From positions 1 to 37,159 of the forward strand of contig JAHLWH010000231.1 in NCBI GenBank assembly GCA_019058015.1: a DNA stretch of 37,159 bases. The letters are read 5' to 3'. Below are positions 1 to 37,159 of the stretch, one piece after another. This stretch comes from Promethearchaeota archaeon. GTDB lineage: Archaea > Asgardarchaeota > Lokiarchaeia > Sigyniarchaeales > SOKP01. Position 1 is the stretch's first letter, and each line of letters begins with the position of its first letter. The position numbers were made by a program, and so were the translations under genes. The notes beneath the pieces are model-generated. The model searched no databases. It was not told the origin of the DNA and was given only the letters and a program-made list of their open reading frames with translations.

Positions 1-1892
1 GACGTAACTCTTGCAAAAATGTAGACCGTTTTAACTTTCTCTAGTAGCTCATCGTCATTCATCTCCTCTAATTCTACACCAGTAATTGCTTCATCTGCTT
101 CAGTTTAACCTATTTGATGTGCGATTGCAATTGCCGTAATTTTATGATCACCCGTAATCATAATTGTTCTAATTCCCGCCTTTCTTGCTTCTATTATTGA
201 ATCTTTTACCTCGTCCCTTGCTGGATCAATTATACCAACCAACCCAAGATATGTAAAATCTTTTTCCACTTCATTAATATCGTAATCCGAATCTAATTCT
301 TTATATGCAACTCCAAGAACTCTTAATGCATTTTTTGCAAATTCTTCATTTTGCTTTATGATTTTTTCTTTTGAAATGTCAATAGGTTTTACTTCACCAT
401 TTAATAATACCTTAGAAGCATTCATCATGAGAACATCAGGTGCTCCTTTTATATAAGCAATTATCTTTCTGTCTTTTTTTCCAATTACTGTCATCATTTT
501 TCTATCAGAATTAAAAGGAATCTCATCTAATTTATTAAAAGATTGATCAATATTTTCTTTTAATGCTACTACTTTCATAGAAATTTCAGTAGGATCCCCT
601 ACAACTGTTAGATCTCCAGATTTTTGATCAACTAAACTAACATGAGAATTATTGCAAAACATACATACTTCCAAAAATCTTTTAAGATCATCATTATTAA
701 CGATTGATTTATCACTTTTGAGTATGTTTCCATTAATGTTGTATCCAACACCTTCAATGGTAAGCTCTTTATCATCTACATATAATTTTACAACGGTCAT
801 TTCATTTTTAGTCAAAGTCCCAGTTTTATCAGAACAGATCACATTCACTCTTCCTAAAGTTTCGACAGCTGTCAGTTTCCTCACCAATGCATTTCGATTT
901 GCCATTTTTCTCATTCCGATGCTCATAACAACAGTGATCACTACAATTAATCCTTCAGGCACGGCAGAAACTGCTAAACTTATCGCTATTTCAAATGCAG
1001 TTATGATTTCCTCAATATTTTGTTCTGTAAAAACAAAACCTTCTGTAACTATTATAAGAACCACTTCAACTAAAAAGACAGCACCACATATTATTATTAT
1101 TATTATTCCTAACTGTTTTCCGAATCTATTAACTTCTTTTTGGAAAGGACTTGGTTCTATAACCTCCTCTTGTAATTTTCCTGCAATTTTTCCGATTTCT
1201 GTTTTCATTCCTGTTCCAATTACAATACCTTCCCCATTCCCCCGCGTAATTATAGTATTCATATATCCAAGGTTGGTTCTATCTGCTAAAATCATCTTTT
1301 CATCTACAATGTCTAATTGCTTCTTAACTGGTTGCGATTCTCCTGTTAATATTGCCTCATCCACATAAAGTGAGAATTGTTTCGTTAGTCTTACATCTGC
1401 GGGAAATTTATCTCCTTCCTCTATTAATACAATATCTCCAGGAACAACTTCTTCGACGCTTATTTCCTTAACTATTCCTTCTCTTCGTACTTTCGCAAAA
1501 TGAGGTGCTAATTTTTTTAAACTTTCAAGAGATTTTTCTGCTTTATATTCTTGATAAAACCCTAGAATTGCATTGACAATTAGTATAGCAAGTATTACAA
1601 CTGCATCTGTATACTCTGAAGACCATGCTGAAGCACCAGGTTGGGATGCTTCCCATGCTCCTATTATTACTGATATTATAATTGCAAAAATCAACAAATA
1701 AATTAGGAAGTCCTTAAACTGGCCTAAAAATATATCCAATGCTGTCTTTCCTTTTTCCTTAATTAATTCATTTCTCCCGTACTTCTCGAGGTTTGCGCTC
1801 ATTTTTGTTTCTGTTAAACCTGTATCAATTGAACTATTGAATGCCTTTACAACTTCTTCAATGCTTATAGAATGTGCATTAATTTGCTCCAT
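1..1892 (-). pseudogene. P2A (Ca2+-type) P-type ATPase, copy A, interrupted by an in-frame TAA at 105-107; the frame continues off the left edge of the window
   Basis: Motifs TGES, SAVPEGL, DKTGTLT, KGAPD and TGD; colinear with the paralog at 2239..5076. After the TAA the same frame reads TEADEAITGVELEEMNDDELLEKVKTVYIFARVT, matching the paralog's TESDEAITGVELEEMSNDELREKVKTVNVFARVT. The paralog has TTA (Leu) at the stop position. A sequencing error cannot be excluded. Confidence 0.85.
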
Positions 1893-1978
1893 ATCTCCTC
1901 AAAATCCAAATTTTTTTTTTAAATTTTTTTTAAAAAACAATATCCGATTTAAAAATATAAATTCAATAAATATTGATA

Positions 1979-1998
1979 TCTTAAAACCTTTTTTAAAA
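1979..1998 (-). promoter_or_regulatory. Putative BRE/TATA promoter block of ATPase copy A
   Basis: Minus strand reads TTTTAAAAAAGGTTTTAAGA; a similar block lies upstream of copy B (5147-5166). Confidence 0.4.
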
Positions 1999-2238
1999 AG
2001 AAAATACTATTTTTATATTATCTGCTTCAATTAGTTTAGAGGGATTATTATTTATAGTTATCTTTATAAAAAAAGTAATCGAAGATTTTAATGTGATAAT
2101 AGATAAATACTCCAAAACTAATGAAATGGGAAAATTTTTTCTAGAAATTTTTAAATAATCTAAAAGAAATTGAAAATTGTTTTTAAGAATTTATAGATAA
2201 TGTTTGTGATTAATTTTAAAAAAAAATTCAGAAAAAAA

Positions 2239-5076
2239 TTAATAATGTTCGATATTTGGAATTTTTCTTTGTTTTCGTCTGATAAAGTATTTTCTTAACT
2301 CGTCAACAACAGAAACACTAAATGCGCCAATAAAAACTACAACCCAATGATACCATTGTGTTAAGGGCATAATACGAAATGCAAGACCTAATGGGGTATA
2401 AAGTAATAACAATTGTAATCCAAGAGATAGTCCGACAGCCCAAAATAAATGTTTATTTGGAAACAAATAAAACGGTTTTATATTCGAAGTACATGTGAAT
2501 ACAAACAATAATTCGCAAATTACTAAGTTTGTAAATATTATTGTTTGAGATAATGTAATTGCATATTGCTGCGCAACTGGATCGGTTAAATAATTTATCA
2601 AATTAGGATCTATGGTACTCCAAAGAGGTATTAGATATATCCAGAGAATCAAATATAGACCAATATCAGTAATGGATGTGTAAATTCCAAGAAAAAGAAC
2701 TGGTCCTTTTATTTCTGGCATTAATGTAAAACCTTTTCGCGGTTTTTGTTTCATCACATCGGGGTCTGTAGGAGTTAATCCCAGAACCATTGCTGGTATG
2801 CCATCTGTTGCAATATTTAACCATAGAATTTGAATTGGTTCTAATGGAAGAGCCAAGAAAACATTTGCAAATAATTTCATCACTAAATACGCTGTTATTA
2901 TTAAAAAAATCTCATCAAAATTGGTGCTTAACATGTAACGAAAGAACCCTTTAGTTGTCTCAAATATTCCTCTCCCTTCTTCTATAGCATTAACAATAGT
3001 TGCATAATTATCATCAATTAATATCATTTCTGATGCTTCTTGGGTAACTTCTGTTCCTTTTAATCCCATTGCAACACCAACATGCGCACCTTTTACAGCT
3101 GGGGCGTCATTAACTCCATCACCAGTCATAGATACAACCATATCTAGTTCCTTTAATCTTCTTAATATTCTTATTTTATGTTCTGATGTGACTCTTGCAA
3201 AAACATTTACTGTTTTAACTTTTTCTCGTAGCTCATCATTGCTCATCTCCTCTAATTCTACACCTGTAATTGCTTCATCTGATTCAGTTAAACCAATTGC
3301 CTTTCCAATGGCGAGAGCAGTAATTTTATGATCACCTGTAATCATAATTGTTCTGATTCCAGCGCTTCTTGCTCCATTGATCGCTTCTAATACTTCATCT
3401 CTGGGTGGATCTATAATCCCAACTAATCCGATATAAATATAATCCTTTTCTACATCATTGATATTATAATCAGAATTTAATTCTTTATATGCAACTCCAA
3501 GAACTCTTAATGCATTCTTTGCTAACTCTTCATTTTTTTCTAAGATTTTATTTTTTAAAACATCAATTGGTTTTATTTCTCCGTTTAAAACAACCTTAGA
3601 GGCGTTTTTCATGAGTATATCAGGAGCTCCTTTTATATAAGCGATTATTTTTTCGTCTTTTTTTCCAATTACAGTCATCATTTTTCTATCAGAACTAAAT
3701 GGGATCTCATCCATTTTCTCGAAAGACTGATTTATTTTCCCTTTTAACGCCAACACTTTCATAGAAATCTCAGTTGGATCACCAACCACTGCCAGATCTC
3801 CAGTTTTTTGATCAATTATACTAACATGAGAATCATTACAAAATAAGCAAACTTCTAGAAACCTTTTAAGATCATTATTCATAACGATTGGTTTTTCATT
3901 TTCAAGAATTTGACCATTCGTATTATATCCTACACCTTCAACAGATAACTCTTTATCATCAATATATATTTTTACAACGGTCATTTCATTTTTAGTTAAA
4001 GTTCCGGTTTTATCAGAACAGATCACATTCACTCTACCTAATGTTTCAACAGCTGTTAATTTTCTTACTAATGCATTTCGATCCACCATTTTCCTCATCC
4101 CTATACTCATTACAACCGTAATGACGACAACTAATCCTTCAGGAACCGCCGAAACAGCTAAACTTATTGCTATTTTAAAAGCATCTATGATTTCTTCTAT
4201 CCCCTGTTCAGTTATTACAAAACCTTCAGTCAATAATATGAGAATGAATTCAAATGCAAAAACCGCTACACATATTATAATAATAATAATTCCTAATTGC
4301 TTTCCAAATTTATCTACTTCCTTTTGAAAGGGACTTGGTTCTATTACCTCTTCTTGTAATTTCACCGCAATTTTTCCGATTTCAGTATTCATTCCTGTTC
4401 CTATTACAATACCCTCTCCATTTCCTCTAGTTACTATCGTGTTCATATACCCAAGGTTGGTTCTATCTGCTAAAATCATCTTTTCATCTACAATATCCAA
4501 TTGTTTCTGAACTGGTTTCGATTCTCCTGTTAATATTGCCTCATCCACATAAAGTGAAAATTGTTTCGTAAGTCTTATGTCTGCAGGAAACTTATCTCCT
4601 TCCTCTACTAACACAATATCTCCAGGAACAACTTCTTCGACGCCTAACTCCTTAACTATTCCATTTCTTCGTACTTTCGCAAAATGAGGTGCTAATTTTT
4701 TTAAACTTTCAAGTGATTCTTCAGCCTTGTATTCTTGATAAAATCCTAATATTGCATTAATAATTAAAATGGAACTAATTACTATAGCATCTGTGTATTC
4801 AGATGACCAAGCTGATGCTCCTGGCCTAGAAGATTCCCAAACTCCTATAATAATAGAGATAATAATTGCAAAAATCAGCAAATAGACAAGAAAACTTTTA
4901 AATTGACCTATAAATATTTGCCAAGCAGTCTTTCCTTTTTCTTTAATTAACTCATTCCTTCCGTATTTTTCAAGTCTTACTTGAGACTCTGCTTGTGTCA
5001 GACCTGCTTCTAATGAGGTATTATATCTTTTTGCTACTTCTTCAATACTTATAGAATGTGCATTGATTTGTTCCAT
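2239..5076 (-). CDS. P2A (SERCA-like) Ca2+-transporting P-type ATPase, copy B, intact (945 aa)
   Basis: TGES, PEGL, DKTGTLT phosphorylation site, GDGVNDAPA hinge, M5 STNFDE, M6 ILWLNIATDG, M8 VICE; about 10 TM segments. Confidence 0.95.
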   Translation of the reverse strand: MEQINAHSISIEEVAKRYNTSLEAGLTQAESQVRLEKYGRNELIKEKGKTAWQIFIGQFKSFLVYLLIFAIIISIIIGVWESSRPGASAWSSEYTDAIVISSILIINAILGFYQEYKAEESLESLKKLAPHFAKVRRNGIVKELGVEEVVPGDIVLVEEGDKFPADIRLTKQFSLYVDEAILTGESKPVQKQLDIVDEKMILADRTNLGYMNTIVTRGNGEGIVIGTGMNTEIGKIAVKLQEEVIEPSPFQKEVDKFGKQLGIIIIIICVAVFAFEFILILLTEGFVITEQGIEEIIDAFKIAISLAVSAVPEGLVVVITVVMSIGMRKMVDRNALVRKLTAVETLGRVNVICSDKTGTLTKNEMTVVKIYIDDKELSVEGVGYNTNGQILENEKPIVMNNDLKRFLEVCLFCNDSHVSIIDQKTGDLAVVGDPTEISMKVLALKGKINQSFEKMDEIPFSSDRKMMTVIGKKDEKIIAYIKGAPDILMKNASKVVLNGEIKPIDVLKNKILEKNEELAKNALRVLGVAYKELNSDYNINDVEKDYIYIGLVGIIDPPRDEVLEAINGARSAGIRTIMITGDHKITALAIGKAIGLTESDEAITGVELEEMSNDELREKVKTVNVFARVTSEHKIRILRRLKELDMVVSMTGDGVNDAPAVKGAHVGVAMGLKGTEVTQEASEMILIDDNYATIVNAIEEGRGIFETTKGFFRYMLSTNFDEIFLIITAYLVMKLFANVFLALPLEPIQILWLNIATDGIPAMVLGLTPTDPDVMKQKPRKGFTLMPEIKGPVLFLGIYTSITDIGLYLILWIYLIPLWSTIDPNLINYLTDPVAQQYAITLSQTIIFTNLVICELLFVFTCTSNIKPFYLFPNKHLFWAVGLSLGLQLLLLYTPLGLAFRIMPLTQWYHWVVVFIGAFSVSVVDELRKYFIRRKQRKIPNIEHY

Positions 5077-5146
5077 ATTTTCTCAAAATCCTACTTTTTT
5101 TATTTTAAATCTTTTTATAAGAAAAAGTTTAGATTTTTAAAATATT

Positions 5147-5166
5147 TCTCAAAACCTTTCTTAAAA
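5147..5166 (-). promoter_or_regulatory. Putative BRE/TATA promoter block of ATPase copy B
   Basis: Minus strand reads TTTTAAGAAAGGTTTTGAGA, homologous to 1979-1998. Confidence 0.35.
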
Positions 5167-5394
5167 TAATAACAATTCAATTTATTAATTGTTTGTTCCC
5201 TAAATTTGTTTAGATTTTTATCAAATTGCCTTTCAAGATATTGTCACCACTGACGTTTTGTTCTTGAAAAAAGACCTTTATATGGTATATCTAAAACCAC
5301 GCTAAAAAAAGATAATTTGATTTTATAAATTATAGGAAATTAATGATTTCTTGTTGCACACGTAATTAAAAGGATTGAAAAAATAAAAATAAGA

Positions 5395-6960
5395 TTAAAA
5401 TCGTTCCTTTGATAAAACCATTAGAGAATTAATTAAATCTGAAACACATTGAGCAGTAGAACTCAATTTATTCATATCAATTTTATCCAATGTATCTTCT
5501 GCAGTGAGTAAGTAATAGGGGGACCTTATCCAATGAATTACTTTTAAATCACTATGAGATGTAAAATGACCTGCTTCACCAATAGGGGGTGTTGCAAAAA
5601 AATTGTCTGGAATTAACATCATACGCTCTATTTTGTGCTCTTTAAATGCCTTAATAGTATGAGCTACTAATTGCACTCTTTGAGATAGAAATACTGCCCC
5701 AAATGCAAGTTCATTTGTTATTTTAAAATTATGGGTTTCAGGATCTTCATCAACATCTTTTGCACACATGTGCTCTAGATTCACATCGACTAATACGTTC
5801 TTTAAAAGATCATTTCTATATTTTCTTGCAAATGATTCCGCTCCTATTCCTCCATACAGATGTCCTGTTGTTAATATGAATAATATTGAGCGAGGTCTTT
5901 CATTTTTCGGGATTTTGGACCAAGCTCTTAATTGAGCTAAAACCATTGCAACTCCAGTTCCATCTTCGGAAGCCCCCTTAAATGCAGAATCATGATGGCT
6001 AGATACCATTATCAACTCCTCAGATTGTCCAGGTAATATTCCCCATATGTTATGCGCTATGCTTGGTTCCTTATGACCCTCAAGAATTATTGTTGCTCGA
6101 GAATTACATAATTGGGCTAATTCCCGAACTTTCATGCCATCATATTTCCCTAAATATAAAGCAGGAATTGGTTTCATAGTACCATCATATGGTCCCCAAT
6201 GACTATTAACATTTGATGGATAATCTCTCAAGATAAGGATTAACCCTAATGCACCTCTTCTTACTGCACGCCAATAGACAGAATCTTCCCTTGGTTTTCC
6301 CCCTAGTGCTTGTGGTGGGAAATTCAATAAAGCAAATGTTAAAACCATTTTAGTGGTCTTATCGATTGAATTAGTAGGATCTGCAATATAATATGGTTTT
6401 GCTATACTTAATAATTTACCAAGAGGTAGTGTTGGAAATTCGATATCTGCAACTACAATTTTGTCTTTAACGTCAATCTTTTTAAAATCTTTATCTCTTC
6501 CCGTTCCTACATAAACCATAGGAGCTGTCAATCCATCTTTATCAGTAAATTCTGTATTCAATACATAAAAACATGAAATTTCTGTAGTTTCATTTCCATT
6601 TGATATACTTAATTTCCAATTTTTAGCAACCCAATTTATAACATTTACCGGTTCTTTCTTTACATTTTCAAGTCCTAATTCAATAAATTTACTCTCTAAA
6701 AAATTTTCAATTTCATGTGCTTCTTTTGTTCCTATTCTCCTATGCGGGACGCTACAGATTTTTTCTAAATCATTTTTAATAATTTCCAAAGTTGGTGCTT
6801 GAACTTTTAACATTGGTTTTTGAATCTCTAATAAGAGCTTTTCAGCTTTTTTTCTAATTTTTCTCATTTTAGGAATTAGTTTTAATAGGTTTATGATGAT
6901 TTTTCTTTTTGACATATGAAATTCTGGGGATGGTTCTAATTCATTCTTAGATTTTTCCAT
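5395..6960 (-). CDS. M28 family metallopeptidase with PA-like insert
   Basis: HRRIGT, SSHHDS, GASEDGTG and VNLEH motifs; PA-like segment (YVGTG...DVKDKIVV); AAGGAG SD before the ATG. Confidence 0.8.
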   Translation of the reverse strand: MEKSKNELEPSPEFHMSKRKIIINLLKLIPKMRKIRKKAEKLLLEIQKPMLKVQAPTLEIIKNDLEKICSVPHRRIGTKEAHEIENFLESKFIELGLENVKKEPVNVINWVAKNWKLSISNGNETTEISCFYVLNTEFTDKDGLTAPMVYVGTGRDKDFKKIDVKDKIVVADIEFPTLPLGKLLSIAKPYYIADPTNSIDKTTKMVLTFALLNFPPQALGGKPREDSVYWRAVRRGALGLILILRDYPSNVNSHWGPYDGTMKPIPALYLGKYDGMKVRELAQLCNSRATIILEGHKEPSIAHNIWGILPGQSEELIMVSSHHDSAFKGASEDGTGVAMVLAQLRAWSKIPKNERPRSILFILTTGHLYGGIGAESFARKYRNDLLKNVLVDVNLEHMCAKDVDEDPETHNFKITNELAFGAVFLSQRVQLVAHTIKAFKEHKIERMMLIPDNFFATPPIGEAGHFTSHSDLKVIHWIRSPYYLLTAEDTLDKIDMNKLSSTAQCVSDLINSLMVLSKERF

Positions 6961-7114
6961 GATATTCTCCTTTAATGATTATTAAATTAAAATTCTGCTA
7001 ATGAAATATAAAAACTTTTATGCTTAGAATTCTCATAAATTGGAGAAAAAAATCTCTCAAGAATTACCGCCATATTTGCATTTATTGCTTTTAATAAAAG
7101 AGTATGTTCAAAAT

Positions 7115-7555
7115 TCAGATAATTTCAATAGTGCCATCATTACCATTAACTCTAACTATAGTTCCATCTTCAATTTTTTCCAATTCAGAAAAATCAATTT
7201 GATCTACTATTGGAAATTGTAAATCAAAAAATATTTCTGCAGCCAAGGCACCTGAACTCATTAAAGGTTCTCCTTTTTCACATATTATGGCTTTTGGCCC
7301 AATCTTGCGCACAATTACCTCAAGTAAAACAAACCCTAACGTGGTTGTTCCTATCGGATAAGGGAAAATTAAGATTTTATCTTTTACGTCCTTTTTATAA
7401 AGTTCATGTGTTCTATCTGCAACCTTACATTTCTTACTAAATTGAACTAAAGGAAATGTAAAAGCGGCTGAGATACTAAAGGGTTGTTTTGTAACCATGG
7501 CTTTCCCTTCCACAATTCCGCTACTTAAACTTCTCCCTTTTAATATTTTAGGCAT
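7115..7555 (-). CDS. Aconitase X swivel-domain small subunit (DUF126)
   Basis: ILKGRSLSSGIVEGKAMV, KDKILIFP..GTT, GPKAII, IPIVD-like FPIVD and VRVNG motifs. The likely ATG is at 7555, overlapping the stop of the large subunit; the track's 7612 start is probably too long. Confidence 0.85.
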   Translation of the reverse strand: MPKILKGRSLSSGIVEGKAMVTKQPFSISAAFTFPLVQFSKKCKVADRTHELYKKDVKDKILIFPYPIGTTTLGFVLLEVIVRKIGPKAIICEKGEPLMSSGALAAEIFFDLQFPIVDQIDFSELEKIEDGTIVRVNGNDGTIEII

Positions 7556-8738
7556 TATTTTTACCCTCCGTTGCGACTTTAATGCATGTATCCAAGCTTC
7601 TATAAGAAGCATTGCTATAAAAACACGTTTTTGCAGAATTTGTCATAAGAGGTCTCGGTAAGGGTGTTAAAAGAGGACATAAAGTTGTCAATTTTGCTCC
7701 AGAATTTTTTAAAATTTCAAAATATTTAGATTTTTTAATTGAATCTCTTGTAAGTTCATTAGTGCATATCCAGAAATTAATATTGGATAAAATTTTTTTT
7801 CCATCAAGCTTGTTTAAAACAGTAATAACTTCTTCTTCATTTAATTGAGGACAACCTATGGTAACATTTTTTGGTGGATTTTCCCATTCGGTACTGTATT
7901 TTTCCTTAACTTCTTTAAGAGAATCTTTATCAATTTCAACAATTTCTTCTGGTTTATCATTTTGAAAGGCTGATTCAATATTTTTTGCTTCTGGAGTTTT
8001 TCCAATCACGTGGATTAAAGCAACTGCGCCAGTAGATGCAGAAGCAGAACCAAGATTTTTTAGATTATAAGTAGAAATTTTTTTAAGACCTTCAATAACC
8101 GGAATTTTATTTCCTGCAATTTCCCCGATTTTTAAACCTATTGATGTTAAATCATAAGTATCCCAATCATCAAAAAGAATTTTAAATAAAATCTTTCCTT
8201 TTCTGTTTTCACTTAAATGCAATCCATGGTAAGGAGTTTTCCCAGTAATAGCGCATGCAATATCTACTATACCGCCTTCTCGATTTGAACGCCCCCCTAA
8301 AACAGAATTGAGATAAATTACAGCTGAGGATTCAGACCATGCATAGTGTTCGCCAAATTGCGGTTTATTATCCAAGTAATATGGGGTACAAGTAAAACCA
8401 TAGACGCCTATTCTCTCTAAATCCCTCATCAATTGATCATGTAAAGTAAACATTGGGAGGATAACTTTTAATTCCTCGGCATAATTCAAATCGATAATAG
8501 GATCTGCTGTAGTCCTCACCTTTACTTTCAATCCTGCTTCTGCTGTTCTATTTAAAATTTCAGCAGCAGCATTGACAAAATTCAAACCAAAATTTAAAAC
8601 CGTATGAGCCGATTTAATTTCTATCAATTTATCCGCACCAAAAGAATCTCCTAATTTTACAATTAAATTCATCAATTTTGAAAGAATTTCACCTTGATTA
8701 CCATCTAATATATTTTCTTCTTCTCTCGTTAAATAAAT
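7548..8738 (-). CDS. Aconitase X catalytic large subunit (DUF521); either phosphomevalonate dehydratase or a hydroxyproline-dehydratase-like enzyme
   Basis: TCTPY, AWSESSAV, NSVLGGRSNREG, AITGKTPYHGLH and IGCP motifs. The family N-terminus (x-YLTREEE..LDG..GE) lies in frame upstream of the track's 8675 start and begins at ATT 8738. Confidence 0.85.
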   Translation of the reverse strand: MYLTREEENILDGNQGEILSKLMNLIVKLGDSFGADKLIEIKSAHTVLNFGLNFVNAAAEILNRTAEAGLKVKVRTTADPIIDLNYAEELKVILPMFTLHDQLMRDLERIGVYGFTCTPYYLDNKPQFGEHYAWSESSAVIYLNSVLGGRSNREGGIVDIACAITGKTPYHGLHLSENRKGKILFKILFDDWDTYDLTSIGLKIGEIAGNKIPVIEGLKKISTYNLKNLGSASASTGAVALIHVIGKTPEAKNIESAFQNDKPEEIVEIDKDSLKEVKEKYSTEWENPPKNVTIGCPQLNEEEVITVLNKLDGKKILSNINFWICTNELTRDSIKKSKYFEILKNSGAKLTTLCPLLTPLPRPLMTNSAKTCFYSNASYRSLDTCIKVATEGKNNA

Positions 8739-8905
8739 TCTAATACACCTATTTATTTCCTTTCAATTTTAAAAATTTGTTAATGATATTTATAAGTGTT
8801 TTTATTTTTATTTTGTATTTTGAATAAAAGAGAAACCTATTTTAATAAAATTCTTTTAAATAAATATCAATTAAAATATATCAATAATTCGAGATAATTG
8901 ATAAA

Positions 8906-10267
8906 ATGATTAAAGAAAAAAGGATTTCAGGCTTTAAAGTGGATAGATGTGATTTATGTGGATTGTGTTTTCATCTGTGTCCTGTTTTACAGTTATCTAT
9001 CGAAGAAGCAAAATTAGAAATCAAAAATCTTATCGAGGGAAAGGAATCTAAATATGTTCTTACTACTTGCACTACGTGTTTATCATGCAATTTTTATTGT
9101 CCACAACAAGCAAATCCATATCAATTAATCCTTGAAAGGTGGAATGATTTATACAAAGAGAGAGGCGCACTTCCATTATCTCGTTTTGTCTGTCCTACTG
9201 AGGAACATAACATTTGGCAACTCCTTAATGTTTTTCTCTCTAATCAAGAAAAACGATGGATCCATGAATGGATGAATTATATTCCCAAACCTTCTGATAA
9301 GGTTTTATTAATTGGAAATTATACTCATTTATTTCCCTTTATAATTGGGGGGAGTAAATTATTAAATTATTTTAAACCTATAGATAGAATTGATCAATGG
9401 GAGGGAGGTGCTTATCTCTATCAATTAGGGTTTTTGGATGTCGCCCAAAAGGTCGCTGAGAGGACTAAAAAAGATTTCGACAAGTGGGGTATTAATACTG
9501 TGGTTCCGCTTTTAGACGCAGTCCATTATATTTTCAAGGAAGTGCATCCTAAAGAGATGAAAGTAAGCCATGATCAAAAATTTATTAATTATCATGATTG
9601 GCTTATAGAAAAGATTGATGCAGGTGACATAAAATTACTTAATCAATTAAATCTTACAGTCACTGTTCATGACAATTGTTATTCTAAAGCTTTAGATGGG
9701 GGATATTGGGAAAATCCAAGAGAAATTCTCAGGAAATGCGGTTGTAAAATTCTAGAAATGAAACATAATAAAAAAGATTCATTATGTTGTGGATTCGGAG
9801 TTGGACCTTCTTGTGTGGGCAATATTTCAATGGTATTTGATATTATGTCTGAAGCAAAAAAAAAGTATGAAGAAGCGGAAGAAACAGGAGCAAAAGCATT
9901 AATCTCTTATTGTGGTGGGTGTATCTATCTATTGTGGGCTTCTAGAGAACTTTTAGGCAAAAAAATTGATGTTTATCACATAATAGAAATTGTTAGAATG
10001 GCAATGGGTGAAAAAATAAATTACCCTCATAACCATATTAAGCGAGCTTGGGATATAATCGCTATTATTACATATCAATTACTTTTATCTGTATTTCAAG
10101 CGAATTTTTTTATAAAGCGAATAACATATGATAAAAATATGAGCACTTTCCATCCAAAAAAATATAAAATGTTAAAATTGATTCGAAGCTTATTTAACAT
10201 TTCTGTAGTTCGAAAATTATATGCAAAAATGTTTCGAATTTTGATGCCAATAATGAAGACCCGTTAA
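8906..10267 (+). CDS. Fe-S oxidoreductase, HdrD/GlpC-like (2x[4Fe-4S] ferredoxin domain plus CCG domains)
   Basis: CDLCGLCFHLCP and CTTCLSCNFYCP; C-terminal CCG domain HDNC...CCG...CGGC; the first CCG domain lacks its Cys residues. Confidence 0.85.
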   Translation: MIKEKRISGFKVDRCDLCGLCFHLCPVLQLSIEEAKLEIKNLIEGKESKYVLTTCTTCLSCNFYCPQQANPYQLILERWNDLYKERGALPLSRFVCPTEEHNIWQLLNVFLSNQEKRWIHEWMNYIPKPSDKVLLIGNYTHLFPFIIGGSKLLNYFKPIDRIDQWEGGAYLYQLGFLDVAQKVAERTKKDFDKWGINTVVPLLDAVHYIFKEVHPKEMKVSHDQKFINYHDWLIEKIDAGDIKLLNQLNLTVTVHDNCYSKALDGGYWENPREILRKCGCKILEMKHNKKDSLCCGFGVGPSCVGNISMVFDIMSEAKKKYEEAEETGAKALISYCGGCIYLLWASRELLGKKIDVYHIIEIVRMAMGEKINYPHNHIKRAWDIIAIITYQLLLSVFQANFFIKRITYDKNMSTFHPKKYKMLKLIRSLFNISVVRKLYAKMFRILMPIMKTR

Positions 10268-10376
10268 GTCTTTAACGGCAAACTAAAAAATATGTTGGAG
10301 AAAAATTTAATATCTCTTAAATATTTTAGAAATACTATCTTTATTAATGCTTTAAAAAATATTATTCTCAAATAAT

Positions 10377-11639
10377 ATGACTACTATCAAACCAATAGAT
10401 ATTAGATTTTTTGACCCTTTTAACGAAGAAGTTTGTGATTTATGCGGTGAATGTCTAGTTCATTGTCCGATTATGGAATTTTCAGTTGAAGATTCAAAAA
10501 ATGAAATGAAAAAACTCATTGCTGGTGAAGGAACTGAACAAGTTTTAAAAAAGTGCCAGAGTTGCTTTACATGTAATTTTTACTGTCCTACTGATGCACA
10601 TCCTGCAAATCTTATCTTAAAACGGTGGAATGAACAATATGAAAAAAATGGATTAAAAAAGAGAGCTGAATATTATATAACACACTATCCCTATTATCCG
10701 AATTTCCGTACTTATGTAATTGACCATATGCCAGAAAATGCTAAAAAAATTTTAGAGAAATGGAAAAATCTAAGCCCAGTTGAGGATACATTAACATATC
10801 CTGGGTGTAATATTATTACATTTCCTGAATTAACTCAAGCAAGTTTCTTCAAAAATCTTGATATAAGAGGACGACTTGAATATTGCTGCGGTGAAACATT
10901 ATTTCGCACAGGTTATATAGATCAATTAAAACAAGTTGCTAAAAGATTGGATAAATGGTTTAACACTTTAAAACCCAAAAATCTACTTGTTCTCTGCACA
11001 GCTGGAACAAATGTTTTTAAAAATATTTTGCCGTATTACGGCTTAACTTATAAATTTGAATCAATTAAGTCGTATATTCAGTATCTTTGGGAACGAATTG
11101 AAAGTGGTAAGATTCAAATTAAGGAAAAATTAGATATGACCGTTACAATCCAAGAATCATGTTATAGTAAAATGTTTGGTGATGAATATATGGATATACC
11201 AAGAAAAATTTTAAATGCTATTGGAGTGAAAATTATTGAAACGGATGCATGTAGGGAAAAAATGAGATGTTGTGGGATTGGAGGTGGTTTTTCTATAAGT
11301 AGTGCATACCATCCAATGAATTTAATTAAATCGGGATTTAGAAATATTAGAGATTTTAAAAAGACAAAAGCAGATGCGATATGCGTTTATTGTGCAGGTT
11401 GTTTAGCCACGCTTTCGACAGTTCAAAAGTTGTATGTGAAGAAAAAAATGAAAATTTATCATATCATTGAATTATTACAAATGGCTATTGGAGAAAAACC
11501 AATATCCAAGAAAATAAAGAAGAAAAGAGCAAGACACTTTTTTTGGGGTATAATCAAGAAACAATTTCCAAAAATGTTATCCAAAAAAACTTTTAAAATG
11601 GTAGAAATCCCAGAAGATCCTCATCCTGAAGGTTATTAG
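10377..11639 (+). CDS. Fe-S oxidoreductase, HdrD/GlpC-like, paralog of the preceding gene
   Basis: CDLCGECLVHCP and CQSCFTCNFYCP; YPGC...CCG...C and ESC...CCG...CAGC. Confidence 0.85.
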   Translation: MTTIKPIDIRFFDPFNEEVCDLCGECLVHCPIMEFSVEDSKNEMKKLIAGEGTEQVLKKCQSCFTCNFYCPTDAHPANLILKRWNEQYEKNGLKKRAEYYITHYPYYPNFRTYVIDHMPENAKKILEKWKNLSPVEDTLTYPGCNIITFPELTQASFFKNLDIRGRLEYCCGETLFRTGYIDQLKQVAKRLDKWFNTLKPKNLLVLCTAGTNVFKNILPYYGLTYKFESIKSYIQYLWERIESGKIQIKEKLDMTVTIQESCYSKMFGDEYMDIPRKILNAIGVKIIETDACREKMRCCGIGGGFSISSAYHPMNLIKSGFRNIRDFKKTKADAICVYCAGCLATLSTVQKLYVKKKMKIYHIIELLQMAIGEKPISKKIKKKRARHFFWGIIKKQFPKMLSKKTFKMVEIPEDPHPEGY

Positions 11640-11758
11640 AGTTTTTAATTAAAATTTTCTTTATTTAAAAAAATATATCGATAACATAATATTTTTAAAA
11701 AAAATAGGTATTATTAATTATAATCTAACAAAATTTTTTCTAATAAAAGGGTATTCTT

Positions 11759-12274
11759 ATGGGAGTTTCAAAAATATGTCGAATTGCATTTCGGATTGCC
11801 TTGTATGTTATGACAATTTCTTTAACATTTACAGGTTTATTCGGTGGTCTTTCTGCTGTAGCCGTGTTTAGTGATTTTTCTGAAAATGTGAAAATACCAT
11901 CTGGTCCCATAACTGCACAATTAAATTTTAGTGAACCTATGCGTCTTGTAATACCTTTTAATTTAACTAATGCAGGATATTTTCCGCTTGATGAATTAAG
12001 GATAGGGATTGCAATTAATATGACTTATAATGTATCGCTATCACATATTATTATGCAAAAAGAGCAAGATTATCCAGAGATTGGAGCAGGTATTGAATTT
12101 GAGGGTAACTTCACGGCTACTGATGAGAGTTTCTCTATTCCATCAGGTGATATTGACATTTTTCATCCCCCAACTTTTACCATGAATCTTAACATTTCTG
12201 CCTATTATACATATCGATTACTTTTTTTTAGTGTTGAATTAAAAAATATACCATTATCATTAGGAGGTCCATAA
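11759..12274 (+). CDS. Hypothetical protein with an N-terminal TM helix and a beta-rich soluble domain
   Basis: 171-aa ORF with a hydrophobic N-terminus; first gene of a translationally coupled trio. Confidence 0.7.
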   Translation: MGVSKICRIAFRIALYVMTISLTFTGLFGGLSAVAVFSDFSENVKIPSGPITAQLNFSEPMRLVIPFNLTNAGYFPLDELRIGIAINMTYNVSLSHIIMQKEQDYPEIGAGIEFEGNFTATDESFSIPSGDIDIFHPPTFTMNLNISAYYTYRLLFFSVELKNIPLSLGGP

Positions 12275-12275
12275 A

Positions 12276-12809
12276 ATGGGAGGAATGAAGAATATCTTCA
12301 GAGGTTTTATCGGAATGGCTATATATATAATAACATTTATGCTGATACCAATTTTAACTTTTGATTTTGTGGATAATATGGAAATACCAGTTCCCCCAGA
12401 TCAAATTTTGAACATAGATATAGCTAAAGGAAATATAGACGTTGTTAAATTCTGGCTTATTGCATTAGGTTTAATGATTAGTGGTTTAGCATTTTTTACA
12501 TGGTCGTCTCCAAGAAACTCAAGAAGAAAAATAGTTTTTAGTATGTTATTAGTATTCACTAATTGCTTTTATTTATGGAGTTATAAATTTAGTGGGGCAA
12601 CATTATTTGGGATTGAGATTCCAGGACTTGGAAGTGTAACGCTTGATTTTGCTGAAATGGTAATGTTATATCTGGGAGCTTATACGTTAATAATTATAGC
12701 AAAAATTTGGAAGTTAATTGAAGTTGAAATTGGCAAAAGAAAAGAAAAGAAAGAAGAGAAGGTATATATCCCAGATTCTACTTTTGGTAAAGATGGAGGT
12801 GCAGTTTAA
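12276..12809 (+). CDS. Hypothetical membrane protein (about 4 TM)
   Basis: GGAGG SD embedded in the end of the upstream gene; four hydrophobic segments. Confidence 0.75.
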   Translation: MGGMKNIFRGFIGMAIYIITFMLIPILTFDFVDNMEIPVPPDQILNIDIAKGNIDVVKFWLIALGLMISGLAFFTWSSPRNSRRKIVFSMLLVFTNCFYLWSYKFSGATLFGIEIPGLGSVTLDFAEMVMLYLGAYTLIIIAKIWKLIEVEIGKRKEKKEEKVYIPDSTFGKDGGAV

Positions 12810-13157
12810 ATGATATTACAAGTTGATATATTAAGAATGATTGCAGAATTCATTGGAACGATATTTTACTATTCTAGAGCGGTTTTAACACCATTTGGTG
12901 AAGTAATGAAATTATGGATTGATGCGGTTTTAGGTTTAATGAATCAATATATTCCAATGGAAATAAGCATTTATGCCATAATATTTGTTGTTTTAATAAT
13001 TTGCGGTGTTATCATTAATTATCATTGGCCGGGAGAAAAAAAAGGTAAAGAAAAAAAAGAAAAAAAGGAAATTGAACCTTCTGCTGATAAATGTAAATAT
13101 TGTGGAAAACCGATAGGAGATTCAGAGTTCTGTCCTTATTGTGGTTCAAGAAATTAA
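12810..13157 (+). CDS. Small membrane protein with a C-terminal zinc ribbon
   Basis: GGAGGTG SD; TM segment, Lys/Glu linker, CKYC-x8-CPYCG. Confidence 0.8.
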   Translation: MILQVDILRMIAEFIGTIFYYSRAVLTPFGEVMKLWIDAVLGLMNQYIPMEISIYAIIFVVLIICGVIINYHWPGEKKGKEKKEKKEIEPSADKCKYCGKPIGDSEFCPYCGSRN

Positions 13158-13181
13158 TAGAAAAGAAAATAATTATTTTAC

Positions 13182-13835
13182 TTAAATATTTTTTATTTTT
13201 TTTAATAATTCTACAGCTCTCACGCCTATATTTTTCGCTACTATTTGCCCGATCTCGTCGATTTCCCCTTTTTTTATAAATTCTTTCCGCCCATATTTTT
13301 GTAAGGATGTCATTGGAATATTCTCATCTATCACAGGATTTCCTAACGCACCAAAACAAACCATACCTTGAATAAAGGCAAAATTTATTAAATCTGATAC
13401 AACTCCTTCAGCACCACCATTTCTTAAGCCTGATGCTCCCATAGGTGCAAAAATTATATCTTTTAATTTATAATTTGCCATTTTCCAAGGTCTTGAACGA
13501 TCTATAAATACTTTAGTTAGACCGGATACACTTCCAAAATAACACGGAGCTGCCATAAAAATTGCATCAGCACTTAATATTTTTTCTTCTAATTTTTTAA
13601 AATCATCCTTTTCAGATAATGGACATTCATACGGCTCCCGCAAGCATTGATCACAACCTGTACATTGCTCCAATTTATAATCCACCAAATAAATTTTTTC
13701 AATTTCAATAGTTTCATCTGTTTCTTTAGCTCCTTTCAGTGATTCTTCTACTAAGAAATCACAAGATCGATTTTTTCTTGGAGATCCACAAATTCCTAGA
13801 ATTTTTAAAAGACTTTTTTCAATCTCTTCTGCCAA
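13182..13835 (-). CDS. Flavodoxin-fold iron-sulfur flavoprotein / NAD(P)H-dependent FMN reductase family
   Basis: GICGSPR, CTGCDQC-x6-C, AAPCYFG and K.FIDR motifs; AGGTG SD before a TTG start. Confidence 0.88.
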   Translation of the reverse strand: MAEEIEKSLLKILGICGSPRKNRSCDFLVEESLKGAKETDETIEIEKIYLVDYKLEQCTGCDQCLREPYECPLSEKDDFKKLEEKILSADAIFMAAPCYFGSVSGLTKVFIDRSRPWKMANYKLKDIIFAPMGASGLRNGGAEGVVSDLINFAFIQGMVCFGALGNPVIDENIPMTSLQKYGRKEFIKKGEIDEIGQIVAKNIGVRAVELLKKIKNI

Positions 13836-14262
13836 TTTTCACTTTCACCTAAATAATTAATAATAAATACGGATATTAAATTTATATATTATTCAATTTC
13901 AATTTATAAAAAGATAAAAATCAATTTATAGAAAAATGTAAACTATAATAATTTTATAAATTTATGGAAAATATCACTTTATTAATCCAATAATACTTCT
14001 TCTGGTCTTTTCTTTTACTTTATTTTAAGGTCTCCTAAGAGGAATTATTAAGAAAACTATAAATATAAAATAATCAATTGCTCAAATATTATATTCAATA
14101 AAATATCATATTCTATTAAGGATCTTATTCTATTAAACTAGAAATATAAATTTTATATATTTGAAAAACATTAAGTATTATAAGGGAGATGTTTTTAACT
14201 TATTATATTACAATTGGGTTAAAAATTTTTTAATTTAGAAAGTATAAGATAGTAAGGGTACT

Positions 14263-15003
14263 ATGAAATACTTTAGAGAATTAACGAAAGAATTTAAGAG
14301 TAAAAAAGATATCGAACAAAAGTTGGATTTCTATCAAAATTTCATTGAGCAAAAGTTATCAGAAAATGATTTACTATCTGCTTTAAATAAATGTCAATCT
14401 GCCTTAACACTACGCAGAGAAAATAAAGATTTTGGATTTGGGACTTACGTTAAGAGATTTAATGAATTAAATGAATTAATTAATCAAAAAATCTTAGAAT
14501 TCCGTAATTCTTATGAAGTCAAATTATTAAATATGAATTACATAACCCTTACTTCTGAAAATTTAGAAGAAGTATTAAAAAAATTTGTAAATATTAAGAA
14601 TCAAATACTAAAAGAAAAAAGCAAAGCGCTTCTAGAAGATATCAATCAACGAATAAACCTTATTTTAGATTATATTAAGAAATCATATGAACTGTTAGGA
14701 ATATATGATATCTTAAATTATAACCAGGTTATTGAAACAACCAGTTCCTTGATTTTGAAAGCTAAATCTGATAATCTTGACATTTTTAGAAACTTTTTTG
14801 AAAAATTACAGTCAGAATTAGTTAAAAAGAAAGTAAATGAAATCGGGGCTTCCTCGGATATAATATCCCTCTATGACTTAAGTAAAAAATGCCTAATTAA
14901 TGAATATGAGCTTGAAAAAATTATTAAAACAATGATTCAGGAAAAAGATTCATGGATAAGAGTTTATATAAAAGAAACTAAGACTGTAATTTTTGAAGAG
15001 TAA
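14263..15003 (+). CDS. Helical hypothetical protein with a C-terminal PCI-like winged helix
   Basis: C-terminal IISLYDLSKKCLINEYELEKIIKTMIQEK...VIFE resembles the PCI winged-helix pattern (by eye). Confidence 0.6.
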   Translation: MKYFRELTKEFKSKKDIEQKLDFYQNFIEQKLSENDLLSALNKCQSALTLRRENKDFGFGTYVKRFNELNELINQKILEFRNSYEVKLLNMNYITLTSENLEEVLKKFVNIKNQILKEKSKALLEDINQRINLILDYIKKSYELLGIYDILNYNQVIETTSSLILKAKSDNLDIFRNFFEKLQSELVKKKVNEIGASSDIISLYDLSKKCLINEYELEKIIKTMIQEKDSWIRVYIKETKTVIFEE

Positions 15004-15173
15004 TGAGATAAAAAACCAATTGTTAATAAATTTTGATAATACTATTTCTGTAAATATTGATATTAACTCATCAATAAATAAATACTAAAATGGAACCCAT
15101 AAAAATTATAATACTAAGGAATTAAACCAAGAATCCTGCTATTGATTCTTCTAAGGATTTTCCTTACTAAACC

Positions 15174-16094
15174 TCATAATGCTCGATAAGAATCAGGTCT
15201 CAAAATATTCGGATTTTCTATACCCTTTTTTATGGTTTTAAGAATTTTTGATTTATCTTGATCCAAAATACCTCCTATAGGTAAATAATTAGACGCGTGA
15301 TTAGTACGAAAAACGCAATTTGCGTTAGGATTATTCTTAAAATCAATCTTTTCAATAAATAGATATAATTCTTTTAAAATATCTAAAGTTTCCATCTCGT
15401 GAAATTCATTATTTACTTTTCTTTTAAAAAGCTCAGTACCGGGAGGTACCATGAGGGTCAAACAAGCAATATACCAAAGTATGTCATCATCTGGGCAGAT
15501 CTTATTTACTAAATCCGCTGAATTGATGGCAGAGAGTTCAGATAAATCTTTATTATCACCCCCTAACCCTAATATTAATGTTGCAGAAAGAGTAATACCT
15601 GATTTCATTAATTTTTTACTCGCTGAAATTAGCTCTTCCTTAGTTGTATGCTTATTCATCATTTTAAGTAATTTATCGGACCCAGACTCGAATCCAACAT
15701 AGGCAATTCCCAAACCTGCCTTATTTAATTCTCTCAATTCCTCATCAGACTTCTTAAGAATATCTTTCGCGTGAGCGTAAACTCCACATCTTACAAATGG
15801 AAATACCTTTCTTGCATACTTAGTTATTTCTAATAATTTTTCTGTGGGTATTACCATTGCGTTTCCATCCAAGAAGAAAATCTTTTTTACATTGGGACCA
15901 TGAATTTTTCTTCCAATATCCAAATCTTTCTTTATATCTTTAATGTCTCTGATTACAAATTTCTTACTTAAATTTGACATACAGAAAGTACAACGAAATG
16001 AACAGCCCTCAGTCGCTTGAATCAAAAGAGAATATGCTTCTGAAGGAGGCCTAAAAACTGGATGGCAGTAATAAATACTCTCTTGATTAGACAT
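15174..16094 (-). CDS. Radical SAM protein
   Basis: RPPSE...GCSFRCTFC (CX3CX2C), FFLDGNA, YVGFESGSD and FRTNHASNYL motifs. Confidence 0.92.
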   Translation of the reverse strand: MSNQESIYYCHPVFRPPSEAYSLLIQATEGCSFRCTFCMSNLSKKFVIRDIKDIKKDLDIGRKIHGPNVKKIFFLDGNAMVIPTEKLLEITKYARKVFPFVRCGVYAHAKDILKKSDEELRELNKAGLGIAYVGFESGSDKLLKMMNKHTTKEELISASKKLMKSGITLSATLILGLGGDNKDLSELSAINSADLVNKICPDDDILWYIACLTLMVPPGTELFKRKVNNEFHEMETLDILKELYLFIEKIDFKNNPNANCVFRTNHASNYLPIGGILDQDKSKILKTIKKGIENPNILRPDSYRAL

Positions 16095-16155
16095 CTTAAT
16101 CTTTAAAATTTATTTCTTATTGACTTATAATGAAATCGAGATTTATATTGTAAGT

Positions 16156-16797
16156 TTACTTCTTTGGAGCTTTTTTACATTTATGCCTGCTCAATCTCAA
16201 AAAAGTTTTTCCACAATAAGGACACACCTCCCCTTTCTGTGCATCTTTTGATTTTTCAGTTGGAGGTTTAGGTTTTCTTCCTCTAGTTTTTATCATCTTA
16301 CTTTTAGAAGGAGCAAATTCACAAATAGCCATATGAGCAGAAAGATCTTCAAAAAAGTCGCCGCAATAAGGACACTCTGATGTAAGTTCTCCAAATTCTT
16401 TTTTGCTTACTTTTGAAGTTCCTTTTGAGCGTTTTTTATATTTAATTTCTTTAGTCCTCTCCTCCTCTTCTTCGAATTCACTTACATCCAAATCAATATC
16501 TTCTAATAATTCAGCTTCTAACTCTTTTATTTCTACTTTTTTTACTATCGGAATTTTTTTCTCAGCCGTCTTCTTGCTTTTTTTATATACTTCATTGATT
16601 GTTATATTTGAATTCGGTTCATAATATTCGCAAACCTGACATACATATGCACCTGAAGAACCATGAGAACCTAACACTAATTCTCTTGATGAACAAACAC
16701 AAAGTGGTTGGAGACAATTAGACACATCGCCTGCCGGTTTAAGATGGATGCAGGCGATCTTTCTTTTAAATTTTATTTTAACTTTTCTTCTGGGAAT
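16156..16797 (-). CDS. Multi-zinc-finger, basic/acidic putative nucleic-acid-binding protein
   Basis: N-terminal Cys cluster, acidic tract, CPYC-x8-H-x3-C, RGRKPK and CPYC-x8-HKC. The frame is open upstream of GTG 16725 to ATT 16797 (IPRRKVKIKFKRK...); the start is uncertain. Confidence 0.7.
   Translation of the reverse strand: MPRRKVKIKFKRKIACIHLKPAGDVSNCLQPLCVCSSRELVLGSHGSSGAYVCQVCEYYEPNSNITINEVYKKSKKTAEKKIPIVKKVEIKELEAELLEDIDLDVSEFEEEEERTKEIKYKKRSKGTSKVSKKEFGELTSECPYCGDFFEDLSAHMAICEFAPSKSKMIKTRGRKPKPPTEKSKDAQKGEVCPYCGKTFLRLSRHKCKKAPKK
16726..16758. repeat. Perfect 9-bp GC-rich inverted repeat (ATCGCCTGC / GCAGGCGAT) with a 15-nt loop
   Basis: Arms at 16726-16734 and 16750-16758, read directly from the sequence. 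Confidence 0.75.
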
Positions 16798-16907
16798 TTT
16801 AAATCACAAAAAATTAGTTTGTTTAAATAAAGAAATACTTTACATTAATACAATTAACCATTTAATTTAATTTTTTTTAAATGAAAAATCGCTGTCTCGT
16901 AAAATAA

Positions 16908-18482
16908 TTATTCGAAATTTTTTAGCTCTGATTCAATTTTACTTTTAACATTTTGGTCGGTTATCTGGTTTAGATTTTTTTTAATAGTTTCTTTAAGATT
17001 ATTAATTCTTTCTTTAATGTGTTTTGGACTATCCCAAACTGTTGTTCTTAATGGATGAATCTTTTCAAGAGCTTTATTAAAATTTTTTAGTGCTTCAAGA
17101 AAAAATAGAGAAGCTCTATCAATATCTTTTAGATGAGTAGAATAAATTGCCGCAATTTTTTGATTGCATAAACCTGTTCCATAAAAATCCATGGTATTTT
17201 CATAGAATATAGCAGCTTGTTCGATATCTTCTAATCCTTCCTTTATAGAATTTTTTATTGTTTTAATAAAACCAATAATGAATTTAGCTCCCGCCATATA
17301 GAATAAAGATCCATTTGATTCAGCAATTTTAAATAGTTCTTCAGAATTTTGTTCAGCTAATGGATAATGATTATTATGTAAACAATTTTCACTTAATTTG
17401 CTTAAATATTCCATTACCTTGTCAATTTTATTTATATCTTTAAGAATTTTCAAACCTTTTTTATATTTTTCAACACCTTCAAATGAATTTTTTTGTCTGA
17501 ATGCTTGATTCCCCTCAAAAAATAATTCATCAGCCATTTTTAATTTTTGAGAGTCGTCATGTTTCTCTGACTGCATAATTTCAGAGGCGTCACGAAAAAT
17601 ATCTTTCATATCAAATTCTCCTTCTATCTCTAAAGGTATTTCGTTTAATTCAGGCATAGTTACTTGAGAAATATTTTTGCGATTAAGATCTGATTCTTTA
17701 GTTAAATCATCATGGACTTTTTCTGGATGATGAGTGAATTGTGGTGTATAACTGGAAACATTTTCTCCATATGCTGATTGTAATGGTTTTCCGCTTGTAA
17801 CTAAAGCAGAAAGTTCAGTCATCACATTCGCAAAAAAGAATTTATTCAATCCGTCAATAAAATAATCTACTTTATGATAATTATTTTCGAATCCTGGATC
17901 ATTGATATCCATATTTACATCATTCATTCGATATATTTCAAACCCAGTGTCATATTTGGTAATCATATGTTCTGAATTAGCAACTTTTTCTCTTTTCTTT
18001 TTCCCCAATAAAGTATGATCAAAAACCAATCCGCAAGAATCCTTATTTTTCCCTTGAAAGCCGATATGATTTATTAAGTCAACATATGAATAAAACAGTC
18101 CTAAACCAGGATGACTATGAAACCAACCCACAATAAAACGACCTTGGTTTTCTTCATATAATTTATTTTCAATAGATTCAATAAAACCGTAATGTCTTTC
18201 ATCTAATTGAACATCAGTACTATGCCCAAATGTGAGAGCTTCAGCTCTTTCAACAATAACTACAGCATCTGTAATATGTCCTATTAAAATTCCATAGATC
18301 TCTTTCCATTGGGCTGGAGGTATAGCTTGGTTAGCATATCTACTTGCATACAATATAATCGTTTTATAAGCTTCTGCTTTAACTACAATTGGTTTTTCGC
18401 TTTCTTCTTCCTCCTTTCTGGTTTCTATTTCTTTTTCTTCATTTTCGTTATTTTTCATTGGTTCTTCTGTTTTCTTACTCAT
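16908..18482 (-). CDS. MPN+/JAMM metalloprotease domain fused to C-terminal TPR/SNAP-like helical repeats
   Basis: EIYGILIG...IVGWFHSHPGLGLFYSYVD is a complete E...HxH-x7-S-x2-D motif; the C-terminal ~210 aa show TPR-like helix pairs. Confidence 0.85.
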   Translation of the reverse strand: MSKKTEEPMKNNENEEKEIETRKEEEESEKPIVVKAEAYKTIILYASRYANQAIPPAQWKEIYGILIGHITDAVVIVERAEALTFGHSTDVQLDERHYGFIESIENKLYEENQGRFIVGWFHSHPGLGLFYSYVDLINHIGFQGKNKDSCGLVFDHTLLGKKKREKVANSEHMITKYDTGFEIYRMNDVNMDINDPGFENNYHKVDYFIDGLNKFFFANVMTELSALVTSGKPLQSAYGENVSSYTPQFTHHPEKVHDDLTKESDLNRKNISQVTMPELNEIPLEIEGEFDMKDIFRDASEIMQSEKHDDSQKLKMADELFFEGNQAFRQKNSFEGVEKYKKGLKILKDINKIDKVMEYLSKLSENCLHNNHYPLAEQNSEELFKIAESNGSLFYMAGAKFIIGFIKTIKNSIKEGLEDIEQAAIFYENTMDFYGTGLCNQKIAAIYSTHLKDIDRASLFFLEALKNFNKALEKIHPLRTTVWDSPKHIKERINNLKETIKKNLNQITDQNVKSKIESELKNFE

Positions 18483-18647
18483 AACAAATCTCCATGAAAG
18501 AAACTTTTATTCTAATAAAATAATACAAATTTGTTATTATAAATAAAATTATTGAAAGGCATTTTAGATTCAGTTCTATTTTTAAGTTTCTTATATTTAA
18601 TTGATCGATTAGGAACAAATTTAAGCAATCCAGAACCAAAAGAAATA

Positions 18648-19625
18648 ATGACTGGTGAATTATTTGCAATTTTTGCTGTACTTACTTTTGTAGTATCTAA
18701 CATTCTATTTAGAAAAACTGAACATGAAGCATCTCCTTCTTTTATAAATTTTTTTCGCACAGGGATTGGAACTTTAACATTTATCATTTTAGCTTTAGTA
18801 TTTGAAGTATTTTTTCATATCTTTTTGCTCCCTTTGACTTTATGGTTCATATTAATCTTGAGTTTTATTTTCGGACAAGTCATAGGTGATACATCATACT
18901 TTAAGGCTCAAAAAGAGTTGGGGACCGCAAAAGCTTTATCTATTTCAATGACATTTCCACTATTTACATTTATTATATCAATGATATTTCTTAACTATCC
19001 GTTTGATATTAGGATATTTATTTCAATTCTTTTAATTGGGATTGGGGTTGTAATTATTGCGACCTCTAAAATTAATCTAGAGGATGTTAATGTTTCTAAT
19101 GTGGATCAAACTTCAGTTTCCAAGGATTTTAACAATTTTGAAATCAATTCACGAACATTTTCACCAACAGTTATTTTTGGTTTGATAGCATCATTAGGTT
19201 GGGCAATTGGTGCTATATTAATTGAATACGCTCTGAATGAAATTGACCGTATCCTACAAATAGAAGCATTCAGTTCTATTATTGGAAATGTAATCAGATT
19301 TCCATTCGTTTTTTTGATTTTAACTTTAATTATTTGGAGAGAAGAGCATATTCAGACCAAAATTAAATCATCCCATCGAAAAAATAAGTCTACCCAAATG
19401 TGGTATTGGTTAATTATTGGCTCTATTATAGGTACTTCAATAGGTGCTTTTCTATATACTGAAGCAGTTCGAACAGCAGGAGCTACCTTTATAGCCATAA
19501 TAGCAAGTGCAAGTCCTTTATTCGCACTTCCACTAGATTATTTAATTAATGGCGAAAAAATTTCAAAAAAAGGATTTTTAGGTGTTATCTTGACAATAGT
19601 GGGAGTAATCGTGATTCTACTATAA
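18648..19625 (+). CDS. DMT/EamA family transporter
   Basis: About 10 TM segments in two EamA repeats, with GEKISKKGFLGVIL at the C-terminus; ATG 18648 is preferred over TTG 18552. Confidence 0.88.
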   Translation: MTGELFAIFAVLTFVVSNILFRKTEHEASPSFINFFRTGIGTLTFIILALVFEVFFHIFLLPLTLWFILILSFIFGQVIGDTSYFKAQKELGTAKALSISMTFPLFTFIISMIFLNYPFDIRIFISILLIGIGVVIIATSKINLEDVNVSNVDQTSVSKDFNNFEINSRTFSPTVIFGLIASLGWAIGAILIEYALNEIDRILQIEAFSSIIGNVIRFPFVFLILTLIIWREEHIQTKIKSSHRKNKSTQMWYWLIIGSIIGTSIGAFLYTEAVRTAGATFIAIIASASPLFALPLDYLINGEKISKKGFLGVILTIVGVIVILL

Positions 19626-19775
19626 ATTTTCAATATAGTTTAACTTTTTAGCCAATCTCTTGGATAATTATCTCATTTTAATAGATGAATTCTTTTTAAA
19701 TATTTAATATTTCAATAAATTTACCTTCTATAAATTGAGAAAACATAAAAATTATGATTTTAAATATTAATTATT

Positions 19776-20978
19776 ATGGCTTTACCTTTAGATGGGATTA
19801 GGGTTTTAGACCTTACTAGAATGCTCCCAGGACCTTATTGTACTATGATTTTAGCTGATTTAGGAGCAGAAGTTATCCGTGTTGAAGACCCTAATTATGC
19901 CTATTCAAACCCTCCTCCATTTCATCAAAAAGGAAGATATCGGGAAAGCGCTTTTAATTCTATATTAATGCGTAATAAAAAATCAATAACTCTTAATTTG
20001 AAAAAAGAAAAAGCAAAGGAAATCTTCTATAAGTTAGTAAAACGGGCAGATATTATTATAGAAACTTTTAGACCAAAAGTAACAAATAAATTAAAAATTG
20101 ATTATGATACTTTATCTTCAATTAACCCATCAATTATATATTGCTCATTAACTGGTTATGGTCAGAATGGCCCTTATGAACAAATTGCGGGTCATGATTT
20201 AAATTATATTAGCATTTGTGGTATCTTAGATTTAAATAAAGAAAGAAAAATCGAAAATCAGTCTAATCAAGAAAGAAAGCCAATGGTTCCAGGAGTTCAA
20301 GCTGCAGATATTGGAGGAGGTTTAGTATCTACTATAGGTATCTTATCAGCAATCATTGAAAGAGCAAACAATTCAGAAAAAAAAGGTCAATATATTGATA
20401 TTTCAATGTTAGATTGTGTCTTTTCTTTTATGCCAATGCCAGCAGCATATCATTTTTCTCAAGATTTAACAACTACATCCCCAATACACGGTGATTTTCC
20501 ATTTTATTCTGTATATAAAACTAAAGATAATAAATATTTATCTATAGGAGCAATTGAAATGAAGTTTTGGAATAACTTATGTGAAGGTTTAGAGTTATAT
20601 GATTTAAAACTGAAACAGTTCCCTCAAGGTCTGGAAAAAGAAGAAGTATTTAAAAAAATCCAAGAAAAGTTTCTAACAAAAACTCAAGAAGAATGGTTAG
20701 AACATTTTAAAAATTTTGATACATGTATTATGCCCGTAAAAAATTTTGCTGAAGCATGTAATGACTCTCAGATTATCGCTCGAAATATGGTTGTTGAATT
20801 AGACCATCCAAAATTAGGAAAAATTAAAAATATTGCTTCTCCAATAAAATTGTCAAGAACACCCCTTAAAATAAGAAGTTTAGCTCCTAGAGTAGGACAA
20901 CATACAAAAGAAGTTCTTAAAACATTAGATTATTCTGATGAAGAAATACGTATTTTCAAAATAAATGGGCTAATCTAA
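19776..20978 (+). CDS. CaiB/BaiF family III CoA-transferase (alpha-methylacyl-CoA racemase-like)
   Basis: PLDGIRVLDLTRMLPGPYCTMILADLGAEVIRVE, RNKKSITLNLK, ETFRP and AGHDLNY motifs. Confidence 0.93.
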   Translation: MALPLDGIRVLDLTRMLPGPYCTMILADLGAEVIRVEDPNYAYSNPPPFHQKGRYRESAFNSILMRNKKSITLNLKKEKAKEIFYKLVKRADIIIETFRPKVTNKLKIDYDTLSSINPSIIYCSLTGYGQNGPYEQIAGHDLNYISICGILDLNKERKIENQSNQERKPMVPGVQAADIGGGLVSTIGILSAIIERANNSEKKGQYIDISMLDCVFSFMPMPAAYHFSQDLTTTSPIHGDFPFYSVYKTKDNKYLSIGAIEMKFWNNLCEGLELYDLKLKQFPQGLEKEEVFKKIQEKFLTKTQEEWLEHFKNFDTCIMPVKNFAEACNDSQIIARNMVVELDHPKLGKIKNIASPIKLSRTPLKIRSLAPRVGQHTKEVLKTLDYSDEEIRIFKINGLI

Positions 20979-20997
20979 AATTCGAATTTTTTTTCAA

Positions 20998-21510
20998 CTA
21001 TATTTCTATTAATCGGGCATCCATTGTCTCTAAATCCACGATAACAAATGTGGCTTTTCCAGTCAAATATCCACATAATTCTCCTGGATTTATAACTAAC
21101 GTATTATTTATTTTTTTGATATTATGATCGTGAGTATGACCTGTTGCAATAATATCAAATTCTCCAGATTTTGCTAAACTTTTAATAACTTTTGAGTGAT
21201 GAGAAACATATATTTTCTTCCCAGCTAAATCTAAAATTGCTTCATTACTGCTGAGTTTACAAATCTTTCCTAGCTTTTCTATTAGATATAAAAGATCTCC
21301 ATCATTATTACCAAATACTCCGAAAAAATTACCATTTTTTACATTCTCATTTAAATTCTCGAAAACTCTTATAACAAAAGGAGAAATAATATCCCCACAG
21401 TGTATCAAGAAATCAATTTTTTCTTTATTCAAAATATTTACTGCTTTTTTTATCATGTTTAAATTATCATGTGAATCAGAAATTACTCCCAATTTCAAAT
21501 TATCAAACAC
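20998..21510 (-). CDS. Metallophosphoesterase, YfcE/MJ0936 family
   Basis: SDSHDN, HCGD, GNND, GHTH and NPGE motifs; the true start may be TTG at about 21498 (MKLGVISD). Confidence 0.92.
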   Translation of the reverse strand: MFDNLKLGVISDSHDNLNMIKKAVNILNKEKIDFLIHCGDIISPFVIRVFENLNENVKNGNFFGVFGNNDGDLLYLIEKLGKICKLSSNEAILDLAGKKIYVSHHSKVIKSLAKSGEFDIIATGHTHDHNIKKINNTLVINPGELCGYLTGKATFVIVDLETMDARLIEI

Positions 21511-21752
21511 CTTCTCTTATTAAAAATCGAAAATAAATAAATTATTATGTAATTTAAATATCATTTCAATAAAAAAGTAATTCCATTTTAATTTTTAACA
21601 AATAACTCAAAATCTATTTAAAATAATTCTTTAAGGTAGGAGGAAATAAATAAATTTATGAATTCTTATTATTAAATAGCAAGATTATAATCCAATTCTA
21701 TAAATTATAATGGAATGATTTTGTAAATAATTATTGAGATAAGTGCTTAAAG

Positions 21753-22857
21753 ATGAGTAAACCAAAAACCTTTTTAGAACAATATTTTAAAGAAGAAAAA
21801 AAAAAAAGTTGATTTAGAATTAGAAAAATATTTTATCGATATATTAAAATCTGAATCAATTCAAAACACATTACTATATGATTTCATTAAAAAAGTAAAA
21901 GATTATGTATTACCCCCAAATAATAAACCAAAAAGACTACATCCTATAATTTTAATTTCATCATTTTTAGGAATTGCAAATCCTCACTATATAGAAGAAA
22001 TGGCAGATGATATTATATCTGTTGCACTATCTGTTGAACTTCTCCATAATGCGAAAATTATCCATGATGATCTTATTGATAAGGATATAACACGAAGAGG
22101 TTTTCCTTCTTTTCATATTAGATGGGCAAATCAACTATTAGAAACCTATACTGATAAAGACTTTCCTAATAAAGAAGATTCTGCTCGAGAATTCGGAGCC
22201 GCTATGGCAATTTTAGGAGGAAATATAACTTATTTTTTAGGTTCCCAGATTATTTTTAATTCAAAATTTGAGAATAAATTAAAATTCAAGGCATATTCTG
22301 AGTATAATGAAGCTTTTAATTTAATCAATAAAGGATTAATTATTGAAGAATATATGTTTTGGAATAAAATCACTATGACTTTAGAACAGTATTTAAATAT
22401 TGCAGAGCTAAAAACTGCAAGCTTATTTGAAAAATCGGCAAAAATTGGTGCAATTCTCGCAAAAGGTAATTTGAATTATCAGATCCATCCATTATCAGAT
22501 TTTATATTAAAATTAGGTCAAATACATTCTATTAGAGACGACATTTTAGACCTAGAGAAAGATATAATGCATGGCGAGAAAAAATTTCCATATATTATAG
22601 CAATCCAGAATACAACAGAAGCCCAACAAAAAATTTTAAATGAATTATATGAGAAACCCGATTTAAATAAAAATGAAATTGAGGAAGTTGTGAAGATTAT
22701 TAATGAAACTAACGCCCTACAAATCGCTCAACAATTTGGTTTGAATCTAATTTCTCAAGCCAGAGTACCTTTAAAGAAAATTTATCCAGCATTAAATAAA
22801 AAATCCGAAAAATTTTTCATGGAATTATTAAATTTCAGTATAGAGAGAGATTATTAA
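21753..22857 (+). CDS. Polyprenyl diphosphate (GGPP-type) synthase, frameshifted in an A12 run at 21796-21807
   Basis: FARM HDDLIDKDITRRG, KTA and SARM RDDILD motifs. KRLHP lies in frame upstream of ATG 22000. ATG 21753 joins that frame if one A is removed from the run. Confidence 0.85.
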
Positions 22858-22907
22858 TAATTCTAATTTTTGCTTAAATTTTATCCAGTTAGATTAAATG
22901 AGAGATA

Positions 22908-23393
22908 TTAAAAAGATGGTTTTTCTGAGTTTAGAGCTTCTAAGTGATCACGATTATATCGCCATACTCCAAGCCCAAGGCAAAAGAATCCCACACCAAA
23001 TGAGAAATATTTAAATATTCCCCCAATTTCCACATCAAGATAAGTTATTATTCCAGTATTAGTAATAACTTGATGAAATCCCTCAATTAACGTTTGTGTA
23101 AATGGATACAGAAAAGATCCTATAAAAAATATCAAGATGGTTATTATTCCTGAGAGAATGATCATTATATTCGCTTTCAAATGTAAATGGGTTTGGATTT
23201 GATAGCGAAAAAGAAGTAATACTCCGACGATAAAGGTGATATATGTTGATGCTTCAAGGAATCCCCACAAAGTGCCAACATAACTTGGTGGTGGTTCAAT
23301 CGCATAAAATCCCATAGGAAGAAGGAGTGTCAGACACTGAAACATCCCCAGTAGAGTTGCAATTGTATCTGTTATTGTTCGAAGGGTCTCCAT
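22908..23393 (-). CDS. Hypothetical membrane protein (about 4 TM)
   Basis: 161-aa ORF, GAGGA SD, four hydrophobic segments. Confidence 0.7.
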   Translation of the reverse strand: METLRTITDTIATLLGMFQCLTLLLPMGFYAIEPPPSYVGTLWGFLEASTYITFIVGVLLLFRYQIQTHLHLKANIMIILSGIITILIFFIGSFLYPFTQTLIEGFHQVITNTGIITYLDVEIGGIFKYFSFGVGFFCLGLGVWRYNRDHLEALNSEKPSF

Positions 23394-23562
23394 TGATTAT
23401 TCCTCATCAACTTTTTTCTTCTTTTTGTCATATTACTCTTTAATTCTCTTTTTTATAAATTTTCCCGTGTTTATTAAAATTACATTAAAGATAAATATTG
23501 TAAAAATAGTTGTTTAATTTAAATTACTTAATTTAAATATGTCTAATTTAGAAGAAATTCAA

Positions 23563-24075
23563 TCATAAAATTATGGATTCTAGTTTAGTAATAACTGCTT
23601 CTAAAACCTTTTGCTTAAATTTAATCCGACTAGTCTGAAAATTATGTTTATCCACAATTATTTGATCTTTCAAAGAGTAAGAAATATATACTAACCCAAC
23701 CGGTTTTAATTCAGTCCCCCCTGTAGGCCCAGCTATACCTGTTATTCCTATGACTATTTCTGAGTTAGCAATTCTTCGGATACCCTCTGCCATTTGCCTT
23801 GCAACAATATCACTAACAGCACCGAACTCCTTAATCATTTCTGGATCTACACCCAATATTTCACTCTTAGATTTATCACTATATGTTATAACTCCACACT
23901 CAAATATTTCTGATGAACCAGATAAGTTTGTTATCATATGAGAAAGATAGCCACCAGTAGCTGATTCTGCTATGCTTAATTTTAATCCTTTCTCTTTTAA
24001 TTTCTTTAAGAGACTTACCAACCTTTCTAGAATTTCTTTTTCATCAAATTTTTCGGAGATTTTCAAGATCCTCAC
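23563..24075 (-). CDS. pncC: CinA C-terminal domain protein / NMN deamidase
   Basis: AESATGG, GSSE, YS...K...LGV, GAVS and ITGIAGPTGG...KPVGLVY motifs. Confidence 0.9.
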   Translation of the reverse strand: MRILKISEKFDEKEILERLVSLLKKLKEKGLKLSIAESATGGYLSHMITNLSGSSEIFECGVITYSDKSKSEILGVDPEMIKEFGAVSDIVARQMAEGIRRIANSEIVIGITGIAGPTGGTELKPVGLVYISYSLKDQIIVDKHNFQTSRIKFKQKVLEAVITKLESIIL

Positions 24076-24256
24076 AATCTTCTGCTAATCTAAGATATTT
24101 TTTTATAGAATTTAATATATTTCAAATAGAAATCATAAAATTTATTGTATTTAAATCGATGATATGGAGTATTTAAAACGATTTAATTCCAATTGAATGT
24201 TTAATTTATATTAACTTTTGTTAAAAAATAGGAAAATAAATTTATTTATTATTTAA

Positions 24257-24556
24257 TTAAATTGCTAAAGTTCTAAGAGCCTTTTGCATATTTCTTCTCT
24301 TAAGGACCCTCGAAAAATCATCGTTATTAGAACTGGTTGTTAAATGGTTTAGGAAAACGTCCAAATTATCAAAATTATCAAAAAAATAATCCTTCCCTTT
24401 AACAAACAGTGTTACGCCACGATTTTTTTCGATTTTCGCATATATTCCACCAATATTTATATCATGTTTCATATATACTGTCCTTTCCTTTCCCTTTTTT
24501 GCCCAAAAGTTTTGCTTCAACAAGTAAGATCTAAACATACTCATTTCTTCACACAC
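24257..24556 (-). CDS. Small hypothetical protein
   Basis: 99-aa ORF with a GAGG SD-like sequence; the start may be ATG at about 24544. Confidence 0.6.
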   Translation of the reverse strand: MCEEMSMFRSYLLKQNFWAKKGKERTVYMKHDINIGGIYAKIEKNRGVTLFVKGKDYFFDNFDNLDVFLNHLTTSSNNDDFSRVLKRRNMQKALRTLAI

Positions 24557-24917
24557 AACCTCTTAAATTTATTTTAATACTTATACCATCCAATACTATA
24601 TTCATGAGATCTTTTCAATATCATTTGAATAATCTCTTGAGTATGATCTGAATATTATAGTAATAGTCGTTTATATATTACAATATAATATCTAGATATG
24701 ATTAAAATTCATATTCGTAGAAACTCATTTTTCTCCTTTAAATTCAGATCCTCATAATTTTACGAGGTTAAAACTCCTATATAAATAAATTTGTAAAAAT
24801 TTTTTTATTTAACCTTTAATTTTTCTACTTGACCTTGATTTCCTATGCAATCAAAAAAAATTCTTTCTTTAAAACAAGTAAATTAAATTGAAAAAAAGAG
24901 TTTTAATCTATTAATTT

Positions 24918-25496
24918 TTATTCAGTTTTCTTGTAATAGATTAATTCGGTAATCTTTTCGAAAATATCTGGAACATTAAGACCTGTTTTTGCGGATGTTT
25001 CGAAATATGGTGCATTTAACTTCTTAGAAAGATGCTCTGACATAGGAAGAATAATCTTTCTTTCATCTTTTAAATCAATCTTATTCCCAACAAGTATTCT
25101 TGGTACTGAAGAAAGACCAAATTTAACCGCTTCATTGAACCAATTGTTAACATTTGAAAAAGTACTACTTCTGGTAATGTCAAACACAAGAATAATTCCG
25201 TTTGCACCTTGATAATATGGTTTGTGAACCATGTAAAATTGAGGTTGCCCAGCGATATCCCAGAACATTAAATTAATTTCAACTTTCTCCTTTTCTTTTG
25301 TCTCAAATTGAAGAATGTACTTTAAGATATTTACGCCAATAGTCGGCAAATATTGTTTTGTAAATTTCTTTTTAATAAAATTGTTCAAGAGGCTTGTCTT
25401 ACCAACCGCAGGATCACCCAATATCAAAATCTTGTAGACAAATTCCGTGTTAGGTTTATAAAAGTGTAGTTTTTCATTATTTGAATCTTCTGACAT
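24918..25496 (-). CDS. Rab-like small GTPase
   Basis: G1 GDPAVGKT, G2 PTIGV, G3 WDIAGQ, G4 NKID, G5 ETSAK; RabF-like YYQGA and LVFDIT; no C-terminal Cys prenylation motif. Confidence 0.93.
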   Translation of the reverse strand: MSEDSNNEKLHFYKPNTEFVYKILILGDPAVGKTSLLNNFIKKKFTKQYLPTIGVNILKYILQFETKEKEKVEINLMFWDIAGQPQFYMVHKPYYQGANGIILVFDITRSSTFSNVNNWFNEAVKFGLSSVPRILVGNKIDLKDERKIILPMSEHLSKKLNAPYFETSAKTGLNVPDIFEKITELIYYKKTE

Positions 25497-25683
25497 TTTT
25501 TAGCACTTTATAATTTTAAGATTTTAACCAGTTATTTAGTAGAAAAAAAAATTTCACTTTAAAATATTTAATCATAATTAAGATAAAAAAGCTCCAAAAA
25601 ACCATGGAATTTCTTAAATTAAATTGAATTTTTATTTTTAAGAATCCTTTTTTTTAATTAGAAGGCAAATGGATTGGGGGATT

Positions 25684-26250
25684 TTAAAATTTAATAATCC
25701 AGAAATCAATCTTATCAAGAAGCATTTTTTCCAAAGATTCATTAAATTCTTTAAAGTTTTTTAACTCGGTAATGGTTTTTGATATTTCATACAAAGTTCT
25801 ATGACCTCCGGTAATTTCAAAGATCGATTCTTTTGTTTCCTCTAAGAGAGCTTTTATTTTCTCTAAATCTTTTGTACTCCTAAGTGCTTTTTTTAAATTA
25901 TTAAAGATCTCCTTAGCATTATTTGATTTTAATGTTGTTGTTTCATCTCTTTCAATTTCAGTTGATTTTTTAGCAATTATTCCTTGTGAGATTACTGATT
26001 TTAGGAGATCAATTTCACTTTCAATTATATCTTGTTTTTCAATAATTTTATTCAGTTGTGGAATAAGTCCCTTTATATCTAGAGTTGTTTTAAAAAGATC
26101 ATCAATTTTGTCGGTTAATATATGAATTGAATGAGTAATTTTTCCGATATTTTGTATGAGGTTTAGACCAAAGTTTTGAAGTATTTCCGAGAATGATCCG
26201 ATTTTGTCTTCAAGTGTGTTTATTTTATCTGATGAGTTATTATTAGTCAT
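25684..26250 (-). CDS. Hypothetical coiled-coil/helical protein
   Basis: 188-aa ORF with heptad-like Leu/Ile periodicity. Confidence 0.7.
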   Translation of the reverse strand: MTNNNSSDKINTLEDKIGSFSEILQNFGLNLIQNIGKITHSIHILTDKIDDLFKTTLDIKGLIPQLNKIIEKQDIIESEIDLLKSVISQGIIAKKSTEIERDETTTLKSNNAKEIFNNLKKALRSTKDLEKIKALLEETKESIFEITGGHRTLYEISKTITELKNFKEFNESLEKMLLDKIDFWIIKF

Positions 26251-26390
26251 TATTTTTTATCATGAATTTAACTCTATGATACTTTGAAGATGGATATTTA
26301 ATTTAAATTTATTTAAAGAATTATTTATTTTATAACTTATATATTAATAATAATAATAATTGGAAAAATAAATCCTCGTTTGCAAAAAAA

Positions 26391-27275
26391 TTGATTCAAT
26401 ACGTTAATATTTTAACTAATAATGGAAAATCTTTGTTATTCCGTAATTATGGTGATTCGGAGGTTGATAAAGATCTATTGGCTGGTTTTTTAAGTGCATT
26501 TTCAAGTTTTATGCAAGAAATTAGTCAATCAGAAATAAAATCTACTGAGACTGGAGATAATAAATTCTTCTATATCTCTGTTAAAGACATAATATTTGTT
26601 GTTTGTGCAGATAAAGAAGATGAAGATAAAGAAATAACCAATAAATTAAATAATATAGCCGAAAAATTCTTAGAAAAATTCGAAGATATTGTTAAAGATA
26701 ATAAATGGGCAGGTAATCGCTCAATATTTAAAGAATTTAACGAAGAACTTGATAAAATTGTTCTTGGCGCGATAAAAGTCTCAATAATTGGATTTGGAGG
26801 GGTTGGAAAAACAACACTTCTTCATTTAATTTGTGGGAAAGATATTAATTTAGAATATGTACCTACAATGACTGCTGATATTACTACTTTTGATGGGTTT
26901 GGAGGTAAAAGAGAAGTTGTTTTCTGGGATTTTGCGGGTCAAGAAAATTTTCAGAGTTTATGGACAAGCTTACTTTCAGGTACAGAAATTGCTTTATTAG
27001 TAACTGATTCCACATATGAGAATGTAAATGGTTCAAAAAAAATAATACATGATATTTTGGATAAATATTATGAAGATGAATTCGTTATCGGGATAGCAAA
27101 TAAGCAAGATTTAGACAATAGATTAACTCCTGAATTTTGTGAGAAATTACTCTCTACTGATAAAAGACAAATAAAAACTTATGGTATGGTTGCAATAAAT
27201 ACTGTTTATCGAGAAAAAATTCATGAAATTTTAAGAAATGCAATCGAAACAATAGAAAAAAAACATATGAAATAA
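26391..27275 (+). CDS. Longin-like domain fused to an Arf/Ras-family small GTPase
   Basis: N-terminal MIQYVNIL...GKSLLFRNY...LLAGFLSAF longin-like pattern; GFGGVGKT, PT, WDFAGQ and ANKQD motifs. Confidence 0.88.
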   Translation: MIQYVNILTNNGKSLLFRNYGDSEVDKDLLAGFLSAFSSFMQEISQSEIKSTETGDNKFFYISVKDIIFVVCADKEDEDKEITNKLNNIAEKFLEKFEDIVKDNKWAGNRSIFKEFNEELDKIVLGAIKVSIIGFGGVGKTTLLHLICGKDINLEYVPTMTADITTFDGFGGKREVVFWDFAGQENFQSLWTSLLSGTEIALLVTDSTYENVNGSKKIIHDILDKYYEDEFVIGIANKQDLDNRLTPEFCEKLLSTDKRQIKTYGMVAINTVYREKIHEILRNAIETIEKKHMK

Positions 27276-27320
27276 AAAATTTCTAATTTTTAATTTTAAT
27301 AAAAGGTTTGTGTAATAAAT

Positions 27321-29054
27321 ATGGAATTTAAAATTGAAAAATTAAATTTCGAGGAATTTGAAGATTACAATTTAATAAGATTACCTAATTTAAATGAAGA
27401 GGAGCAAAAAATCGTTGATCCCATTATTCCCCCAACCTCAGGTTTAAGAATTAAACTTTTTGATTTAATAGAACCTTCAGGATCATATGTTTTAACTAAT
27501 CATAAATTATATCTCTATCTTCGCGTTGCTAAAGCGATCAGCATCAAATTTCAAGAAGATTTTAGGGAAGAAAATCCGAAAATATTAATTGTTTCCGATT
27601 GTCGTCCAAGTAGTAATTATTTAATAAAACTCTGTGCTCAATTGTATGCTTATGATGGTTTTGAAATTTTCTTTCAGAAAAATGGTGATGGTAATTCCTT
27701 GATGTCTAGTCCTTATGCTAGTGCATCAGTTGCATTATACGATGATATAAATCTGGCTTTAATGATTACTGCATCCCACAATCCATTAGATTGGAATGGA
27801 CTTAAAGTCTATATGAAATATCCAATTCCTATTTCGGGAGATTTAATGAAACAAATTTCTTGTATTGCACTTTCCTTAAATGAGATAAAATTTAAGAAGA
27901 AATTTAAAGAAAATAGAATTGGTGCAGAACAGAAAAATAATGAGTATATTAAAGATTTACTTTCTGAAATTATTGAAATTCAAGCATTAAAAAATGCGAA
28001 AATTGTTATATGGCCATATTTAGGTAAGGCAAGGGGTATTGTGAATCTTTATAAAGAATATGGAGCAGATATTACCTTAATAGATGAAACTATCAACCCA
28101 CCTAATCCAATTAAGGAGATAAGGAGGGAGAAGTTAATTCAAACGATGGAATCTGTTGATTCAAAAATTGCGATATTATTAGACGCTGATAGAGATCGAC
28201 TTGCATTCTTTTTAAAGGAAGAAAATGGATATAATCTCTATATACCAAACGAGCTTTATACTGCCATGCATAATATTCTTGCAAAGGAATTCTCTTGCAA
28301 AATAATTAACATAAGAACTATTCCAAGCGATTATAGAGGTGACCATACTTCAATTCTAAATATTTTGACAGGTGTAGGATATAAACATTTAGGTGTTATT
28401 TTGTATTTCTTATTTGGGGTTGAAGTAGATCAATCAAAAATTGATACAGGAATATTATATGTAGAAGATAATGATAAATTTGTAAAAATTAATAATTCAA
28501 CACCACTCAAAGAAAGTATAAGAAAAATAGTTAAGAATAAAGAACTTACTAATGAAAACTTAATAATTGCAGCATGGGAGGAAAGCGGGGGTCATACATT
28601 CAACATATTAAAAGTTTCCAAAAATGATAACACGGAAGAGTATGATTTTGAAACGCCCTTTCCTATAATTGCAGATAAATATCCCGTTCCAGCATTAATA
28701 ATTTTAAGTGAATTAATAGCCAGAGGATATCGAATTTCCGATGCAATAGATTGGACAATTAAGGGAATAAATAGGACCATTCCCGCTGTTGACGAGCAGA
28801 AAATCAATATAATGAAAAATTTTGAGAAGAATGATGGAAAATCCATAAAAATCGATAATAAAAATTATCAAATTAAAAGTTTATCTGATAATAATAATAA
28901 GATTGATACTTATCGACTAAAAAGTGAGGATTCTATTCTATATTTCAGACCTTCGGGAACAGGTCCTGATGTCAGGTTTTACATCTTTGGGAAAAGAGAA
29001 ACTCACTTAGAAGAAATAAAAAGAGTAATGGAATTTGTAAATAATTACAAATAA
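27321..29054 (+). CDS. Alpha-D-phosphohexomutase (PMM/PGM/GlmM superfamily)
   Basis: TSGLR, TASHNP (phospho-Ser), DADRDR (metal loop), EESGG and RPSGT motifs. Confidence 0.92.
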   Translation: MEFKIEKLNFEEFEDYNLIRLPNLNEEEQKIVDPIIPPTSGLRIKLFDLIEPSGSYVLTNHKLYLYLRVAKAISIKFQEDFREENPKILIVSDCRPSSNYLIKLCAQLYAYDGFEIFFQKNGDGNSLMSSPYASASVALYDDINLALMITASHNPLDWNGLKVYMKYPIPISGDLMKQISCIALSLNEIKFKKKFKENRIGAEQKNNEYIKDLLSEIIEIQALKNAKIVIWPYLGKARGIVNLYKEYGADITLIDETINPPNPIKEIRREKLIQTMESVDSKIAILLDADRDRLAFFLKEENGYNLYIPNELYTAMHNILAKEFSCKIINIRTIPSDYRGDHTSILNILTGVGYKHLGVILYFLFGVEVDQSKIDTGILYVEDNDKFVKINNSTPLKESIRKIVKNKELTNENLIIAAWEESGGHTFNILKVSKNDNTEEYDFETPFPIIADKYPVPALIILSELIARGYRISDAIDWTIKGINRTIPAVDEQKINIMKNFEKNDGKSIKIDNKNYQIKSLSDNNNKIDTYRLKSEDSILYFRPSGTGPDVRFYIFGKRETHLEEIKRVMEFVNNYK

Positions 29055-30648
29055 TGCTGTCATCCAAGAAAAAATTCTAAGGATCAATCTCAACTTTTCT
29101 TTTTTTTATTCTTCGATTCTTTTTACGCCTCCAGTATCCTTGGAGCGGCGCTTTAATGAGACCTTTATTAACCCATCTATCCTTGTAATGTTGTATTCTT
29201 CCATAACTTACTCCTAAAGATTTGGCAATGTCTGTCATTGGCTTCAACCATAAGAGAGTTTCTAATTCTCCTGGTGTAAGTTTAAATTTCCTCATCTTTT
29301 CTCTTGCCTTATTAAGTTGTACTAACCTTTGTTTTATACCTGTGAGACGATTTCTCTTTCTTTCCAAACTTTTTTGGTAGTTATCCAACATTTCATTGTA
29401 TAAATCAGCACCTAAAAATAAACCATTTACAGTACCTTTAATTACACGTCCATCAGGCATTATCCCTTCAGAAATACTCCGAGTAATTTTGCAATTAATA
29501 TTAAATAAATCTTTAATTTTCTCCAGAAATCTTTTACTTCCACAACATATCTCAGAAGTATTTGCTATCCCATCACCGTCATAAAACCCTAAAACAAAAG
29601 ATAAATATTGTTTTCGAGATTTTAATTTAGGGAGTTCTATATTTTTCGATTTCGCTTTACCTGCAATGAATCCATGACATTGAAGCCAATACGCAAATTC
29701 TTTATTATCAAACCTAACAATAATGAACTCTTTTACCTCACCATCTTTGTTTCTATATCGCTTTACTTGTCTATATCTTATATCATAACCAATTTCATCA
29801 GTAAACCTTTCTAACAGTTCTATGTCTTCTGAATTACACCCAACTCCAAATTCAAAAGAATCAGAATCACCAATTTTTGATAACCATCCTTCAGCAAACA
29901 ACCAACCGAGCCAATAAGCCTTTTCTTTCGTGTCTATCCGCTCAAAATAATTCACTTTAAGATTAGGATGATGCTCAAAAACAGTTATACCGTGCTTATA
30001 CTTTTTCAAGTTGTTTAGCTCCCGATATTTCTCTAAAAATTTAATAGTTTTATCTTTAACATCTCGTAACAATAACCTATATTCTTTATCAACGGCCTCT
30101 TTCTTCCATAAACTAAATCTAGATTTTAGGAATAATTCATAATCACCCAACATATCTTGTACAATTTCATTACCCTTATTTTTTTTTCTTCTTATATGGC
30201 TTTCTACTTGACCTAGGTATAGACTTAACATTGTATCAGTTAATTTTCCTCCCCATAAAACATCTAAAGGAACAATGCTTTCTAAATTTTTTCTTATATC
30301 TTCAAATAAATCATTTGCACTGTATTTTTTTAATTCCTCAATCTTGTTTTCATGCATATCAAAATTTCCAATTATTTCTTCTAATTTCTCCTAAATGAAT
30401 TTTTTGTAATTCATAGTTTTTTTTAAAAAGTATTTAAATAGAAAAAATTTTTTTTCAAGATTTCTTTTTATTTGATCTTTAATTTTAAATATTTTCTTAC
30501 ACATATTATTAACAGGAGTCTTAAGCAATTTACTAATTTTATTTTACAAAAAGATCCTTATCTGGTATATAATGAAATAATTCTTGATACCCTATTTTTC
30601 TATTTGTCTAAACGATTAGATCTTTTTTTTAATTTTATATATTTGATA
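28899..30648. mobile_element. Putative ~1.75-kb free-standing homing-endonuclease element carrying a replacement 3' end of the phosphohexomutase gene
   Basis: LAGLIDADG gene bracketed by two diverged copies of the host gene's last ~52 codons at an offset of 1750 bp; boundaries are approximate. Confidence 0.65.
29077..30357 (-). CDS. Two-motif LAGLIDADG homing-endonuclease-like protein with a C-terminal HTH-like domain
   Basis: IDTKEKAYWLGWLFAEG and FVLGFYDGDG motifs; C-terminal KPMTDIAKSLGVS...PLQGYW; no intein splice motifs. Confidence 0.85.
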   Translation of the reverse strand: MHENKIEELKKYSANDLFEDIRKNLESIVPLDVLWGGKLTDTMLSLYLGQVESHIRRKKNKGNEIVQDMLGDYELFLKSRFSLWKKEAVDKEYRLLLRDVKDKTIKFLEKYRELNNLKKYKHGITVFEHHPNLKVNYFERIDTKEKAYWLGWLFAEGWLSKIGDSDSFEFGVGCNSEDIELLERFTDEIGYDIRYRQVKRYRNKDGEVKEFIIVRFDNKEFAYWLQCHGFIAGKAKSKNIELPKLKSRKQYLSFVLGFYDGDGIANTSEICCGSKRFLEKIKDLFNINCKITRSISEGIMPDGRVIKGTVNGLFLGADLYNEMLDNYQKSLERKRNRLTGIKQRLVQLNKAREKMRKFKLTPGELETLLWLKPMTDIAKSLGVSYGRIQHYKDRWVNKGLIKAPLQGYWRRKKNRRIKKRKVEIDP

Positions 30649-30807
30649 AAAATTAATATCTTTGAATTAAAGAGAGATCAAGCAAAATTATATTTTAGAC
30701 CAAGTGGAACCGGACCTGATGTCAGATTTTATATCTTTGGGAAAAAAGAAACTTATTTAGAAGAGATTAATACTGTTATGAAAATTATAAAAGAGAAATA
30801 CTCTTAG
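30649..30807 (+). pseudogene. Orphan duplicate 3' end of the phosphohexomutase gene
   Basis: KINIFELKRDQAKLYFRPSGTGPDVRFYIFGKKETYLEEI compared with KIDTYRLKSEDSILYFRPSGTGPDVRFYIFGKRETHLEEI at 28899-29054. Confidence 0.88.
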
Positions 30808-30808
30808 A

Positions 30809-32404
30809 CTATTCTTCATCTATTACTTCTGTTTGTTTAATTCCAGGAATTATTATTTTGTTTTTTTCAATTCTTAAAATATTATATCCCTGAAGTTTTT
30901 TCATAATTTTTAATAAATTCTCCTCATCCCATTTTAGTCCTTTTAAAAATTCTTCTTTTGTCATGGGTTTTTTATTTATAGTAAATAATAAAAACTCTTT
31001 ATCTTTATCATCCAATTCAATTTCTTGAAACATGTATATTCTTCCCCTGCCTAACATAAAAGAATCTTTAATCATTTGCATTTCTTGGAATTTATGGAGA
31101 ACATCTAAAATCTTTTTAACATTTATCTTTGGATAATCTTCTTTTATATGTTCATAAATTTTTGAAAATTGCATTAATCCTCCATTTAAGATTAGATTTT
31201 GCTCATAATATTCAAGTATTTTTTCCGAAATTTGTTCTCTAGTGATTTCTTGGGACGACGGTTTAGTATCGAAATAAGCTATTTCCTCCAGCTTTTGCAT
31301 AGCAATCTTTAAATCATCTATATCATTTAACCTCTGATCTTCAATTTTTTTTAGTTTTTGTTGTTTTAAACGCATTTTTTCTTTAAATTCATCTTCTCTC
31401 TCTTTTTGACGGTGTCTTTTTCGTTCAAAATCTTCTTTTTCTTGTTTAATTTGATTTTCTATGAATTCAATCCATTTTTTCCTCTCATCCACATTTCCAA
31501 AGCCGTCAATTTTGATGTTTTCATCATATATTGTTAGAAGTTCTTTTTCTTTTAATGAATTTATCACCTTCAAAGCAAAATCATTATTCCATTCAGTAAG
31601 TTCCATTAATTTTTGAGGAGTTAAATAATCTTCTGCATATGCAAATGCAAGAAGAACCTTTTCAGATTGATTAAAACTTAATTTTTCCCTTTTAAAAACA
31701 ATTAAACTCAACTCTGGATTGACTTCAATAAAATCATTAAAAAATCCCGTCTCTTTCATTATATTAAAAATTGTTTCAAAATCTTCATTCTTTAATTGAG
31801 GAACACTTTTTAAGGAATGAAATATCAATCTATCGTTAGGTATTATTTTATATTCTTTTAAGTTTAATTCATTTATTATAGAATTGATTTTTTGAGACAT
31901 TTTATCAAAAAACAATCCTCTCGCAACATCAACTGTCTTTTGATCCTTTAAATATTTCGTTTCATCCAAACTTTCCAACATTTCTATTGCGCTTTTCAAA
32001 TCTGTTAAGTCCTTTTGTCTTTCTTCTTCAGAAATGGGCATTGCAGACGATAAATCTTGGAAAAAAGTTCGATATTTTACATCTGCTTGCTGAATAATTT
32101 CTACCTCAGATTTTCTTTCTTTAAAAGACTCTTCGGCAAGTTTCGTTCTTTGAGAGGTTTTTTCGGCAATTTCACTTTCAGTTTCAGCAATTATTTGAGA
32201 AATTTGAGCTAATTTTTCCATCATAACATTTTTCTTTTCTTTTAAGGCATATTTTTCAAGTATAATGTCTAAGGATTTTTCTTTTTTCTCAAATTCTTCA
32301 GTTAACTGCATTTTTTGTATTTGTTGATAATAGAAAAACGTCAATAATAAGAAAAACGTCAATAAACCGCTGGATATGATGAATACAACTAGAAAGGTTG
32401 ACAT
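30809..32404 (-). CDS. Membrane-anchored coiled-coil protein with two EAP30/Vps22-Vps36-like tandem winged-helix modules
   Basis: N-terminal TM and coiled coil; module 1 ends LTPQKLMELTEWNNDFALKVINSL; a charged helix follows; module 2 reads NGGLMQF...ELDDKDKEFL...MTKEEFLKGLKWDEENLLKIMKKL. Confidence 0.65.
   Translation of the reverse strand: MSTFLVVFIISSGLLTFFLLLTFFYYQQIQKMQLTEEFEKKEKSLDIILEKYALKEKKNVMMEKLAQISQIIAETESEIAEKTSQRTKLAEESFKERKSEVEIIQQADVKYRTFFQDLSSAMPISEEERQKDLTDLKSAIEMLESLDETKYLKDQKTVDVARGLFFDKMSQKINSIINELNLKEYKIIPNDRLIFHSLKSVPQLKNEDFETIFNIMKETGFFNDFIEVNPELSLIVFKREKLSFNQSEKVLLAFAYAEDYLTPQKLMELTEWNNDFALKVINSLKEKELLTIYDENIKIDGFGNVDERKKWIEFIENQIKQEKEDFERKRHRQKEREDEFKEKMRLKQQKLKKIEDQRLNDIDDLKIAMQKLEEIAYFDTKPSSQEITREQISEKILEYYEQNLILNGGLMQFSKIYEHIKEDYPKINVKKILDVLHKFQEMQMIKDSFMLGRGRIYMFQEIELDDKDKEFLLFTINKKPMTKEEFLKGLKWDEENLLKIMKKLQGYNILRIEKNKIIIPGIKQTEVIDEE
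32332..32365. repeat. 16-nt direct repeat with an 18-nt period in the TM-coding segment
   Basis: AGAAAAACGTCAATAA at 32332-32347 and 32350-32365, encoding LLTFFL/LLTFFY. Confidence 0.8.
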
Positions 32405-32603
32405 TTTTCTTCAGAATTATTCCTTTTTTTTAATTCTATTAAAATAATAATTTTCTTTCTTAGTTATAAATCATTTCTTATTAATTGTAGAATTTAGTTA
32501 ATATATTTAAAAATTTGATAATTAGAATGTTATAAATTAATAAAATATGTTTCGTTTTTAATGGATATTAGACTTTAAAATGAATATTTAAACTGAGTTA
32601 AAT

Positions 32604-33857
32604 ATGAAGATACAAGAAAAAATTATCACGGATGAAATTTTAGAAAAATTGGAATTGGGTAATTTTTACAAGATTTTGAATCAAAATATCTTTCCATTAT
32701 TAAAGGAAGAAGAGCAAACTTTTGTCAAAGAACTTGAAGACTTTTGTATCGAGTTAGCCCCTAAGATTGATAGAGAAAAAGATGTTTATGTATTATTTCC
32801 AAAACTTGGAGAACATGGATATATCCAACGAATGAATAAATATAAAGATTTTACTCCTTATGGGATGAAATATGAGGTCTTATTGGGCACTATTTTAAGC
32901 ATTTGTGATCCACAGTTAGACCTTGCGCGCTTAGCTAGCGGAATACTCTGTGGTAATCCTACATATCAACATGGAGAGACGGACGAGATTCTTAAAGTTC
33001 AGGCAGACTTAATGGAAGGGAAAGGCGTTGGCTGTATTATGATAACAGAACCTGAAAGGGGTTCAGACGCGGTCAACATGACAACCATTTGCGAGAAAGT
33101 CGATGATGGAGTTATTTTTAATGGAGAGAAGATCTTCACAACCAATGGTCCAAAAGCTGATTACTTTGTAGGGTATGGCGTCTACGATGTGAAAGACCCA
33201 CGGGGTACTATGGTTCAAGCAATGTTTAAAAAAGAATTTGGTATTAGAACCGAAAGATTACTCATAAATAGTGCTCCAAGAGTGCATATTGCTCATACTT
33301 ATCTTGAAAATGTTAAAGTTCCGTATCCATATATATTAGGAGATAATGGAAAAGGATATAATTATTTATTTGATGGCTTGGTACCTGAAAGAATAAGTAT
33401 TGTAGGGAGTTCATTGGGTATATGCTGGAATGGACTTATTCATGGACTTATTTATTCTAATTTAAGAAAACAATTTAATAAAAATATTATTAGTTATCAA
33501 GGTATCGGGTTTCCACTTGCTGATTTATTTACTAAAGTAACTGCGGCAACAATGATGAGTTTTCAAATAGCATCAATTTATGATGATAAAATTCTCTTTG
33601 TTGAAAAACCAACTAAAGAAATCGAAAAATGGATGGCTTCTTTATCATCGCAAATAAAATATTATGGGTGTAAGCTTTCTCATGAAGTCTGTTACGAAGT
33701 TCAAAATCATATGGGCGGTATATCTCTTACTGATAATACTCTAATAGATGAGGCAATGAATACTTCCAAGGTGGAAGAGGTAATTGGTGGGACGAGAAAC
33801 GTACAATTGCTCATTGTGCAAAATTCAATACGTAGAATGTTCAGTTCAATTTTATAG
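32604..33857 (+). CDS. Acyl-CoA dehydrogenase family protein
   Basis: ITEPERGSD, NGEKIFTTNG, RKQFNK...YQGI, MGG and GGTRNVQ motifs. Confidence 0.93.
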   Translation: MKIQEKIITDEILEKLELGNFYKILNQNIFPLLKEEEQTFVKELEDFCIELAPKIDREKDVYVLFPKLGEHGYIQRMNKYKDFTPYGMKYEVLLGTILSICDPQLDLARLASGILCGNPTYQHGETDEILKVQADLMEGKGVGCIMITEPERGSDAVNMTTICEKVDDGVIFNGEKIFTTNGPKADYFVGYGVYDVKDPRGTMVQAMFKKEFGIRTERLLINSAPRVHIAHTYLENVKVPYPYILGDNGKGYNYLFDGLVPERISIVGSSLGICWNGLIHGLIYSNLRKQFNKNIISYQGIGFPLADLFTKVTAATMMSFQIASIYDDKILFVEKPTKEIEKWMASLSSQIKYYGCKLSHEVCYEVQNHMGGISLTDNTLIDEAMNTSKVEEVIGGTRNVQLLIVQNSIRRMFSSIL

Positions 33858-33938
33858 AATTAAGTAAATTAACTCTTTCTTTTTCTTTTTTAATATTTAC
33901 ACAAGTTTCTTTACAGTCTTTAAGAAATTCGCAAAAAT

Positions 33939-35225
33939 TCAAAAATTTAATAAATATTGAAGAGTAATTTTAACAGAGTTTGCTAAAGTTTGTCCTACTA
34001 ATAATTCCTTTTTATCTTTTACAGTATTTGATACTGCAGCGAATGAATAAAACCAAACTGAGTCTATATTTCTTATCCCAAAACAAGCATGATCCGACGG
34101 AGGATAGTAGAACCATGATGTCTTTGTAGGTATCCCCAATGATTCCGCACTTGCCTTCAATTTATTGACTATTCCCTTATCATGTTTTATTACTCTGGGA
34201 AAACCAAAAGATCTTCCAAAACTGATTTTACCTTTAGAGCCGCACCCATCATATGAAATTACATGAATTTTTTCAATACCATATAAATTAATTAATTTTT
34301 GAAGGTGTTTTTCTACAAATGATAAACTTCCTACTAATCCTTCCTCTTCAGCGTCCCATAATGAAAATATAATATCTACATTAGGTAAATTTATATCTTT
34401 TAGAGCTAGAGCAATACCTAATACTGTTGAAACTCCACTAGCGTTATCTATGGCCCCATCAGAAAAATTCTGTAATTTTCTAGAAAGTCTAAGAAACAAT
34501 GATAAAATCGTCAAAGAACAGAATATCAGATAAATTATCATAAATATATAGTACCAGATCCCTTGCAGAATCAAAAGTACGATTGGAAAAAATCCAATTA
34601 TCAAAATACCTATGGTATTAAAAATTGATGTGAATATTATTAAAAAAGGTCCAAATGAAACATTTATTGAATCATAATGAGCACTTAGAATTACAAGATG
34701 TCGTTTATTTTTAGTTTTTTTCTCAAAATCTAATTGAAATTCATTTGATTCATCAGAAAAAATTAGTCTAGATTCAATTGATTTAATTGTAAATATATTT
34801 TGTCCATTCCTGATTAGCTCTTTTTGCTTAGTCTTAAACTTCTTCCAATTAATTAGAGAGAATTGACTTATCTCCTGGTAATATGAAAATTCAATTACTA
34901 ATAAAACAATAATTAATGTTCCGGGAATCAAAATCCAGATGATTCTTTCTTGTGTGAAAGGAAAATACAAAATTAATAGCCCAATAATCCCTAAAATGTA
35001 TATAATTCGTATGATATTAAAAATAAATGAACGAAATAAATAGGAATAAGTAAAATTCTGAAAATGTGGTTTATATTCTAGTTCTATAATCTTTGAAACT
35101 AAAAGCTCTCTTGCTTTTAGATTTCCTTCGCTCCCAACCCTACGCGGAAAACTTAAATCATAAGCATCCTTAAGTATTTGGTCCTTATTTATATTCTTAA
35201 TTATATTAGTGTTTATTTCACTCAT
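33939..35225 (-). CDS. Membrane-embedded M28 family metallopeptidase
   Basis: PRRVGS, SAHYDS, GAIDNASG, DAEEEGLVGS and SDH motifs, with two TM hairpins inserted. Confidence 0.88.
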   Translation of the reverse strand: MSEINTNIIKNINKDQILKDAYDLSFPRRVGSEGNLKARELLVSKIIELEYKPHFQNFTYSYLFRSFIFNIIRIIYILGIIGLLILYFPFTQERIIWILIPGTLIIVLLVIEFSYYQEISQFSLINWKKFKTKQKELIRNGQNIFTIKSIESRLIFSDESNEFQLDFEKKTKNKRHLVILSAHYDSINVSFGPFLIIFTSIFNTIGILIIGFFPIVLLILQGIWYYIFMIIYLIFCSLTILSLFLRLSRKLQNFSDGAIDNASGVSTVLGIALALKDINLPNVDIIFSLWDAEEEGLVGSLSFVEKHLQKLINLYGIEKIHVISYDGCGSKGKISFGRSFGFPRVIKHDKGIVNKLKASAESLGIPTKTSWFYYPPSDHACFGIRNIDSVWFYSFAAVSNTVKDKKELLVGQTLANSVKITLQYLLNF

Positions 35226-35382
35226 TATTAAAATATTTAACTTCCATGAAATTTATTATTTTATTTTTACAATTTATCAAATTGAAATAAAAAAAAAGAG
35301 GTTAAAAAAAATTTGATAAAATTATTCATTTAACACTTCTTTTACAGTATTATATTATTAAATTATCAATTAGCAACTCTTA

Positions 35383-35877
35383 CTATCTATCTGGAGCTTT
35401 TCTTCCAAGCCACTCTTTATAGAATGCATCAATGTCGGGCAGAAAATTAAAAATTGTAGGATATCCAGGAGGTACAGCTTCCGTATCTAGCAGTGTAAAA
35501 CAACCAGGACAGAAATATTCTCTAAGTTCCATCCAATCTGGGTCACTAGACATGTATTTTGGATAAAATTCTTCAAGCTCTTCAGCTGTATCTCTCACTC
35601 TTATTCTGCATTTTTTCTTCCAGTTCTCTTTATAATCTCCAAACTCATATCCGCAATCACATTTTACTATTCTTTTACCATCCTTTGAGACAATATGTAA
35701 ATGTTCATGAATTGGTAAGATGATTTTTTCGTCCCAAGAGACTTTTTCTTGTAAAATCTCAATAATTTTATCAAATCTATCAGGATCCTTTGTGCCACTT
35801 ATTATTGGTTTTAATTCCTCCCAAGTTAAATCCCCATCAATCATTCTTTCAAGTGTCTTTTTATCATATTTTACCAT
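35383..35877 (-). CDS. acxC: Acetone carboxylase gamma subunit-like
   Basis: KCDCG...YKENWK, REYFCPGC and PPGYP...FLPDIDAFYKEWLG; coupled to the upstream alpha subunit through an embedded GGAGGTG SD. Confidence 0.88.
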   Translation of the reverse strand: MVKYDKKTLERMIDGDLTWEELKPIISGTKDPDRFDKIIEILQEKVSWDEKIILPIHEHLHIVSKDGKRIVKCDCGYEFGDYKENWKKKCRIRVRDTAEELEEFYPKYMSSDPDWMELREYFCPGCFTLLDTEAVPPGYPTIFNFLPDIDAFYKEWLGRKAPDR

Positions 35878-35878
35878 T

Positions 35879-37159
35879 TTATTTCACCTCCAGTTGGAAA
35901 TCCTCGGGTAATCTCCAAAACTCTAGGAAATTTTTTGCCCATTTTATGGATAAATTTAAACTTTCAGAATACATTCGTTTTACCGGTTCACTCAGCATAT
36001 CTTCTGTTATTTTCCACCGTTCTTGTTCCCAATAATCATCAAATGTCAAGGATTTATCTTTTCGTTCCGCTCTAATTTCTTCTCGACGTATGTCTGTGCC
36101 CATTTTGTCGATTACCCACTCTCCCATTTCTTCATCATATTCTGCTACTACACCATAAATATTATAGACTAAATCATTTGTGTAAATTCCATTATTAAGG
36201 TCTTGTTTTACACTCTCCACCTTTCTCTCTAGAGGATCACCGTATCCTGGACCTCCACTTAATGCGTAATAAATAATATCGTTATTCTCCAAGATGATAG
36301 GATAAATTGTGCAGTATTTCTTTCTCACAATATCTCCCTCTAGTAATTTCTCAAATTCACCATTACTAGGATCTGGATCTCCTAATGGATATTCTTTTTG
36401 ATTTTGTATAATCTCCTGAATATTTGTCTTTTTAGCATAAAGTCGATATCCAGTTGCATGAGGATAACCCCCGTGCATACCACCAGAACCATGAAAAACA
36501 TAACCATCCCTAGCTCCAAAAAAATCAACTTCTTTCGAATTTGCAATCATTGCTACTCCTTCATAATTCGCTCCACCTCGATATTTTCCATGACCTGCGG
36601 TATTTGGTTTAACTCTTCTTGATAAATAAGGAATTCCTCCTTGAAATAGTTCCCATGTTTCAACATCTCCAAGGTCAGCCTCTGGATTCCACATTGAATA
36701 CCCCCAATCCAGTCCATCTTTTACGCCACTCGCTCCTAACCCTTGACCGCTAATCTCAAATGTTGATAATGACCATCTTTCCCCTTTAAGTGGCCCAGCT
36801 GAATAAATCCCTCCGCCTTGAATCGCATCTCCAGTAAATCCATACCCCGGAACGATTTCTTCTCTATATCCACGCGAGAATAATCCATAAGATAGACACT
36901 TCATCATTCCTGTATAAGCAGGAATCAAATTACCCCAAGGACTCTGATATGATAAAGAAGAATCTCCTGGATTACACCATGTTCCTAGTGGGTAATCTGT
37001 ATCTACAGCAAAATACGCCCCATCATTCACTTTATCTCTATATATTAAAATCTGCGTTAAAAGAACCCATTGACCTCCTTCCATTGCTCCTTTTGCACAG
37101 TTCATGGGATTTGCTCCGGGACCACTTGCTCCATCAAATGAAAGTAACATTTTTCCATC
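35879..37159 (-). CDS. acxB: Acetone carboxylase alpha subunit / hydantoinase B family, 5'-truncated by the window edge
   Basis: WNPEADLGDVETWE, GHGKYRGG, GMHGGYP and GGPGYGDPLER motifs; adjacent to the gamma subunit. Confidence 0.85.
   Translation of the reverse strand, partial: DGKMLLSFDGASGPGANPMNCAKGAMEGGQWVLLTQILIYRDKVNDGAYFAVDTDYPLGTWCNPGDSSLSYQSPWGNLIPAYTGMMKCLSYGLFSRGYREEIVPGYGFTGDAIQGGGIYSAGPLKGERWSLSTFEISGQGLGASGVKDGLDWGYSMWNPEADLGDVETWELFQGGIPYLSRRVKPNTAGHGKYRGGANYEGVAMIANSKEVDFFGARDGYVFHGSGGMHGGYPHATGYRLYAKKTNIQEIIQNQKEYPLGDPDPSNGEFEKLLEGDIVRKKYCTIYPIILENNDIIYYALSGGPGYGDPLERKVESVKQDLNNGIYTNDLVYNIYGVVAEYDEEMGEWVIDKMGTDIRREEIRAERKDKSLTFDDYWEQERWKITEDMLSEPVKRMYSESLNLSIKWAKNFLEFWRLPEDFQLEVK

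Follow-up and report, generated by a model that had tools for sequence, protein, structure and literature searches.

A putative free-standing homing-endonuclease element carrying a replacement gene end on the chromosome of an Asgard archaeon

Endonuclease genes that spread by bringing a replacement for the end of the gene they target are known from fungal mitochondria, the hybrid atp6 gene of Allomyces being one case. Intronless homing of the phage T4 type relies on the repair of a double-strand break, during which flanking markers are co-converted, and a carrier owes its protection to differences in the sequence of the adjacent gene. Furthermore, many integrase-borne islands restore the 3′ end of their target, at tRNA genes. 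Passages of one study describe C-terminal duplications of mitochondrial cob and atp6 with degenerate LAGLIDADG and GIY-YIG open reading frames (ORFs) between or beside them (PMC6279837), and passages of another describe partial duplications of atp6 and cox1 that adjoin free LAGLIDADG genes (PMC7487136). Intronless homing by free-standing phage endonucleases, such as the seg and mob genes of T4, is likewise treated in part of a further source (PMC2790892). In the literature searched, in which subscription journals are thinly covered, no such element was found described for Asgard or other archaeal chromosomes, and none is described in passages of PMC11529989 and PMC8813620.

Here such a locus is described from a Promethearchaeota genome (G000), on contig JAHLWH010000231.1; the window is the whole 37,159-nt stretch of DNA that was analysed. 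We consider that its 1.75-kb insert is in all likelihood a free-standing homing-endonuclease element that spreads together with a replacement for the 3′ part of its host gene.

Layout of the locus and its duplicated gene end

The host gene (27321–29054, plus strand) is an uninterrupted, intact ORF for a phosphohexomutase-like protein of 577 aa with the Pfam domains PGM_PMM_I and PGM_PMM_II; its matches to the NCBIfam archaeal GlmM family are weak and below the cut-off. Its last 51 codons and stop form the working tail, t1 (28899–29054, plus strand), and a 22-nt gap (29055–29076) separates its stop from the convergent stop of the endonuclease gene, an antisense ORF for a double-motif LAGLIDADG protein of 426 aa (29077–30357, minus strand). 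Upstream of the latter lies an AT-rich spacer (30358–30648) in which no similarity to the host gene was found, gap and spacer being assigned to neither strand. A candidate TATA-like TTTAAATA was spotted by eye about 75 nt upstream of the endonuclease ATG. Native host-gene sequence resumes at 30648/30649 as an orphan tail, t2 (30649–30807, plus strand), which comprises the last 52 codons and stop, is detached from the host gene and sits within a plus-strand ORF of 111 aa ending at 30807. The native convergent neighbour (30809–32404, minus strand, 531 aa, no family match) marks the original end of the locus, and directly follows the mutase gene in the endonuclease-free genomes G001 and G002. The orphan stop (30805–30807) lies 1 nt from the neighbour's stop (30809–30811), and this spacing recurs in G001 and G002, as expected if, as originally proposed, it is that of the native end.

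The original prediction had the last 52 mutase codons occurring twice, 1750 bp apart, around an antisense LAGLIDADG gene, and both the ORFs and an offset alignment agree. At an offset of 1750, positions 28899–29054 and 30649–30804 are identical at 108/156 nt; the same segment at 4601 other window offsets gives 44.9 ± 5.8 matches (maximum 67), and tblastx of the 4.3-kb locus against itself gave a match with E=1.9e-18. The most similar 80-nt window agrees at 66/80 positions, and a recount of the 18-residue core, whose protein is the same in both tails, returned the nine differences already reported in its 54 nt, in seven codons and all silent, including Ser TCG versus AGT. Of the 47 tail codons that align, 17 are the same, 14 have silent differences and 16 encode another residue, the repeats being 72% identical over this length. 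Since all nine core differences are silent, both copies probably evolved inside working genes. Reading the TCG/AGT switch as deliberate recoding was rejected, as both codon classes occur across the family; it is a sign only of deep divergence.

Searches with Rfam and of the flanking ORFs likewise found none of the introns, integrases or transposases whose absence had been noted. Between 27000 and 32500 no Rfam-type RNA family scored above threshold (one weak snoRNA-like match, E 0.43) and no Rfam intron matched the locus; tRNA genes were not found in the window, nor an integrase or transposase among the flanking ORFs or in the insert. The endonuclease gene is thus free-standing: the 577-aa host ORF is continuous, and the antisense gene lies downstream and outside it, in neither an intron nor an intein.

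The endonuclease and its relatives at other host genes

Both motif and homology place the endonuclease protein in the LAGLIDADG superfamily. It has two motifs, each with an acidic residue followed by Gly: in motif 1 (...LGWLFAEG) E156 is kept in 90% or more of 20 homologs, one of which has D, and in motif 2 (...LGFYDGDG) D260, G261, D262 and G263 are invariant among them. A profile of these 20 homologs matched the PDB entries 1mow (an I-DmoI/I-CreI chimera, E=1e-4) and 2dch (4e-4) as well as I-AniI (0.027), PHROG 4645 'endonuclease' matched with E=1.6e-17, and all Atlas look-alikes belong to LAGLIDADG_3 clusters (scores 0.90–0.92). With the single sequence, Pfam gave LAGLIDADG_3 at E=0.006 and 17.2 bits (cut-off 22.5) and HTH_23 at E=0.002, also below its cut-off. 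The protein further has a helix-turn-helix (HTH) region at its C-terminus, and about 130 aa at its N-terminus match no known family; its gene is intact and single copy in this genome. As such, it is a predicted double-motif LAGLIDADG homing endonuclease, which could be inactive today.

A survey of homologous endonuclease genes for duplicated gene ends, suggested by the original prediction, found such ends in metagenome-assembled genomes across the Asgard archaea, at five other host genes and about 20 loci, which strengthens the earlier suggestion of a strategy. Homologs are bracketed by orphan 3′ tails at genes for AMP-binding (ACS-like) proteins, SNF2 helicases, E2/RWD proteins, radical SAM proteins and DeoC aldolases, always in the order body, working tail, endonuclease, orphan tail. 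Convincing orphan tails were seen at 4/51 other genome loci, 8/30 metagenome loci and 11/80 genome-collection loci, some loci having been fetched twice across sets (hence about 20 distinct ones), and most homologous loci in these three sets have no detectable orphan tail. When the 3′ ends of the six host genes were searched against 162 loci, 52 locus-by-host-gene matches resulted. Not counted as tail duplications were one bracket of paralogous acyl-CoA dehydrogenase neighbours (L130), six matches of low complexity or too short (L111, L179, L187, L201, L218, L224), three weak or inverted ones (L046, L052, L073) and two uncertain ones (L222, L233).

At three of these genes the working end is foreign and the displaced copy native: at the mutase (see below), at SNF2 and, at the protein level, at ACS. 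The endonuclease-free congeners G007 and G019 carry the orphan-type SNF2 tail, and in two genera the occupied alleles have the other tail in common, together with upstream residues unlike the native ones. For ACS, the orphan of G002 equals the working tail of G004 in protein. The endonuclease family matches 60/135 genomes, with a patchy, multi-copy distribution and many members with internal stops. Its members cluster by host gene, the tree needing five label changes, which is the minimum, against a mean of 9.2 after shuffling (0/200 shuffles as low). We give about an even chance to a wider reading, in which this is a large and active family of LAGLIDADG-HTH homing endonucleases, free-standing in the genomes of Asgard archaea. 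Every lineage would be devoted to a single chromosomal protein gene, at its 3′ end, and would spread by swapping in foreign gene ends the size of a domain.

LAGLIDADG folds can also be domesticated as regulators, WhiA being an example. It is therefore conceivable that ordinary homologous or illegitimate recombination after gene transfer exchanged the gene end, with the LAGLIDADG gene as a passenger or a domesticated DNA-binding protein. The HTH region, the sub-threshold Pfam match, an activity that is only predicted, WhiA-type Pfam labels among the look-alikes and the mostly nonsynonymous differences among three copies of the endonuclease gene would all fit. However, six unrelated host genes share this gene order, every endonuclease clade keeps to a single host gene, the family is patchily distributed and multi-copy with many broken members, and both catalytic acidic residues are conserved. 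Moreover, between-species identity peaks on the element itself: G000 and G004 are 100% identical over 28501–29500, 98–99.6% through the element and about 90–94% on both sides. We therefore regard this explanation as unlikely and retain that of a homing element.

Origin of the working gene end and fate of the element

The original prediction held that a foreign tail had replaced the native end, and suggested a search for alleles ending like 30649–30807. One was found in P0003, a full-length mutase of 579 aa from public data whose last 52 residues match the orphan at 51; it is known from its protein sequence alone, its empty site being deduced from the continuous native C-terminus. Identity between P0003 and this gene falls from 379/404 (94%) over residues 1–404 to 79/122 (65%) over 405–526 and 31/51 (61%) over 527–577. 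Over the same three segments P0003 is 73/72/76% identical to the congener G003 and 58/57/59% to G059, a member of another genus, and this gene is 74/58/63% identical to G003 and 57/66/78% to G059. The even identity of P0003 with G003, against the drop in this gene, marks this gene as the recombinant one, and since P0003, so similar over residues 1–404, has the orphan tail as its terminus, it is the orphan that represents the native end. On these comparisons, the original mutase allele evidently resembled P0003, and residues from about 409 to the stop evidently come from another lineage, residues 1 to about 408 being native. The foreign tail of the original prediction thus stands, although its length does not: the imported segment comprises about 170 codons (about 28545 to 29054, plus strand) and not 52, and travels with the endonuclease gene. 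Its approximate start was set by the last residue block common to P0003, and at 28502 the divergence of its DNA from that of G002 climbs from about 1% to some 7%.

In a tree of the tails, the orphan is sister to the working tail of G003 (98/98); over residues 405–565 P0003 groups with G003, P0004 and P0006 (90/88) and this gene with G001, G002 and G004 (100/99), and over 380–577 G003 does not group with this gene (81/73). In AU tests, uniting all genus-level sequences in one clade was not rejected for residues 380–577 (p=0.127), for the tail only (p=0.438) or for residues 405–565 with P0003 added (p=0.416). It is thus the segment-identity contrast with P0003, and not the trees alone, that establishes the foreign origin at the level of sequence. 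A search for the donor found none: outside the crown group, the best match to residues 405–577 has 73% identity or less. The final 15 nt of t1 equal those of G059, and t1 has the Ser codon TCG where the genus that its end resembles has AGT; because of this mismatch in codon class, the imported piece is either itself mosaic or from an unsampled lineage.

Could the first tail be the native one, the element having inserted four codons before the stop and brought a short new end, the endonuclease gene and, as the orphan, a foreign partial tail? The closest endonuclease-free genomes, G001 and G002, do carry the 5′ part of the first tail with its TCG codon, and the orphan, in its 5′ part, is similar to G003, a more distant genome. 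Endonuclease-free relatives with the first tail were what the original prediction had expected to tell against it, yet both genomes prove to be former carriers and not naive sites, since they keep foreign residues 405 to about 565 and return to the native end at two different crossovers, after VMEFV in G001 and after HLEEI in G002. Their tails are thus chimeric, and the non-native residues argue for descent from occupied alleles. In addition, P0003 joins its crown-type body in frame to an orphan-type C-terminus and is collinear with G003. Insertion before a native first tail is accordingly very unlikely, and import of the first tail is preferred.

An integrative element that restores the 3′ end of its target by site-specific recombination would also produce a direct duplication of the gene end around inserted DNA. 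However, neither the insert, which holds a single gene, nor its vicinity yielded an integrase or transposase, the repeats are diverged (72% over 47 codons) and not near-identical att sites, and the imported tract reaches about 350 nt beyond the repeat, which makes this explanation extremely unlikely. An assembly chimera or collapsed repeat, imaginable in a 283-contig metagenome-assembled genome and named at the outset as a possible refutation, has a practically negligible probability because the same architecture stands on a 912-kb contig of G004, in the metagenome contig L101 and in contigs of four runs from four studies (one spanning 28092–31800, three each covering part), and at least 75% of sampled words are present in 20 runs from seven studies.

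The site is occupied in G000, G004 and L101 and unoccupied in G001, G002 and G003, so that close relatives are polymorphic for the insert, with tracts of elevated or discordant identity. Against G002, for example, the divergent tract extends from 28502 to about 30750, with 1–3% divergence outside it. Among 135 genomes of the family, a related endonuclease gene adjoins the mutase gene in none except G000 and G004. The orphan tail has a K-to-E change in G004 and a 43-nt deletion in L101. The L101 endonuclease gene also has an internal stop and differs from the present one at 16 nonsynonymous and 3 synonymous positions, against 27 and 33 for the mutase gene. In run X6, an occupied contig (depth 36.1) occurs alongside one that joins 29038 to 30790 with a G001-type junction (depth 34.5), the shorter side of the joint being only 30 nt with 88% likeness. 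Public data thus appear to hold every stage of a putative cycle of invasion, decay and loss: pristine in P0003, occupied and intact in G000 and G004, decaying in L101, and lost in G001 and G002. Taken together, the element has evidently moved or been exchanged recently among related species, decays and gets lost. Separately, extra mutase-tail matches in G054 and G117 are contig-end truncations, and G073:C118 and G079:C36 hold degenerate mutase-tail fragments with no endonuclease gene nearby.

Proposed mechanism, implications and comparison with known systems

In the proposed mechanism, the endonuclease would cut the naive allele at a point within the 3′ stretch that is replaced, our best guess being near the orphan start at about native codon 527/528. 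The break would be repaired from an occupied chromosome, with the left crossover in the conserved gene body and the right one in the orphan tail or neighbour gene. Repair would copy in the foreign tail and the endonuclease gene, leaving the host gene intact and destroying the site. Loss would follow from recombination between the two tail copies, giving a working chimeric tail as in G001 and G002. The RPSGT-coding core, originally proposed as the target, is retained by the orphan at the protein level; were the core the target, an occupied chromosome would still carry a site, and the left edge of the orphan is a candidate target at least as good.

If the wider reading given above is right, such endonucleases would routinely make housekeeping and eukaryote-like genes (SNF2 helicase, E2/RWD protein) mosaic between genera. 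Gene fission would be an occasional result, and the orphan tails left behind would be footprints from which past invasions could be dated. The element would also place a selfish strategy of the mitochondrial and phage style on chromosomes of the archaea closest to eukaryotes. One enzyme here combines two histories, that of its first 404 and that of its last 173 residues. Because these elements carry parts of conserved genes, as large as a domain, from one genus to another, trees of single genes and concatenated marker sets from these genomes can be chimeric. Orphan tails, annotated as small hypothetical ORFs, could be used to trace past invasions. Furthermore, for six or more targets the family may supply an endonuclease together with its naive and immune sites as they occur in nature, and these enzymes might serve as rare cutters.

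Several known systems resemble this locus in part. Integrative elements that carry a gene's 3′ end similarly keep the host gene whole with element-borne sequence and leave a displaced partial copy on the far side, but use an integrase and short, near-identical att repeats. Archaeal intron-encoded I-DmoI and its relatives belong to the same superfamily, the profile matches to 1mow and 2dch covering both motifs. Those enzymes, however, reside in rRNA introns and spare the host gene by splicing, whereas no intron was found at the present locus and the replacement tail spares the gene. The identity peak and divergent tract resemble the co-conversion tracts of T4-type intronless homing, although the phage elements, which are of the GIY-YIG and HNH families, are intergenic, lack an orphan gene end and inhabit phage genomes that recombine in co-infection.

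Free-standing endonuclease genes of fungal mitochondria, as described in parts of the sources cited above, are placed, like this element, between the functional end of a gene and a partial C-terminal copy left over from it. In contrast to them, this element lies on a cellular chromosome of Asgard archaea, and its family targets housekeeping and signature genes of the nuclear type. The Asgard protein has its additional N-terminal region and C-terminal HTH, and what was imported amounts to an entire C-terminal domain, about 170 codons long. To summarize, the strategy itself is known from fungal mitochondria; in the Asgard case a single family is found at six or more host genes, in several classes.

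Layout of the element and its occurrence in independent samples

In the AT-rich window (29% G+C), a phosphohexomutase-like gene of 577 aa (27321-29054, forward strand; Pfam PGM_PMM_I and II) is followed by a reverse-strand ORF of 426 aa for the putative endonuclease (29077-30357) and then by a second copy of the last 52 mutase codons, with no gene body attached (30649-30807, forward strand; the orphan). A convergent neighbour gene of 531 aa (30809-32404, reverse strand) lies beyond. The two tail copies are spaced by exactly 1750 bp and are identical at 108/156 nt, compared with 45 ± 6 nt (maximum 67) when this segment is set at 4601 alternative offsets. Their 18-residue core is the same in protein and differs in DNA at 9 nt, all silent. 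The figures of the original prediction for this duplication (66/80 nt, TCG versus AGT, stop codons of orphan and neighbour gene 1 nt apart) were all correct and, as it had also stated for integrases and transposases, a search of the locus and flanking ORFs found no integrase, transposase, RNA family or tRNA. Directly upstream of the mutase gene are a Ras-family GTPase gene (24918-25496) and a gene for a longin domain with a Roc/Arf-like GTPase (26391-27275), both typical eukaryote-like genes of Asgard archaea. Two other stretches (7067-8801 and 22871-23568) have no equivalent at the collinear position of G004, a congeneric genome, and contain ordinary-looking ORFs, namely an overlapping pair (375 and 165 aa) and one for a membrane-like protein of 161 aa with no Pfam match.

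The same order of mutase, endonuclease gene and orphan is found in G004, on a 912-kb contig with a 99% identical endonuclease, and in the metagenome contig L101. The element was also recovered in contigs of four sequencing runs from four studies, one of which spans 28092-31800 and the others 28877-31800, 28943-30819 and 29177-30722. Furthermore, 20 runs, drawn from seven studies that cover marine, seep and vent sediments, contain 75% or more of the sampled words. As the arrangement is the same in G004, L101 and the contigs of four studies, it is real.

The endonuclease gene is present in one copy in the genome under study. A single-sequence Pfam search of the 426-aa protein gave only weak matches to LAGLIDADG_3 and HTH_23, and an alignment of 20 homologs revealed both LAGLIDADG motifs with conserved acidic residues. 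Searched against solved structures, the profile of these homologs matched the I-DmoI/I-CreI chimera (E = 1e-4), as well as 2dch and I-AniI. Similarly, the protein matched an 'endonuclease' family of PHROGs (1.6e-17), and its language-model look-alikes were LAGLIDADG_3 clusters throughout, some with HTH, with phages as the main source.

Native and imported ends of the mutase gene

The closest genomes lacking the endonuclease, G001 and G002, have mutase proteins 92-93% identical to that of the window and a single tail each, of which the 5' part resembles the first copy (28899-29054) and the end resembles the orphan, the switch falling after HLEEI in G002 and after VMEFV in G001. Taken alone, these tails suggest that the first copy is the native end, a reading ruled out by P0003, a full-length mutase of 579 aa found by searching a large public protein collection with the orphan peptide. 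The final 52 residues of P0003 agree with the orphan at 51 positions, as the original prediction had anticipated for an element-free allele.

Over residues 1-404, 405-526 and 527-577, P0003 is 73%, 72% and 76% identical to the mutase of the congener G003, and 58%, 57% and 59% identical to that of G059, which belongs to another genus. The corresponding values for the window's mutase are 74%, 58% and 63% against G003, 57%, 66% and 78% against G059, and 94%, 65% and 61% against P0003 itself. Since the divergence of P0003 from G003 and G059 is even along its length and that of the window's mutase is uneven, the latter is the recombinant, and its breakpoint lies close to residue 408 (about 28545 in the window). 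A tree built from residues 405-565 places P0003 with G003 and two further collection proteins, P0004 and P0006 (90/88), and unites the sequences of the window, G001, G002 and G004 in a clade of their own (100/99); when the tails alone are used, the sister of the orphan is the working tail of G003 (98/98). AU tests did not reject a single clade for all (p = 0.127, 0.438 and 0.416). The segment-by-segment comparison with P0003 identifies the orphan as the native end of the mutase gene. A 99-aa ORF on a 3.2-kb contig, P0001, ends in the exact orphan tail preceded by 47 more residues of native type; it may represent a naive gene end or, if the insertion boundary there was another one, a longer orphan.

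No close donor of the imported piece was found among the sampled sequences (best match at most 73%). The working tail agrees with that of G059 in all of its last 15 nt, but its Ser codon class is unlike that of the genus of G059.

Loss, exchange and a proposed homing cycle

The imported residues 405 to about 565 are also present in G001 and G002. These two are former carriers, from which the endonuclease gene would have been lost through recombination of one tail copy with the other, at two different points. In one sequencing run (X6), a contig joins 29038 to 30790, a junction of the G001 type whose shorter side is just 30 nt; the depth of this contig (34.5) is similar to that of the occupied form in the same run (36.1). 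Exchange between lineages has also left a trace: identity to G004 is 100% over 28501-29500, 98-99.6% through the element and about 90-94% over most of the window, the peak dropping off on either side of the element. Divergence from G002 is about 1% at 28130-28500, about 7% at 28502-28919, and 1-4 mismatches in every 100 nt beyond 30840. These values delimit a tract from 28502 to about 30750 that has its own history.

In L101, the endonuclease gene carries an internal stop and 16 nonsynonymous and 3 synonymous codon differences from the window, the orphan has a 43-nt deletion, and the mutase gene differs at 27 nonsynonymous and 33 synonymous codons. With P0003 included, all stages of the classical homing cycle are represented, from naive (P0003) through occupied and intact to occupied and decaying, and finally lost. 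Isolated, degenerate mutase-tail fragments lie far from the mutase gene in two other genomes (G073, contig C118, L087:3984-4190; G079, contig C36, L089:3266-3379), one with the loop mutated to SGKVPD, and no endonuclease gene is found near them.

Mosaic structure, the native status of the orphan, presence/absence polymorphism, exchange tracts, decay, loss and recurrence across host genes are all shown by these comparisons. As for the mechanism, the endonuclease would cut the naive allele within the replaced region, and repair off the occupied chromosome would copy in the foreign end together with the endonuclease gene. Crossovers would fall on the left in the conserved gene body and on the right in the orphan or the neighbour gene, leaving the host gene whole and the cut site lost or recoded. 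Our guess is that the cut falls close to where the orphan begins on its left (at about native codon 527/528); the conserved loop seems a less likely site, since the orphan keeps it at the protein level.

Related endonucleases at other host genes and comparison with known systems

Homologs of the endonuclease with 30-50% identity occur in 60/135 genomes of the same family, where multiple copies and broken copies are both common, and also in MAGs that carry the labels Odin-, Hel-, Hod-, Hermod-, Thor- and Atabeyarchaeia. When the two flanks of each homolog locus were compared with each other by tblastx, convincing direct 3'-tail duplications around the endonuclease gene were seen at 4/51 further genome loci, 8/30 metagenome loci and 11/80 genome-collection loci, or about 20 distinct loci, as some places were counted twice. 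The other host genes encode an AMP-binding (ACS-like) enzyme, an SNF2 helicase, an E2 (UQ_con)/RWD protein, a radical SAM enzyme and a DeoC/LacD aldolase. The order of gene body, working tail, endonuclease gene and orphan tail is invariant, with the endonuclease antisense at the mutase, ACS, radical SAM and E2/RWD genes and sense at the SNF2 and aldolase genes. Six host-gene 3' ends used as queries gave 52 locus-by-host-gene matches across 162 loci. Endonucleases found at the same host gene group together in their tree, which requires the minimum of 5 label changes versus a shuffled mean of 9.2 (0/200 shuffles as low), a statistic inflated by near-copies. Moreover, all 16 tail pairs measured have many silent codon differences.

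At the SNF2 gene, the orphan-type tail is found in the endonuclease-free congeners G007 and G019, and occupied alleles of two genera have the other tail in common, plus shared upstream residues unlike the native ones. At the ACS-like gene, the orphan of G002 equals the working tail of G004 in protein. The tail types RGALRNPES and RSALRNPTS, working and orphan respectively in G002, are reversed in L106 (loci L106 and L037), a possible sign that two element lineages have replaced each other's tails. Downstream of this gene, G004 and G001 have one or two extra degenerate orphan tails with stop codons (G004:C8:199453-199578 and 202522-202680; L146:1317-1409 in G001); these look like footprints of older invasions, and no endonuclease gene of the same family is detectable near them.

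In four genomes, the aldolase gene adjoining the endonuclease has a 30-32 nt insert between the conserved GVD and MGRNIFQ (approximately L050:1204-1235, L211:2644-2675, L209:1661-1690 and L210:2694-2725). The insert contains stop codons, shifts the frame in 3/4 and can form a hairpin whose arms vary among genomes yet pair (fold z-scores -2.1 to -3.2), and the duplicated tail starts directly after it. Possible readings of the insert are a small archaeal intron, a regulatory hairpin, or a scar at the junction, in which case the tail would be expressed as a peptide of its own (gene fission). Some homologs lie within very long ORFs of 600-1358 aa (e.g. G073:C90, G090:C97 and G107:C235) and may be inteins or in-frame host-gene fusions. 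Three homologs come from MAGs with the labels Nanopelagicaceae and Cloacimonadota (L202, L214 and L231); their contigs are more probably misbinned archaeal DNA than a sign of bacteria that carry the gene.

In fungal mitochondria, free-standing endonuclease genes accompanied by C-terminal duplications of the host gene follow the same strategy (PMC6279837, PMC7487136), and intronless homing in T4-like phages likewise matches (PMC2790892). The literature searched, Asgard mobile-element papers included, gave no account of such an element on archaeal chromosomes. The setting on Asgard chromosomes is new, as are the architecture of the endonuclease (N-terminal region, LAGLIDADG core and HTH) and the domain-sized replacement of host-gene ends, and the endonucleases form a multi-target family.
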